Positions 1 through 64,000 of a DNA stretch of 64,000 nucleotides are shown here, piece after piece; position 1 is the stretch's first letter; the number at the start of each line of letters is the position of its first letter. The notes under the pieces were generated by a model. That model saw only the letters and a list, made by a program, of their open reading frames with translations, did not search any database and was not told the origin of the DNA. Source of the stretch: a virus (Duplodnaviria > Caudoviricetes); IMG/VR virus record IMGVR_UViG_3300033120_000865, positions 1 through 64,000 of that record. One strand, given 5' to 3'. The position numbers and the translations under genes are program-made.

Positions 1-2
1 TT

Positions 3-407
3 TTCATGTACATGACCATGTATATTATACTTAACTCTATAATCTAATTCACTTGTATGAATAGGATAATGAGTTAGAAATGCACTTTTACCAGATATTT
101 TATCTTTAAATTTAGCCATTCCACATACAGAATTTACATATTTAAGTAATTCTGTAATGTGTTGTGGTTCATCATGATTTCCTAGAATCACTTTTTTTAA
201 ACCATTTAATCTATTTAGTAATGGATAAAATTTTGTTTTTTCCATAGTTATATCTCCAAGAATATAGGTAACATCTCTTTTACCTACTACTTTATTCCAT
301 TCTGATATAATATGTTCATTCATTTCATCTGCATTACTAAATCCTCTTTTTATAGCCATATTTTCATGACCAAAATGAGGGTCTGAGTAAAATCTAACTA
401 CACTCAT
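3..407 (-). CDS. calcineurin-like metallophosphoesterase (partial, runs off window start)
   Basis: Not in ORF track; manual translation from ATG at 407: MSVVRFYSDPHFGH...YILGDI...ILGNHD...LTHYP...IHGHVH, the five metallophosphoesterase motifs. Confidence 0.85.
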   Translation of the reverse strand, partial: MSVVRFYSDPHFGHENMAIKRGFSNADEMNEHIISEWNKVVGKRDVTYILGDITMEKTKFYPLLNRLNGLKKVILGNHDEPQHITELLKYVNSVCGMAKFKDKISGKSAFLTHYPIHTSELDYRVKYNIHGHVHE

Positions 408-612
408 CTTTTTTATTTTTAGGATAGTTTAAATAATTAAATCTTCTCATATCAGTTACAGATTTTTCTTTTCCACATAAACCACATTCTCCCTTGTGAG
501 CTGTTACAACTCCACCAATGGCTTTTTGTTTATCAGTTAAGAATTCTATACCACAATCAAAACAGATATTGTCAGAAGTTCTGTCATTTATTTGTTTTAA
601 AGTAAATTTCAT
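394..612 (-). CDS. small putative zinc-binding protein
   Basis: CxxC...CxxC (CFDC, CGLC); fits the tightly packed operon. Confidence 0.55.
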   Translation of the reverse strand: MKFTLKQINDRTSDNICFDCGIEFLTDKQKAIGGVVTAHKGECGLCGKEKSVTDMRRFNYLNYPKNKKDECS

Positions 613-1361
613 TATTTTGCTATTTGAAAACCAAAATAACCACCAATTAAAAAACTAGCAGGAATTAAAATTTTAGTTAATACATTTTTATTTTCTCCTT
701 TAGATACTTGTTTTTTAAGATTTTCAATATTAGTTTCAGCTGAAGCATTCAAATCTTTTTCTTTTTGAACATTTTCTTCTGCTGAAATTAATTTAGTTTC
801 AGTATCTTTTTTATCTTTCTCTAAATTAGTAATCATTGATTGTTGATTATCAATGATTTTATCTTTTAAAGGTAGAACTTCTTTAACTCTATCTCCTTCT
901 TCAAGTTCATAACTAACATCATAGGCAGTAAATTCAGCTAGTCCAACTTTATCTTCTACTACTTTATTTTCTTTAGTTTTGTATCTTTCATTGAAGTATT
1001 TAGTTAATCCAACTACATCTTTAGGTACTTTTATTTCTTTTTTGATAATATTATCAATCTTTGAGGTGATTTTTTTGTTGTCTGCAACAATTTTCTTATT
1101 TTCAGATTCCCTTCTTTTGATTTCACTATTAAGAGAATCTCTCTCTCTTTTTCTGGTTTCTTCAAATACTTTAACACCATCTTTTTGTTTTTTATAATCT
1201 TTCTCTAGTATATTATACTCACCTTTTAAAGTATTGTATTTTTTACTATTACAAGTTAATAAACATGAAAAGAAAATACCAAAACATATTAAAATAACTA
1301 TATAACCTCTTTTTAATTTTTTTACATCTTCTTTGAAGATTAATTTTTCTTGTTCTGTCAT
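612..1361 (-). CDS. membrane-anchored coiled-coil protein, candidate spanin
   Basis: N-terminal hydrophobic segment ending LLTC, long coiled coil, C-terminal TM segment. Confidence 0.5.
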   Translation of the reverse strand: MTEQEKLIFKEDVKKLKRGYIVILICFGIFFSCLLTCNSKKYNTLKGEYNILEKDYKKQKDGVKVFEETRKRERDSLNSEIKRRESENKKIVADNKKITSKIDNIIKKEIKVPKDVVGLTKYFNERYKTKENKVVEDKVGLAEFTAYDVSYELEEGDRVKEVLPLKDKIIDNQQSMITNLEKDKKDTETKLISAEENVQKEKDLNASAETNIENLKKQVSKGENKNVLTKILIPASFLIGGYFGFQIAK

Positions 1362-1384
1362 AACTTTAGAGTTTAAAGAGAGGA

Positions 1385-1624
1385 CTAAATGTCCTCTCTA
1401 ATTGAAAATTTATCAATCTGTTCATTAGTAAATGTATCAGAAGAATCTACTACATAACCACCTTTGTCAAGTAATGTAATGATTTTTGAATTGAAATCAA
1501 TTTTAATCTGATTTCCTTTTTTGTTTACATAATACTTTTTTTCAGTATCAGTTTCTTTAAATTGAAAGCCCATCATTGTGATGTAATCTACAAATGCTTT
1601 ATCTGCTTCAAAAAATTTTGCCAT
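1385..1624 (-). CDS. hypothetical protein
   Basis: ORF in operon orientation. Confidence 0.6.
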   Translation of the reverse strand: MAKFFEADKAFVDYITMMGFQFKETDTEKKYYVNKKGNQIKIDFNSKIITLLDKGGYVVDSSDTFTNEQIDKFSIREDI

Positions 1625-1636
1625 AATATCTTATAT

Positions 1637-2080
1637 TTATAAGATTAATAATAATTTAGAAAACTGTCTTTTTTCTTCAACAATAGGTTGAAATCTTGGT
1701 ATTTTTATCTTATTATACTTTTCAATAGAAGAGTTATCAGCTAAAGTAAATACAAATCTATCTTTTCCAAATTTTGATACTTTGTAATTTATCTCAACAT
1801 CTTGATAATAATACCATTGAAGTACTTGGTCAATTGCATGATAATTTGGTTGATGTCCAAGACCAGCATAGTGGTCAATTAATGTTACATCCCTATTTTC
1901 TTCAATTGATAATTCAATAAGCATCCTTATAATAAGAAAACTTCTTCCTGTTCTTCTATTTTCATATTCAGAAAATAGCATCTTCATTTGAGAAGCAAAA
2001 ATCATATCATCAGAAAATCTATAATTAGATTGTACTTTAGCCAATTGTTCTTTTAATTTATCTATTGGAAAAGGATTCAT
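1637..2080 (-). CDS. hypothetical protein (C-terminus KLLLIL)
   Basis: ORF in operon orientation. Confidence 0.6.
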   Translation of the reverse strand: MNPFPIDKLKEQLAKVQSNYRFSDDMIFASQMKMLFSEYENRRTGRSFLIIRMLIELSIEENRDVTLIDHYAGLGHQPNYHAIDQVLQWYYYQDVEINYKVSKFGKDRFVFTLADNSSIEKYNKIKIPRFQPIVEEKRQFSKLLLIL

Positions 2081-2085
2081 GATAA

Positions 2086-2598
2086 TTAATTTTTAGTTGT
2101 ACTGCCATATCCACCAGCACCTCTATCTGTAATAGAGATTTCTTCAGTACTTTCAATAACTAATTTTGGTGCAAATGAAGGAACTAATTGTGCAATTTTT
2201 TCACCTTTAGTAACTTTGTTTAAGAAAGGTGTAGAATTATACATAATAACTCCTACTTCACCTCTATAATCAGAATCAATTGTACCAGGAGAATTAGCAA
2301 CTAATAAACCTCTTTTAAGTGAAACTCCACTTCTACTTCTAACCTGTAATTCAAAACCTTGTGCAAGTTCAGCAACAGTTAAACCAGTTCCAAAAAGGAT
2401 TCTTTCAAAAGGTCTTAATTTAATATAACCTCTTTCACTAAATCCTTGTTTCATTTTTTCTAGTTTTTCACCAATAATTTCTGCATCACCTTTAAAGGCT
2501 TTAATAATTGAATTTGCAGTAATATCCATTCCTGCTGAACCTTCTGTTTCATATTTTGGTAAATTAATACCTTCTTCTAATTTGAATCTTACTATCAT
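2086..2598 (-). CDS. dut: trimeric dUTPase
   Basis: Motifs AGMDI, RSRSG, GTIDSDYRGE, IAQLV, RGAGGYGST. Confidence 0.97.
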   Translation of the reverse strand: MIVRFKLEEGINLPKYETEGSAGMDITANSIIKAFKGDAEIIGEKLEKMKQGFSERGYIKLRPFERILFGTGLTVAELAQGFELQVRSRSGVSLKRGLLVANSPGTIDSDYRGEVGVIMYNSTPFLNKVTKGEKIAQLVPSFAPKLVIESTEEISITDRGAGGYGSTTKN

Positions 2599-2659
2599 TT
2601 CTTTTTTGTTTTTATGTATAGACTATAAATCCAACATTGTGTACCTAAGTAACTATACA

Positions 2660-4858
2660 TTATTTAAACTCAATTTCACAAGCACCTCCTGAGCAACTAG
2701 CTCCAGATAATTCATCAGCTTGTAGATATTTCTCAGTATAATTTATTTTACTAAAATCTACTGGTTTATTCTTCAACACTCTGTTAATTTTTACCCATTT
2801 ATGATATAAATGAATATCTTTTAAACAATCAATTGCTTTTGTTGCATTACCTTTAAAGTAATTTTTAGCAAATTTCTTAATTCTTGCAATAATATCTTTC
2901 TTTACCATTACAGTGATTCTATCTCCAGTCAACTTGAAATCTCTGTCAGTAACAGCAGAACAAGCATCCCATAAATCATCACCAAAACAATGTAAAGCAT
3001 CAACTATTAAACCAGAAGCAAATACTGTAGCATTTCCATATTTAGAAATTAATTCTTCTAAAGTTAAAACTTCTACAAATGGAGATTGTTTGTAAACTTT
3101 ATCTCCTGAATCAGCTAAGAAAGAAAGACCACAAAAGTACTCTTTATTTTCAAATATATAATCAAAAGTTTTATCCCAATCTTTTACAGAAACTGTATTA
3201 CTTACATTATGAGTAATTGTATTACTATAACCTAAATGTTTATTAGTTCCTTCTAATACCCAATGTTTATATACAGTTTGTACTGCTTCTAAAAATTGAA
3301 TTTCATCAACTTGAGATTTTACAACAGTTTCTTTTGTTTCTTCCATAGGAATAAAACATGCATAATCTGTTTGAGTAGGACTCCATACTCCTTGTTCTAA
3401 TAATTCAGGATAATTTTCATTAAGATACTTAGCCATAGGTGTATCTTTATTCAATTGTACAGTTCTGAAATAATTATGAGCATGAGCAGGATGAATTCCT
3501 GAAGCTGTTTTAGCTAATACTGATGCATTACCTGAAGGTTTTACACAAGTAGTTCTTGCTGATTGACTAATTCCAATTAATTCTGCAATTAATTTATTAG
3601 TTTCTTTAACAATTCTTGCTCCTTCTTCAAGGATTTCAGGATTCAATAAAATATGAGGATTGTTCATAATACCTGTAATAGATACTCCTAACAAAGCTTC
3701 CCATCTTACTAATTCTTCAGTTTCAGGACCTAAGAAAGAAAAGTCTGTATAACTAGCTTGAAAAGTTCCTATAATTGCTGCATTTTTACATGCTGCAAAG
3801 AATCTTTCTCTTGTATCACATTTAGAACCAATAATTTCATTAAGGTTACAGAATGACCAACAAGATTTTTTAGTTCTTGGATTTCTTGGTATAAAGCCAA
3901 TTTCAACACAAGGATTGCACATCATGTCAATATCATCTACCAATAATACTCCTGGTTCACCAAATTGTTTAATATACTCTTTATAAGAATCTAGTTCTTC
4001 TTTAGTTAAAGAGCCTTTAAGAATTTTAGCTGAGTTATTAGCTCTAGCTCTCCAAGGTGTATCAATAAACCAATTACCTGTTTTACAAGCTAACATTAAT
4101 GTATCATCTTTATCAAATAAAGAAATTAATGCACTTCTTCTTACTCCACCAGATAATACAGCATCAGATATGATACATATAATATCATGACAATCTAAAG
4201 AAGTTAGTTTAGTATTACCACTAACTACTTTTTTAACTAATAGACTATTTAATAAGTCTAAAGCTTTATTTAATCCTTCAGGTCCTGGAGCTAAAAATTC
4301 TCCAGCAATAAGAGTTCCTCTTTCTCTAATTTGAGAGTAATCAAAAAGGATTTTATTACTTTCATTAAAATAAGATTGCATTAAAGCATCAATAGCTAAT
4401 GCCCATCCTTCTATACTATCTTCAATAATATGAACAACAGGATTACTATCATTTCTTTTTTTAATTTCAGGTAATTGACTAATAAATCTATTTTCTACAG
4501 AAAAACCTACACCAGCTCCACATAATAGAACCCACATAATTTCCTTAAATACTTCTGGTCTATCTACATAAGTAACAGAACAGTTATATAATTTAGTATT
4601 ATGTTTTAATATACTTTTTTCTCTAAATTGAAGATTTCTTTGTGAAGCTAAAATTTCCTGATTTACATAAGCTTGTTGGGCACTATCAAAATAAGGTTTT
4701 ATTTCATTCCAATTTGGTAAAACAGAAAATTTATTATAATGCATAGACATTACATCTTCACATGCTTCTTTCCATGTTTCTAATCTACCTTCTTCTTTCT
4801 TATACTTTGCATAAGATTCATTAAATTTCAAATTTGAAATTAAATCTTTTCCAATCAT
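2660..4858 (-). CDS. nrdJ: class II (adenosylcobalamin-dependent) ribonucleotide reductase
   Basis: GGVRRSALI, NPCVEI catalytic motif, TCVKPSG, C-terminal CSGGAC; no small-subunit gene nearby. Confidence 0.9.
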   Translation of the reverse strand: MIGKDLISNLKFNESYAKYKKEEGRLETWKEACEDVMSMHYNKFSVLPNWNEIKPYFDSAQQAYVNQEILASQRNLQFREKSILKHNTKLYNCSVTYVDRPEVFKEIMWVLLCGAGVGFSVENRFISQLPEIKKRNDSNPVVHIIEDSIEGWALAIDALMQSYFNESNKILFDYSQIRERGTLIAGEFLAPGPEGLNKALDLLNSLLVKKVVSGNTKLTSLDCHDIICIISDAVLSGGVRRSALISLFDKDDTLMLACKTGNWFIDTPWRARANNSAKILKGSLTKEELDSYKEYIKQFGEPGVLLVDDIDMMCNPCVEIGFIPRNPRTKKSCWSFCNLNEIIGSKCDTRERFFAACKNAAIIGTFQASYTDFSFLGPETEELVRWEALLGVSITGIMNNPHILLNPEILEEGARIVKETNKLIAELIGISQSARTTCVKPSGNASVLAKTASGIHPAHAHNYFRTVQLNKDTPMAKYLNENYPELLEQGVWSPTQTDYACFIPMEETKETVVKSQVDEIQFLEAVQTVYKHWVLEGTNKHLGYSNTITHNVSNTVSVKDWDKTFDYIFENKEYFCGLSFLADSGDKVYKQSPFVEVLTLEELISKYGNATVFASGLIVDALHCFGDDLWDACSAVTDRDFKLTGDRITVMVKKDIIARIKKFAKNYFKGNATKAIDCLKDIHLYHKWVKINRVLKNKPVDFSKINYTEKYLQADELSGASCSGGACEIEFK

Positions 4859-4916
4859 TTTTATTAAATTAATAGTTTTAGAAAACTCAATTTTGTACCC
4901 TTAAAATTAAGGGTCA

Positions 4917-4924
4917 CAAAAGTA
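4917..4924 (-). promoter_or_regulatory. Bacteroidota-type -7 promoter box upstream of nrdJ
   Basis: TACTTTTG (TAnnTTTG) on minus strand, overlapping a hairpin at 4892-4921. Confidence 0.45.
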
Positions 4925-4936
4925 ATACAAAACTAT

Positions 4937-6016
4937 TTATAAATTGATTTTATTATCAACTAAATATCTATATGGAATAAATCCTTTTAAATTATAGCAC
5001 CAACCATATCCTTTTTCTTGTTCCTCTGTATCAGCAACAATTAAATGATTATAAGCTCTATCAATTGTATTATCTGATGCTTGAACATGACCTTTATAAA
5101 AAGTATAAAATTCTTCATCATCCATAGCTCTAGCACAATGTTCAAATGGTGATGAGTGAGGAGGTTGTTGAGAAATTAATCTATCATGTAAACCTATTAA
5201 AGTCTCTAAATTAATTACTTTTTCTTCTCCAACTATAGTATAAGAAGTTCTAGCTCCCATTGCAGTTGAAATTTTAACCTTACTAGGAATACCTCTAAAA
5301 GTCATAGTTTCAGGTATCTTATCCCAAATATCAGCTTTACTAACTTTGTCTTCAAAAGGAATATGCCACTCTCCAGCTTTTAATTGTTTAGGAGTAGATT
5401 CATTCTTAGCATCCCAAATAGCTTCAGCTAAAGCCATCATATGAATTTCAGCTTGACCTTTATTAAGTTGTAACCATTCTACATCAGATAAACTATTAGC
5501 AAATCTAATATCTTTCCTTACATCTTTTTTAGATTTATATACTTTATTTTCTAAGGCAGGTATTTGATACTGAGGACATCTTAACCTAAAGAAATTCTCC
5601 CAACCTTCTTTACTACCTGTAATAAGCATAGTAGTCCACATAAATGGTTCAAGTAATCTATTAGCAAGCTGTTTAGTAATTCCTGCATCAGTGACTCTCT
5701 GAGCACTTAAAATTGCATAGTTCATTGCATCTTTCCACTCTCTATTAGCTACTCTTAAATCTAACATATCAGTAATATATTCATTACCCTGCATTCCCTT
5801 ATGCTCTTTTTGAAAAGCTATTGGAATAAATGGATTTTGTTTGATAGAATTTAACATTTTTTCAAATGGAATAGCTCTTGATGATGAAGTATTTTTACTT
5901 AACATTCTATGTGTATTTACTTCAGCCAAGACAATTCTTGGAAAAGTTGCTAGTACAGAAACTAGCTCATCTCCTTGTGGACTTAATGAATGCCCAACTA
6001 TTTCTGCTTTTATCAT
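4937..6016 (-). CDS. thyX: FAD-dependent thymidylate synthase (ThyX-like)
   Basis: EVNTHRMLSKNTSSSRAIP (RHR-x-S-like motif), KQLANRLLEP, NFFRLR, HSSPFEH. Confidence 0.85.
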   Translation of the reverse strand: MIKAEIVGHSLSPQGDELVSVLATFPRIVLAEVNTHRMLSKNTSSSRAIPFEKMLNSIKQNPFIPIAFQKEHKGMQGNEYITDMLDLRVANREWKDAMNYAILSAQRVTDAGITKQLANRLLEPFMWTTMLITGSKEGWENFFRLRCPQYQIPALENKVYKSKKDVRKDIRFANSLSDVEWLQLNKGQAEIHMMALAEAIWDAKNESTPKQLKAGEWHIPFEDKVSKADIWDKIPETMTFRGIPSKVKISTAMGARTSYTIVGEEKVINLETLIGLHDRLISQQPPHSSPFEHCARAMDDEEFYTFYKGHVQASDNTIDRAYNHLIVADTEEQEKGYGWCYNLKGFIPYRYLVDNKINL

Positions 6017-6518
6017 TTTCTTAATTTTAGTTCATTTTCAAAATACTCAATATACTTTGGACTAATAATATTATCACTTGCAAGTATAGCTTTAATGTGG
6101 TCAATTCCCATATTTTTAATTAAGATAAAATTAGAGTTTGTGGTAATAAATTCATATCTTTATCATAATTTTGACCCCAGAAATAAATATCTCTTGGTTC
6201 TAATAAATTACAATCTACCATTACTTTTTCATCTTCAATATAAAGCCATGAACCAGGATAATTAGGTAGTATTCCACTATTTATTAAAACTTGACTTAAT
6301 CTTAAATCAGGATAAAAGTACCATATTGTTAAAAATTCTTCAAAGTTTTCAATCCACTTTCTTACATGAAAATCATTATCATTAGATGGTTCATGTAATT
6401 TTAATTGAGCACCTTGTTCTGGTTTAAAATAATAATCAAGTATTATTTTTTTATTAGAATCATCTTTTAATAATTCTAAAATTATTTTTATTCTTTCAGG
6501 TCTCCTCATGATTATCAA
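6013..6518 (-). pseudogene. hypothetical gene broken by an apparent 2-nt (CT) duplication near 6133-6136
   Basis: Called ORF stops at 6120; removing one CT restores ...PQT-NFILIKNMGIDHIKAILAS...ELKLRK, ending in a TGA that overlaps the thyX ATG. Confidence 0.6.
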
Positions 6519-6876
6519 TTTTTACTTGAATAATATCATATACCTCTTTCCAAGTTGGTGGTAATCCCATTAAACATTTATCATCAATATAAACATCAGC
6601 AGATAATTTTCTACTGTCTGCTTTAAAGAATTCTACTGCTGATGGTATATTACAATTAATATAGTGATATTTAATACCTTTTGTCTTCAGAAAATGTTCT
6701 GCATGTCCTTCAAATGTACCTGTTCTGCAAGTATTAATAAGTATATTACACCCTTGTTCATACAACCTATTAATATATTTATCAGCTTCTGGTCTCATTC
6801 TTCCTAATCCAGGATATGCTTCTTCTACAATAGTCCCATCAAAATCAATAGCTATTGTTAATGGTCTTTTTTTCAT
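6496..6876 (-). CDS. HAD-superfamily hydrolase
   Basis: IAIDFDGTIV, TCR, K...DVYIDDK. Confidence 0.85.
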   Translation of the reverse strand: MKKRPLTIAIDFDGTIVEEAYPGLGRMRPEADKYINRLYEQGCNILINTCRTGTFEGHAEHFLKTKGIKYHYINCNIPSAVEFFKADSRKLSADVYIDDKCLMGLPPTWKEVYDIIQVKIDNHEET

Positions 6877-6878
6877 AT

Positions 6879-7073
6879 TTATTCTTTTTCAAATTTATCA
6901 ATCCATTTTTTCAATGGAAGTATTACATTTTTACCAGGATGAACAGAATATAAGTTACCTGATTTAATATGGATTACTTTTACAGTACTTTTTCTACTAT
7001 TATTTGTAATATTAAATCTTGTATCTTTTTCTAATTCTTTCATCAACTTATTATAGTCTTTATCATAATGCAT
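6879..7073 (-). CDS. hypothetical protein
   Basis: ORF in operon. Confidence 0.55.
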   Translation of the reverse strand: MHYDKDYNKLMKELEKDTRFNITNNSRKSTVKVIHIKSGNLYSVHPGKNVILPLKKWIDKFEKE

Positions 7074-7075
7074 AA

Positions 7076-8545
7076 TTAAATATTTAAATAATACAATTCA
7101 TTTTTTGCTCTTGTTCTTGCTACATACTTAAGATTCTGCTCTTGCTTTAATTGTTCTACACTTTTAGCAAATTTTGATGGTATTAAATTTTCATTTAATA
7201 TATATACTATATCTGACTCTAAGCCTTTAGACTTATGTATAGTACATAACATAACTGCATTTTTTTTATCTATAAATAAAGATTTAACTTTATTTAATAA
7301 AGAATCAACAGTCTCATATTGTGTAGATAGATGTTGTGCAAGTTTTTTATATTTATCAAAATCTTCTTTAAAATAATAAAGTTTAATTTTTCCAGCATCA
7401 GATTTATCTTCTTCTAAATCATCTAATTTATATAACATCTCTGTTTTAGCTGATTCAGTAATATGATTACCATAAGGTTTGAGAAATCTAACTATACCAG
7501 TTAAAATATCTTCTCCTTTTATATAAGCACTTTTTCCTGAACCTAATAATTCAAAATATAAATCAATTAAAGGTTTTGAATTTCTACAAATAACCATTGA
7601 GTTTTCTTTTATCTCATTAGTATTATATACAGTAGCTACAACTCCTTTACTTTTCTTATGATATTCCATTACATTATAAACTTCATTAGCTTTATCAATT
7701 ATCTTAGTAGAACATCTATAACAAATATCTAAAGGTAATTCAATAACATTACCTTGCTCTAAAAATAAATCAAATGATGATGAATAAGCACCAGAAAAAC
7801 CATAAATAGCTTGATTTCTATCTCCAACAGCAATCCACTTTTTAACATCTCCTTGTTTGATAAGATTATCAATCAATTTATGTTGAGATAGATTTAAATC
7901 TTGACATTCATCTACCATTAAATAAACAGGGTCAATAGGTATTATTAAATTCTTAATTACAGGTAGATAAATCATATCATTAAAATCAATTTCAACAACA
8001 TATTCTTCATAAGAATTATTTCTTAATTTAAGAAATTCTTCCCATAAATAAATAAGTTGGTCATTAATAATTAATACTTTATCCATACTTTCAAAATGAA
8101 TTTCAATTTCATTAATATCATCAGTTAAAAATAATCTTGATATATCATTCATATCCATAAGATTATAACTTAATTTAAGTTTTTCTTCCCAAGGTATTTT
8201 TCTGAATATAGATTTCTCATTATCTTGTAGTTTCTTAATTAAATCAAAATTCTTACCATTATTAATTTTCCATCTTTGATAAAATTGTCTAATAGCTAGT
8301 AAACCAAGACTATGTAATGTCATAGCTTTACCTTGCTTTAATTCTTTTAAATTAATTTTAGATTGAATTTCCTCTTGGATTGATTTATTAAATGCTAAAA
8401 ATAATGTTTTATACTTACATAATTCTAATAGCTGAAGCAAAGTAGTAGTTTTACCACTACCTGCAACAGCATTAATTAAAATATTTTTATCTGTATGTTC
8501 CCAAGTATCAAAAATTTCTATTTGTTTATCACTAGCATCAAACAT
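7076..8545 (-). CDS. UvrD/Rep-like SF1 helicase
   Basis: AVAGSGKT, VDECQD, VGDRNQAIYGF, YRC, TIHKSKGLE, YVARTRAK. Confidence 0.93.
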   Translation of the reverse strand: MFDASDKQIEIFDTWEHTDKNILINAVAGSGKTTTLLQLLELCKYKTLFLAFNKSIQEEIQSKINLKELKQGKAMTLHSLGLLAIRQFYQRWKINNGKNFDLIKKLQDNEKSIFRKIPWEEKLKLSYNLMDMNDISRLFLTDDINEIEIHFESMDKVLIINDQLIYLWEEFLKLRNNSYEEYVVEIDFNDMIYLPVIKNLIIPIDPVYLMVDECQDLNLSQHKLIDNLIKQGDVKKWIAVGDRNQAIYGFSGAYSSSFDLFLEQGNVIELPLDICYRCSTKIIDKANEVYNVMEYHKKSKGVVATVYNTNEIKENSMVICRNSKPLIDLYFELLGSGKSAYIKGEDILTGIVRFLKPYGNHITESAKTEMLYKLDDLEEDKSDAGKIKLYYFKEDFDKYKKLAQHLSTQYETVDSLLNKVKSLFIDKKNAVMLCTIHKSKGLESDIVYILNENLIPSKFAKSVEQLKQEQNLKYVARTRAKNELYYLNI

Positions 8546-8909
8546 ATTCTACTATATCTTTAAATATATCAATATCCACTCTATCATCCATACTAGGTTT
8601 ATTTTCCATCATCCATGAAAGAAATAAAGCATTACATTGAATATGACCTATATGAGAAAGTTTTGATTCATCATCAACATTTTCTCCTTCCATAAATTTA
8701 TCTAAATGTCTTTTTAAACTTTCACAAATCTCTATAACAGATAATCCTTTCATCCAATTATAAGGAGCATATTTTTCAGCACCAAATTCAAGCACTTGTA
8801 CCATAGGTAGTAATGCTGATTGAGGAACTAATGACCATTTTGGCTTATTTTGATTAAATCTTAATCCTTGATTAGTAAGTTTATTCATACTATTGTTTAA
8901 TTTTTCCAT
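8538..8909 (-). CDS. DUF5664-like dATP/dGTP diphosphohydrolase-family protein
   Basis: KPKWSLVP, VLEFGAEKY, NWMKG, SLKRHL, DDESKLSHIGH pattern. Confidence 0.75.
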   Translation of the reverse strand: MEKLNNSMNKLTNQGLRFNQNKPKWSLVPQSALLPMVQVLEFGAEKYAPYNWMKGLSVIEICESLKRHLDKFMEGENVDDESKLSHIGHIQCNALFLSWMMENKPSMDDRVDIDIFKDIVEYV

Positions 8910-9532
8910 AATTTATCTATTTTTTCATTAAAATATACAGTATCATTCTCTTTTTTGTAATTAAAAATTTCTTCAGTCTTTTTTAAAGGAAGTTCAAGTT
9001 CAGCATTTTTAAAATCTTTTGAATTAACTTCAGATTTAAATTCTAAATTAACTTCTTTTACAAAATCTTCAATTAGTTTAGGATTTCTTGATAATACATC
9101 ATACTCTTTTTTTCTTAAAGTATTGGAAAATAATAATTTTAGCTCTTCATCTAAATACATTAAACTATAATTACCTTGAATAAAATGGTCATAAGCATCA
9201 TTAAATATTTCTGGTACTAGAATTACAATCATATGTTTTCTAGAATTTAGTATTTCAGAGTCAGGACAATAGTTTGTTACATAGCATTCTTGATATTTAA
9301 CCCATTCTAAAAAATCATTAAATTCTTTTGGATTTGTTAATTTATCACACAATATGTAAATATTTCTACCATTAGATATTTTAGAATTATCAACTAAAGT
9401 GTCATATATTCCTACTGCTAATTTGAAAATTGGATTAAACTTTCTTACAAAAATATCTCCATGACCTCTTAAACAAGGTAATAAAAATCTACAAGTTTTA
9501 TTAACATAATACTTTCCAATTTCTATGTGCAT
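8897..9532 (-). CDS. hypothetical protein
   Basis: ORF in operon. Confidence 0.65.
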   Translation of the reverse strand: MHIEIGKYYVNKTCRFLLPCLRGHGDIFVRKFNPIFKLAVGIYDTLVDNSKISNGRNIYILCDKLTNPKEFNDFLEWVKYQECYVTNYCPDSEILNSRKHMIVILVPEIFNDAYDHFIQGNYSLMYLDEELKLLFSNTLRKKEYDVLSRNPKLIEDFVKEVNLEFKSEVNSKDFKNAELELPLKKTEEIFNYKKENDTVYFNEKIDKLWKN

Positions 9533-9535
9533 ATT

Positions 9536-10675
9536 TTATTCTTTTATACCATTCCAATCAATCTTCAAAACTCCATTATTTTTAGTAATAATTTCTTCTT
9601 CTTTCCACTCATTTTCATTTTGGTAATCATAAATATCAAGTAAATCTTCAAAACCTACAGTTCCTCTTATTACTACATATTCTTGACCATCTATAGAAGG
9701 TTTAACTTTTAATTCTTTAATACCAATTTGCCCAATTGTAATTACATTATTATCAAGTTCATACAATAATGGTTGTCCAGGATAAGAATTAGATTCTACT
9801 ATAAAGGTGAATGGTTTTAATATGTCTTTAGTAATTTTACCTTCTAACTCAAATGAAGAATTATTTGATAATAATGCTGTAACATACCAAGAAGCTTGAA
9901 TATCATATCTAAATGATTTTAAACTACTCATAAATTTAAGAGTAGAACCATTCATAGTTTTTAAATCAAAAGGTTGAACACTAATAATATTTCCACTATC
10001 ATCTGTCACTACTACAAGTATATCAAGTAAAGCTTTACAATAAATATCTCTATAGTAAAAATAAATAGGTAGTTGATAGTAAACTGTTATATTTGGAGTT
10101 TTTTCAATCTGTTTTCTATTAAAGAATTTTTCAGTTCTTGAATTAGATTTTAAAGAGAATACAATATCATTAATAAGTTTACTTTCAGTAGCTGTAAGTA
10201 TTTGTTTTCCAAGACTTTTCTTTAAATCTTCAAAATACTCATTTGCTTTCTCTATTAGTCCTTGAGTCCTCTTTTCTCCTGGTTTTCCACCATACCATTC
10301 ATGTTCTATAATTGAGGCTTCTAAAGAACCAGGATAAGCAGATAATTCTAATATTGGTTTTCCATCACTTAGTTTTACTACATCATCAAATACCCAATTA
10401 ATTATACTCATCTCTACATCAGAAGGTTTTTTAATTAATTCAGAAACATGATATTTCTTTTTAAATTCATTTTCTTCTCCAGTTAAAAGCATATCAACTG
10501 CTGACCCAATTATAAAGTGTCCTTTTTCTTCATAAAACATTTTCTTTTCCTCTTCCTTACTTGCAAGATAAGGTCCAATACCACCTAATAACTTTTTTAA
10601 TTGAGATTGACTTTGAGCATCTGAATCAAAATATTTATCAATCTCTAATTGTGGTGTTATTTTAACTATTCCCAT
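9536..10675 (-). CDS. PD-(D/E)XK exonuclease (RecE/DUF3799-like)
   Basis: SQSQLK, GSAVD, CKALLD...DLKT, YDIQASWY. Confidence 0.8.
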   Translation of the reverse strand: MGIVKITPQLEIDKYFDSDAQSQSQLKKLLGGIGPYLASKEEEKKMFYEEKGHFIIGSAVDMLLTGEENEFKKKYHVSELIKKPSDVEMSIINWVFDDVVKLSDGKPILELSAYPGSLEASIIEHEWYGGKPGEKRTQGLIEKANEYFEDLKKSLGKQILTATESKLINDIVFSLKSNSRTEKFFNRKQIEKTPNITVYYQLPIYFYYRDIYCKALLDILVVVTDDSGNIISVQPFDLKTMNGSTLKFMSSLKSFRYDIQASWYVTALLSNNSSFELEGKITKDILKPFTFIVESNSYPGQPLLYELDNNVITIGQIGIKELKVKPSIDGQEYVVIRGTVGFEDLLDIYDYQNENEWKEEEIITKNNGVLKIDWNGIKE

Positions 10676-11079
10676 TTTATCATTTTTAAAATTTTTGCAA
10701 AATCTTCAAAACTCATGTTAACAATATCATCAAATTCAGTTCTTCTCTTTCCTTTAGTAATCTCTTTTCTATGTATAACAATTTTAGGATAATTATGTTC
10801 AGGAGCATTTTTAAGAAATTTCTCAACCACTCTAGTTGATATATCAGATAAAACACCAGAAGGATTCATAGCTTTTTGTTTCCCTGCTTTAATTTGTACA
10901 TTCAAAGGAATATTAATAAGGTCTATAGCAGCATCATCATGTTGTCTGCTTCCATATCTGGAAGTAACACATTTATCAAATCCTAATTCCTTAAAAATAG
11001 TAGCATAATATCTTTCTGCATTATGTCCTTTTGTTCTGTTAGTAGTACCTCTACTAGGAGTTTTTTTAACTTCACTCAT
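10666..11079 (-). CDS. Holliday junction resolvase-like nuclease
   Basis: KGHNAER, D...DL, VQIK motif. Confidence 0.7.
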   Translation of the reverse strand: MSEVKKTPSRGTTNRTKGHNAERYYATIFKELGFDKCVTSRYGSRQHDDAAIDLINIPLNVQIKAGKQKAMNPSGVLSDISTRVVEKFLKNAPEHNYPKIVIHRKEITKGKRRTEFDDIVNMSFEDFAKILKMIKWE

Positions 11080-11349
11080 TTAATTTCTTTTTACCAACCA
11101 AATATCTGAATATCCTTCATCATTCATTAAGTAAAATATAGTATTATGAAGAGAAGAATCAGGTTGACATATATACACATTTTTTTCTATGTGAATCCCC
11201 CAAAAAGAAGGTCTATCTCCTCTAAAAGCACTACATTTAAAACTTTTTCCTGATGCTGTTTTTGATATTACTTTAAGATATTTTAGTTTAGAATTAGAGG
11301 AGATGATTATCTCATCTCCAATCTCTATATCTTTAAAACTAATTAACAT
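11080..11349 (-). CDS. hypothetical protein
   Basis: ORF in operon. Confidence 0.55.
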   Translation of the reverse strand: MLISFKDIEIGDEIIISSNSKLKYLKVISKTASGKSFKCSAFRGDRPSFWGIHIEKNVYICQPDSSLHNTIFYLMNDEGYSDIWLVKRN

Positions 11350-12508
11350 ATTTCTTCATAGATTTAGAAATATCTTGTAATCTAGCTACAATTCTTTTTG
11401 CATTAATTTCAGGAATTTCTGGTATTTCAATAGTATAAGCAGAAAAATCTTCATCATTAACTACTCCACTATAAACAATTTGTTCAATAAAATCATCTTC
11501 AAATCCATCATTAATATCTTCATCTACAATTATACCTTTTTTATCTCTTTTAATTAATTGAACTGGATAGTAAGCACAACACCTCATTTTTCCATAATCA
11601 TCTTCTGGTGGTACAGCAACTACATCAGCAGGATTTACTAAAACCATTAAAGAGATTTGTCCAAAACCTTGCCCATATTTATTTAACCACTGCTTTCCAG
11701 CAACATGTAATCCTCTTGAACAAGTATTTTCTTGTATAGCATCACAATCTTCTCTTGGCATAGATACTACTTCACCAATTTTAATAGTAAATTTACCACT
11801 ATGAGCATCAGTATATATTGGAGCTTCTTCTTCATCAGATAATTTAGTATATAACTCATCTAATTTACCAGTAACTGTATCAAGTTTAGTATAATCTACA
11901 TTAATAGATAATTCACTATCTTTTAATCCAAGATAATAATTCTTGGGAGATTTTTTAAGTTTAGTTTTAACTCTTATATATTGACTACTAATAAAGTCAG
12001 CTAAATCAGATTTAATATTTTTACCTTCTGCTTTTAATTTTACATTTCTATAAGCAACAAATAATCCTGATTTAGATATAGACATACCATATCTATTCAA
12101 GAACCAAAATAGATTTGTTCTTGCTCTACTATCTGGATTTAAAGAAGCTAATGTCCAAAAATTCAAATAACTTTGAATTAATTCATCATTTTTTTCTTGT
12201 TCTGCTTTAAATAATGCAACTGCTAAATCTTCTGGAACTGTTAGTTCTGAGATAGACTTAATATAAACACTATTTCCAAATGTGGTAATATATTTTGAAG
12301 TATTAAAATTTTCTAAAAGTTTAGTTTTAATTTCAATAACTTCTTCTTTTTTAACAAATTCAGGGATTAATAGAGATTTAACTACAGATTCATCTTCCTG
12401 GTTATTAACAATTTTATTGTACATTTCATCTGTACAATTATCATCAGTTAAAACCACACCATCATTTAAAACAACTGTGATATGATTTTTTATTCTAATT
12501 ATTTTCAT
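11339..12508 (-). CDS. rIIB: RIIB-like protein
   Basis: GLFVAYRNV, TDAHSG, VSMPREDCD, CSRGLHV, VNPADVVAVP, KMRCCAY; directly downstream of rIIA. Confidence 0.85.
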   Translation of the reverse strand: MKIIRIKNHITVVLNDGVVLTDDNCTDEMYNKIVNNQEDESVVKSLLIPEFVKKEEVIEIKTKLLENFNTSKYITTFGNSVYIKSISELTVPEDLAVALFKAEQEKNDELIQSYLNFWTLASLNPDSRARTNLFWFLNRYGMSISKSGLFVAYRNVKLKAEGKNIKSDLADFISSQYIRVKTKLKKSPKNYYLGLKDSELSINVDYTKLDTVTGKLDELYTKLSDEEEAPIYTDAHSGKFTIKIGEVVSMPREDCDAIQENTCSRGLHVAGKQWLNKYGQGFGQISLMVLVNPADVVAVPPEDDYGKMRCCAYYPVQLIKRDKKGIIVDEDINDGFEDDFIEQIVYSGVVNDEDFSAYTIEIPEIPEINAKRIVARLQDISKSMKKYVN

Positions 12509-14792
12509 CTTGTTTAATATTTAAAATTGTTTCATTTTTCATTTTAATAACTGCTGAGACATCAGGTCTAAATAATTTTCTTGCTAATATATAATCTACT
12601 GTAAGATTAATTCTATTATCAGGTATTTGATGACCATATCCATTACTATCTACAAATAATAATAATGATTCTGCATTTTTCAGCATATCTAAATGTGCAT
12701 TTAAAACTCCTTTCATACTTTCATCAAAGTAATTCTTTTCTTGACAAAGTTCATATATCTCATTAATAACTGCCATTCCTTGAGTGGTAGTTTTATTAGT
12801 AAGATATGTATTTGTATAATCAGACAATTCTATCACAACATCTTGAAGTCTTTTAGATATTTTACCTAATGATAAATTCATTCTTTTCAATTTATCTAGG
12901 TAAGGTATAGTTTCTTCAATAAGTTTTGCAGTACCTATTTGTCTAATTAATTTGTATTTAACATCCATAAAATCCTCTAATTTAACAAAGTTTTCAAAAT
13001 TATTTAATAATTTTTGTCTTGTTGGTGCTACTTCTATAAAATTTACTTTTTTACTATTAAGAGTTATATTAAATAATGCTCTTAATTTACTATCATCTTT
13101 ATCTGAATATACAGTAAGTTTTTGATATTTCTTTTTAATATCAGCTAGACTATGAGTTGTACTAGAAGTAGTAACACTATTAATGCCTCTAGCAGATACT
13201 ATAACATCAAAAATATTTACATTCTCAGACCAATCAATACCAAAATTCTTTCTTAAAGCTCTTTTAGCTTTATTATCTGCCTTTTTTTGGTCTATAAAAG
13301 ATTGAGGAACAGAACTATCATTAAATCTTTGCATATTAAAAATATTCTCAATAAGAAATCCAAAAATAGTTTTTACAATTCTATAATCATAAGTTACACT
13401 ATTATAGCTTTTTGAACAGTAAGATTTTATTGATTCAAAATACTTTTTATAGAAATATTTTATTCCTTTATTACTATAAACAAATTTTGTTCTATAATCA
13501 AAAGTTTCTCTAATATAAGTTTTACTCATATTATTAAGGGAGGATATATCACAAAAATAAGTATCTTTATAAAAATCTTTTAGAGTATTAATACTCATAT
13601 TTGCACTATTATAAATTAACTTACCACTAGATAATTGATAAGAAACTGGAATAAGACCTAATGTAAGAATATAATCATGAATTTTTAAAAAATTATCTTT
13701 ATGATATTTTTGCTTTTTAAGAGTAATTTTTAATTGATTAGAATTAATATTAATATAAACTTTATCTACACCATCTATTGTTAATAAAGGAGCTTGATGA
13801 GAATGTTTTAGTGCATTGACATAATCTCCTAACCTGTCAAAATCTTTATTACTATATTCTTCAAAAATACCATCTAATTCTTCAATAGCTAAATCTAAAA
13901 CATTTTCTATTTTATCAATATTTTTTTGACTATATAGAATTTCTTCCCTATTAGGAGTTACTTCTAACTGACCAATCTCAAATTGCAGTGAAATAGGATA
14001 TTGTCTAAGATATTGAGGATATTTATTAGAAAGTGAATCAATTCTTAATGGGTATCTTACTTTACCTAGAACTAAATCAATTTGTCTTCCATTATTATCT
14101 AAATCATTTACTAAAAAATCTCTATACTTTTTTATATGAAATTCATTAAATTCATTAGTTGGAATAATAGAAGTTTTTGTATTATCTACAAAATATAGAT
14201 TTTCAAAATAAACTAATTGTTCCTTAATTGCACTATAAAATTTTGCTATTTCACTAGAATTTTTTAATTGTAATTGTACTTCTAAACCATTTCTATCATC
14301 AGTTTCTTGTTCAAATAATAAATCAATTGAAATACTATTACCATCTTTATACATCATGTATTTATACTTCACTCCTTCATAATTTGAAGTAATATGAACT
14401 ACATCACTATAAGCTAAAGCAGAGAATCTTCCAATTCCAAATCCTCCTATTTGTTCATTATTTCCTCTTTTGGTTGAACTTCCAATATTTTTATAGACAC
14501 TATTAAATCTTTCAGGAGATAATCCTACTCCAAAATCCTGTACTCTACAAAAGTAATTTCCTTCTGTATCTTCTCCTAATTCAAGAACTACTGGTTCTAT
14601 AATACCTGCTTCTACATGAGAATCCCAAGCATTACTTACAGTTTCTCTAATAAAAGATTGTATTGGTTTTGAATATAAATTAGTTGAAAGTATAGTGACT
14701 ATAAAATTTATGTTTGAATTATCAATTGAGACATTGTTTGATTTAATATCACCAATAACTATTGCATCTTTTTCTAAGTTATCAAATTTCAT
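12495..14792 (-). CDS. rIIA: RIIA-like protein (N-terminal GHKL/Hsp90-like ATPase)
   Basis: LYSKPIQSFIRETVSNAWDS, DFGVGLS, SSTKR, GGFGIG, VTPNREEI. Confidence 0.88.
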   Translation of the reverse strand: MKFDNLEKDAIVIGDIKSNNVSIDNSNINFIVTILSTNLYSKPIQSFIRETVSNAWDSHVEAGIIEPVVLELGEDTEGNYFCRVQDFGVGLSPERFNSVYKNIGSSTKRGNNEQIGGFGIGRFSALAYSDVVHITSNYEGVKYKYMMYKDGNSISIDLLFEQETDDRNGLEVQLQLKNSSEIAKFYSAIKEQLVYFENLYFVDNTKTSIIPTNEFNEFHIKKYRDFLVNDLDNNGRQIDLVLGKVRYPLRIDSLSNKYPQYLRQYPISLQFEIGQLEVTPNREEILYSQKNIDKIENVLDLAIEELDGIFEEYSNKDFDRLGDYVNALKHSHQAPLLTIDGVDKVYININSNQLKITLKKQKYHKDNFLKIHDYILTLGLIPVSYQLSSGKLIYNSANMSINTLKDFYKDTYFCDISSLNNMSKTYIRETFDYRTKFVYSNKGIKYFYKKYFESIKSYCSKSYNSVTYDYRIVKTIFGFLIENIFNMQRFNDSSVPQSFIDQKKADNKAKRALRKNFGIDWSENVNIFDVIVSARGINSVTTSSTTHSLADIKKKYQKLTVYSDKDDSKLRALFNITLNSKKVNFIEVAPTRQKLLNNFENFVKLEDFMDVKYKLIRQIGTAKLIEETIPYLDKLKRMNLSLGKISKRLQDVVIELSDYTNTYLTNKTTTQGMAVINEIYELCQEKNYFDESMKGVLNAHLDMLKNAESLLLFVDSNGYGHQIPDNRINLTVDYILARKLFRPDVSAVIKMKNETILNIKQDENN

Positions 14793-14795
14793 TTT

Positions 14796-15503
14796 TTACC
14801 ATTTTATTTCTTTTAAACTTTTATTTTTTAATATACTATTAATATAGTAGAAATGATTACATCCAAAAAATCCAGCATTACCTCCAGCATAAGCTTCAGC
14901 AGCAGGATGAGGGGCAGTAAGAACATAATTCCAATCAGGATTAATAGGAATATTTTCTATTGTATTTTTATCATAACCTTTTACCATATATTTTTTATCA
15001 ATATTAAGAGAAAATGCCTCAGCTTTTCTTCCCCATAATACCCATAAACAAGGTTGATTTATTGAAATATGTGTTATCACTCTTTTAGTGAAGTTCTCCC
15101 AATATTTTAAATGACTACCTGCTTTACCTGTTTCTACAGTCAATGCAGTATTAAGTAAAAATACACCTTGTTCTTGCCATTGTTTAGGATGAACTTCTTC
15201 AATTCCAGTACTATCTAAAATTTCTTTATAAATATTTCTCAATGAAACAGGAATCTTATCAGTACCATTAATAAAACTTAATCCTACAGCATCTCCTGGT
15301 GTTGGATATGGGTCTTGACCTAATATTACCACTTTTATACTATTTATAGGAACTGAAAATACATTAAATATATCTGGAGCTTTTGGCTGATAAGATATAT
15401 TTGGTAATATTTGTTCATTTAAAGTAGATAATGGTTCTTGATACAGTATATTCATTACTGAATTCCAATCTTTATGTATCTTTTCTCTTGGATTTATTAT
15501 CAT
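14796..15503 (-). CDS. ung: uracil-DNA glycosylase (family 1)
   Basis: VVILGQDPY, SLRNI, GVFLLNTALTV, LWG, HP motif. Confidence 0.95.
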   Translation of the reverse strand: MIINPREKIHKDWNSVMNILYQEPLSTLNEQILPNISYQPKAPDIFNVFSVPINSIKVVILGQDPYPTPGDAVGLSFINGTDKIPVSLRNIYKEILDSTGIEEVHPKQWQEQGVFLLNTALTVETGKAGSHLKYWENFTKRVITHISINQPCLWVLWGRKAEAFSLNIDKKYMVKGYDKNTIENIPINPDWNYVLTAPHPAAEAYAGGNAGFFGCNHFYYINSILKNKSLKEIKW

Positions 15504-16543
15504 AATATTTTATTTTGTTTTAAAAATTCAATTAATGTGTTTCTTCCTTTCTTATAAATAAGGTCTGATGGGTCTGTAATTTCATATTTTAACAATTCTA
15601 TATCAAGACAGATACTTTTAGATTTACCAGGATAATAAGAATTAATATGATTTGATACTTTTTCTCCTGCTTCAATTCCAGCAGAATCATTATCAAAAAA
15701 TACAATAACATATTTAAACCTTTTTAAGATTGGTAAAAGAATATCATCAGTAGGAATCATTCCTTCATTTTGAAATCCTATTACAGTAACTCCTTGATTT
15801 TTAAGCACTCTCCAATCTTTATAAGACTTACTAATTATTAATAAATTACCAAAAGCAGGTAAACTATTGATTCCATAAATATCATTTTGAGTACAAGTAG
15901 TTAGAAATCTATTTTTACCTTTTTGATAAGGTCTATGTAATTTCATTCTACCATTTTCAAAATCTGTATGTGCATAACATATATCATAAGTTCTGGAAGA
16001 ATAATCTCCATATTTAGAATTAAGTATTTTAAATCTTTTAACTGCAAACACTTTATCTTCAAGTAAATTTTGTCTTGAAATCTCATATCTTTTATAGTAT
16101 TGAGCATCTCTATTATCAAATTCTCTTACATCAAATAATATTCTTACTTCTTTTTTTATTCTTTGAGTAAACTCAACATCATCTCTTTCAGGTAATTTTT
16201 TACCTTCAATAAGATGCTTCTTTATAAACTTTAAAGTATTATAAAGATTAGTAAGACTAAAAAATATTTGAACTGCATCAAAACAATCAATATTAATCAT
16301 TTTTTTACCTCTTATATAGATTTGACTTCCAAAATCAGTAAATTTTAATTTACCAGATGGATAATATTGAAACCAACATCCAGCATCATCATCTTTTCTA
16401 AAAGGAGAAGTGACATAATCAAATTCTTTTGGTTTAAAACCAAAAACTAATTCAAAAACATCTTCTTCAGAAACATATTTCAAAATATCATTTTTATCAA
16501 TAAACCCTTTTTTTTCTATATTATCATCACTTTTATTAAACAT
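15500..16543 (-). CDS. DNA primase (TOPRIM)
   Basis: SPFRKD, FTDFG, IISKSYKD, FFDNDSAG, DPSD. Confidence 0.85.
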   Translation of the reverse strand: MFNKSDDNIEKKGFIDKNDILKYVSEEDVFELVFGFKPKEFDYVTSPFRKDDDAGCWFQYYPSGKLKFTDFGSQIYIRGKKMINIDCFDAVQIFFSLTNLYNTLKFIKKHLIEGKKLPERDDVEFTQRIKKEVRILFDVREFDNRDAQYYKRYEISRQNLLEDKVFAVKRFKILNSKYGDYSSRTYDICYAHTDFENGRMKLHRPYQKGKNRFLTTCTQNDIYGINSLPAFGNLLIISKSYKDWRVLKNQGVTVIGFQNEGMIPTDDILLPILKRFKYVIVFFDNDSAGIEAGEKVSNHINSYYPGKSKSICLDIELLKYEITDPSDLIYKKGRNTLIEFLKQNKIL

Positions 16544-16556
16544 ACATATAAATTAT

Positions 16557-16583
16557 AAAAAAGAGGGCTGTTATACCCTCTTT
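16557..16583 (-). terminator. intrinsic terminator
   Basis: AAAGAGGG/CCCTCTTT stem followed by U tract on minus strand. Confidence 0.65.
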
Positions 16584-16594
16584 CTAATTAACTA

Positions 16595-17347
16595 TTACCA
16601 AGTTGATTTATCAGCAGTACTTGCTGGACTATTAAAAGCTGCTGTTCCTGTTGAAGGAGCACCTACACTTTGTGGTGTACCTTTATTTCCTTCCATAAAA
16701 GATACATCTCTATCAAATGGATGTCTGTTTCCAGCATCATCTACATAATGAAGACCTTTATCATCTCTCACTTCAACCCATTTACCAACTGGAGCTACAT
16801 GTGGTTTTAAGAATGCCCCACCTTTCATGTTTTTAGGCAATTCAGGATAAGTTCTATCTTGGTCCTCTCCAATTTCCCATTGATATTCTAAGAAAGCATC
16901 AACTGATTTCTTTTGAAATTCTGCTGGAACTAAAGATAATATTTTAGTACACCAATCAGAAAAATCTGTTGCAGGAACACTTAATACTTTAGCAATTTGC
17001 TCATTGGTTACACCAACTGCTTTTAAGGCATGATTTATAACAGCCATCTTTTGAGTCATATCCTCTTTATACAAAGCATCATAACCTTCTTCTCCAGGAG
17101 CTACTTTTACATTTTTCTTACCAAACAAGTCACCAGTAGTTTCATAGATTCTTCTTCTATATTCTCTATCTCCTAGTTGAAACCAAATATCTACTGCATT
17201 TCCAGGTCCATTATCTTTTCCTGCTTTATCAGTAAACTCTAGTTTGGTAATATTACCTGTATTTAAACCAAATTTACCTCCACCTGATTTACCTTTTAAT
17301 GAATCATCTTCATCATTAACTACTCCAAATACAAATTCTGTACTCAT
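16595..17347 (-). CDS. replication-module protein (possible ssDNA-binding protein)
   Basis: Lies between AAA ATPase and primase; flexible tail ending in W; function inferred from position only. Confidence 0.55.
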   Translation of the reverse strand: MSTEFVFGVVNDEDDSLKGKSGGGKFGLNTGNITKLEFTDKAGKDNGPGNAVDIWFQLGDREYRRRIYETTGDLFGKKNVKVAPGEEGYDALYKEDMTQKMAVINHALKAVGVTNEQIAKVLSVPATDFSDWCTKILSLVPAEFQKKSVDAFLEYQWEIGEDQDRTYPELPKNMKGGAFLKPHVAPVGKWVEVRDDKGLHYVDDAGNRHPFDRDVSFMEGNKGTPQSVGAPSTGTAAFNSPASTADKSTW

Positions 17348-17417
17348 ATTATATAATTTTTAAATTTATTTTTTTAGAAAACTCTTTTAATTATATAAAA
17401 CTCTTTGTATTATGTTA

Positions 17418-17768
17418 TTAGTCTTTCCAAGTAACTTGTGGAGCTACATCTTCACTAACTTCTGAGGTCTCAGGAATCTCACTATCTCTAGTTTCTTCAG
17501 AAGTATCAGTGTCTGCATCAATCTTTTTATTATCTTCAGTAGAAGAAATATCTTCTACTTTAACTACTTTAGGTATGTCAGTATTTGATTCACCAGTAAT
17601 TATTTCATAAGCTGGAGTATGAAATTTTCTTATTTTTAAACCTGCACCTTTTAGTGCATTAGCCATTTGTGAAGCATTAAGACCATAAAAAGCCATTAAA
17701 GCATCTTTCTTCATTCCTTCATTAACTTGTTTAGTTAATGTTTCAAGATTAATTTTAACTGTTGTCAT
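17418..17768 (-). CDS. hypothetical protein with acidic C-terminal tail
   Basis: ORF in operon. Confidence 0.6.
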   Translation of the reverse strand: MTTVKINLETLTKQVNEGMKKDALMAFYGLNASQMANALKGAGLKIRKFHTPAYEIITGESNTDIPKVVKVEDISSTEDNKKIDADTDTSEETRDSEIPETSEVSEDVAPQVTWKD

Positions 17769-17807
17769 TTTTTTGTATAAAATTTAATTAATTTTTAAAT
17801 AAAACTC

Positions 17808-18482
17808 TTAATAAGATAATAATTTTTCAATAATGAAATTATAATCATTATCAATTACTGGTTCAAATAATCCCATAGGACTTCTTGCTGTATTAATACC
17901 ATCATTCTCAGTAGTTAATAAATAATGAGTTTTACTTCCTTCTTTTTTAACTTCAGAATAAAAGACTGATTCCAATCTTCCTTCTAACTGCATTTTAGTA
18001 CCAATTTTACCAAGAATTTTTAATCTTTTCTTATTATCAATACCTGATTTATAATCTTCAGTATGTCCTGTAAGAATAGCATATTTTTGTTTTTCAAACA
18101 TACCTCTTTTCTCAATTTCATCAATATGAGAAATTACATCTCCATAAGATTTTGGTACTAAGTGATAAGGAAGTCTTGGTTCAAATTTAGTACCATACTC
18201 TGTTTTACCACCTTCCCATACTGGATTTTTATTATCAGCATTAAGCCATACATTTGTATTGTGTGGCAGTGTTCTCATACCTGTTGATTTACCAGTTCCT
18301 GGTTCTCCAAGTATCAATATAATCTCAAATCCTCTATCTTGAAGGTCTGAAATTAATTGCCAAATATCCTTACCCATATCCATCCAAGCATCATGTCCTG
18401 GTTTCTTGATTGCTGTCATCCACATTTCATTTTGGATTCCAGTTAAGGTATCTATACAAACAGTTCTAATTTTCTCTGACAT
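17808..18482 (-). CDS. AAA_24/Sak4-like P-loop ATPase with rearranged motif order
   Basis: VCIDT (Walker B-like) precedes GEPGTGKS (Walker A); ILTGH, ARSPMGLF, IDND. Confidence 0.8.
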   Translation of the reverse strand: MSEKIRTVCIDTLTGIQNEMWMTAIKKPGHDAWMDMGKDIWQLISDLQDRGFEIILILGEPGTGKSTGMRTLPHNTNVWLNADNKNPVWEGGKTEYGTKFEPRLPYHLVPKSYGDVISHIDEIEKRGMFEKQKYAILTGHTEDYKSGIDNKKRLKILGKIGTKMQLEGRLESVFYSEVKKEGSKTHYLLTTENDGINTARSPMGLFEPVIDNDYNFIIEKLLSY

Positions 18483-18483
18483 A

Positions 18484-18732
18484 TTAATCTTGTCTATAAG
18501 TTAAATATTTCACAACAGCCATTTGAGATGCTATTAAAGCATTAAAAGCTGTTGTTCTAAAAACATTCATAATCCAAGAAGACATTGCTCTCCCATCATC
18601 AGTAGTTTCTTTATGATGATTTTCAACCAAATCAATTAAATCTGCACTTAATTGTTTAGCTTTATTCACTTTATCATCTCCAGAAGGATTAAATGATAAT
18701 CCAACTGCTTTTTGTCCAAAAGTCAGTTCCAT
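18484..18732 (-). CDS. Acb2/Tad1-like nucleotide-signal sponge candidate
   Basis: Small helical protein: FNPSGDDKVNKAKQLSADLID...AFNALIASQMAVVK. Confidence 0.55.
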   Translation of the reverse strand: MELTFGQKAVGLSFNPSGDDKVNKAKQLSADLIDLVENHHKETTDDGRAMSSWIMNVFRTTAFNALIASQMAVVKYLTYRQD

Positions 18733-18733
18733 A

Positions 18734-19306
18734 TTACTTTAATGAAAATTTAGTTCCAGCTACAATAATATATTGAACAGTTCTAGGGTCAATTTGTCTC
18801 ATTCTAGCATCAGAATCAGCTTTTGTACCTTTATCTTGTTCCATATCTACAAAATGAACTCTTCCTAAATCATCTACTTGTCCATAGTGTCTTCCTTTCA
18901 TGACTCTTAATTCACCAGGAATTACTTTAGAAATAGGATTATCAATCAAGTCTTCTAACAATTTAGCAGCATTAGCTAAAGAAGCTTCTTGAACTTTTTT
19001 AATAGCTTCTTCTTTTTCCGCTTTGTAAGCTTTTTGAGTTTTAGCTACATCTTTTTTAAAGAAAGCTACTGTCATAGCAATTCTTGGACTATTGATAAGA
19101 ATATCAGCTAGTTCAGTCATTGTTTTCTTTTCTTCTTTCTCATACAAATCTGCTGAGTTCACTACTTTTTCAACATAAGGATTACTAATATTTACCTCAT
19201 TACCAAAATCATCAGTAACAGTAATATCATTTTTATTTACTTCTTTAACAACAAAGAAAGAAGTTTCTGAAAGGATTGAACCTTTTTTTAATTGACTTGT
19301 TTTCAT
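18734..19306 (-). CDS. hypothetical protein
   Basis: ORF in operon. Confidence 0.7.
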   Translation of the reverse strand: MKTSQLKKGSILSETSFFVVKEVNKNDITVTDDFGNEVNISNPYVEKVVNSADLYEKEEKKTMTELADILINSPRIAMTVAFFKKDVAKTQKAYKAEKEEAIKKVQEASLANAAKLLEDLIDNPISKVIPGELRVMKGRHYGQVDDLGRVHFVDMEQDKGTKADSDARMRQIDPRTVQYIIVAGTKFSLK

Positions 19307-19311
19307 ATTTT

Positions 19312-20217
19312 TTATTTTTTTACTACAGTTTTATACATTGCATACACACTATCCATTGTTGCATCTTCTTTTACTTCAGCAGAAACTGATTTAGACATAA
19401 AAGCACTTCTAGTTGCCTCTCCACCTCTAGCAAGAGATGTAGCTTCCATTAAATTAGCTGTTTTAGCTGAATCTTTAAATGGTAAGCAAACTCCATTAGT
19501 GATTTGTGATAATTCTTTATACCATCTACCAGGATTAATCTCAAGAGTGTCAAAAATAATTCCTTTATTAGAAGCTATTTGAGCTTCTTCTCTCCAATCT
19601 GGAGATGAAGGATAACCTGGTCTAAATACATATCCATTTTTATGTGGGTCAGCATCAGCAATTAATAATACTGATTTACCAGCACCATCTCTCCATTCTG
19701 TTTCATTAGTAATTTTTTGGATAATTAATTCATAAAATTCATCACTATCTTCACCTGAAGTGGATTGAGCAGTATTTACAAAATTAATTAAATCATTTTC
19801 ATTATTAGTAAGACCAATAACTTGATATGCTTTACCAAATTTACTTCCAGATTCCATATCACAATAATCTCCAAATGCTACAATAGAAATTTTAAGACCA
19901 GGATTTTGACTAAATAATTTAGGAATTAATTCCTTAACATGATTCTTAACTGATATAATATATTTACTCATACTACCTGTAGTATCAAAAGCAATTACCA
20001 TATCAGTTAAATTTTCTACTATTACTACATCTTCTTTAGCAATACTTTTTTTAGTAACTTTTTTAGTTGATTTTTCAACTCCAGAAATTTGACCTTCAAG
20101 ATATTTTTTGTAATCTTCTACTGTTTTGTACCCAGCTCTTTTAGCTAGTACTAATTTTCTTTCTTTATTGCTTCTCTTTAAATTAGACAATAAATCTTGG
20201 AATAATGTTCTACTCAT
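19312..20217 (-). CDS. von Willebrand factor A domain protein
   Basis: MIDAS motif FDTTGSM, FGDYCD, LLIADADPH. Confidence 0.88.
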   Translation of the reverse strand: MSRTLFQDLLSNLKRSNKERKLVLAKRAGYKTVEDYKKYLEGQISGVEKSTKKVTKKSIAKEDVVIVENLTDMVIAFDTTGSMSKYIISVKNHVKELIPKLFSQNPGLKISIVAFGDYCDMESGSKFGKAYQVIGLTNNENDLINFVNTAQSTSGEDSDEFYELIIQKITNETEWRDGAGKSVLLIADADPHKNGYVFRPGYPSSPDWREEAQIASNKGIIFDTLEINPGRWYKELSQITNGVCLPFKDSAKTANLMEATSLARGGEATRSAFMSKSVSAEVKEDATMDSVYAMYKTVVKK

Positions 20218-20228
20218 TTTTTTAATTT

Positions 20229-20696
20229 TTAATCATTAATTAATAACCAATCTTCAGCAGTTAAATCATCATGTTGAAATGTGTATGTATAAGCTTTACC
20301 TTCAGTATCTTGAATAAAGAAAGAAGGGTAAAAAGCAATATTATCTTTAGTTAAATATAAATAATCTACATCAAGACCTAACCATGCTCTTCTTGTAACT
20401 TTTGCTCCTTCTTTCATTTTAGTAAGAGCTTCACTAAAATTACTTAAAAATGGATTTTCAACATCTGCAACATCAGGATTACAAACAGGACAATTCTCTG
20501 GATTTCCTGAACAAGAGATTACTTCTTCTTGCACTTCTTGTTTTAATTCACTTTCATCTTTTAGTCCTTCAATTGCTATTTTTAATGTAGCCATTACTAA
20601 CTTACCAAAAATATTTTCTTTAAGGAAATTTGTTGCAAAATCCTTATTTAATTGGGTGATGTCAATTTCTTTTCCATCTTGATAAATTCTTATCAT
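20229..20696 (-). CDS. DUF2829 / Tad2-like domain protein
   Basis: C-terminal NFSEALTKMKEGAKVTRRAW...DLTAEDW. Confidence 0.7.
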   Translation of the reverse strand: MIRIYQDGKEIDITQLNKDFATNFLKENIFGKLVMATLKIAIEGLKDESELKQEVQEEVISCSGNPENCPVCNPDVADVENPFLSNFSEALTKMKEGAKVTRRAWLGLDVDYLYLTKDNIAFYPSFFIQDTEGKAYTYTFQHDDLTAEDWLLIND

Positions 20697-20700
20697 AAAT

Positions 20701-21840
20701 TTAATTTTTAATATTAATTTGTTTAAAACTCTTTATATTTCCAAGCATTTCTGCTCTAAAATGTTGTGGAAAAATACAATGCCTTGACTCTACTAAATGA
20801 AATGTCCTCATACTAGGATAGATAGGATTCCCTTTTGAATCCTTAATAGCAAGTCCAAAATGTTTTTTTAAATTATATCTTTCATCATTAGGATTAAATA
20901 CTGTAAATACATAATCAGCATCTTCTGCTAAATTACCTGTATCTTTAATATCATCTGATGTTGGATATAATTGGTCTCCAGCATGTCTTATTCTATCTAC
21001 ATCAGTCATACCTCTATTAGTATGTATAATAGGTACAAATGTGTAACCACACCAGTTTCTTAACTCTACCATATATTCAACCATCTTATCTACAGTTTGT
21101 TTCATCTGCCAACCTCTTTCATTAAGAAGTTTTCTTAAGTGGTCCATAATAATAATAGTGTACTTTTCTGGATGGTCTGACACATATCCACCTATTCTTG
21201 ATACTTTACCAGAATCATAACTGACAAATCTACCAGATTTTTCTGCATGTTTTTTGAGATATTTATAAATACCAGTTGGATTATCTTTTTGCTCTATAAA
21301 TTTTATATAGCCTTTTTTAATCTGTGTACCATTTTTATCAAATTCTCCAAACAATGAAATAATTCTAGTATCATAAACAACTTTTAAAGCATCTTTAATA
21401 CTTTCTTTAACTTTGATAACATTTCCATTATCATCTTGCATTCTTCCTCTTAAATAATTAGGAGATAATGGGATAGTAGTTAATACTTTACCTGCTTCAG
21501 TATAAGTTACACCTTCATCTAATTGGATTGTCTCAATACCAAAATCATGATATAAAAAATATGCTGCAAAGTCAAATTCTTTACTAATTCTATCTAATTC
21601 AAAAGAGAAATATATCCATTCAACTGGAATATTATGTTCCATAGCATATAAATAAGGCTGAATAACAAAGGAATAATCTACAAATGTACTTTTACCAGCT
21701 TTTGCAGCAGCAGCAACTCCATATATTCTTCCTCTTTGTACACCATTTATTGCTCTTGAAACATTTATTAATCCTTCTCCCATTGGTAGTCCTTTATTAC
21801 CACCTTCTTGACCTTTTTTAAATTCTTCAATTAAATTCAC
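20701..21840 (-). CDS. DnaB-like replicative (SF4) helicase
   Basis: AKAGKST, YFSFE, IIMDH, HTNR, DIKDTGNLAEDADYV. Confidence 0.85.
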   Translation of the reverse strand: MNLIEEFKKGQEGGNKGLPMGEGLINVSRAINGVQRGRIYGVAAAAKAGKSTFVDYSFVIQPYLYAMEHNIPVEWIYFSFELDRISKEFDFAAYFLYHDFGIETIQLDEGVTYTEAGKVLTTIPLSPNYLRGRMQDDNGNVIKVKESIKDALKVVYDTRIISLFGEFDKNGTQIKKGYIKFIEQKDNPTGIYKYLKKHAEKSGRFVSYDSGKVSRIGGYVSDHPEKYTIIIMDHLRKLLNERGWQMKQTVDKMVEYMVELRNWCGYTFVPIIHTNRGMTDVDRIRHAGDQLYPTSDDIKDTGNLAEDADYVFTVFNPNDERYNLKKHFGLAIKDSKGNPIYPSMRTFHLVESRHCIFPQHFRAEMLGNIKSFKQINIKN

Positions 21841-22301
21841 TTATCATAAATAACAACTGTTACATCATGCTCTGATAAAACTCTTTTAATAATTCTTCTA
21901 ACTTTAACCCAATCTCCACCTCCAATACCAGCTCCAATCATAGGTAAACCTATTTTAGAACTAGGTTCTATTGTTCTTGCTAATTTTTTTAAAGATAATT
22001 CAAGAGCAGTATAATCTAAATCAGAACCAGGATTATATTGTGTATATAAATTAAAAATAGATGTTATAACATCACCTGTTTTATATCTCACATAAGTAAA
22101 ATCTCCCCATCTTTGAATTGGACTTCTTTTGTCATTAAAATCTTTAATAAAAGCATCATTAAATTGTCTTTTAATTTGAAAAGCTATTCCAGCTCCCATT
22201 ATTTTTTGACAATTTGCCCCATGAGCAATTACATCAAATTTACCTTTCTTAAATAAATCTAATAAATCTCCCTTTACTTCTTTATAAGTATTGGCTGACA
22301 T
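21837..22301 (-). CDS. macro domain (ADP-ribose-binding/hydrolase) protein
   Basis: KGDLL, IAHGANC, MGAGIA, NLYTQ, PMIGAGIGGGDW. Confidence 0.9.
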   Translation of the reverse strand: MSANTYKEVKGDLLDLFKKGKFDVIAHGANCQKIMGAGIAFQIKRQFNDAFIKDFNDKRSPIQRWGDFTYVRYKTGDVITSIFNLYTQYNPGSDLDYTALELSLKKLARTIEPSSKIGLPMIGAGIGGGDWVKVRRIIKRVLSEHDVTVVIYDK

Positions 22302-22739
22302 CTATAAAGTTATATTATTAAAATATAACATCTCTTTTTCAGATTCAAAAACAACTCCATAAAATAACTTACCAATAAATCTATTAAATCTATTGTTTTT
22401 ACCAATATAAATAATAGTACTTGATACATAACCATCTATGAAATCAATATTTTCTGAATTTTCAGTACCTTCAAAATATTCAGTACCTTTAGGAATAATA
22501 AATAGATGTGATTTTGTCTTTCTATTAATACTATTTCTTGAATGATACCCTTGATTGATTTCATTACTTGAATACCTAACCAAACCTGGTGTCATATAAA
22601 TTAAAACTTTTTTATTAACAAAAAATCTTGAGTATTTAAAATTTCTAAGTAAACTACGATTTTTTTCTAAAGATTTATAGCAAACAATATTAGTTTCTGC
22701 TATTTTTGATTGAGCATTCTTTTTTACATTTAAACACAT
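22302..22739 (-). CDS. hypothetical protein
   Basis: ORF in operon. Confidence 0.6.
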   Translation of the reverse strand: MCLNVKKNAQSKIAETNIVCYKSLEKNRSLLRNFKYSRFFVNKKVLIYMTPGLVRYSSNEINQGYHSRNSINRKTKSHLFIIPKGTEYFEGTENSENIDFIDGYVSSTIIYIGKNNRFNRFIGKLFYGVVFESEKEMLYFNNITL

Positions 22740-22756
22740 ATTTTCTATTTTTTAAT

Positions 22757-23011
22757 TTATTTATCTACTATTCTATAGACATTTTCTACTTTCTCCAATT
22801 CAGGACATTTTCCTTTAACTTTTTCTTTAAGTTCATTCATTTCTACAATTAACATAATTGTAATTGCAAATACTACAGAATTAACTATACTAAAAAACAT
22901 AATCCATTCTAATGTACTTTTTTTATCATCAGTAGAAAGAACTATTTTTATAAAACATAATAACCAAAGTATTCCTATGATACTTAAAATTAAAATTTGT
23001 GTATTATACAT
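22757..23011 (-). CDS. two-TM membrane protein
   Basis: Two hydrophobic segments. Confidence 0.6.
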   Translation of the reverse strand: MYNTQILILSIIGILWLLCFIKIVLSTDDKKSTLEWIMFFSIVNSVVFAITIMLIVEMNELKEKVKGKCPELEKVENVYRIVDK

Positions 23012-23026
23012 AATATTAAATATTAA

Positions 23027-23398
23027 TTAATTTAAGTTTTTCTTGCATATTTCTATTAATTTTTTAAGACATTCAAGTTCTGCTTCTTCATATGATTTAA
23101 AATAAAGTACTTCACTTACAACATCATCTATTTGCATATTATTAATGTTAAAATACCAACTATATGATATACTATCAATTATTAATGAGTTTAATTTATA
23201 CTTCTCTCTAAACCATCTAAATGCTTGTTGGTAAAGTGGAAGAGCAACTTGGTCTGGTCTGTTAAAATGACTATTTTTGTAACTTCCTCCAAATCCATCA
23301 AAACCATTTGAATCGTTCCACTGAGCAAAACAAGGTTCATCAAACCCTAATTCTTTTAAAGCTAATGCTTGTTCATAAGGTATAAATTCTTGTTCCAT
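23027..23398 (-). CDS. hypothetical protein
   Basis: ORF in operon. Confidence 0.7.
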   Translation of the reverse strand: MEQEFIPYEQALALKELGFDEPCFAQWNDSNGFDGFGGSYKNSHFNRPDQVALPLYQQAFRWFREKYKLNSLIIDSISYSWYFNINNMQIDDVVSEVLYFKSYEEAELECLKKLIEICKKNLN

Positions 23399-23928
23399 TA
23401 TTGCATAGTATTAGTTACTTCAGTTCTACCTTGTTCCTGGTCTTTAGCAATTTCATACTTTTCTAACCAAGTCATAATAGTTTGTGTCTTATCAGCTCCT
23501 TTACCTTTCTGAATAAAATAATGAGGAAGCATCAAATATTTTGAATCACTATTCAAAATATACATTTTAGTTGCTCCAATAATATCATCTTTTCTCACAC
23601 TTGGATTCTTAGCAAATAATTGCTTTAGTAATGAAGTAGCTTCTCTTACATACCCACCTTTATCTGTGTTAGCATCTTTAAATAATTGAACATACTCAGT
23701 TTTAACCCATTCAAAAGCAGTTTGTTGTCCTTCAAATAAAGGAATATTCCATTTAATATTTCCTTTATCTTCAGAATAAATACCAGTAGTATTCATTTTC
23801 TGTTTAAAAGCTTCTGGAATATAACTTGGTTTATAATTATAAAACAAAGAAAGTAAATAACAGATTCCATCATCTTTCTGAATTTTAAACTCAGTAAAGA
23901 TTTCTAAAATTTCATCATTTATATTCAT
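23398..23928 (-). CDS. hypothetical protein
   Basis: ORF overlapping both neighbours. Confidence 0.7.
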   Translation of the reverse strand: MNINDEILEIFTEFKIQKDDGICYLLSLFYNYKPSYIPEAFKQKMNTTGIYSEDKGNIKWNIPLFEGQQTAFEWVKTEYVQLFKDANTDKGGYVREATSLLKQLFAKNPSVRKDDIIGATKMYILNSDSKYLMLPHYFIQKGKGADKTQTIMTWLEKYEIAKDQEQGRTEVTNTMQ

Positions 23929-24800
23929 GATTTAGATTTTACTATCTCTTGTAGTTTAATAATAGTACCACTACCCACATAACTAAAGAATGAGGTTAAA
24001 TCTTTTATAGATAAACAGGGCTTATTCATTAGAGTATATTCTTCAGCTTTTTCTCTTGTTGAAAAATACAGACTATTTGTTGACAATCTATCTTGTGAGT
24101 AAAATTCATAATTTGCAATAGCTTCACAAAAAGTCCATGAATGAAATCTAAAATAATAATAAGAATCACCTTCAAAAATATCAATACCATCTTCTGTTGT
24201 AAATAATGATTGTTTTCTAGCAGTTTTAAGAAGTGTATTATAATTATTATATCTATTACCAGCACTAATCATAAGCTTACCTTCAACTTTCTCTTTTACA
24301 GCAGAAGCCACTTCTGAAAAAACATCTTTAACAATTCCAATCTTAGTAATTTTTATATCTTCTCCATCTTTATCATGAGAAATAGAGTCTGGTGTTAATA
24401 CATCTCCAATAGTAAATATTTCACCATCAGACAATCTTTTAATTGAATGAATAGTATAGTAGAAATCTTTTAATAATCTTTCCTCAGAAAATTCATTATT
24501 TCTACTTGTAATATCTTTTCCATTTGTAGAAGGAAACATTCCATAATTATTCTTATATCTAATACCATCATTAGAAGATGAAGTTATTAATTGGAAAGAT
24601 AGTATTTCATAATCTTTATTAATAATTTCTTCCCAATATTCAAAAAATTCTTCTGGATTAAGATTAGAATAATGTACATGAAAATGTTCAACTGATTCTG
24701 TAGCAAATTTAGATTGCCAATAAGCTCCATTTTTAAATATCTCAATTCCTATTGTAGTTGGACTACCAGGATATTCTTTAATTAATTTAAATGTTTTCAT
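23925..24800 (-). CDS. hypothetical protein
   Basis: ORF with ATGA overlaps at both ends. Confidence 0.7.
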   Translation of the reverse strand: MKTFKLIKEYPGSPTTIGIEIFKNGAYWQSKFATESVEHFHVHYSNLNPEEFFEYWEEIINKDYEILSFQLITSSSNDGIRYKNNYGMFPSTNGKDITSRNNEFSEERLLKDFYYTIHSIKRLSDGEIFTIGDVLTPDSISHDKDGEDIKITKIGIVKDVFSEVASAVKEKVEGKLMISAGNRYNNYNTLLKTARKQSLFTTEDGIDIFEGDSYYYFRFHSWTFCEAIANYEFYSQDRLSTNSLYFSTREKAEEYTLMNKPCLSIKDLTSFFSYVGSGTIIKLQEIVKSKS

Positions 24801-25909
24801 AATTTAAAATTTTTATATCTAATATATTCTACTTTATTTTTATCAAAACTTTCAAGTGCAGATTCAACCCACTTCTCATCTTGAGTACCAACTAAGCATA
24901 ATAACCAAATAGTTGCTTTATAATTTTTTTGTTCTAATAGTGTTCTAGCTATTTTTTGAGAAGTAGTTCCATTTTTATCTGAGTCAGCTTGAGCCATTAT
25001 TAAATGGTCTATCTCTTTATATGTCCAACCAATACCACCTGTATTTACCATACTAATTTCATCAATTTCTCCTTTAATGAATTTTTCTACATCTTTTGTA
25101 GAACTTTTACTATGATAAAAATATTCAGAAACATTTTCAGCTTGTTTAATACTAGCACAAAAAATTAATTTTCTTCCTTTAAGATTCTCCATTAAAAATT
25201 TAGCTACTTGGGTTTTTGCACCACTATCATAAACTGCTCTCATTCTTGCTAAAATTCTAAATACAGCATCTTTTCTTTTTTGGAAAATAGCTTTTTGTGC
25301 AGTACTATGTAACCATTTATATTGTTCTTCTTCTGAAGTTAAAAATGGTTTATCTTTAGTACCTGCTGATAAATTTCTTTCTTTACCCATATCAATCTCA
25401 ATTACTTTAATAGAATAATTGGCTAATATGCCAATATCAACTGCTTCATTAATTGATAATTCATATAATATAGGTAGTTTTAAAGACTTATAAAGGTCTT
25501 TTTTAGCTTCATGCTTAGTCTGAGTTCCTGTCATACTAATAATATAATCAGCAGTAAGTGAACCATCAAGTAAACCAGAAAGATTATTCTCAGTAGCAAA
25601 TTGTTCTTCATCTAAAATAATCATCTCATAATGACCTTTTATTTTATTTAAAGACATCCATGTTACTGTTTTTAATCTACTTTTAAACTTAGTAGCTTTC
25701 CAAGTTTCAAACTCATTAGGTATATCTTTATCAGCAAGTTCTGCTGATGGTGTGACCCAAAGAATTGATTTTGGATTATTCTTCTTAATTATATCAATAG
25801 CTAGTTTACTCTTACCTACTCTAGGAGCAAGTAGTAATCTACCATGAGGTTTCAAATCTAAAGAATCAACTATATCTTTTTGGATTTTACTTTTCTCTTT
25901 ATTTGTCAT
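24797..25909 (-). CDS. SF2 (DExD/H-like) helicase
   Basis: APRVGKS, LWVTP, ILDEEQ, SMTGT, LIFC, QKIAR. Confidence 0.82.
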   Translation of the reverse strand: MTNKEKSKIQKDIVDSLDLKPHGRLLLAPRVGKSKLAIDIIKKNNPKSILWVTPSAELADKDIPNEFETWKATKFKSRLKTVTWMSLNKIKGHYEMIILDEEQFATENNLSGLLDGSLTADYIISMTGTQTKHEAKKDLYKSLKLPILYELSINEAVDIGILANYSIKVIEIDMGKERNLSAGTKDKPFLTSEEEQYKWLHSTAQKAIFQKRKDAVFRILARMRAVYDSGAKTQVAKFLMENLKGRKLIFCASIKQAENVSEYFYHSKSSTKDVEKFIKGEIDEISMVNTGGIGWTYKEIDHLIMAQADSDKNGTTSQKIARTLLEQKNYKATIWLLCLVGTQDEKWVESALESFDKNKVEYIRYKNFKL

Positions 25910-25947
25910 GTATTAATAATTATACATTAAAAGCACTCTTAAAAACT

Positions 25948-27873
25948 CTAATGACATTCTCCATAATTATTACCAAAATCTACACTGATACCTATTTCAA
26001 TATTAAGATTTAATTCTTTATTTGTTTCAACCATAGCTTCTTTAAGTAATTTTTCAAGATTAACTTTTAAAGATTTTGGACAAACTAATAAAATTTCATC
26101 ATGGTACTGTAAAACTATATCTATCCCCATTCCTTTGGTTTTTTGTTTTACTTTTCTTACCCAAGAATCAAACACAAATACTCCACTATTTTGATTTAGT
26201 GTAGAAAATCTATCCTTTTCAGCTTTAAGAAATAACCAAAAACCACTAATAGGATTATATAACCATTTCTGACCATTTACTATTTTTACTGTACAAGCTT
26301 CAGCAGTTTGTTTGACTGCTTTATTTCTTTTCCAATAGGTTTTATGTAATTTGAAGGCAAAATCTAATGTACATTTTAATGTTTTGGAAATTTTATCTGG
26401 TCCAGCTCCATAAGTAGCTGAGAAATTTACAACTTTAGCATTTCCTCTAATAGTTTTAATTCTTTTATAGATATTGGCATCTTCTTCTGAATTAAATTTA
26501 AATTCAGATTTTTGTTCTTCTTTTTGAGATTCAATTCTTTTAAAAAATTCTTCTTCCTCTTTTGTAAGTAACCCAGCAAGTACACCAATATCAATATGAG
26601 GGTCAAAACCAGGAACTCTCATATCTTCTACATATTTGGGGTCAAACATGTATATGTAATGTTGCTTTGTATTATCTTCAAGCCCAGAAATATCACTTCC
26701 ACACATTATTAAATCAGGGTCATTAACTTTTAAACAAGACCTGATTTCAGCTCCAAACCATTTATCAACTCCTGGTAAATTCACTACTGGTTTAGAATGT
26801 TGTAGTCTAAGAGTATTAGTTAGTCCATGAGCTGTAGAATATATTTTATTATTTTTATCTTTGTTTTCCAAAAATGATTTAAATAATCCATATCTATGTT
26901 GAGCTTTATAAAGACCATCCAAATCTCTAAGACTAGGATTATCTTCAAATAAATCTTTAACACTCTGGCATAATCCTGCTCCAAATGGCAATGAAACTTG
27001 AGCCACTTCTTCTTTTGTATTCTTACTTAATTTAAAAGTAATTGGTTCCCATCCTAATGAATCTAACCAAGCTTTTAATTGATTTGGTGAACCAGGATTA
27101 GGTTCTTCTCTTATTTCAGTAGTATCAAAAGGAAGATTTAATTCTGTCAACTTTTCAATCCATTTTTCACCATGAACTGATAAAGTTCCATCCTGTTTTA
27201 AAGGATTTTTCGGGACTTTATAAAGTATTTTACCTAAGTTTTTAGGCATACTATTAGAAAGAGATTTAATTTTATCTTCAATAATAACATCTAACTGTTT
27301 CATAGATTGTATTACTAAATCAATATCTAAATCAATTCCTACTATTTCTTGGTCTCTCAGACACTCTAATTTAAATCCTAAATAATTAAATATAGCATTA
27401 ACCATATTTATATTATTATCATAGATTTGCATAGTATAGTCCATTTGTCCATGAAACAGTCTAGTATTAATTTCAACATCACTTTCACATCTATGAATAT
27501 AAACTTCAATAGGTTGATTTTTCCAATCTTCAACTATAGGTTTTCCAAATCCTAATCTTTCTCCCCAAGCTCCTAAACCATGTTTAAAATTCTTAATTGG
27601 ATAGTGATAATAAGAAATTCCTATTGTATCAATAACTCTAGTATTAATAATTACTCCTAAAATTTTTTTAATAACAGGAATATCATATTTTATTATATTA
27701 TGACCTACAAATATATCAACAGTCTTCAAGTAATTCTTTATATCTTGGTAATTTGTAAATGTACCAGAAGATATTAACTTCTTACCATCATATCTTCTAT
27801 AGGATAAACAATGAATTTTTGTTACTGTGTCCAATAATCCATCACTTTCTAAATCGAAGACATCATAAATCAT
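25948..27873 (-). CDS. family A DNA polymerase with 3'-5' exonuclease
   Basis: DLESDG, GHNIIKYD, motif A DISGLE, motif B RGNAKVVNFSATYG, motif C YHDE. Confidence 0.95.
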   Translation of the reverse strand: MIYDVFDLESDGLLDTVTKIHCLSYRRYDGKKLISSGTFTNYQDIKNYLKTVDIFVGHNIIKYDIPVIKKILGVIINTRVIDTIGISYYHYPIKNFKHGLGAWGERLGFGKPIVEDWKNQPIEVYIHRCESDVEINTRLFHGQMDYTMQIYDNNINMVNAIFNYLGFKLECLRDQEIVGIDLDIDLVIQSMKQLDVIIEDKIKSLSNSMPKNLGKILYKVPKNPLKQDGTLSVHGEKWIEKLTELNLPFDTTEIREEPNPGSPNQLKAWLDSLGWEPITFKLSKNTKEEVAQVSLPFGAGLCQSVKDLFEDNPSLRDLDGLYKAQHRYGLFKSFLENKDKNNKIYSTAHGLTNTLRLQHSKPVVNLPGVDKWFGAEIRSCLKVNDPDLIMCGSDISGLEDNTKQHYIYMFDPKYVEDMRVPGFDPHIDIGVLAGLLTKEEEEFFKRIESQKEEQKSEFKFNSEEDANIYKRIKTIRGNAKVVNFSATYGAGPDKISKTLKCTLDFAFKLHKTYWKRNKAVKQTAEACTVKIVNGQKWLYNPISGFWLFLKAEKDRFSTLNQNSGVFVFDSWVRKVKQKTKGMGIDIVLQYHDEILLVCPKSLKVNLEKLLKEAMVETNKELNLNIEIGISVDFGNNYGECH

Positions 27874-27874
27874 T

Positions 27875-28153
27875 TTATAACTTTGTTATATTATTAACAT
27901 AGATGTTATTGTATCTCTTTCCATTCTTTTCAGAACCTTCAAATGAGAATTCAATTTCAACAACTGAATTTTCATATAAATTATCTAACATTTTTAGTTT
28001 AACATTTCTAACTTCAGGATATAATACTTGTTCATCATTTGTTTCTAATGTTAAAACTCTTTTATACAAATCAGGAATTCCTTCTCTTTGTATGTGTACT
28101 AACTCTCCAATTTCTGTTATTACACCTTTGATTTTTAAATAATCTTTTTTCAT
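27875..28153 (-). CDS. DUF3127-like OB-fold protein
   Basis: IKGVI...KRVLTL...VEIEFSFEG...YNNI pattern. Confidence 0.65.
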   Translation of the reverse strand: MKKDYLKIKGVITEIGELVHIQREGIPDLYKRVLTLETNDEQVLYPEVRNVKLKMLDNLYENSVVEIEFSFEGSEKNGKRYNNIYVNNITKL

Positions 28154-29463
28154 ACTTTAAATAAAATTAATAATTCACTTGCTCTTGTGACTGCTGTATA
28201 TAGCAATCTTTTTAATTCTTTCTGATTTTGGTTAATATTTAGATTTTTTATATTGACAATCACTTGTCTATATGTACTACCTTGACTTTTATGAACTGTA
28301 ATTGCATGATTATATTTTAAATCAGCAAACTTCTCAATAAATTCAAAATAATCTCTCCAACCAATTTCAGCAATCTTGGCTTTACTTTTAAGTAATTTAA
28401 CAAGATTTTCAAAATCCTTTTCAGAATCTTCATGCACAACAATTACATTATCTATCCATCCACTTTTAGAGAATTCACTCTCTTCAATAAATATAGGATT
28501 AATAGAATAGCACTTAAGTTTAATGTGTTCATACATTGGATTACTACTTTGTGGGTCATCTATACCATCTTTATTAGATAGATATTGAAATTGTTTTTCA
28601 ATTATTCTATTGGATTTTACTAATATTTCTTGATTAGTGAAATAATCTTCTTTATATGGTGCATTGAAAATGAGAGTTTCTCCCTCTTCAATTTTTTTTG
28701 GTTCACCATAAATTCTTTCTCTTACTTTATTATTAATTCTATCTACTTCAACATTAGTATATGCAAGGTATTTTAGTTCATCTGTACCATTTACCTTTGC
28801 AAGAGTTTGAATAACTTGTTCTTCATCATAACTGTAAATATAACCACCAATTTCTGTTCTTTGTGCTTCTTTACTTTTTATGAGAGATAAGTTTCTACTC
28901 AAATCAATTATTGGATTACCAACTCCTTGTCTTACTATTTCAGTAAGTTCTACTTCAGGATAATTTCTCTGAAAGACTGGGGATTCTTCTTCATTAACAG
29001 GATTTAATTGTTTATTATCCCCAATAAAAATAACTGTACAATCATTTTTAATTGCATGTTCTTCAATATAGTCTAATAACTCATCATTAACCATTGATGC
29101 TTCATCTATTATAAATAGTTTAACATTTTTTAATGGTGGATATTTAGAATCAAATGAAGGTTTAAAAGAAATATCACCTGTTCTATAATCAATATTTCTT
29201 TTTAATTTTAATGCAGCATGAGTAGTAATAAATTGTAAATTATCATAATTATTAACTTTACCTTTTAATACTGACACTGCTTTATTTGTAGGTGCAGAAC
29301 AATATATTTGACCTTTAAGATTTTTTGATAATATACTAATTAAAGTATCTACCATAAAAGTTTTTCCTACTCCTGCTGACCCCTGGATTCTTAACCTTTT
29401 ACTTCTGGTTAAAATCTCTAAACTCTCATCAAGTTTTAAGTGTTGATGATGTGTTAATGCCAT
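28150..29463 (-). CDS. Dda/RecD-like SF1B helicase
   Basis: GSAGVGKT, APTNKA, IIDEASM, GDNKQLNPV, LTEIVRQ, TVHKSQGST, YTAVTRA. Confidence 0.93.
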   Translation of the reverse strand: MALTHHQHLKLDESLEILTRSKRLRIQGSAGVGKTFMVDTLISILSKNLKGQIYCSAPTNKAVSVLKGKVNNYDNLQFITTHAALKLKRNIDYRTGDISFKPSFDSKYPPLKNVKLFIIDEASMVNDELLDYIEEHAIKNDCTVIFIGDNKQLNPVNEEESPVFQRNYPEVELTEIVRQGVGNPIIDLSRNLSLIKSKEAQRTEIGGYIYSYDEEQVIQTLAKVNGTDELKYLAYTNVEVDRINNKVRERIYGEPKKIEEGETLIFNAPYKEDYFTNQEILVKSNRIIEKQFQYLSNKDGIDDPQSSNPMYEHIKLKCYSINPIFIEESEFSKSGWIDNVIVVHEDSEKDFENLVKLLKSKAKIAEIGWRDYFEFIEKFADLKYNHAITVHKSQGSTYRQVIVNIKNLNINQNQKELKRLLYTAVTRASELLILFKV

Positions 29464-29517
29464 GTTTTTTCTATTTCATATTACTTTTTTTAGCTTATAA
29501 TACTCTTTAAGAAAACT

Positions 29518-29853
29518 CTACAATTGAGAAGATTTAAAACAATCATTAGAACAATATGTTTTATCTGTTTCCATTACTTTTCCACACTCAGAACATTCAA
29601 ATTCAACTTCAGTTTCAAAAGTACTTGTATGATATATAAAGTCAAGATGACAAAAACCTTTATCTGTATGAACCATAATTTCTTCTGAGGTAGTATCAAT
29701 ACTAAATTTTTCAATAATACCTATATTTGATTCTGGTGCTCATTCATGATGAACCTTATCACCAATTCTGAAGAAATCTCCATCAGAATTTATTGCAATT
29801 TTATTATCTACACTAATAAAATTTTGTTTTAAATCTTGTGCTCTTTCTTTCAT
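29518..29853 (-). pseudogene. Zn-finger-tailed hypothetical gene with one in-frame TGA (29740-29742)
   Basis: MKERAQDL...DKVHHE*APESNIG...ECSECGK...YCSNDC...QL; open on both sides of the TGA. Confidence 0.65.
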
Positions 29854-29881
29854 AATAATTTTACTTTTAAATTGATAATGC

Positions 29882-29921
29882 AAAAAAAAATAGTGTATCA
29901 CATGGTTGATACACTATTTTT
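29882..29921 (-). terminator. intrinsic terminator (possibly bidirectional)
   Basis: AAAAATAGTGTATCA/TGATACACTATTTTT stem with A9 tract. Confidence 0.75.
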
Positions 29922-29946
29922 ATAAAAATTGCTATAAACCTAAATA

Positions 29947-30573
29947 TTATAGAGATTGTTCAGGAATAACATGAACATCTCCATTCAATTCAGCTTTAAT
30001 TTCTTCACTAGCATAAAAATCTGATGGGTCTAATGTTCTTAAATCAATATCAAGTTTATCTTCTTTACTAAATGCAACTCTTCTGTATTGAATTTTACCA
30101 TCTTTTAAAGCTAGTTGTCCTTCATTTTCCACTCCTTTAGGAATTCTTACAACTTGCTTCTTAGCAAATGAATCTAAAGTTACAAGTGGAAGTTCAGAAT
30201 TATTAATAGCATGTTGTTCTGTATCAGCAATAATTGGTGAATTAGACAATATTCTATATAATTTAGAATCAGGAAAAGATTTTAATTGTTCTTGTACAGT
30301 TTCAATAGTACTATCTACTGGAACATCAATCCATGCAACTCTTACTTCATTGTTTTCAAAGTTTGTTTCTTCAAAACCAAAGTCAGACATTGCAAAAATA
30401 TTCTCACTTAATGAATTAGCTACAGACTTTGTTGGGTAGTAACTATTTGTAGTTACAGTCTGTTTTAGCTCTGCTGTTTTTGTGTCTTCTTTCTGAAAAT
30501 CTGATTTGTAAACTCTGTTTACTGAAATTCCAGAAACTTTGACTTCTTTTCTAATGTTAGAATTTGCTTCCAT
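29947..30573 (-). CDS. hypothetical protein
   Basis: ORF followed by terminator. Confidence 0.75.
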   Translation of the reverse strand: MEANSNIRKEVKVSGISVNRVYKSDFQKEDTKTAELKQTVTTNSYYPTKSVANSLSENIFAMSDFGFEETNFENNEVRVAWIDVPVDSTIETVQEQLKSFPDSKLYRILSNSPIIADTEQHAINNSELPLVTLDSFAKKQVVRIPKGVENEGQLALKDGKIQYRRVAFSKEDKLDIDLRTLDPSDFYASEEIKAELNGDVHVIPEQSL

Positions 30574-30672
30574 TTTTTTGAATTTAATTTATAAATGCTT
30601 TAATTTAATGTAACACTTTCAAATGTTAAAGTGTGAAAACCTTTATCAACCTCAATATGTCAATGAATTTAT

Positions 30673-30846
30673 CTATACTTGTTTAATAATTGTATTAGTC
30701 CTTTTGAAATAATTTACTGCATTATTATAAGCTGTAATTAAAAGAAGAATATCTCTATCATTTCTGATAATAATTATTACTTCTTTTTCTTTTAATGCAT
30801 GTATATAACATTGAACTATTGCAATCATTTTTTCTACTGATTCCAT
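30673..30846 (-). CDS. small hypothetical protein (57 aa)
   Basis: Manual ORF MESVEKMIAIVQCYIHALK..., below ORF-track cutoff. Confidence 0.5.
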   Translation of the reverse strand: MESVEKMIAIVQCYIHALKEKEVIIIIRNDRDILLLITAYNNAVNYFKRTNTIIKQV

Positions 30847-30849
30847 AGT

Positions 30850-31389
30850 TTATAGTAATAGTAGTTTATAATTACCAGGATAACACTCATTTGGAGTTAG
30901 TGGATATTGTTTATCATATAAACGAAAATATCCTTCAATAAATGGATATAAATCAACTGTTTCAGAACCAAATACATAAGATGGTATTGTCCCATGTTTA
31001 TATTTCCAATCATTTGGGTCATTTATTAATGGTTCAAAAATACTATCTGGTTCAAATAATTTAGACATTTTTATATCTCCATTATCTGATAGAGTATGAT
31101 AGATAAAACAAGGTTTATCAGTCATATAACAATATCTAGCTTCTGAGTACTGTCCTTTACCAACAAATGTTTTCCACCTATTTTTTTCTATCCTTACTGA
31201 AGTATATATAGGAACAAGAACAACAAAATCTGCTTCTTTTAAATCTTTATCACTATATGTTCCTGACACAAACTCTGTAACTTCAAAACCAGAATCAATA
31301 AGAGATTTTCTTATTGGTTCAAGTATTGTTTCTGGTAATTGTAATGACTTACTTAAATAAACTTTTAAAGGTTTATTTTTTCTTTCCAT
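30850..31389 (-). CDS. hypothetical protein, possible Rossmann/TIR-like fold (C-terminus KLLLL)
   Basis: KVYLS...ADFVVLVP...GQYSEA pattern; weak. Confidence 0.6.
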   Translation of the reverse strand: MERKNKPLKVYLSKSLQLPETILEPIRKSLIDSGFEVTEFVSGTYSDKDLKEADFVVLVPIYTSVRIEKNRWKTFVGKGQYSEARYCYMTDKPCFIYHTLSDNGDIKMSKLFEPDSIFEPLINDPNDWKYKHGTIPSYVFGSETVDLYPFIEGYFRLYDKQYPLTPNECYPGNYKLLLL

Positions 31390-31678
31390 CAGTAAACATA
31401 TCAGTTAGAGTATCATTTGCAATTTCAATTTCTTTTTCAAGTAATTTAATATCTACAAGAGCTTTGTGATAATCATTTGCCCAAGAATCAATCTTAGAGT
31501 CAGCAGTTGTTACTGATATTGCTTCTAATGCTTCTTTTTGAGCTAAAAGTTTATCTTTTTTAGCATCTAAATCATCAATTAATTTTTCTTGATTTCTTTT
31601 TAATTGTCTTGCAATTCTCTCTGCTGCTTTTTTGTTTTTGTCATCTTTTGATGCTGTTAAAATAGCTAAAATTTTCAT
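31373..31678 (-). CDS. coiled-coil hypothetical protein
   Basis: ORF in operon. Confidence 0.65.
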   Translation of the reverse strand: MKILAILTASKDDKNKKAAERIARQLKRNQEKLIDDLDAKKDKLLAQKEALEAISVTTADSKIDSWANDYHKALVDIKLLEKEIEIANDTLTDMFTDGKKK

Positions 31679-31690
31679 TCTGTTTTTTAT

Positions 31691-32010
31691 TTAAAGGATT
31701 AATAATAATTTGTTAGTTTGTTGTGGACCTCTTGCATAATTTTGTAAAAAATAATTATCTACAATAGAATCATATATCATTTTTGCTCCAAAATGAAGCT
31801 TATCTTTAGGAAAATTATCAAAAAATTGTTCTATTGAAATATTAGAAGGAGTGTAATTTAATGAATTAATTTTTATCTTCTGAGATAATGAATAAGCTGA
31901 ACCACTATAATTAATAATATAATAACTATTACAACTAATATTATAAACAATACTTAAATATCCATTTTGATTATAAATGGTTCAAAAGGCAATAAATTTG
32001 ATTTTTTCAT
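31691..32010 (-). pseudogene. hypothetical gene with apparent 1-nt deletion after codon ~11 (C-terminus KLLLIL)
   Basis: ATG overlaps the upstream TGA: MKKSNLLPFEP, then the -1 frame reads IYNQNGYLSIV...TNKLLLIL for about 95 codons. Confidence 0.5.
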
Positions 32011-32507
32011 AATTGAATATTAGATGTTAAAAAATATTTTATATTCATTTTTTCAAACATTTCCATTAGATTTTTATTATGATTTGATAAAATTAAGTAA
32101 TCATAAGTAATTGATTCTCTAGTTAACTCTTCTGTTCTACTAAATTCTATTGCATCAGCAACTACTTCTTCATGTATTCTTGTGATTGTTGAACCAGTAC
32201 AACTAAAGTCATCAATTATAATATTAATATTGTCTATTGAATATCTAGTTTGTATCTTTTGTGAATGAGATTTCTCTCCTCTTTTTTTAATATGGTCAAT
32301 AAAAATATTTTTATTAATATACACACTTAATAAAGAAGCTAATATAGCACCTGAAGAACCAGTACAATATACCACTATCTTTTTTTCTGTAGTTTCAAGT
32401 ACAGGTTTTAATATTTCTGCTACTTCAATAATATAATCTCTAGCAGATTTAATATTCATACCCACTGGATATGGAATTTCACCACATTTTAATTCAATTA
32501 GTTCCAT
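32007..32507 (-). CDS. type I phosphoribosyltransferase-like protein
   Basis: PRPP-binding motif IIIDDFSCTGSTI, TGSSG; start moved to 32507 because the track's longer start overlaps the tmRNA 3' exon. Confidence 0.72.
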   Translation of the reverse strand: MELIELKCGEIPYPVGMNIKSARDYIIEVAEILKPVLETTEKKIVVYCTGSSGAILASLLSVYINKNIFIDHIKKRGEKSHSQKIQTRYSIDNINIIIDDFSCTGSTITRIHEEVVADAIEFSRTEELTRESITYDYLILSNHNKNLMEMFEKMNIKYFLTSNIQL

Positions 32508-32553
32508 AAAAACTCTTTTAATGTTTAATAAATAGTGGACTTGCTGGGAATCG

Positions 32554-33221
32554 CTTTCCCTAATGATTGAAAAATTCAAGAATTAAATTTTCTCTTTGTA
32601 ATTTTTCTTCTTCAGTATATTTACCATTTGCTTTGGTTGCTTTCTGAATAAGATTATAGATTTTAATTCTATGAACTTTTTTTGGATGTATTGATGTAAG
32701 TTTATTAGCAACAGCTAAAGCATTTCTATAAGCATATTTTAAATCATAAGCATCTTGGTGATTTTCTTTCTTTGCTTTTTTCAAAGAAATATTTCCTATT
32801 ATACCAATATCTTTATAAATAAAATCTCTAATTTCTTCAAGTATATTTATTTCATTGTTATGAAAAGATAATTGAAGACTTTTATTAGTACCTTTAGTAT
32901 GTTTGACTGCTGTTACACTTCCATCAGCATCAAAAAATCCTGTAATATATTTCCAATTCATAGTATTTAATTTAGACTACAAAGATGGGGTAAATATACC
33001 ACAATTCCAAACATTTTCTCATATTTCTATGAGGATTGGACTATATCATCACCTGTTCTAGATGTTGCTTACTCTAGGCTCACCTTAGTGTCCTTAGTCT
33101 CTGAACCTTCCACAGTCTTCCCTGTGGCTTGGCTGCTGATTGGCATATCTTATCAGACTTAGCTTTCCAGTCAATTCAAGCAATTTTTAACTATATATCC
33201 CTATATAGTGGGTCCAATTTA
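32554..33221 (-). mobile_element. group I intron (IA-like) in the tmRNA T-loop, 668 nt
   Basis: P1 GGGUU/GACCC with U-G splice pair; P AAUUGACUGGAAA; Q AAUCAGCAG; R UCAGAGACUA; S AUGAUAUAGUCC; P3 UUGCUU/AAGCAA; P9 CUCAUA-GAAA-UAUGAG; terminal G at 32554; P10 AAUUG/CGAUU. Confidence 0.93.
32560..32961 (-). CDS. intron-encoded single-motif LAGLIDADG homing endonuclease
   Basis: YITGFFDADGS motif, 133 aa, located between P9 and the intron terminal G. Confidence 0.92.
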   Translation of the reverse strand: MNWKYITGFFDADGSVTAVKHTKGTNKSLQLSFHNNEINILEEIRDFIYKDIGIIGNISLKKAKKENHQDAYDLKYAYRNALAVANKLTSIHPKKVHRIKIYNLIQKATKANGKYTEEEKLQRENLILEFFNH

Positions 33222-33390
33222 AACCCAGGTCCTTAAATACATTCAAATAAATAGATTATACAAGTTTAATTACATTTCTTTTAATTCTTTATGCTAGAAT
33301 AGAGTCAACTGATTAATCAGTTAAATTCCACCACTTTATTTTGAAAAAACAAAGAAAACATCAATTTATTGTGACTATTATAGTCTGCTA

Positions 33391-33501
33391 TTATGCAGCA
33401 ATTAAGTCAAGTACTTGCACTTCTGTTTCTACCTGTGCATTCAAGGCAATCACTTTAGGATTAGAAATCTCTAAAGATGAAATGGTAACATTATTGTTGC
33501 C
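33391..33501 (-). other. tmRNA proteolysis-tag reading frame (36 codons + stop)
   Basis: UAACU then GGC resume codon: GNNNVTISSLEISNPKVIALNAQVETEVQVLDLIAA*. Confidence 0.8.
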
Positions 33502-33612
33502 AGTTAAAATAAATTAATAATCAATTTTTAATGTGTAGCTTATCAACCACATACTTGTCTATTTATTCTAATAATATCCAGTCAAAGCCAGTCAAGCCCA
33601 ATTGTATTACAT

Positions 33613-33644
33613 AAAAAGGTAATAATTTATTTTATTACCTTTTT
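33613..33644 (-). terminator. terminator-like hairpin just upstream of the tmRNA
   Basis: AAAAAGGTAATAA/TTATTACCTTTTT. Confidence 0.55.
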
Positions 33645-33706
33645 ACTATAGTAAAATAATACAGAGTTTCTCTCTCTACTGGTTATCCAGGTGATTTTTT
33701 ATTGTA

Positions 33707-34003
33707 CTATCTCATTTTATTAATTACTCTTTTCTTTTTTTGAAAAGGCTCTTTACTATCTTTCTTTTTCTGAATTTTTATATTATCAGTCATTTCAGAT
33801 AATTTAAGGACTTTCCATCCTTTTCTTCTCATAAAATCTAATTTACCTAAGATTTTTAATCCTGGTGTTACATTTAATGGAATTCCTATTTCTTTAACAA
33901 CCACTTGATTGTTATTACTATCATAGTCATATTCTTTAACTACAATCCCTTTACGCTGTAATATAGGTAACACAGCTTCTTCAGTATGAAATTTTCCTTT
34001 CAT
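33707..34003 (-). CDS. basic hypothetical protein
   Basis: ORF in operon. Confidence 0.6.
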   Translation of the reverse strand: MKGKFHTEEAVLPILQRKGIVVKEYDYDSNNNQVVVKEIGIPLNVTPGLKILGKLDFMRRKGWKVLKLSEMTDNIKIQKKKDSKEPFQKKKRVINKMR

Positions 34004-34383
34004 AGTTTTAATTTTGTTTTTGGTTTATAAAATGTTTTCACTAACTCTAGTGATTTTTCAACAACTTCAATTTGATTTTTGAGAATACTTAATCTTTTTT
34101 TATTTCTTTTAATAAAATTTGTTCTTACTCCTTGAATAGTATCATAAGGATATCTTTTTCTTCCAGATTTAGAAACCCATTTCTTTTTAATCCAATTACT
34201 ATTATATGGTTTTATCCAATATCCAGAGGGAGTTTCTTTTATAACTTCTAATTTTAATAATTGAAGTCTATATACAGGACCAGAAAGAAGTGAATCAAAT
34301 TTAGTGTCATCCTCAAATAAATGAATATATTCAATTCTGTAAAGTATCATAATAATAAGTATTATCCTGGTGCTTTTACACAC
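34000..34383 (-). CDS. hypothetical protein (true start probably internal Met)
   Basis: VIKETPSGYWI...WVSKSGRKRY pattern. Confidence 0.6.
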   Translation of the reverse strand: MCKSTRIILIIMILYRIEYIHLFEDDTKFDSLLSGPVYRLQLLKLEVIKETPSGYWIKPYNSNWIKKKWVSKSGRKRYPYDTIQGVRTNFIKRNKKRLSILKNQIEVVEKSLELVKTFYKPKTKLKL

Positions 34384-34395
34384 CAGGAATTTATA

Positions 34396-34785
34396 TTACT
34401 CTGCTTCTTGTAATTCAAGAATCATTTTATTCACTTCTTCAAGTGATAATCCTTTTAAAGCTTCTGTAGATTTAGATGCAGCCAACTCTTTCAATTGAGC
34501 AAGTTTAGCATTTCTATCAGCTCTAACAGCTTTGGCTTCTTTCTCAGCAAGTTTAACTTCAATGATATGTTTTAGAATTTCTAACTGAAGTTCTAAAACT
34601 GCATTTACAGTGTTTCTTTTACCAATAAAAGATTTTGTACCTGCTGTCTCAAGTTGTTTATCAACTGAAATAGCTAATGCATCTAAAGATTCAAGAGATA
34701 AATCCCATAAATCTTCAGTAGATAAATTACCTTTTGTGGTATTAAATCTTAATTTGGCTTTTGAAGCCTTTTCAAATAATGACAT
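34396..34785 (-). CDS. hypothetical protein
   Basis: FEKASKAKLRF...GNLSTEDLWDL then coiled coil. Confidence 0.75.
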   Translation of the reverse strand: MSLFEKASKAKLRFNTTKGNLSTEDLWDLSLESLDALAISVDKQLETAGTKSFIGKRNTVNAVLELQLEILKHIIEVKLAEKEAKAVRADRNAKLAQLKELAASKSTEALKGLSLEEVNKMILELQEAE

Positions 34786-34808
34786 AATTTTTAAATTTTA
34801 AATTAATT

Positions 34809-34880
34809 TTATTCTTCAAATATAATAGCAAATAAAATTACTATAATTGCAAGTACTACCCATTTAATAATGATTTCCAT
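34809..34880 (-). CDS. 23-aa single-TM micropeptide
   Basis: MEIIIKWVVLAIIVILFAIIFEE. Confidence 0.5.
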   Translation of the reverse strand: MEIIIKWVVLAIIVILFAIIFEE

Positions 34881-34891
34881 ATACTAATTGT

Positions 34892-34966
34892 TTAATCTTC
34901 TCCAAATACAGCAAATATTAGGACTATAATAAATATAGCACCTAAACCTATAAAAAATCCTTCCAT
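34892..34966 (-). CDS. 24-aa single-TM micropeptide
   Basis: MEGFFIGLGAIFIIVLIFAVFGED. Confidence 0.5.
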   Translation of the reverse strand: MEGFFIGLGAIFIIVLIFAVFGED

Positions 34967-34970
34967 AATA

Positions 34971-36953
34971 CTAAAAATTAACTTTTAACATTCTTTTAAA
35001 ATTACCATCTACTTTTACAATTAGATGATTTCTTTGAGTTTCAGAGAATCCAACACCAGATAATTGATTATCAGTATGTTCAACTTTCATTTTACCACCC
35101 ATAATTTCAAGAACTTTTCTATTCTCATCAAATTCTTGTTTTAAGAATTCATTAAAGAATGGTCTAGCAATCTCATCACTAATACAATTCTCAAGAAAAA
35201 ACATATAATGTTTATTACCTGTTGGATTTTCCCAGTAATTAGGTGAATACATAATCTTTTTTACTTTAGTAAATTGATTAGTTTTAACTCCCCATTTTTC
35301 TTTTGAAATTACATTTGATTTAACATCATTTTTAAATGTTATACCATTAACTTTTGAATAGTTAAATTCAACAACATTTATAGTACCTGAATCAGCAGGA
35401 GATTTATCATATTCAAAATCAACAATTTCTCCTCTACATTCTATCTGAACAATAAAACCACCTAACATAGACTCTCTTTTAGCAAAATTATTTACTTCTA
35501 CTTTATAGTTTCCATCTAACATTCTGTCTTTCATAGACCAAACAATATTTTCAACAGGAGTTCTACTATTTCTACCACCAGCATTCATATCAACATCTAA
35601 TTGTCCTCTTGATAGACTTATTCTATTATTAAAGAAAATTCTATTACCATTTGGTTCAGTTACATGAATATCTAAATCATCATAATTAAACCATGAAAGA
35701 GATACTCTCAATTCACCATCAACATTACCCCCAGCAGCTTTAACTTTTTCTTTAATAGAATCAGTTATACCACCAGTATATGACCATGAGAAATTATTAT
35801 TCCATTTGAATAGTGACTTAGCATCTGAATTTACTGAAGTAATCAATGATACCATATTTGGTAAATGATTATTCTCAAGTAAAACTTCAATAGATTTACT
35901 TGTTGGAATTACTTTTTCAACAAAATCTTTAGCACTAATTTCTTCAATTTTAGATAATGATTTTGGATTAACTAAAGTTTCTTTAGCCATATCACCAAAT
36001 ACATCAGTGATTGAAGATGATTTATCTGTATAGATAATATCTTCAACACTTAAGTCAGTCTCATTGGCAAATCTTCTTTCTAAAGAATCAATTAATCCTA
36101 ATTCTATCAATTTATCTTTTGCAGATTCAATCATTTTAGGAGTAACTAAAGCTGTTGGTCTTTTATAATTTGATGGTGCTACAACCTTTTCAAAAGCTGT
36201 TACAGCACTATCTAATTCTCTACCTTCTGACAAATCAATAAGTAAAGTTCCAATAGCAGTATTTCTTACTCTACAAAGAGCTTCTGGTATTTCTAATGAT
36301 TTTAACCATAAAAAGTTCTCTACATTACCACTAACAGTAACAGTAGAAAATTCTTTTTGTAATTTAGAAAATTGTATAAGAATACTTTCAGATTCTTTAC
36401 CTCTATAAAGAGAATTTTGTGCAATTAAATCAAGTACAGTATCAACTGCATCAATAGTTAACTCAGATAATGCTCTTTGAAGCATTTCTTTATTAGTTCT
36501 TTTTGAACCTTTAAATGAATCAATTAAATCTAGTTTTTTTACAAACTTATTAGGTAAAACTAAAGCAAAATGATTCCAAGTTACTTGTCTTACAGCATCA
36601 AAGTTTTCAGCAGTACCACATTTAGAAGATTCATTAACAAATACATCAGTAATTGGTAATGAATGAATATAATTACTTAAATTAAGAATTGAAGCTTTAT
36701 ACTCATCTGGAACTTCCATATTATCCCATATTGAAACTCTTTTACCATCAATAATAGATATAATTCCTGCATATTGTCTTAAAAATGATTTACAACAATT
36801 ACAATTATGGGATTGTTGTTCTTCTAATTCAAATGCTTGGAGATAATTATCCCAAATAACCTCTCTATCTATAGTAACATAGAATAGATGTTCAGATAAA
36901 GATAACATTTTCTGAAAGTTATCTTGTAATTGTTGTTTTACAATTTTAAACAT
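34971..36953 (-). CDS. large protein with HNCNCC motif and YfaP/DUF2135-like domain
   Basis: LRVSLSWFNYDDLDIHV...GQLDVDMNAGG...PVENIVW; start at 36953 preferred over track's 36995. Confidence 0.8.
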   Translation of the reverse strand: MFKIVKQQLQDNFQKMLSLSEHLFYVTIDREVIWDNYLQAFELEEQQSHNCNCCKSFLRQYAGIISIIDGKRVSIWDNMEVPDEYKASILNLSNYIHSLPITDVFVNESSKCGTAENFDAVRQVTWNHFALVLPNKFVKKLDLIDSFKGSKRTNKEMLQRALSELTIDAVDTVLDLIAQNSLYRGKESESILIQFSKLQKEFSTVTVSGNVENFLWLKSLEIPEALCRVRNTAIGTLLIDLSEGRELDSAVTAFEKVVAPSNYKRPTALVTPKMIESAKDKLIELGLIDSLERRFANETDLSVEDIIYTDKSSSITDVFGDMAKETLVNPKSLSKIEEISAKDFVEKVIPTSKSIEVLLENNHLPNMVSLITSVNSDAKSLFKWNNNFSWSYTGGITDSIKEKVKAAGGNVDGELRVSLSWFNYDDLDIHVTEPNGNRIFFNNRISLSRGQLDVDMNAGGRNSRTPVENIVWSMKDRMLDGNYKVEVNNFAKRESMLGGFIVQIECRGEIVDFEYDKSPADSGTINVVEFNYSKVNGITFKNDVKSNVISKEKWGVKTNQFTKVKKIMYSPNYWENPTGNKHYMFFLENCISDEIARPFFNEFLKQEFDENRKVLEIMGGKMKVEHTDNQLSGVGFSETQRNHLIVKVDGNFKRMLKVNF

Positions 36954-36989
36954 GTTTTTATATTTTAATTTATTATTTTTTAAGAAAAA

Positions 36990-37180
36990 ATACATTATAA
37001 GATTTACTTCTATTACCTAGGAATATTTTCTAATGTCCTGTCCATCCACTGTAAACAGCAATGACCACTCATAATGTATTTGTAAATTTACTGGCAGGAA
37101 TATGCTACACAATTGTGTGCCAGGCTTCTTCCATATTTAGTCCTGTTACCCTCAACCTATAAGAGACCAGTAATAAATTT
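36990..37180 (-). ncRNA. tandem pair of similar structured RNA elements (candidate)
   Basis: Two closing stems, each enclosing UGGUC-hairpin-ACAGGAC...AUAUUCCU. Confidence 0.45.
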
Positions 37181-37244
37181 ATTTAGAAGTTATAGATTCC
37201 ATTAAATAAATCTAATAAACCTTGTGCTATTTGTTCTTGTGGTG

Positions 37245-37592
37245 TCATAGTATTTGTTGTTCTAAAGTTCTACTAAATGTAATTGGTACTAACCTTCCTC
37301 CTTCAAGTGAAGGAGATTCATTTATGAATACTGAAATAACTTCTTTCTCAGTATCTGCTTTCTTATCTCTTCTTTTCAATTCTCTAACAAACTTATCTGT
37401 TACAGAATTATAGATTTTAATACTATCTTCAGTAGATAAATCTTCTAAACCAGAAGAAAATAATAGTTGCATAATAGCTCTTTGATTATAGAGAACTATG
37501 TTCTTTTCTCTCTTTTTAAAAAGCTTTTCTACCCATGTATTTAATAATCTTTTAAATCTTACTAAATATCTTAACATAGTTATCTTTTTCAT
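37245..37592 (-). CDS. hypothetical protein
   Basis: ORF in operon. Confidence 0.55.
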   Translation of the reverse strand: MKKITMLRYLVRFKRLLNTWVEKLFKKREKNIVLYNQRAIMQLLFSSGLEDLSTEDSIKIYNSVTDKFVRELKRRDKKADTEKEVISVFINESPSLEGGRLVPITFSRTLEQQIL

Positions 37593-37621
37593 AAAACTCT
37601 TTAATTAATTTACTAATAAAA

Positions 37622-37655
37622 ATTAAGGTGTTAATTTTATTATTAACACCTTAAT
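37622..37655 (-). terminator. intrinsic terminator-like hairpin
   Basis: ATTAAGGTGTTAAT/ATTAACACCTTAAT 14-bp stem after stop codon. Confidence 0.65.
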
Positions 37656-37664
37656 ATTAAATTG

Positions 37665-38132
37665 TTACTCAGCAGAAATCTTAGCTATTCTTTTATTTAA
37701 AGAAGCAATTTGTTCATCAATTTTAGATTTAGCTTTACTATAAGCCTCTTTTTCTGATTCAATTCTTTTTTCAATTGCTTGAACATTCAATTCATGATTG
37801 TCAAGATTATCTAAATAAATTTCTTGAAAAGCACTTTGTTCAGCATTCTTACCAATCTGGTCCATATCAACTTTCATGTAAGCTTCATTTAATGCTACTT
37901 GAGCATCTTCTAATGAATCATTTAATTCATCAATAGCTTGGTCATGATTGAATTTAAGATTACTTAAATTCTTTTCATGAGCTGCAATTTCTTTACCTAA
38001 AGCTTTTGTAACTCTTGTAAAGAAACTTTCTAATTTTCCATCATTTCCTAATTTAAGAAATGCTGAAATTGCTCTCACAATTGAGAATTTACTTGTTGAA
38101 ACTGCTACACTGTTTGTTTTTTTAGTGTTCAT
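37665..38132 (-). CDS. coiled-coil hypothetical protein
   Basis: ORF followed by terminator. Confidence 0.75.
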   Translation of the reverse strand: MNTKKTNSVAVSTSKFSIVRAISAFLKLGNDGKLESFFTRVTKALGKEIAAHEKNLSNLKFNHDQAIDELNDSLEDAQVALNEAYMKVDMDQIGKNAEQSAFQEIYLDNLDNHELNVQAIEKRIESEKEAYSKAKSKIDEQIASLNKRIAKISAE

Positions 38133-38151
38133 AATAAATATAATTAAAGTG

Positions 38152-39132
38152 TTAAATAATTCTTCTTTGTTTTACAGGGATTAAATCTATCTCCTGTATT
38201 TTTTTTGGTTTTGAGTGCATAAAGGCACTTCTTCTTGTTGATGGTCTAAAAGATTCTTCTGAAATAGATGTCATTTTTTCAAGATAAAATTCTTTAGGAA
38301 ATTCCTCTACTTCAGAAGATGTAGGTTCAGGAGGAGTATTTGAAATTGGGTCTATACCTATCTCTCCTCTAAAATATATAGTAAAATAATGCTCTGGATT
38401 CTCTTGACCAAAAATCACCTCCCAAAAACTATTACCTTCTGGTGACTCACTCCAATTAAATCCTCCAGTAGCTTCAGTAGAATACTTATTTTTTTTATAA
38501 GCTTCTAAACTTTTTAAAGAGGATTTTAGTCTTATATTTTCAAGAATTTCTGGATAATCTTTTAAAAAACTAATATTTCCTAAATCTTCTGATATTAATG
38601 TAGTTAAAATAGAATCTTTTTTTAAAACTAATCTTTCAAATTGCTCAAAATCTATTCTAGCACCATTAAAATCAGATGGATGAGTTTTTGCTGATGGATG
38701 ATTATTTACCATACCATAGGCAGAACCAAAACTAAAAATTTGATCATCAGGATATTTAAGATCTGCCCACCATTTTTTAATAATTTCTACATTCACACTA
38801 TCAATAAGTATAAACCAATTATGAGGTAATTCAATAGATGTACTTTCTTGTTTTAAAATATTCTTTTTAAATTGTTCAAATGTTATTTCTGTATAATCCT
38901 TATATTTTACATTACCTTTTACAGTACCAGAAAAGTATTTAGAGTTATCTGAATGATGCTCTGATACTAATGTATAACCTATGCTAATAATTTTTCTATC
39001 TTCACAAGAAATATTTGGTTGTCTTAATCTCCATTCACTTGCTGCTTTTTGATTTTCTTCAGTAATTACCATAAACCATTTATTAGGAAATGATTTAGTA
39101 GAATTATCAACTTTATTTTTTATTATAGCCAT
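38152..39132 (-). CDS. hypothetical protein with tandem internal domain duplication
   Basis: FPNKWF...ITFEQFKKNILK and LPHNWF...IDFEQFERLVLK. Confidence 0.7.
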   Translation of the reverse strand: MAIIKNKVDNSTKSFPNKWFMVITEENQKAASEWRLRQPNISCEDRKIISIGYTLVSEHHSDNSKYFSGTVKGNVKYKDYTEITFEQFKKNILKQESTSIELPHNWFILIDSVNVEIIKKWWADLKYPDDQIFSFGSAYGMVNNHPSAKTHPSDFNGARIDFEQFERLVLKKDSILTTLISEDLGNISFLKDYPEILENIRLKSSLKSLEAYKKNKYSTEATGGFNWSESPEGNSFWEVIFGQENPEHYFTIYFRGEIGIDPISNTPPEPTSSEVEEFPKEFYLEKMTSISEESFRPSTRRSAFMHSKPKKIQEIDLIPVKQRRII

Positions 39133-39350
39133 CTTATATTATTTTTAAGATGATAAATAATAGTCATATAAGCTGTTTTTCTACCATGAGTATTTACAAT
39201 AATATCTCCTGAAACATTATACTCAAAAGTGTCTCCTTCTTCTATTTTTAATATAGAATCTGACACATTATTATAAGGGTTAAGATGAGCAGGAATATAT
39301 TCTGTTCCTGGTAGAAACATATTTTTAACTATTTCTAATTGTGGAGCCAT
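39123..39350 (-). CDS. hypothetical protein
   Basis: ORF in operon. Confidence 0.5.
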   Translation of the reverse strand: MAPQLEIVKNMFLPGTEYIPAHLNPYNNVSDSILKIEEGDTFEYNVSGDIIVNTHGRKTAYMTIIYHLKNNIRWL

Positions 39351-39354
39351 AATA

Positions 39355-39699
39355 TTATTTTGATTTAAGTTTTTCTATTTTTCTTATAGCTATTTGTTTA
39401 GCTATTGGTTCATAAGTTCTTAAAACGATATAATGCATCATAGATGTAATACCCATAATACAAAATATTGTTAATATAAAGTTCATTGCTTGCCAATCAC
39501 AAAAATCATAACTATAATCTACTATAAATAGTAGAATAATAGTTATATAATGACCAAGGCAATAAGGACAATGTATCAACTCTTCCAATTTAGAATGAAG
39601 AGTTGATACATATTCTCTTAAGAATTTAAAAATACTTGTTACTGTAATAGTAAATGATACACTACATACAATAAATGATAATAATAATAATTTTTCCAT
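39355..39699 (-). CDS. DUF1360-like membrane protein
   Basis: TM segments with ELIHCPYCLGHY. Confidence 0.65.
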   Translation of the reverse strand: MEKLLLLSFIVCSVSFTITVTSIFKFLREYVSTLHSKLEELIHCPYCLGHYITIILLFIVDYSYDFCDWQAMNFILTIFCIMGITSMMHYIVLRTYEPIAKQIAIRKIEKLKSK

Positions 39700-39872
39700 T
39701 ATATTACTATATCACCATCTTCATAATCTTCAGCCATATCACCATCTTTTAAAAGAGAGTCAATAGGAACTTTTCTTAATAAAGTAATTTCATCACAACC
39801 ACAACCACAACATGATGTATATTGTAATTTTACTTCTCTGTAATCTTTTTCTTCTTCTTTAGCTAATGCCAT
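39699..39872 (-). CDS. 57-aa protein with CCGCGC motif
   Basis: Manual ORF MALAKEEEKDYREVKLQYTSCCGCGCDEI...; TAATG overlap with next gene. Confidence 0.6.
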   Translation of the reverse strand: MALAKEEEKDYREVKLQYTSCCGCGCDEITLLRKVPIDSLLKDGDMAEDYEDGDIVI

Positions 39873-39944
39873 AATTAAATTTATTTAATTAATAATAAAA
39901 TGGAATATTTAATATTCTCATTATAATAAGTTTGATTAACATTT

Positions 39945-40166
39945 TCATGTTAAATATGTTTTAGGTAAACTAAGAATAATATAATGAGTGTATAGTTGAT
40001 TAATATACTCAGCATATCTATCTTTATGTCTGTATTTCTTTATTCTTTCTAGTTCATGTTTTTGAACTAATACTAATGAATCTCCTAATTTTAATAAGTT
40101 TACAAGCTTATCATTAATAGAAGGACCAGGATTCTTTTCATGAATCCAATTGCTTGATGCTGTCAT
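39945..40166 (-). CDS. hypothetical protein
   Basis: ORF in operon. Confidence 0.5.
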   Translation of the reverse strand: MTASSNWIHEKNPGPSINDKLVNLLKLGDSLVLVQKHELERIKKYRHKDRYAEYINQLYTHYIILSLPKTYLT

Positions 40167-40177
40167 ATATAATATGT

Positions 40178-40774
40178 TTATAAGTTTTCTTCTACTTCCT
40201 TTCTATTCCAATTATTTTTTAATTTCTTAATTGTAATAGTATTATCTTTAGGATTTATTTTAGTACATTTACTTAAATCTCCTTTAGTCCTTCTATTAGA
40301 ACAATAATCATATTCAACTAATACATCAGTAATAATTTCACCTTTATTATAAGATTCAATATATTTTTTAATGAATTGTTGTGATGGTTGAGGTAAAATA
40401 TATTTAACACTAGAGTCACTTCCTCTAACAAGACATTCTTCTAATTTAAATAATGAAGTATCTGTTGTAGCTATAATTTTTCTAAGATATTGTTCATAGT
40501 CTAAAGATTTCATATTATGAATAACTACTTTAGTAGCTTGATAAACAGAATTTTTATAACTGTCATATATATAATCACCTTCTTTTATTTTGTCATCTTG
40601 TTCTTTATTGCCAGATGAAATAATATATAGATTACAAGGTATTAAATCACTACTAGAAGAATGTGTATGTAATAATTGATTTTTAGTATTTAACCATAAT
40701 ATTTGTGATTTTCTATCAATACTATCCAATATAGTATGTAATAGTATTATCTGTGCTCTTTTAAACTGATTCAT
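40178..40774 (-). CDS. hypothetical protein
   Basis: ORF in operon. Confidence 0.7.
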   Translation of the reverse strand: MNQFKRAQIILLHTILDSIDRKSQILWLNTKNQLLHTHSSSSDLIPCNLYIISSGNKEQDDKIKEGDYIYDSYKNSVYQATKVVIHNMKSLDYEQYLRKIIATTDTSLFKLEECLVRGSDSSVKYILPQPSQQFIKKYIESYNKGEIITDVLVEYDYCSNRRTKGDLSKCTKINPKDNTITIKKLKNNWNRKEVEENL

Positions 40775-41185
40775 ATCATTTGTTTTTAAGATTAATAATT
40801 TATTTGTATTTTACACCTAAAACTAATAAAGATTTATTCGCAAACTTGCAGAACTATTATAAGAAACTGGTGCACTCAATATCTTGTGAAGTTATTAAGT
40901 TTTTTATCTGATTAGAGCATCTCACTCCTTTACATAACTATACCTTTTGAGCTGCATCAATGTGGCTGTTCATAAACTAGCTTAAATAGCATCTTAAGTA
41001 TATATCGTTCTTTAATGATTAAGACTATCTTGTTTTTAGTCAACTATACTATTTACATATTTTAAAATCACTTGTCCATATCTAGTGGAATATAATAGTG
41101 GTTATCTCCACTATAATATGTTTTTATTTTAGAATACCTCTACAATATTAGAAATGTTGATTTCATTTGTGATTATTTTAAATTA

Positions 41186-41326
41186 TTAATAAAATGGTTT
41201 AGTCATAACATATAAAAATGCTGAATATGAACATCTACCTGATTGATAAAAATATTGAGCTATTGTAATAGCTCTTGATTTATTCTCTTTAGTAAGAGAT
41301 TTGAATAATATACTTGATATATCCAT
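41186..41326 (-). CDS. small hypothetical protein (46 aa)
   Basis: MDISSILFK...; shorter start preferred because the longer one overlaps a 14-bp hairpin. Confidence 0.45.
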   Translation of the reverse strand: MDISSILFKSLTKENKSRAITIAQYFYQSGRCSYSAFLYVMTKPFY

Positions 41327-41589
41327 AATATTTAAGTTTTGGCTATTAGTATAAAATAAATAAAATACTATCCTAAATGGGAGTAAACCCCTATAGGTCA
41401 TGACTCCTATATTGTCTGTTTATTAGGATAGTATTTCCAATGAACTTGTGCTTATCTATCAAATATTGGCTTAATAGAAAAATGCCCAGAATGCTACCAA
41501 TATGGTCTAACATTTTATTCCAACACATTTTTGTCAGGGTGTAATTCATTGTTTATTGTGGTCATGCCCACCTGTTATACATGAATTTG

Positions 41590-41666
41590 TAGCATTGAGA
41601 GGATTTACACCTCCAAATAGGGCTGATGTTTGGATGCCCTTGTTTTCTATTTTAAACTACAATGCT
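41590..41666 (-). tRNA. tRNA-like RNA with non-canonical 12-nt anticodon loop
   Basis: Acceptor AGCAUUG/CAAUGCU, UA linker, D arm GUUU/AAAC, stem AGGGC/GCCCU, T arm GGAGG-UGUAAAU-CCUCU. Confidence 0.7.
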
Positions 41667-41808
41667 TGAATTTTAATACTTTAATATAATTACCCATTGA
41701 TAATTAATAACTTAGTTATGTAAATTCTTAAAGTATTAGTATATTTTGAGTAACATCTTACCTCTATTTTGTAGTTGTCGAGATTATAAAGATATTGCTC
41801 TTGAAGTA

Positions 41809-42033
41809 TTATATACCACCAGTTCTATGTAAAACAGCTATTTGTTTATCAATAGAATATCCATTTAATGAAAGCTGGTGTTGTTGTGCTATTTTATTCT
41901 TTAGATTTTCTGTCTCTTCAAGTAATGCTTTACCTAAATAACCAGAAGCTATTAATCTAAATTTATAGTGGTCTAATATATCTAATAGTGATATAGTTTC
42001 CTCTTCTGTTAATATAAGATTGATTGGTATCAT
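41809..42033 (-). CDS. early hypothetical protein
   Basis: ORF. Confidence 0.5.
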   Translation of the reverse strand: MIPINLILTEEETISLLDILDHYKFRLIASGYLGKALLEETENLKNKIAQQHQLSLNGYSIDKQIAVLHRTGGI

Positions 42034-42043
42034 AATATAAATA

Positions 42044-42274
42044 TTAAAAGATTTTTCTATTAATTTCAGGGTAATCAGTTGATTCTACTTTAACCATTAT
42101 ATCTCCACAACATATTGTATAATGTGTTCCTTTAAATACATCACTAAATGATGTAGTATATTTAAGGTTATATTTATTAACAAATTGTCTTCCTTCATAG
42201 AATGAAAATGAAGCTATATTATGTCCACTATCTTTATTTTGAGTTATTTCTTTTGGTATGATTGATGTGTTCAT
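42044..42274 (-). CDS. early hypothetical protein
   Basis: ORF. Confidence 0.55.
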   Translation of the reverse strand: MNTSIIPKEITQNKDSGHNIASFSFYEGRQFVNKYNLKYTTSFSDVFKGTHYTICCGDIMVKVESTDYPEINRKIF

Positions 42275-42334
42275 AATTTAAGTTTTAGCTATTAATAAAT
42301 ATGTTTTATTTATTTGTGTAATTTAAATGTAGTT

Positions 42335-42521
42335 AAAACTGGATGTATATGTAGTGACACACACTCTTATCATCATATTAATCAATATAATTGGAATAAT
42401 ATAGTAAGACTTCTATCTATTACTATATTAACAATCTTGCCTAATACAAAATGAGTAGCATTTACTTCTTTAATATTCAAATTTTACTTTTAATATCTTA
42501 TACTACATATACTCCAGTTTT
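42335..42521. repeat. 187-nt element bounded by a 20-bp inverted repeat
   Basis: AAAACTGGATGTATATGTAGT ... ACTACATATACTCCAGTTTT (one bulge), internal 11-bp stem at 42397-42430. Confidence 0.7.
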
Positions 42522-42721
42522 TATTCCAACTAATTATACTTCCACCTTATTTAATCACATCCTTTACCTTATATATGTAATATTGTAATCACCTCAATAC
42601 CTTAATAGGTATTATATTAGATTATATCTACAAATTAGTGTGGGTTTTTAGAGTGGGAAACCACTGATAAATAAGATAGAGAACAAGGTTCTTTGATTTA
42701 ATAGTGTTGTTAAATAAAAAT

Positions 42722-42750
42722 AAAAAAGAAAGGGAGATTGCTCTCCCCTT
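42722..42750 (-). terminator. intrinsic terminator
   Basis: GGGAGA/TCTCCC stem with U tract after 42755 stop. Confidence 0.7.
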
Positions 42751-42754
42751 ATTA

Positions 42755-43027
42755 TTATAGTGTCATCTCAGCATCAGCATATTTGACAATTCTATAAGCT
42801 TGGTATTCACCTTGCTCACCTTTTCTTACTTCATGTTGTAGTCCTAATCCAGCTAGATTAGCATCTTTCTTCAACTCAGCAACAGTGTCTTTATGGATAG
42901 ATACAGCAACTCTGTTGTCATTATCCCAGTGTCTCATCCACTCAGTAGTTTCACCAGCTTCATTTTTAGCAGTGTTCAATTCAAAGGTTGGAATTCCTAA
43001 TTTAGTTTTAATGTCTTGTAATTTCAT
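42755..43027 (-). CDS. early hypothetical protein
   Basis: ORF between motif copy and terminator. Confidence 0.75.
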   Translation of the reverse strand: MKLQDIKTKLGIPTFELNTAKNEAGETTEWMRHWDNDNRVAVSIHKDTVAELKKDANLAGLGLQHEVRKGEQGEYQAYRIVKYADAEMTL

Positions 43028-43095
43028 GATAATTTAATTTAATGATTTATACTCAAGATAAGTGTGGGTTTTTAAGATGGGTTATAGATGAAAAC

Positions 43096-43115
43096 AAAAA
43101 GGGCTAATTGCCCTT
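43096..43115 (-). terminator. intrinsic terminator
   Basis: AAGGGC/GCCCTT stem with U tract. Confidence 0.6.
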
Positions 43116-43121
43116 AATGGT

Positions 43122-43199
43122 TTACTGTCTGTCATAGCTGTTGAAATCTGCTAGGTTAGCAGACAATGAGCCATCAGGTAATTGATACATTGTTCTCAT
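43122..43199 (-). CDS. 25-aa peptide (candidate)
   Basis: MRTMYQLPDGSLSANLADFNSYDRQ, directly followed by terminator. Confidence 0.35.
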   Translation of the reverse strand: MRTMYQLPDGSLSANLADFNSYDRQ

Positions 43200-43224
43200 G
43201 GGTAATAGTGGTTAGTAGTAAGGA

Positions 43225-43455
43225 TTAGTTAGGGTTTTTAGTTCTAGTGATTAGGATGAAGCCTAATGCTAATGTGCTTAATATAAGTATATACATTGAG
43301 CAGTTGTACATTTCAACTTCTTGGTCTAGTACAGCAGACATAGTACCATGAACATCATCAACATTGACATGATTGTAGATACAACATACAATAGATGAGT
43401 AGAACATTGATAGACATAGGATAGAGATGAAGAATATTTTACATACTTTAATCAT
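43225..43455 (-). CDS. early two-TM membrane protein
   Basis: First gene of the leftward arm; two hydrophobic segments. Confidence 0.5.
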   Translation of the reverse strand: MIKVCKIFFISILCLSMFYSSIVCCIYNHVNVDDVHGTMSAVLDQEVEMYNCSMYILILSTLALGFILITRTKNPN

Positions 43456-43872
43456 GGCTGGAGAATTTAGTTGTTAGTATAAAGAGTGGGGGGTAGTTCC
43501 CCTCTAAGGATTGGTGGGGGTCTTTATGTGGGGTGGTTCACACTCCTATTATTTCTCACTAAAAATTTTTTCCTAGAAAATTTTAGACATAAAAAAACTC
43601 TCATAAGATTGAGAGTTCAGTAAAAACCTTAAAAGAAAAAGAACCAAAAAGAAAACTATATATTTAGCCTATTATTCTTTCAGAATCATTGGTTGACTAT
43701 GGTGTGTGAACACACATAGAAAACTATGTTTGGCAAAGTTAGTCTTTTTTTTTGACATAATCAAGTATTTTATAGAGTTTTTAGAAAAAGTTATTAACAA
43801 TCTGGCTACACTATTAACTTCCTGGTATTATTAAATTTATTAAAATGTTTTTGTTTATATTAATTTTTTAAT

Positions 43873-43880
43873 TAACTTTG
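43873..43880 (+). promoter_or_regulatory. Bacteroidota-type -7 promoter box for the late arm
   Basis: TAACTTTG; divergent copy on minus strand at 43734-43741. Confidence 0.6.
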
Positions 43881-44264
43881 CTTCAAATTAAAATGAATAA
43901 TATGATAATAGAATTCAATACCTCAAAAGCTTCTTTAGAAGAAACCTTTGATAGAGCAATGCAAGCAGAGACTACAGGAGAGGCTTCTCTAACTTTTCAT
44001 AGAGAAAGAGATTACATTTCTACAACAGCAATTGAAATGGATAATGTAGTTGATTATGAAGTAGGTAAAGTTTGGGTAAATAACCAGGAATATGATTGTG
44101 TGTATGCTAAGTTAGATATTACTGATGATTCTTATACAAGAAATCTAATGATAACAGGTGCAGATTTTAGAGTATTATTAGAGAGTACTAGAAATATAAA
44201 AATAAGAAGTGCAGAAGAAATGTTAAATAAGATAAACAATGAAAATAATCCAACAAGTATTTAA
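43878..44264 (+). CDS. hypothetical protein (true start probably ATG 43893 or 43902)
   Basis: First rightward ORF; track start overlaps the promoter box. Confidence 0.65.
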   Translation: MLQIKMNNMIIEFNTSKASLEETFDRAMQAETTGEASLTFHRERDYISTTAIEMDNVVDYEVGKVWVNNQEYDCVYAKLDITDDSYTRNLMITGADFRVLLESTRNIKIRSAEEMLNKINNENNPTSI

Positions 44265-44601
44265 GTTAGAAAGAAGTGAATATTATACCATGCATCTTGG
44301 TATTATTAACTCTGTATTACCAGTTAAATTAAGTGATAAAGAGTTGGAAGTTTTAGCAGCTTTTATGGCATTAGATGAGAATATTATTAAAGATGATAAT
44401 TTTAATTCATTTGCTAGGAAAATTGTTAGAGAAAAATTAAAACCTAATCTTTCTTCTGCTGGTTTAAGTAATCACTTGAAGTCAATGATTGATAAAGGTT
44501 TTCTTTCTAAAGATAGTATTACAAATGTAATTACTATTAAAGAGTTTTTAAAACCAGAACAAGATACACAAGGTTATCAATTTAAAATTAGTAAAATATG
44601 A
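44239..44601 (+). CDS. winged-helix DNA-binding protein
   Basis: LSDKELEVLA...LSSAGLSNHLKSMIDKGFL. Confidence 0.65.
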   Translation: MKIIQQVFKLERSEYYTMHLGIINSVLPVKLSDKELEVLAAFMALDENIIKDDNFNSFARKIVREKLKPNLSSAGLSNHLKSMIDKGFLSKDSITNVITIKEFLKPEQDTQGYQFKISKI

Positions 44602-44903
44602 AATACATATTAGGAGTATATGGTAAAACAGCATATAATTTATACTCACATCAACATGAATATACAACTAAAATTTTAGTCTCACAAGATGTTCTTGATT
44701 TTTTAAATAATCATGATATAGAAATAACATCAAAAGGAGAAAGACTTTATATTATGAATAATGTAAAGTATATTTATTTAGGTATAGATTTTGAACCAGA
44801 AGTAGATATAAAAGAAGTAGTAAAAAAATATCAATATATGTATGACATTATAGTTGGAAGACTTGAAGAATTAATAAAGAAAGAATATGAGAAAAACAAA
44901 TGA
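44598..44903 (+). CDS. hypothetical protein
   Basis: ORF in operon. Confidence 0.55.
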   Translation: MKYILGVYGKTAYNLYSHQHEYTTKILVSQDVLDFLNNHDIEITSKGERLYIMNNVKYIYLGIDFEPEVDIKEVVKKYQYMYDIIVGRLEELIKKEYEKNK

Positions 44904-45210
44904 TATATTAATTACTGAATTTCATAAAGAAAAATTAGATGTGTATCCTGATATTAATTTAGACCAAGCAAAAGAAATATGTAATGCTCCCTGGTTATTT
45001 TTAAAAGAAGAAATGGAAAGTGGAGAATTACCAGAAGTTAGATTTAAATATTTTGGCACTTTTCAAGTTTATAAAGGTAGAGCAAAGAATATGTTAGATA
45101 ATTTGAAAGAAAGATTTAGGTTTAATAAGGTAGATAAAAAAGAATACTTTAGAATTAAAAATATTTTAGATAATTTTTTAAATAAAAAAGAAGATGATTT
45201 GGAAAAATAA
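44887..45210 (+). CDS. HU/IHF-like DNA-binding protein
   Basis: EVRFKYFGTFQV motif. Confidence 0.6.
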   Translation: MRKTNDILITEFHKEKLDVYPDINLDQAKEICNAPWLFLKEEMESGELPEVRFKYFGTFQVYKGRAKNMLDNLKERFRFNKVDKKEYFRIKNILDNFLNKKEDDLEK

Positions 45211-45487
45211 ACATATAAATATAGGAGAAGTTAAAGTAGGTAAGAAAAAAATGATTACATTTAATGGTCTTGAAAATCTACCAGAGATTAGAAGTATGAC
45301 TTCAACTTGTGGATGTAGTGCTCCAAAAATAGAAGGTAATAATATAGTAGTTATATTTGTTGCTCCTTCTATTCCTTTAAATAAGATTACTATTGGTTAT
45401 GATAATATTATAAAACAAGTAAAAATTATCTATAGAGATGGTACACAAGATACATTAAGTTTTTCAGCTAAAATAATTAAAAATTAA
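45194..45487 (+). CDS. DUF1573-like Ig-fold protein
   Basis: INIGEV...STCGCSAP. Confidence 0.65.
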   Translation: MIWKNKHINIGEVKVGKKKMITFNGLENLPEIRSMTSTCGCSAPKIEGNNIVVIFVAPSIPLNKITIGYDNIIKQVKIIYRDGTQDTLSFSAKIIKN

Positions 45488-45490
45488 ATT

Positions 45491-45982
45491 ATGAGAACAA
45501 GTGTTAAAGGAATAGCAATGATAAAGAGTTTTGAAAGTTTACATGATGGGGATTTAAGTATGATTGGTTTACAACCTAAAATGGACCCAGTGGGAATATG
45601 GACTGAAGGTTATGGTAGAGCAATGAGAGATAAGAATGGAAATTTTATTAAAGGTATTCTTAATAAAAAATTAGTTTATGAATGTATTACTATTAAGACA
45701 GAAGTTCAAGCAGAGAAAGCTTTAATAGAAGATTTAGCAGCAAGAGAGCATGTTGTTATGCAAAATATTAGAATTAAATTAAATCAGAATCAATTTGATG
45801 CATTGGTTTCCTATGTATATAATACAGGTGGTTCTTCTACTTTATATAATCTTATTAATAAGAATGCAGGTAAAGAAAAAATCCAAAATTGGTTTGAAAC
45901 TAAGTATATAACCAGTGGAGGGATTAAATTACCAGGATTAGTAAATAGAAGAAAAGCAGAATCAACTTTATATTTTAGTTAA
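45491..45982 (+). CDS. endolysin, GH24 lysozyme
   Basis: IKSFES, DPVGIWTEGYG, LNQNQFDALVSYVYNTG, LPGLVNRRKAE. Confidence 0.93.
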   Translation: MRTSVKGIAMIKSFESLHDGDLSMIGLQPKMDPVGIWTEGYGRAMRDKNGNFIKGILNKKLVYECITIKTEVQAEKALIEDLAAREHVVMQNIRIKLNQNQFDALVSYVYNTGGSSTLYNLINKNAGKEKIQNWFETKYITSGGIKLPGLVNRRKAESTLYFS

Positions 45983-45983
45983 T

Positions 45984-46556
45984 ATGGCATATTTATTTCA
46001 AATAAATGGAAAGGCAGTATTTCCAAATCCTGAGACTCTATTAATCTCTCCATTCAAAGAAATATGGGATAGAGATTTAAGTTCAGAAAAAGAAAATGCT
46101 ATACAAGAATTTGCTTACATAGAGTTTATGACTTCTATGTTAAAGTCAAATCCTTATAGGGAATATCCAGAAACTAAGAAAGATGAAATTATTAGAAAAG
46201 ATATTATCACACAAATAGAATGGCAACCTGATGATTTAGTTGTAGAAGCAATGGAATGGTTGGTTAATAAACAAACTGAAGGTTCTATTACTTTTACTTA
46301 TTGGTTATCTAATAAAGCAGCTATTGAGAAAATGATTAATTTTTTTAATAATTTTGATATTGATGAAAGAAACTTTAAATCTGGAATGCCTATTTATAAA
46401 CCAAAAGATATTACAAGTGCAGTGGCTGATGCTGAAAAAACATTGACTACATTAAGTGCATTAAAAACAAAAGTAGATGAGGAATTATATGAGAGCAATA
46501 GAAATAGGGCAGATAAAGTAATCAGTCCTTTTGCAAATCCAAACAGTTTAAAATAA
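45984..46556 (+). CDS. conserved protein upstream of TerL (terminase small subunit candidate)
   Basis: Position and helical character; function inferred. Confidence 0.55.
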   Translation: MAYLFQINGKAVFPNPETLLISPFKEIWDRDLSSEKENAIQEFAYIEFMTSMLKSNPYREYPETKKDEIIRKDIITQIEWQPDDLVVEAMEWLVNKQTEGSITFTYWLSNKAAIEKMINFFNNFDIDERNFKSGMPIYKPKDITSAVADAEKTLTTLSALKTKVDEELYESNRNRADKVISPFANPNSLK

Positions 46557-46562
46557 AAAATT

Positions 46563-46979
46563 ATGAGTGTAGTTAAAAAAAATTTATTAGATTATTTAGA
46601 TAAAGATGAATCTAATGAGAATGAAAAATCTTCTATACAAGCAGTTTTATTTAAGGCACAAGTAGATACTAAAATAACTCATTTATTACAAAAAGATAAA
46701 ACATTAGCAAGACATAATGCAATGGGAATGTTTTATGATGAGATAGGTGATAAAATTGACACATTTGTAGAGACATATATGGGATTATATTCTATTGAAG
46801 ATATATGTACAGAAGAAAGTTGTTGTATTAAAGAGCCATTGACTTATTTTCAAAATTTATATAGTCAGATAGAACTATTAAGAAAGCCTATTAAGGAAAC
46901 ATTTTTACAAAATCAAATTGATGAAATGCAACAATTAATTGCACATACTCTTTATAGACTTAAAAATATAATTACATAA
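46563..46979 (+). CDS. ferritin/Dps-like (DUF5856-like) protein
   Basis: THL...HNAMGMFYDEI...DTFVETYMG...LQNQIDEM...YRL. Confidence 0.75.
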   Translation: MSVVKKNLLDYLDKDESNENEKSSIQAVLFKAQVDTKITHLLQKDKTLARHNAMGMFYDEIGDKIDTFVETYMGLYSIEDICTEESCCIKEPLTYFQNLYSQIELLRKPIKETFLQNQIDEMQQLIAHTLYRLKNIIT

Positions 46980-46980
46980 T

Positions 46981-49137
46981 ATGAGTCAAATAAATTCAAT
47001 AAGAAATCCAGAAGGTATATGGATAAATAGTCAAGCATTTAGAGAGGAAGGTAATAAATTCAAAAAACATGGATATTATATTGCTGACCCTTGGGGTTCA
47101 CCTGCTTGGTATGATTACTGGACAGAACAAAGAGGTAGATGTATTAATGGTTACTCAGTAGGAGGGGCAAAAATAACAGGAGAACATTATTTTTATTTAA
47201 ATTTTACACCTATTCAAAAGGTAGATAATATTAATGGAAATAGAGCAGATAAGATAGAGGGTTTTCCTGACTTTTGGGATGGAGATTATAATTATTTCTG
47301 GTCAAGAGAGATAGCAAAGAATGGTATTGTTAGAGCATTAGGGTTAGAGGCAGAATTTGAAGAAGAGTTTAGAATTAGTGTAAAAACACTTCCAGAAGCA
47401 GAGGCTCAGAAAAAGATTTTACAAAAATTATTTGATGGGTTGCAACTTGAAGTTAAGATTGAAGTTGATTTTCTTGGTGGTGGATATAATTTGATTGTTG
47501 GTAAATCAAGAAGAAAAGGTTATTCACTTAAAAATCAAGCTATTGCAGCTAACAATTATCAAACAATACCTAAAAGTTATACAGCCTTTGGAGCTTATGA
47601 GAAGAGATTTTTATTTCCTGGTGCTATCTTTTCTTATACAATGGACACAATTAACTTTGTTAATACCAATACAGCATGGGCAATGCCCTCAGATGTATTA
47701 AAAAAAGCAGACCATATTAAGTCTAGTTATATTGAGTATAAGAATGGTATTAAATTAGAGAGTGGTTTTAAATCAGAAATACAGGCAGTTACATTTAAGG
47801 ATAACCCTGATGCTTTAAGGGGTAAGAATGCGAAAGATATTTTCTTCGAGGAATCAGGAGCATTTGGTACACCAGGATTATTGAAATCTTCGTATGCTGC
47901 TTCTCAGGACTGTGTAATGGCAGGAGCTATTAAAACAGGAATGATTACAATCTTTGGAACATCTGGAGATATGGAAGGTGGTACTTATGATTATGCTGAT
48001 ATGTTCTCAAGACCAGAAGCATTTGATTTAATGCCTTTTGTAAATATATGGGATGAAGATAGTTTGAAAACTAAAGTAGGATTCTTTCACCCTATTAACT
48101 GGAATATGGAAGGGTTTTATGATGAGCAAGGTAACTCAAATAAAAAAGCAGCAAAAGATTTAGAATTAGCACATAGAGCAAAATTAATTAAAAATGGGGC
48201 TACTTCAACAGAGTTACAACAAAGAATGCAAGAGAAACCTCTTGGTCCAGCAGAAGCATTTGCAGCAGTGTCAAGTAATACTTTTCCAGTAGTAGAATTA
48301 AAACAACAATTACAAAAAGTAAAAGCAAATGGATTACAATTTATAAAAGGAACTCCAGTTGATTTATTGATGGAAGATGGTAAGATAATAGCAAAACCAA
48401 TTCTTAATTCTAGTAAAGAACCAATTACAAGTTATCATCATATACCAACTAATAAAAGAGGATGTCCTGTTATTTATGAATATCCAGTAAATAATGCTCC
48501 TTCAGGTTTATATAAGATTGGATATGACCCCATAAGACAGGAAGAAGGAACTTCATTAGCTTCAATATGTGTATATAAAAGTTTTCATGTTGGTACTGCT
48601 TATCATAGTATTTTAGTTGCTGAATATATTGGAAGATATGAAGACCCAGATGATATTGATAGAATAGCAGAGATGTTTGCTGATTTATATAATACTAAAA
48701 TAATGTATGAGAATGAAGTTACTGGAGTTAAGAATTATTTTAGAAGAATTAAAAGGTTAGGTTTACTAGCATTACAACCTGATTCTGTAATTTCTAAAAA
48801 TGTGAAACATAGTAAGGTAAATAGGGTCTATGGGTGTCATATGAATGTGCAACTTAAAGATGCTGGAGAAAGATATGTTAAGTCATGGTTACTAACAGTA
48901 TTAGATTATGATGAAGAAGGAAATCCTATTAGAGTTATTGATAGAATATATTCAATAAGACTACTTGAAGAATTAATCTCATATAATAGAAAAGGTAATT
49001 TTGACTTAGTTTCTTCTCTATTTATGTGTATGTTTCAAGTACAAGAAGAAGTCTTAGGTAAAGAGTATGATGAGAAAAAAGAAAGTAAAAATGCAAAATT
49101 ATTATTAGAAATGATAAATGATATGTACAAGAAGTAA
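46981..49137 (+). CDS. terL: terminase large subunit
   Basis: GKSRRKGYS, Walker B DIFFEESG, FGTSG, nuclease GYDP...YENE...FDLVSS. Confidence 0.93.
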   Translation: MSQINSIRNPEGIWINSQAFREEGNKFKKHGYYIADPWGSPAWYDYWTEQRGRCINGYSVGGAKITGEHYFYLNFTPIQKVDNINGNRADKIEGFPDFWDGDYNYFWSREIAKNGIVRALGLEAEFEEEFRISVKTLPEAEAQKKILQKLFDGLQLEVKIEVDFLGGGYNLIVGKSRRKGYSLKNQAIAANNYQTIPKSYTAFGAYEKRFLFPGAIFSYTMDTINFVNTNTAWAMPSDVLKKADHIKSSYIEYKNGIKLESGFKSEIQAVTFKDNPDALRGKNAKDIFFEESGAFGTPGLLKSSYAASQDCVMAGAIKTGMITIFGTSGDMEGGTYDYADMFSRPEAFDLMPFVNIWDEDSLKTKVGFFHPINWNMEGFYDEQGNSNKKAAKDLELAHRAKLIKNGATSTELQQRMQEKPLGPAEAFAAVSSNTFPVVELKQQLQKVKANGLQFIKGTPVDLLMEDGKIIAKPILNSSKEPITSYHHIPTNKRGCPVIYEYPVNNAPSGLYKIGYDPIRQEEGTSLASICVYKSFHVGTAYHSILVAEYIGRYEDPDDIDRIAEMFADLYNTKIMYENEVTGVKNYFRRIKRLGLLALQPDSVISKNVKHSKVNRVYGCHMNVQLKDAGERYVKSWLLTVLDYDEEGNPIRVIDRIYSIRLLEELISYNRKGNFDLVSSLFMCMFQVQEEVLGKEYDEKKESKNAKLLLEMINDMYKK

Positions 49138-49146
49138 TTAATTTTG

Positions 49147-49154
49147 TATATTTG
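49147..49154 (+). promoter_or_regulatory. -7 promoter box upstream of portal
   Basis: TATATTTG; similar boxes at 51713-51720, 60008-60015, 62239-62246. Confidence 0.55.
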
Positions 49155-49194
49155 CAATTAAATTAATTATTATGAAAAAAATTAATATAAAATT

Positions 49195-51645
49195 ATGCCT
49201 ACAATAAACCAAAATCAAAATCAAAGATTAAGTTATGCAGCAAAAAATGCTGATAATAAACAATGGTATAAGAATCAAGCAAATATGATTGATAATCAAC
49301 ATCATTTAAATAATTATAATACTTATCATACTGATAATGTATCTGATTTTAAAAGAATGAAAGTTAATTATGATTTATTTAATAATATACTTGATTTATC
49401 TGATTTTGAATATGTTTGTAAACCATTTGGTGCAGAAGCTGGAGAATTACCTGCAAAGATGATTAATAGAGATATTGTTTCTGGTAAAATTAAAGCTATG
49501 CTTGGTATGGAAATGAAAAGACCTTTTTCATGGAATGTTATAGCTACAAATCCAGAAGCAACTACTAGAAAAGAACAAGAAGAGTTTGGAAGAATAAGAG
49601 ATTATGTTATTTCAGAAACTCTTAAACCAATTAGAATGCAAATTGAGCAACAAAAGGCTCAAGAAACTCAAGGAAGAGAATTAACTCCAGATGAAATACA
49701 AAAAATTCAACAAGAAATTGAAGAAGAATTACAAGCACAAACTCCAGAGGAAGTAAAGAAATATATGCAAAGAGACCATCAAGACCCATCAGAGGTAATG
49801 TCTCAGCAACTACTTGAATATTTAATTCAAAAATGTGATGTTAAAAGAAAATTTAATAATGCACTAAAGCATGGATTATTATCTGCTAAAGGTATTATGT
49901 ATGTTGGTATATTAAATGGAGAACCAGAAACTTGGAATACAAATTCAATGAGATTCAACTATGATAAATCACCTGATTTACAATTTGTTGAAGATGGAGA
50001 ATTTGCAAGTTGTGAATATCCTATGACACCTTCAGAGATTGTTAGATTCTTTGGTGATGAGTTAAAGCAAGATGAGATTGATAGAATTTATAAATCTTGG
50101 GGTGGACCAAATAGAGCAAAGATAATTGATAGTGATTTATTTAATATTGAGGAGACTGTTAGAAACCACAATAATAATAGTTCAGTAATGATGGTTCATA
50201 CTGTATGGAAATCATTAAGAAAGATAGGATTCTTAAAGTATAAAGATTTTAAGACTGGTAGCACTGAAGAAATGATTGTAGATGAAAACTACAAATTAAA
50301 TAAAGATACAGGAGACCTTTCTATTCAATGGGAATGGATTCCAGAAGCTTATGAGACATGGAAAGTTAAAACAGTAGAACCTATCTACTTAAAAATGCAA
50401 CCCATTCCAGGGCAATTTAAAGATATTGATAATTTATATTATTGTAAACTTCCTTATTATGGAATAATTTATGATAATATGAACTCACAAGAAACTTCAT
50501 TAATGGATAGATTAAAAGTTTATCAATATTATTATAATATTGTAATGTATAGACTTGAATTATTACTAGCTTCTGATAAAGGAAAAAAAGTGTTAATGAA
50601 TATTAATATGATTCCAGACTCAGCAGGTATTAATATTAAGCAATGGCAGTACTTTATAGAGTCAACCCCTTATATGTGGTATGACCCAAGTGAAGAAGGT
50701 GCTCAATATGCTGATGCTAATACAGTTGCAAAAGTTATTGATTTATCTATGGTATCTGATATTCAGAAATATATTGAAATTGCTGAATATCTTAGAAATC
50801 AATGTGGTAGAAGTGTTGGTATTAGTGATGCTGTAGAAGGTCAAATTGGACCAAATGATAGTGTTGGTGGTACAAGACAGAATCTTATACAATCTTCACA
50901 TATTCTTGAACCTTATTTTGAATTACATAGTTATTTAAAAAGAAATGTATTACAAGCTTTAATTGAGACTGCTAAGGTTGCTTACTCAGGAACTAAAAAG
51001 AAAAAATTAACTTATTTTCTTGATGACATGTCTAAAAAAATTATTGATTTAGATATAGGTTTAATTAATGACTCTACATTAGGATTGTTTGTTTCTAATT
51101 CAGCTAAAGCAGAAGAAGCTAAAGATTTAATAAGACAACTTGCCCATGCAGCTTTACAAAATCAAAAAGTAGAACTATCTGATGTTATTTCAATAATTAG
51201 ACAAGAGTCAATAATTGAAGCAGAAGAAACTCTTAAGGTTGCAGAAGAAAAAAGAAATGCATTTGAATCTTCACAAACTCAAGCAACAATAAAAGCAAAT
51301 GCAGAAGAAAAAGAAAAAGATAGAGAATTTGAGAGAGAAAAATGGGAACATGAAAAAGATATTGTTATTGTTAAAGAAGAAGAGAAAAGAGAGACTGAAG
51401 TTATTAAAGGTGCTCTGGTTGGAGCTTCATTTAACCCAGACCAAGATGCAGATAATGATGGGGAAAATGATTTTGTTGAAATTGCTAAACATGGTTTAGA
51501 TGCTGAAATTAAAAGACAAAATGTTCAATTACAAAAAGATAAATTTGAACATCAAAAAAATATTGATTCTAAAAAATTAAAACAGAATGATAAGAAATTG
51601 AGTATTGATGAAAAGAAATTAAATCAAAAGAAGTCTAGTTCTTAA
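49195..51645 (+). CDS. portal protein
   Basis: 816 aa, follows TerL in crAss-like order; NYDLFN, SLMDRLKVYQYYYNI. Confidence 0.88.
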   Translation: MPTINQNQNQRLSYAAKNADNKQWYKNQANMIDNQHHLNNYNTYHTDNVSDFKRMKVNYDLFNNILDLSDFEYVCKPFGAEAGELPAKMINRDIVSGKIKAMLGMEMKRPFSWNVIATNPEATTRKEQEEFGRIRDYVISETLKPIRMQIEQQKAQETQGRELTPDEIQKIQQEIEEELQAQTPEEVKKYMQRDHQDPSEVMSQQLLEYLIQKCDVKRKFNNALKHGLLSAKGIMYVGILNGEPETWNTNSMRFNYDKSPDLQFVEDGEFASCEYPMTPSEIVRFFGDELKQDEIDRIYKSWGGPNRAKIIDSDLFNIEETVRNHNNNSSVMMVHTVWKSLRKIGFLKYKDFKTGSTEEMIVDENYKLNKDTGDLSIQWEWIPEAYETWKVKTVEPIYLKMQPIPGQFKDIDNLYYCKLPYYGIIYDNMNSQETSLMDRLKVYQYYYNIVMYRLELLLASDKGKKVLMNINMIPDSAGINIKQWQYFIESTPYMWYDPSEEGAQYADANTVAKVIDLSMVSDIQKYIEIAEYLRNQCGRSVGISDAVEGQIGPNDSVGGTRQNLIQSSHILEPYFELHSYLKRNVLQALIETAKVAYSGTKKKKLTYFLDDMSKKIIDLDIGLINDSTLGLFVSNSAKAEEAKDLIRQLAHAALQNQKVELSDVISIIRQESIIEAEETLKVAEEKRNAFESSQTQATIKANAEEKEKDREFEREKWEHEKDIVIVKEEEKRETEVIKGALVGASFNPDQDADNDGENDFVEIAKHGLDAEIKRQNVQLQKDKFEHQKNIDSKKLKQNDKKLSIDEKKLNQKKSSS

Positions 51646-51724
51646 AAAAAGCTATTAGACATTATTTTTGAAAAATTAATTTTAAAAATGTAGTTTTATT
51701 AATTTTTAATATTAAATTTGTAGC

Positions 51725-52867
51725 ATGATAAAAGAGAATAAAAGTCTTGAAGGATTTGAAGGATTTGAAGAGATGTCATCAGAAGTAGATTTTTTCAGTC
51801 AGACCCAAGACACAGATGTTAGTACAGATACAAAATCTGTTATTGATGAAATATCTAAAGATGATATTTCATCAGAAGAAAATAAAAATGTTGAGGTAAC
51901 AAGTGCAACAGAAAAAGATGACTTGTTTAGTGATAAAACTATATTAGATGATAATGAAGAAGAGGAAGCAGAGGTTAAAACTGATTCAAATATTTCAATC
52001 CTTAATAAATTAAAAGAAAAAGGTTTCATTGAATTTGAACTTGAAGAAGGAGAAGAATTAACTGAAGAGTTAGCAGAAGAATTACTTGAAGATAAGTTTG
52101 AAGAAAGTGTAGAAAATAAGGTAAAAGAGTTAGTAAATGATTTACCTGATGAAAAGAAACAAGCAGTACAATATCTACTTAAAGGTGGTAGCTTAACTGA
52201 CTTGATAAGTGCTTTTTCATCAAATGATGTTTCAATTGATTTAAATATAAATTTAGAAAAAGAAGAAACACAAATTAGTACTTTAAAAAAACTTTTGAAA
52301 CTTGAAGATAAAGATGATGAAGAAATTGAAACAGAAATTGAGTTCTTAAAAGATTCTGGTAAACTTAAATTAATTACTGAAAAGAAATTTAATAAGTATA
52401 AAAAAGAAATTGAAGAAGATCAAAGAGATTTTCTTGCTGAACAAGAAGATAGAAAAGAAAAAGAAAGAATAGCAATTAGAGAATCAAAAGCAAAAATTTC
52501 TACTTTCTTAACTAAAAATGTAGAAGTAGATGGTATTACATTTACAAAAGAAGATAAAAAATCTTTACCTTCTTATATGAATGATAAGACTGTAAAATTA
52601 CAAAATGGTACTCTTATAACAGAAATGCAAAAACAACTGTTTTATGATATACCAAAGAATGATAAAGCATTAATACAGCTTGCTACATTATTGAAAAATA
52701 GAAATGAAGATGGAACATTCAATTTTGATAGTATAGCAAAAAGTGCAAGAACAAAGGTAACACAAGAAGTGAGAAAAGAAATTAGAAGAGGACAGAGTAT
52801 TCCTGGAAATTCAACAATTACAGGTAAAGAATCAGTGAAAAGTTTAGCTGATTACTTTACAAAATAA
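51725..52867 (+). CDS. acidic scaffolding-like protein
   Basis: Highly acidic coiled coil between portal and capsid. Confidence 0.7.
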   Translation: MIKENKSLEGFEGFEEMSSEVDFFSQTQDTDVSTDTKSVIDEISKDDISSEENKNVEVTSATEKDDLFSDKTILDDNEEEEAEVKTDSNISILNKLKEKGFIEFELEEGEELTEELAEELLEDKFEESVENKVKELVNDLPDEKKQAVQYLLKGGSLTDLISAFSSNDVSIDLNINLEKEETQISTLKKLLKLEDKDDEEIETEIEFLKDSGKLKLITEKKFNKYKKEIEEDQRDFLAEQEDRKEKERIAIRESKAKISTFLTKNVEVDGITFTKEDKKSLPSYMNDKTVKLQNGTLITEMQKQLFYDIPKNDKALIQLATLLKNRNEDGTFNFDSIAKSARTKVTQEVRKEIRRGQSIPGNSTITGKESVKSLADYFTK

Positions 52868-52889
52868 CTAAATTTAAAACAATTAAATT

Positions 52890-54368
52890 ATGGCAATGAC
52901 AATTAATAAATTGCAAGTAAGACAAGCAAAATTTGATTCTACTAGAATGACTGACTTAAATCATTGGAGTAAGAATCTGGCTATCAAGCCAACTGTTTTT
53001 GAAGCACCACAGAGAGCTTTGTTCTCTTCAAAAACAAATAGTATAAATTTATCAAGTGGAAATATCCTTGAAGGTATTTTTGGTTTAGGTAAGACTAAAT
53101 ATATTGATGATTTAACTTGGTCATGGAAAATGAATGTAAAAGGATATAGACCTATTACAATTCTTGAAAACAGAACTGCTGGTTCAACACCAGGAAAATA
53201 TAGAGGTAAAATCAAAGTCTTAGTGGATGTTGATTTAGCTGCTATTGGTGAATCTTGGGGTCCAGGTTCTTCTGACAAATCTCAAGTGGTAACTGTTGTA
53301 GATAAAAGAAAAGATGGTAGAGGATATGAATATACTTTACAAACTTACACTGAAGGTGCAGAGCACTTTATTAAACCAACTTATCTTGAGCCAGGAACAA
53401 AATGGACAAGAATGTACACTATGAGAGGTGAGGCTGCTGAGTCAGGTGGTCATACAGAAGGGTACACTCAGGTTGAATACAAAAATTCATTAGTGAAACT
53501 AAGAAAAGAATTTAAAGTAACAGACTTTGGTGCTCAAGCTGTTTTGGATATTGCTTTCCAAGATGAAAATGGTAAAGTATATAGAGCTTGGATGGATATG
53601 CAAGAAGCTCAATATCATATGGCAATGAATAAAGAGATGGCTATACATGGAATGTATAGTAGATTGGGAGACCAACCTCTTATTGACCCAGATTCAGGTT
53701 ATCCAATTAATCCTGGTGCAGGTATGGAGCAACAAATTGAATTTGGTGGAAACAATGAAAGATATACAACTTTAAGTGCAGAATTAATTGAAGCATTCTT
53801 TGATAGAATTGTTTATTCAAGAATTAGTCCTGGTGATTTAGGAGATGTAATTGGATTGTCTGGACACTATGGTATGAAAGAATTTGCAAAATCTTTAGAT
53901 ATTTGGGCAGGTGGTAAAGCTATTGTTAGAAATAGTCAAGATTTTGTTAAAAATGATGCAAGTGGTGTACATAATAACTCATTAAGAGTAGGTTATCAAT
54001 TCACTCATTATGATTTACCTAATGGTGGTAGTTTCAAATTAATTCATAATCCATTAAATGATGATAAATCTATCCATAGAGATATTGACCCATTAACAGG
54101 TTATCCTTTACAATCACAAAGAATTACAATTCTTGATGTAACTGGAGGAAATGGGCAATCAATTAATGAAAGAGATAATATTTGTTTAGTTAGAAAAAAC
54201 AAAGTTTATGGTACAACTTTAATTGAAGGTAGAGTAGGACCAGGTGGTGAGATTTCTAAAAATCCTAAACACTCTGGGGATTATTACAGAGTAGATATTT
54301 CTGATTCAGTAGGTGTTGAAATTAAAGACCCAACTGTAACAGGAGAATTAATTAAAACAGTAAACTAA
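52890..54368 (+). CDS. major capsid protein
   Basis: 492 aa, crAss-like position; WSWKM, GAGMEQQI, LIHNPLND. Confidence 0.85.
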   Translation: MAMTINKLQVRQAKFDSTRMTDLNHWSKNLAIKPTVFEAPQRALFSSKTNSINLSSGNILEGIFGLGKTKYIDDLTWSWKMNVKGYRPITILENRTAGSTPGKYRGKIKVLVDVDLAAIGESWGPGSSDKSQVVTVVDKRKDGRGYEYTLQTYTEGAEHFIKPTYLEPGTKWTRMYTMRGEAAESGGHTEGYTQVEYKNSLVKLRKEFKVTDFGAQAVLDIAFQDENGKVYRAWMDMQEAQYHMAMNKEMAIHGMYSRLGDQPLIDPDSGYPINPGAGMEQQIEFGGNNERYTTLSAELIEAFFDRIVYSRISPGDLGDVIGLSGHYGMKEFAKSLDIWAGGKAIVRNSQDFVKNDASGVHNNSLRVGYQFTHYDLPNGGSFKLIHNPLNDDKSIHRDIDPLTGYPLQSQRITILDVTGGNGQSINERDNICLVRKNKVYGTTLIEGRVGPGGEISKNPKHSGDYYRVDISDSVGVEIKDPTVTGELIKTVN

Positions 54369-54372
54369 TTTT

Positions 54373-55194
54373 ATGATAAATAAAGAGTTAAAAATAGAGA
54401 TTAGACCTATTCCAGACAGAAATAATATCAAACAATTTTCTGAAAATTTAGAATATTTTTCTCAATCAAATATTATAGCTGCTTTTGTGAATCCTGTCTC
54501 ATTAAAATATGAGACAGGTCTTTCACCAGAAGATAAAGAATATTTATTGAAAGAAGAATTTCCTTATAATATTTCTGATAATTATACTAAAGGTATTCCA
54601 CATCCATTCTGGGAAAGTTCTATGGCAAAGGTAGAATTGAAAAATAGTCCAACATTTTTGTTTCCAGGAAAAAGTCTTATTGATTTTATTAAGTATAAAT
54701 ATTTACTTGTAAATAATTATATTTATAAATCAGAAGAAGAGATGAGAAGTGGTATTAAACCATTAGCCACTCATTATATTCATAATGAAGTTGAAGCTAC
54801 ATCTATAAAAGCAGGAAAATTAGAAACAAGAAATACATTAATTAGAAAAGTATCAGATTTATCATTAAAAAGAAAAAGAGATATTGTTCTTATTTTATTA
54901 AATGAAGACACTGATAATAAAAATGAAAATTATTTAACTGTTAGGTTAGACACTATTATCAATGATAAAGAATTGTCTGAAGAACTAAGTGAACTTTTAA
55001 ATCAAGATTCAGAAGAAGTAGCTTTAGCAGCAGAAATTAAATCTGCTATACATAAAAATATTTTAAGAAAAACTAAACAAGGTATCTTTTTCTTTGAAAA
55101 TAATCTTGGTTTTTCTGAAGAAAATGTAAAAGAGTTTTTAATTAATCCTGACAACCAGGAAATTTTATTAAATATCAAATCTAAAATTCAATAA
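54373..55194 (+). CDS. conserved crAss-like protein downstream of MCP
   Basis: Synteny; HPFWES, DFIKYKYL. Confidence 0.7.
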   Translation: MINKELKIEIRPIPDRNNIKQFSENLEYFSQSNIIAAFVNPVSLKYETGLSPEDKEYLLKEEFPYNISDNYTKGIPHPFWESSMAKVELKNSPTFLFPGKSLIDFIKYKYLLVNNYIYKSEEEMRSGIKPLATHYIHNEVEATSIKAGKLETRNTLIRKVSDLSLKRKRDIVLILLNEDTDNKNENYLTVRLDTIINDKELSEELSELLNQDSEEVALAAEIKSAIHKNILRKTKQGIFFFENNLGFSEENVKEFLINPDNQEILLNIKSKIQ

Positions 55195-55196
55195 TT

Positions 55197-56402
55197 ATGA
55201 AGAGTACATTAGCAGACATAAGACAACTATTCAATGTTACAAATATTGCTTATAGCACTAATATAAATGCTTTAACAGAAGGGCAGTTTGCTGTCTTTGC
55301 TGAAGGAAGTGATGTCAGTGTGGCATCAGGAACAACTTATCTAACTTTACCTGATAAGTTTAGAATTGTATCAAAATTAGGAGGTAAAATTTATTACAGT
55401 CTTGATACAATTGAAAAAACAAGAATGTTTAATCAAATGGCAACAGAGTATCAACCTCAACAAATTAATATTTGGGAAGCAGTTATTCAACATTGTAATT
55501 GTATTGATGGTGTAAGACTAAATATCAATGTTAGTGAACAATCATTAATTCAAAGAGATGGTCTTACATGGACACACAATGACTTTGTTGTTATAGTATC
55601 ACCACAAGAATTACTTTGTTTCTGTAATTGTGATGGTTCAAAACCAGTTTATGAAAATAACATTTTGACACAACTTTTATATGAAAAAGTAAATGCATTA
55701 AATTCTCCTTATTATGAAGCAGCAGTGTCAATTGATATTGCAGATTTAGACACTTATGCCAATCAAGGAGCTTTAGATATAGCAGTGCCATCTCCAACTC
55801 AAGGTGATTTAGCAATTGTAACAGGAGCAGGTTTAAAACAATATAATGGGTCAGCATGGGTAGTAGTAGGTACTGTTCTTGGACAATTAACAGATGTAGC
55901 TACTTTTGTAGAAACTAATAAAACTGTTAATACAGATGATAATTTGTTAAATGATGGAGTGCTTTTAACTTTAATAATTAAAGGAAAATTATCACCAACA
56001 TTAACTTATAAAGAAATTGATGTAAATTATGTATATCCAAGAGGAGTGAGAATTAATCCTTCACTTAGTATAAATAATGAAGTTTCAATAGCATTTTCTG
56101 AAACACAACAATTAGCATTTGAAATTGGAGCAGGTTATGATTTAAGAGCAGAAGAATGGGAAAATATGAACTTCTACACAAATATGAATTTCTACCCAAG
56201 ATTATCTGATGGTGTAACAGTACCAGGATTGACTTATCAATTTGAGAACAACACTACTTATAATACAATTACTTTTGAATTTGGTTCTAAGAAAAGTGGA
56301 TTAGAAGATGTTCCAGAAGGAAATTACAAAAAATTCATGATGTTACTTGGTATTGAAGATGATACTTTATATAGTGCATTGGTAGATATGTTTATAGCTT
56401 AA
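55197..56402 (+). CDS. putative auxiliary capsid/structural protein
   Basis: Synteny; GAGYDLRAEE motif near C-terminus. Confidence 0.65.
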   Translation: MKSTLADIRQLFNVTNIAYSTNINALTEGQFAVFAEGSDVSVASGTTYLTLPDKFRIVSKLGGKIYYSLDTIEKTRMFNQMATEYQPQQINIWEAVIQHCNCIDGVRLNINVSEQSLIQRDGLTWTHNDFVVIVSPQELLCFCNCDGSKPVYENNILTQLLYEKVNALNSPYYEAAVSIDIADLDTYANQGALDIAVPSPTQGDLAIVTGAGLKQYNGSAWVVVGTVLGQLTDVATFVETNKTVNTDDNLLNDGVLLTLIIKGKLSPTLTYKEIDVNYVYPRGVRINPSLSINNEVSIAFSETQQLAFEIGAGYDLRAEEWENMNFYTNMNFYPRLSDGVTVPGLTYQFENNTTYNTITFEFGSKKSGLEDVPEGNYKKFMMLLGIEDDTLYSALVDMFIA

Positions 56403-56416
56403 TAAAACTTTAGACC

Positions 56417-57118
56417 ATGACTATAAAAGATATGCACTATGACTTCAAAAAGAAGTTAAATAAAATTGATAGTCAACAAAATAGAAATTTGTTGATTCCA
56501 GAAATTGATTGGGCATTGAATGAGGCACAAGAATTATTTGTAAAAATGATTGCTCAACCTAGAATAAAGTCATATCTTGGTTTTGAAATGAGTCAGAGAA
56601 GTATAGATGATATTAGGACAATTGTTGTAAAAAACAATTGTCTTAATATTATTAATAATACTGCTACATTACCATCTAATTATTGGCATTTTGTAAAAGG
56701 AAGAGTTGAAATGAGTAAAGGAACATGTAGTAATGTTAAAGGAAAATTTCATCTTAGACAACATGATGATGAATTTGAAGAGAGTCCTTTTGATAATTCA
56801 AATTTTGAATGGAGAACTGTCAATGGACTATTTTATGAAGGTGGGATTAAAGTACATACTGATGGTACATTTACTGTTAATAAATTATGTGTTGATTATA
56901 TAAGAAAAACTAATTATATACATAATGCAGTAGATTTTAGAGGAGGCACTTATAAATTACCTTCTGGTACTATATTAACTGGTTCAGTCAATAGTGAACT
57001 TCCTGAGCATACTCATAGAGAAATTGTAGATATTGCTGTACTTATAGTGACAGGAGAAATACAATCCCCAGACTATGAAATAAAAATGAATAAATTAAAG
57101 TTCAATCAAATTACTTAA
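56417..57118 (+). CDS. tail ring/adaptor protein
   Basis: EIDWALNEAQ, DYIRK, ELPEHTHREIVDIAV. Confidence 0.75.
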   Translation: MTIKDMHYDFKKKLNKIDSQQNRNLLIPEIDWALNEAQELFVKMIAQPRIKSYLGFEMSQRSIDDIRTIVVKNNCLNIINNTATLPSNYWHFVKGRVEMSKGTCSNVKGKFHLRQHDDEFEESPFDNSNFEWRTVNGLFYEGGIKVHTDGTFTVNKLCVDYIRKTNYIHNAVDFRGGTYKLPSGTILTGSVNSELPEHTHREIVDIAVLIVTGEIQSPDYEIKMNKLKFNQIT

Positions 57119-57140
57119 TTGAATAACTAAAAATCTTAAA

Positions 57141-58160
57141 ATGGCATTTACCTATATTTATAAAAAATATAAAGATGTTCATACTATTGAAAATACTGGA
57201 GGAACATCTTTTAATTATAAAATAGATGTTAAAGAATGTGATAGCTTAAATCTTTTTAAATCAGGTATAATATTGCCTGGTGCTATTTTTACATTACCTA
57301 TAACATTTTCAGATGGTATGTACATTGTAACTTTATCTGATAATACAGATGAGGTAATTCTTACTGATATATTACAGTATAATAATATATTAACTTCTTT
57401 TATAAGTGGAACAGAAAATAGTATTTGTGGATGCAAGAAATGTGATGATTGTAAAGATTGTAATGAGTGTGAAGATTATCTTAGTACACTGGCTTATGGT
57501 TTAGGATTTCTACACATAAATAATCCAAAATATAATGATTACTTAAATATTATTTCAGAGACATTAAAATGTAATTACTCACAAGAAATATTAACTACTA
57601 TACAAATTGAAAATCTTACAGGAGTTAAAGAAGTTAAAAAATTAACTCTTTTAAATATTGCAGCATTATATCTTGTATTTTATCTTATTGATTTAGCTCA
57701 AGCTTTTGATATAGAAGAAGCTAATTATATTAAAACAAAATATAAATCTTCTAAAATACTAAAATGTATTAGAAAATTAGGTATTGATGTTGATTTATTC
57801 ATTGATAGTTTATTTAATGATATGAAAGTGTATTATTGGCAATTAGATAATGTAACATTAAATATTGAGGATATAATTCCATTATTTAACAGTGTATATT
57901 TAAATGATAAACCTGTTTTACCATTTACAATTTTTGAACAAGGTAATATAGTAAATTATTCACAAATAGGAAGAATTGCTTTTGCAATTAAGAAAACTGA
58001 TGTTTTAAATTTTCTTATTACAGATTCACTTAATAATGATATTACAGATGAATTTGACTATGAATATTTTCCTCTAACTAAAACTGTATTATTTGTATCT
58101 AAAAATCCTTATAGTTTTAGTAATGTATATTTTAAATTTAAAAAAATAACTAATTTATAA
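57141..58160 (+). CDS. Cys-rich putative structural protein
   Basis: CGCKKCDDCKDCNEC; late operon. Confidence 0.6.
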   Translation: MAFTYIYKKYKDVHTIENTGGTSFNYKIDVKECDSLNLFKSGIILPGAIFTLPITFSDGMYIVTLSDNTDEVILTDILQYNNILTSFISGTENSICGCKKCDDCKDCNECEDYLSTLAYGLGFLHINNPKYNDYLNIISETLKCNYSQEILTTIQIENLTGVKEVKKLTLLNIAALYLVFYLIDLAQAFDIEEANYIKTKYKSSKILKCIRKLGIDVDLFIDSLFNDMKVYYWQLDNVTLNIEDIIPLFNSVYLNDKPVLPFTIFEQGNIVNYSQIGRIAFAIKKTDVLNFLITDSLNNDITDEFDYEYFPLTKTVLFVSKNPYSFSNVYFKFKKITNL

Positions 58161-59116
58161 TGAGTGATATAAATAATATATTAACAGGACTTAAGATTCC
58201 TGCACAAATACCTTTAGATGCAAAATTATATAGTGCTTCTCAAAGTGTATTAACTAATTTAGGAACTGACAATAATCTTGCATATACTTATTATAGTGGT
58301 ATGATTGTTTATTGTGTACAAGAAAAAACTAGATGGGAATGGAGAGAAGTAGTAGGTTCAGAAGAAGGATTATTACCAAGTAATTTTCAATATCCTACAG
58401 GTCTCTTTGTTTTTGGAATAGATTATTCAAATAAGATTTATAATTTTTTTGAAATTATAGGTAATACAATTCCTGTTGTTCAAGATAATTTTGTAAGAAC
58501 TTTAGAGATTCAAAGTGCATCATTACCTAATCCTTATACAACTATTGATATATGTACATATATATTATCTCTTCCAGAAGAAGATAGAACTATTCTTGAA
58601 ACAGATAGTAAATGGAATGTAGTTATAAAAAAACTTGAAAGTATTCTTATAATAGAGATATATGAAATTATTAATATAGGAAAAGGTATAATTAATTTTA
58701 TCTCTAGTTCAAATTTATTAAGAATAGAACAAAATGTTTCTGAATATATTGCAAATAATATGGACTCTTTATTACCTTATAAAAGTTATATAGCAATACT
58801 AACTCAAGAAGGAACTACAGCTCCTAATGCTCAAGTAGTATTTAATAATACAGGTATCACTTTTACATATACTAGATTAGGAGAAGGAGAATATCATATA
58901 GTAGCAGACACTTTGTTACCTACTACATATCCTCAAAAAATAGTTCCTAGACTAACTAATGGATATTGTGATGGTGTAAATGGAGTAGCTTATGATAATG
59001 ATGGAGTAGGTTTAAGAATCTTTTGTAGGTCTATAAGTAGTGTTCCAGGAGACCAAGGACAGTTTAGAGATGGAACCTTATTTAATGATGTTTTAGAAAT
59101 AAGAATATATAATTAA
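58160..59116 (+). CDS. putative structural/fibre protein with repeated C-terminal domain
   Basis: PLDAK, YSGMIVY; C-terminal YKSYIAILTQ...EIRIYN. Confidence 0.65.
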   Translation: MSDINNILTGLKIPAQIPLDAKLYSASQSVLTNLGTDNNLAYTYYSGMIVYCVQEKTRWEWREVVGSEEGLLPSNFQYPTGLFVFGIDYSNKIYNFFEIIGNTIPVVQDNFVRTLEIQSASLPNPYTTIDICTYILSLPEEDRTILETDSKWNVVIKKLESILIIEIYEIINIGKGIINFISSSNLLRIEQNVSEYIANNMDSLLPYKSYIAILTQEGTTAPNAQVVFNNTGITFTYTRLGEGEYHIVADTLLPTTYPQKIVPRLTNGYCDGVNGVAYDNDGVGLRIFCRSISSVPGDQGQFRDGTLFNDVLEIRIYN

Positions 59117-59119
59117 TTT

Positions 59120-59986
59120 ATGAAAAGAATAGTAATTGCAAACATAGAAAGTGGGTTTCAAAAAAGAGAGTGTAAAACACAATCAAAAAAAGATTGTAGT
59201 TGCCATTCTAATTCTCATAATAATTTTAATCAAAATAATAAAATAAAAAGTTTCATTATATATAATGAAACTTCTTTTAATAATCCTTTACAACAATTAG
59301 TAAATATTATTAATCAAGATAATATTATACTTGATGAATTTGAAATAGGTTTTATTAATTTTTATGATGATGAACAAAGAATAATACAATACCTTTTTGG
59401 TCCAGGAAAAGGAAGTTATGGATTAAATGGTATATTAGTAACTACTGATATGTTTGTGAGAGTAGAACATTTACAATTATCTACAGCCATAACAGATAAT
59501 TCATTAGGGTCTAATGGAACAGATATTATATCTTCTGATGTAAAAATAATAAGTTTTTATAATGAACATTTTAAACTTATAGACTCTCCATATAATATAT
59601 CTAATATAATTGGAGGGCATACAGTATTAAGTTTATCTGATGATTTTATAGAATCTTTAATAAGAACAGGAGATTTTAGCACTTTCTTAATTGGTAGTAT
59701 TACAGATTCAAATAGTGCTGCAAGTACTCTTTCTTTAAATGCTAATAATTTTGAAAATTATTATACTTTTTTAGGTACAACTACTACTTGGACAGTTCCT
59801 ATTATTGGAGGAAATTATAAAAAGAAAATTACTGTTATAAATCAAGGTTCTGGTATTATAACTTTAAACTCTAATTTAGGAGGAAATGATTTTTTATTAA
59901 GTGGCACATTAGTTAATACAATTAATATATCTTCTGGAGAAATTTTATTATTATATAATAATGGAATAAAATGGTGTGTATTGTAG
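59120..59986 (+). CDS. putative tail/head fibre protein
   Basis: Beta-rich C-terminus ITVINQGSGIITL...NGIKW. Confidence 0.55.
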   Translation: MKRIVIANIESGFQKRECKTQSKKDCSCHSNSHNNFNQNNKIKSFIIYNETSFNNPLQQLVNIINQDNIILDEFEIGFINFYDDEQRIIQYLFGPGKGSYGLNGILVTTDMFVRVEHLQLSTAITDNSLGSNGTDIISSDVKIISFYNEHFKLIDSPYNISNIIGGHTVLSLSDDFIESLIRTGDFSTFLIGSITDSNSAASTLSLNANNFENYYTFLGTTTTWTVPIIGGNYKKKITVINQGSGIITLNSNLGGNDFLLSGTLVNTINISSGEILLLYNNGIKWCVL

Positions 59987-60037
59987 TATTATATATAATA
60001 AAATAATTAACTTTGTACTGTATTAAATAATAATAAA

Positions 60038-60475
60038 ATGAAACAAAATTTAGGTAAAACAATAAAAGATATATATCATAAAATTTCATGTCTTGAAAAT
60101 AAATTAAAAAATTCTACTTCTACTGACTTAAGGTTATATAAAGTCTATACTGCATTACTAACTCAAACAGGAACAAATGACCCTATTCCTACTATTTTAG
60201 AGAATACTCTTGGGGAATTAAATTTTAGTTATTTAGATGTTGGTAAGTATGAAATAAGTTCTTTAAACTTATTTACTAATAATAAAACTACTATATTTTT
60301 TGGTAATGTTATTAATAATGCAAATGCACAATTAGGTAATGTTACATGTCAAGGTGAAGATATTTCAGATAGTTCTATTCCATTTGTAGTAAATGGTGAT
60401 TTTGTATCAGGAGCATTAGATATAAGTAATAACTTATTATTAAAAACTTTAGTTGAAATTAAAGTTTATTATTAA
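60038..60475 (+). CDS. putative structural protein with repeated C-terminal domain
   Basis: YKVYTALLTQTGT...EIKVYY. Confidence 0.6.
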   Translation: MKQNLGKTIKDIYHKISCLENKLKNSTSTDLRLYKVYTALLTQTGTNDPIPTILENTLGELNFSYLDVGKYEISSLNLFTNNKTTIFFGNVINNANAQLGNVTCQGEDISDSSIPFVVNGDFVSGALDISNNLLLKTLVEIKVYY

Positions 60476-60514
60476 AATATATAAGTTTTATATTAATTAC
60501 TAAAATACAAATAC

Positions 60515-60907
60515 ATGGAACAAATCAAAGAAATTATTATTACAAATTTTACAACAATTTTTGCATCTCTATTTGGAGGTGGCTCTTTATATGCTTATTT
60601 TATTGAAAAAAGAAAAAACAAAGCAATAACAAATCAAGAAGTAGCAAAAGCTGGTCAAGAAGAAGCTACAGCTTTATCAAATATGAGACAAGCTTATAAG
60701 GATTTTACAGAAGACATGACTAAGAGATATGATGAGTTAAGTACAGAAGTAGAAAGTTTAAAAAAAAAGCTGGCAACTGTTACAACTCAAGTAAAAGAGG
60801 AAGAGAATAAATATGATACTTTGAAAGTATCATATGATAAGTTGAAAGTCTCCTATGACAATTTAAAGAAAGAGTTTGATAATTATAAGAAAAAACATTT
60901 AAAATAA
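60515..60907 (+). CDS. N-terminal TM plus coiled-coil protein (holin/antiholin-like candidate)
   Basis: IFASLFGGGSLYAYF then coiled coil. Confidence 0.5.
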   Translation: MEQIKEIIITNFTTIFASLFGGGSLYAYFIEKRKNKAITNQEVAKAGQEEATALSNMRQAYKDFTEDMTKRYDELSTEVESLKKKLATVTTQVKEEENKYDTLKVSYDKLKVSYDNLKKEFDNYKKKHLK

Positions 60908-62224
60908 ATGATAAAAAAACAAATCATAGACTATTTACTGTCTAATTCTGGAAAGTTAAAAGATGGTGAAACATGGTATGATATTGGATTAAGGTTTGGG
61001 ATAGAACCTAAAGACAAAAAAAGAGCAGAGACAGATGATGCCTATAAAGTATCATCTGTCACTAAGAAAGCAAATGATATATGGAGGTATTATTTAACAA
61101 TAAAAAATACTCTAAAATTATCTAAAGAAACATACCAAAATGGTAAATTAAAGTTTGAAACCTTTAAAAATATACCAGAAGAAGTTAAGATTAACCATGA
61201 AGATTTTGATATTGAAAGAATGACTACCAGTCCTTATGGTGGTGCATGGATTAAACTAAAGAAAAAAGAAAAGATTTATGAAGAAGAACATCTTGATAAA
61301 TTAACAGAACTACTCAAAAAAGAATTAAATCCAATTAAATACAGACAACCAGAAACTACAAATGATAAAGCATTATTTATCTATGGGTCTGATAAGCATA
61401 TAGGTGCATTAACTAAAGAAGATTCTATATATACTAATAAATATGATAGAGAAGTAATGAGACAAAGAATTGTAATTAAAACTCTTGCTATTATTCAAGA
61501 CAATATACAATTACATGGAGAATTTGACTCATTATATATTATGGATTTAGGAGATGCTTTAGATGGATTTAATCAAAAGACTACTGGAGGATTAAGAGGA
61601 ACATCCTCACACACATTACCTCAACAATTAAATAATAGAGAGCAACATGATTATTATGTAGAATTACATAAAGAATTATTTGATAGTATTATGGCATGTA
61701 CATTTGCTAAAAATGTCTATTTTGTAGCTACAAGTAATAGTAATCATGGTGGAGATTTTGAGTATGGAGCAATGAGAAATCTTGAAACATATTTAAATAT
61801 TAAATTTCCTGACATTAAAACTTATGTGTCTTTTAAAGCTTATAATCATTTTGTATATGGAGAACATTGTATAATTTTTGGTCATGGGAAAGATGATGAA
61901 GATATGAAAAATGGACTACCATTAGTTTTAAATGATAAAGTATCTAATGTAATTGCTGATTATATTAGAGTTAACAAACTAGAAGATTATAATGTTACAT
62001 TTGTTTCTGGTGATTTACATCAGAGTGCTGAAACTTATGCTAAAAATTTTAGATATAAAAAAGTATTATCTCAATATGGTAGTTCAAAATGGATGCACAC
62101 AAACTTTGGTTCAGGTTCTCCTGGTATTTCTTCAGAAGTAATTATGAAGAATGATAATAAAATTTATAAATCAGATGAATTTTTTAACATTAGTAATCAA
62201 TCAAATACAGGAATTACCTTCTAA
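60908..62224 (+). CDS. metallophosphoesterase-domain protein
   Basis: SDKHIG, LGDALDG, SNHG, FGHG, GDLH. Confidence 0.8.
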   Translation: MIKKQIIDYLLSNSGKLKDGETWYDIGLRFGIEPKDKKRAETDDAYKVSSVTKKANDIWRYYLTIKNTLKLSKETYQNGKLKFETFKNIPEEVKINHEDFDIERMTTSPYGGAWIKLKKKEKIYEEEHLDKLTELLKKELNPIKYRQPETTNDKALFIYGSDKHIGALTKEDSIYTNKYDREVMRQRIVIKTLAIIQDNIQLHGEFDSLYIMDLGDALDGFNQKTTGGLRGTSSHTLPQQLNNREQHDYYVELHKELFDSIMACTFAKNVYFVATSNSNHGGDFEYGAMRNLETYLNIKFPDIKTYVSFKAYNHFVYGEHCIIFGHGKDDEDMKNGLPLVLNDKVSNVIADYIRVNKLEDYNVTFVSGDLHQSAETYAKNFRYKKVLSQYGSSKWMHTNFGSGSPGISSEVIMKNDNKIYKSDEFFNISNQSNTGITF

Positions 62225-62250
62225 TTAAAATTAATTTGTATCTTTGCTTT

Positions 62251-62967
62251 ATGGAAGAAGCAAAGATACAAATATTAGAATACTTTAAAGGTTTAGAATT
62301 TTATGAAGATGAACATAAATATATGTATCATTCTAAACCTATTAAAATATCTGTCTCTGGACTTATTAAACATTTTTATGAACCATTTGATTCATATAAT
62401 ATAAGTTTAAGGATAGCAAAAAGAGATGGAATAAGTCAAGAAGAAGTTTTAAAAGGATGGGATAATGAAGGAAAGAAAGGAATAAGTAAAGGTAATAAAG
62501 CTCACTTATTTGGAGAAGTATATCCATTTAATAAACATTTAGAACCTAATGATAAATATGATGAAGCTATTATAAAGTTTTGGAATGATTTACCATCTCA
62601 TATAGTACCTGTTATTATGGAGCTGAGAATGTTTCATAAAGAATATATGTTTGCTGGAACAGCAGATATTTTGTTGTATAATACAATTACTAAAATGTTT
62701 ATTATTGGAGATTATAAAACTAATAAAGATTTATTTAAAAATTTTAAAGGTAAGAAAATGCTAGGTCCATTTAAAGATTTACTTGATTCTCCTTTTAATC
62801 ATTATCAATTACAATTATCTTTTTATCAGATACTATTTGAACAATGTGGTTTAAAGGTATCTTCAAGAAAATTAATATGGCTATTGTCTGATGGTACATA
62901 TAATATGTATGATTTAGAAGATTATACTAAAGTTTTAAAAGAACAACTACAAATACTAAAAATTTAA
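62251..62967 (+). CDS. PD-(D/E)XK exonuclease (Cas4/RecB-like)
   Basis: SVSGLI, GNKAH, E...AGTADIL...GDYKT, YQLQLSFY; ATG 62251 preferred as start. Confidence 0.85.
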   Translation: MEEAKIQILEYFKGLEFYEDEHKYMYHSKPIKISVSGLIKHFYEPFDSYNISLRIAKRDGISQEEVLKGWDNEGKKGISKGNKAHLFGEVYPFNKHLEPNDKYDEAIIKFWNDLPSHIVPVIMELRMFHKEYMFAGTADILLYNTITKMFIIGDYKTNKDLFKNFKGKKMLGPFKDLLDSPFNHYQLQLSFYQILFEQCGLKVSSRKLIWLLSDGTYNMYDLEDYTKVLKEQLQILKI

Positions 62968-62970
62968 ATA

Positions 62971-63429
62971 ATGGCATATCCAAAAAAAATAAAAGATAAT
63001 ACTACTAAAGAATTAATTCAATATATTTTAGATAAATTAAGAATGCAAAAAAGTGTACAAAGTATTACAGGCACTTTTGTAGATAATACAGATGCATTAA
63101 ATCCTGTAATAGCTTTACCTTATAAATCATATAAAGCATTAATAACACAATCTGGTACAGATAAACCAACAGCAGTAGTGTTAGAAAATAGTATAGGAAC
63201 AGTCTCTTTTCAGTATATCTCTGCTGGTATATATAGACTAATCACAAGTAATTTTAATGTGAATAAAGTTAGTGTAGATATTAATCAAGGAAGAGTAGAT
63301 TCAACAAGAAGTCTTGTAGGAGCTTTTTATGGTGGTGGTGGAGTTACAGAAATAACTTCTATTGCTAATGTTACTCCTACAAATGGGATATTAAATAAAA
63401 CAAGTATAGAGATAAAAGTATATAATTAA
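62971..63429 (+). CDS. putative structural protein with repeated C-terminal domain
   Basis: YKSYKALITQSGT...EIKVYN. Confidence 0.6.
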   Translation: MAYPKKIKDNTTKELIQYILDKLRMQKSVQSITGTFVDNTDALNPVIALPYKSYKALITQSGTDKPTAVVLENSIGTVSFQYISAGIYRLITSNFNVNKVSVDINQGRVDSTRSLVGAFYGGGGVTEITSIANVTPTNGILNKTSIEIKVYN

Positions 63430-63431
63430 TC

Positions 63432-64000
63432 ATGCTGATAAAAGAAATTATACAAAGGATATTATCCCTTTATTCAAAAGGTGTACAATCTCAATCTAGT
63501 AGATTGTCAGATAGACATGTTTATAATAAAATGGTAACTGTCAGAAGTAAACTTGTTGCTCAAGAAGCAAAAAAGAAACAAAAGATAAATCAATGGAGTT
63601 ATCAAACATTATCTTGTGTTGAACTTATTAAAGCTCAACCAAATGAATGTCCTTGTATAGCACCTCCTGGTTGTGAGATACTTAGAAGTAAATATCCTAT
63701 TCCTAAACCAATAACAGATTTAAATAAACATTTAATTCAATCTGTTACTAGCTTAGATGGAGATGTTATTTTTTCTGAGATAACTTGGATTGAAAAGAAA
63801 TATAAAGCATTTAATAAATACACAGCAGATAAACCTGATTATTTTATTAGAAATAATTATCTATATATCACAAGTAGAAATGGGTTAAAAGTTATAACTA
63901 TAACTGGATTATTTGATAATCCTATTGAGGTTTATAACTTTCCATCTTATTGTGAGGATTGTATTGATTGTCAAGAATGTGTAAGTCCATTAGATATGGA
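63432..64000 (+). CDS. tail ring-like structural protein (partial, runs off window end)
   Basis: Manual translation MLIKEIIQRILSLYSKG...YQTLSCVELI...ECPC...ILRSKYPIPKP. Confidence 0.7.
   Translation, partial: MLIKEIIQRILSLYSKGVQSQSSRLSDRHVYNKMVTVRSKLVAQEAKKKQKINQWSYQTLSCVELIKAQPNECPCIAPPGCEILRSKYPIPKPITDLNKHLIQSVTSLDGDVIFSEITWIEKKYKAFNKYTADKPDYFIRNNYLYITSRNGLKVITITGLFDNPIEVYNFPSYCEDCIDCQECVSPLDM

Follow-up and report, generated by a model that had tools for sequence, protein, structure and literature searches.

The 64,000-nt window of the phage record IMGVR_UViG_3300033120_000865, by which we mean the whole stretch of DNA analysed here, contains a tmRNA gene whose T-loop is split by a group I intron with its own LAGLIDADG homing endonuclease gene. 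We consider it likely, at a probability of about 0.8, that a functional phage tmRNA gene was invaded by a mobile group I intron, with splicing, tagging and homing as the proposed steps. The initial annotation had placed the split gene at 32536-33599, and its coordinates were correct to the base. The locus has the following features.

33612 to 33645, no strand assigned: long hairpin just upstream of the tmRNA 5' end (z-score -4.35)
33222 to 33599, minus strand: tmRNA exon 1 (ARAGORN, after splicing), with the 5' acceptor strand, D-loop, helix 2, pseudoknot 1 and tag frame, and at its 3' end the T-stem 5' strand and the first two T-loop bases
33391 to 33501, minus strand: tag reading frame, 36 codons (GNNNV...DLIAA) and a stop, followed by a second stop
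32554 to 33221, minus strand: group I intron of 668 nt, inserted after UU at T-loop subsite 3
33017 to 33221, minus strand: ribozyme core (RF00028, 90.3 bits; alignment with six relatives)
32980 to 33011, minus strand: putative Bacteroidota sigma-A-type promoter (TTTG, 20 nt, CATCTTTG), between P9 and the start codon
32560 to 32961, minus strand: LAGLIDADG homing endonuclease gene, 133 aa, single-motif, after P9
32536 to 32553, minus strand: tmRNA exon 2, with the remaining T-loop, the T-stem 3' strand, the 3' acceptor strand and the discriminator A

The two exons together form the expected tRNA-like end of a tmRNA. The 5' end GGGCUUG (33599-33593) pairs with 32543-32537 in seven of seven positions, and the G3-U70 pair and the discriminator A at 32536 are present as originally described; the CCA end is not encoded. 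The T-arm halves lie 668 nt apart, and deletion of 32554-33221 restores the anticipated UUCGAUU loop in CUGGG-UUCGAUU-CCCAG, a T-arm with a 5-bp stem and a 7-nt loop. From the gene spliced in this way, ARAGORN calls a 397-nt tmRNA at its default threshold. When the junction 33222/32553 was scanned together with 48 others shifted by 1-3 nt at either end (49 in total), it was the only one to give a tmRNA, and none of the 48 neighbours did. A reading of the insertion site as position 5 was rejected, as it violates the U(-1) rule. We also built a nucleotide profile from 57 further tmRNA genes, excluding the closest relatives, and it found a single full-length match in the spliced genome (E 2.8e-26, with a large correction for AT bias). 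In its unspliced form the window yields no tmRNA by ARAGORN or Rfam, and RF00023 has no significant match at the locus on the genome, as had been foreseen for standard finders. Because 668 nt interrupt the T-loop, splicing is required for alanine acceptance.

In two related phage genes (L001 and L003) the exons are 78-81% identical to those of the window, and both genes keep the acceptor stem and helix 2b paired despite changed sequence; L001 also preserves every pair of pseudoknot stem 2 although the sequence differs. Helix 2 and pseudoknot 1 are present, with the outer part of helix 2 (2a) being weak. A metatranscriptome contig is ~94% like 188 nt of exon 1, a match too weak to show expression. 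GenBank phages contain nothing closely related to either the tmRNA or the endonuclease, the latter searched against 50,697 records, and we found no exact matches to the spliced junction, the tag DNA or the upstream motif in viral contigs. The hairpin at 33612-33645 may be a terminator-like or leader element. Upstream of the tmRNA position there is also a 60-nt element with two small hairpins, shared at 84% identity between the window (33640-33700, minus strand) and L002:3722-3780; Rfam gave no match to it, and viral contigs contain no exact copy.

The tag frame starts at 33501 in a Bacteroidota-type resume context and ends in Ala-Ala. Compared with L003, it has six synonymous codon changes and one non-synonymous change, and third positions hold seven of the nine substitutions; at the level of this sequence comparison, the frame is shown to be under selection. 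The tag chosen by ARAGORN itself was rejected, as it falls where L001 and L003 show no conservation, while the upstream frame is conserved in both. The commonest tag length is 10 residues (PMC11915505), and many of the related phage tmRNAs have tags of 20-30 residues.

These features bear on whether the tmRNA could be a decoy or pseudogene, acting as a landing pad or as an inhibitor of host trans-translation. Such a role has a precedent in phage DS6A, whose CDS-less tmRNA inhibits the host tmRNA (PMC11915505), and would agree with the location of the gene in a variable block and with the failure of RF00023 to recognise it unspliced. However, the acceptor stem, T-arm, helix 2 and pseudoknot 1 are intact and show compensatory changes, and the tag frame is conserved with its Ala-Ala end and synonymous bias, so that we regard a decoy as very improbable. 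The tmRNA gene is accessory to the phage, and the intron in it is real and intact.

The intervening sequence has the anatomy of a group I intron, with every core element that had been named from the sequence. In a focused scan, Rfam RF00028 matches 33017-33232 with 90.3 bits (cut-off 50; E 1.7e-23). Scanned over the whole window at the gathering threshold, Rfam returned nothing, intron included, which we attribute to a filter effect because the focused scan gives 90 bits. The core comprises P3-P4-P6-P7 with the guanosine-binding pair; P4, P6, P8 and a P7.1 hairpin are all present, and the other elements were placed as follows, all on the minus strand.

33219 to 33215: guide of P10 (5 bp)
33215 to 33209: 3' strand of P1 (6 bp, with U(-1) paired to G)
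33183 to 33178 with 33070 to 33065: P3 (6 bp)
33099 to 33095 with 33043 to 33039: P7 (5 bp)
33033 to 33018: P9 with a GAAA loop
32554: terminal G of the intron

P1 and P10 are kept across 40 position-3 introns, with means of 5.3 and 3.6 bp, and in L007, which has a differing T-loop, the P10 guide has changed to match. The base before the P1 G is C in most relatives and U in the window, where P10 is kept as a U-G pair. From this anatomy and established group I chemistry, we infer that the intron of the window splices: the precursor would fold the ribozyme, free guanosine would attack after the U paired to G in P1, and the terminal G would dock in P7 while P10 aligns exon 2, thereby restoring the UUCGAUU T-loop. 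Host enzymes would then trim the ends, add CCA and charge the RNA with alanine via G3-U70, and the spliced RNA with host SmpB would free stalled ribosomes and add a 37-residue tag ending in LIAA. In four mapped runs, all of them contigs, we found no joined exons at the splice sites; as the RNA runs contained only relatives, this speaks neither for nor against splicing. Three Bacteroidota genomes (Marinoscillum, Ekhidna and a Prolixibacteraceae MAG) have no tmRNA over Rfam's cut-off other than the split gene, and therefore the intron family most likely splices in vivo. In L001:3712-4407, a near-identical tmRNA has at the same site a quite different core (65%, with longer P7.1 and P8 regions) and an endonuclease 74% identical to that of the window, a possible case of intron replacement.

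The ORF at 32961-32560 scores above the Pfam cut-offs for PF00961 and PF14528, in agreement with its first description as a complete 133-aa LAGLIDADG gene, and 6 nt separate the end of its stop codon from the 3' splice site. The motif and lysines are invariant across 52 homologues, and the predicted structure (pLDDT 95) has a fold that matches I-MsoI, I-CreI and I-OnuI. It contains one motif helix with an acidic catalytic residue, as in single-motif LAGLIDADG enzymes, which are homodimers.

Ahead of the ORF we noticed a putative internal promoter, absent from the initial annotation, whose CATCTTTG element has one mismatch to the Bacteroidota -7 consensus TAnnTTTG (PMC9723704). The relaxed pattern has 12 matches genome-wide. 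The element is visibly conserved ahead of the ORF in most sense-oriented relatives, the strict pattern occurs in 7 of 40 position-3 introns when both orientations are pooled, and the promoter persists in L002, where the tmRNA and ribozyme are absent. This conservation suggests that a Bacteroidota-type promoter in the intron, 3' of the catalytic core, likely drives a separate endonuclease message, since the excised intron and the structured precursor would be poor templates. The locus L002:3490-4430 has the closest endonuclease (78%) and keeps the promoter and ORF with no tmRNA or ribozyme core, in a gene context resembling that of the window; it is possibly a deletion remnant that left a free-standing endonuclease.

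We propose that the homodimeric single-motif enzyme would cut the near-palindromic T-arm DNA of intron-less tmRNA genes, the cut site being placed solely from the intron position, and that repair from the intron-bearing copy would spread the intron among co-infecting phages and occasionally between a phage and the chromosome of its host. The intron would thus be a selfish passenger in an accessory gene. The T-arm of a phage tRNA-Ala gene (genome 93548-93570, minus strand, beyond the window) is similar to the core of the homing site, so the endonuclease must discriminate tmRNA from tRNA genes by the flanking bases.

Natural empty alleles of the site are found in related phages, where the initial annotation had called for a survey. 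At the intron-less alleles L153 and L119, 27 of 28 bases spanning the site are identical to the window; this figure also describes the intron-less tmRNA of phage G001, whose terminase is 62% identical. In G001 the tmRNA gene is located just upstream of the same block as in the window, namely a 208-aa gene, a helicase and a polymerase, and we found no endonuclease homologue in this phage.

The exon, intron and endonuclease also have discordant histories. Relative to the window, L007 is 58% identical in the exon and 91% in the intron core, L001 is 78% and 65%, and the Prolixibacteraceae copy is 57% (shuffle level 53%) and 80%. Exon and intron similarity therefore rank L007 and L001 in opposite order, a reversal to be read with the caveat that cores are generally more constrained than exons. 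In the endonuclease tree, which like the others is unrooted so that the direction of transfer is not readable from it, cellular and viral rows are interleaved with at least three forced label changes, and the sister group of the window's clade includes Prolixibacteraceae copies (support 98/97). On this sequence evidence the ancestry of the endonuclease is shown to be mixed between phage and host. The core of L023 groups with that of the window (97/88) and has an antisense endonuclease from a distant clade, indicating that ribozyme and endonuclease reassort. A single clade of the window, L001 and L003 introns was not rejected (p-AU 0.088). Taken with the empty allele in a syntenic phage, these histories bear out the earlier view of the intron as mobile, which it probably is, and phages appear to exchange the intron-split tmRNA form with Bacteroidota hosts.

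An alternative is that the intron still splices while the endonuclease no longer homes, being inactive or a maturase only, and that inheritance is now vertical. Maturase activity is known for a LAGLIDADG protein of a bacterial rRNA intron (PMC3984707), and the intron is fully adapted to the CG avoidance of its genome: it contains no CG where 14 would be expected, which suggests long residence in CG-poor phages rather than a very recent arrival from a host. Against the loss of homing, the ORF is full length with invariant motif residues, its end branch in the tree is short (0.17), the promoter is conserved and empty alleles exist; we therefore consider this alternative unlikely. The whole genome (G000) has 19 CG dinucleotides against ~1855 expected and four GATC sites, and one of the remaining CGs is in the tmRNA T-loop, at 32552.

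The initial annotation also argued that the ribosome-rescue RNA of the phage depends on splicing. This stands for the mature RNA, which needs splicing to form; it does not extend to a dependence of the phage, which probably does not need the tmRNA itself. Such a need is doubtful because a closer phage is without tmRNA and no SmpB is encoded: in G002 (terminase 90% identical; genome 94% complete), ~0.9 kb stands in place of the 11-kb block that holds the tmRNA gene in the window and we found no tmRNA-type T-arm, and a search of the phage genome found no SmpB gene.

The same comparisons speak to a further possibility, in which the endonuclease has been co-opted to cut the host's intron-less tmRNA gene so that the protected, long-tag phage tmRNA takes over rescue. 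The T-arm core is common to host-type tmRNA genes, relatives of the enzyme occur in chromosomal tmRNA genes of Bacteroidota, the long tag is under selection, and the host-type promoter could fire early. Yet stable host RNA already made would survive the cutting of its gene, related phages have an intron-less tmRNA and no endonuclease or lack tmRNA altogether, and selfish homing accounts for all the data unaided, which leaves co-option quite improbable. We thus retain invasion of a functional tmRNA gene by a mobile, selfish intron as the preferred reading.

The phage record is 102,594 bp long and estimated to be complete, with seven tRNA genes and a late ORF of 4342 aa. Its terminase is 57% identical to those of Flavobacterium psychrophilum Fpv3-type phages, with further matches to Bacteroides, Cellulophaga and crAss phages, and PHROG matches identify crAss-type terminase, portal and capsid genes in a genome of ~100 kb with very large late genes. 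Fpv3 has been grouped among the crAss-like phages (PMC7886860). By these gene matches the genome is a crAss-like phage, as it had been called, and is kin to the Flavobacterium Fpv3-type phages. The tag's resume context, the type of promoter and the subsite of the intron all agree with a host among the Bacteroidota. Two sequencing runs of one study, one of which may be the source sample, cover the tmRNA region with zero differences, and since they agree an assembly error is unlikely.

Two other genes were also noted. For the phosphoribosyltransferase-like gene behind the tmRNA (32007-32579, minus strand), an ATG near 32507 is a likelier start than the intron-internal TTG and gives 166 aa, as called in L238. 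The window gene at 20701-21840 is unbroken, while its orthologue in the close relative G002 (L117:17989-20879) consists of three pieces, two of which flank a group I core (20419-20605); the tmRNA gene itself sits in a variable block.

To place the locus in its family, we surveyed homologues of the endonuclease and found 86 at 45-78% identity. A single-protein scan of viral contigs found no homologues, while an alignment-based scan did. The 71 distinct homologue loci were seeded on the endonuclease, so no frequency is derivable from them, and near-duplicates inflate the counts. Fifty of the 71 are inside the T-loop intron of a split tmRNA gene, eight are just behind one, four adjoin a truncated intron core and nine have no core nearby, two of these nine adjoining an intact tmRNA gene. 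Among the 58 distinct split tmRNA genes, 30 are viral, 11 cellular and 17 unassigned, where a gene was labelled viral by its collection or gene context and some of the cellular copies derive from MAGs; 40 of the 58 are at position 3. Within these 40, 39 have the endonuclease inside and 23 are viral. In this endonuclease-seeded survey the cellular cases are Bacteroidota without exception. Members outside the intron (L055-L058, L084, L012, L014, L020, L071 and L038) occur in both orientations, either directly following a split tmRNA gene whose intron has no ORF or next to an intact tmRNA gene. A Prolixibacteraceae copy (L053:2501-2900) aligns over 95 residues only, in one frame, and may be frameshifted, that is, decaying.

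As a tentative extension of the preferred reading, which we hold to be possible, Bacteroidota phages would be the main reservoir and vehicle of the endonuclease-bearing position-3 intron, and a homing site shared by phage and host tmRNA genes would let the element move between phage and chromosome, while exon, ribozyme and endonuclease would each reassort independently. The strongest version would add that the phage enzyme cuts host ssrA during infection.

The architecture of the locus is not new, as endonuclease-bearing tmRNA introns are already catalogued in bacteria. The earlier view that T-loop introns are rare in bacterial tmRNA, and the locus hence novel, was overstated: 883 unique intron-form tmRNA genes are known at four T-loop subsites, the main site occurring in 21 phyla, and 36 of the 883 (4%) contain an endonuclease gene (PMC11915505). 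In the founding set of 844, the endonuclease follows P9 in four (PMC11915505). Position 3 is confined to the class Bacteroidia, with nine instances in Supplementary Table 2 of that study, and a dedicated covariance model for intron-form tmRNA exists (PMC11915505; Nawrocki, Petrov and Williams 2025). The window's intron resembles those position-3 forms as a T-loop group I intron at subsite 3 that follows the U(-1) and terminal G rules, is under 700 nt long and has its LAGLIDADG gene after P9; it differs in being phage-borne. The same study counted 79 tmRNAs from phages without mentioning in its text that any has an intron form; nor did we find a report of intron-form tmRNA in phages in the literature searched. 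The 39 of 40 position-3 introns with an internal endonuclease, a count from an endonuclease-seeded survey that gives no frequency, stand against 4% in the bacterial catalogue.

The initial likening to the tmRNA intron of Clostridium botulinum, which has been cited as self-splicing (PMC2729099), is apt insofar as both are group I introns in the T-loop of the same host gene; it does not hold for the subsite, since the window's intron is at the Bacteroidia-specific position 3 whereas that of C. botulinum is at position 7 and is 287 nt long, endonuclease-free and chromosomal. The endonuclease shares with I-CreI and I-MsoI the fold (Foldseek E ~5e-6, probability 1.0), the single motif and the acidic catalytic residue in the motif helix. 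In contrast, its identity to them is only 16-25% and it belongs to a distinct 133-aa family tied to tmRNA genes. The T4 td, nrdB and nrdD introns have an endonuclease gene in a peripheral loop with its own intron-internal promoter, and home between co-infecting phages. The intron of the window is alike in its peripheral-loop endonuclease, its putative intron-internal promoter and its proposed homing; however, the T4 introns interrupt protein genes, encode GIY-YIG or HNH enzymes and use T4 promoters, whereas here the intron sits in a tmRNA gene and its putative promoter is of the Bacteroidota kind. Endonucleases in phage introns usually belong to families other than LAGLIDADG (PMC3984707).

What is new is a phage-borne position-3 tmRNA intron with a sense endonuclease after P9, together with a wide phage carriage of intron-split tmRNA and its apparent exchange with Bacteroidota hosts; the finding does not reveal a new mechanism. 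It places a test system at hand, with a compact endonuclease and a natural empty allele in a related phage, and the cultured Bacteroidota Marinoscillum has the same kind of intron in its only tmRNA gene. Counts of phage tmRNA genes are too low, since intron-split copies escape the standard finders. Mobile copies, few in the published bacterial catalogue, are many in phages, and introns likely enter bacterial tmRNA genes by way of phages.
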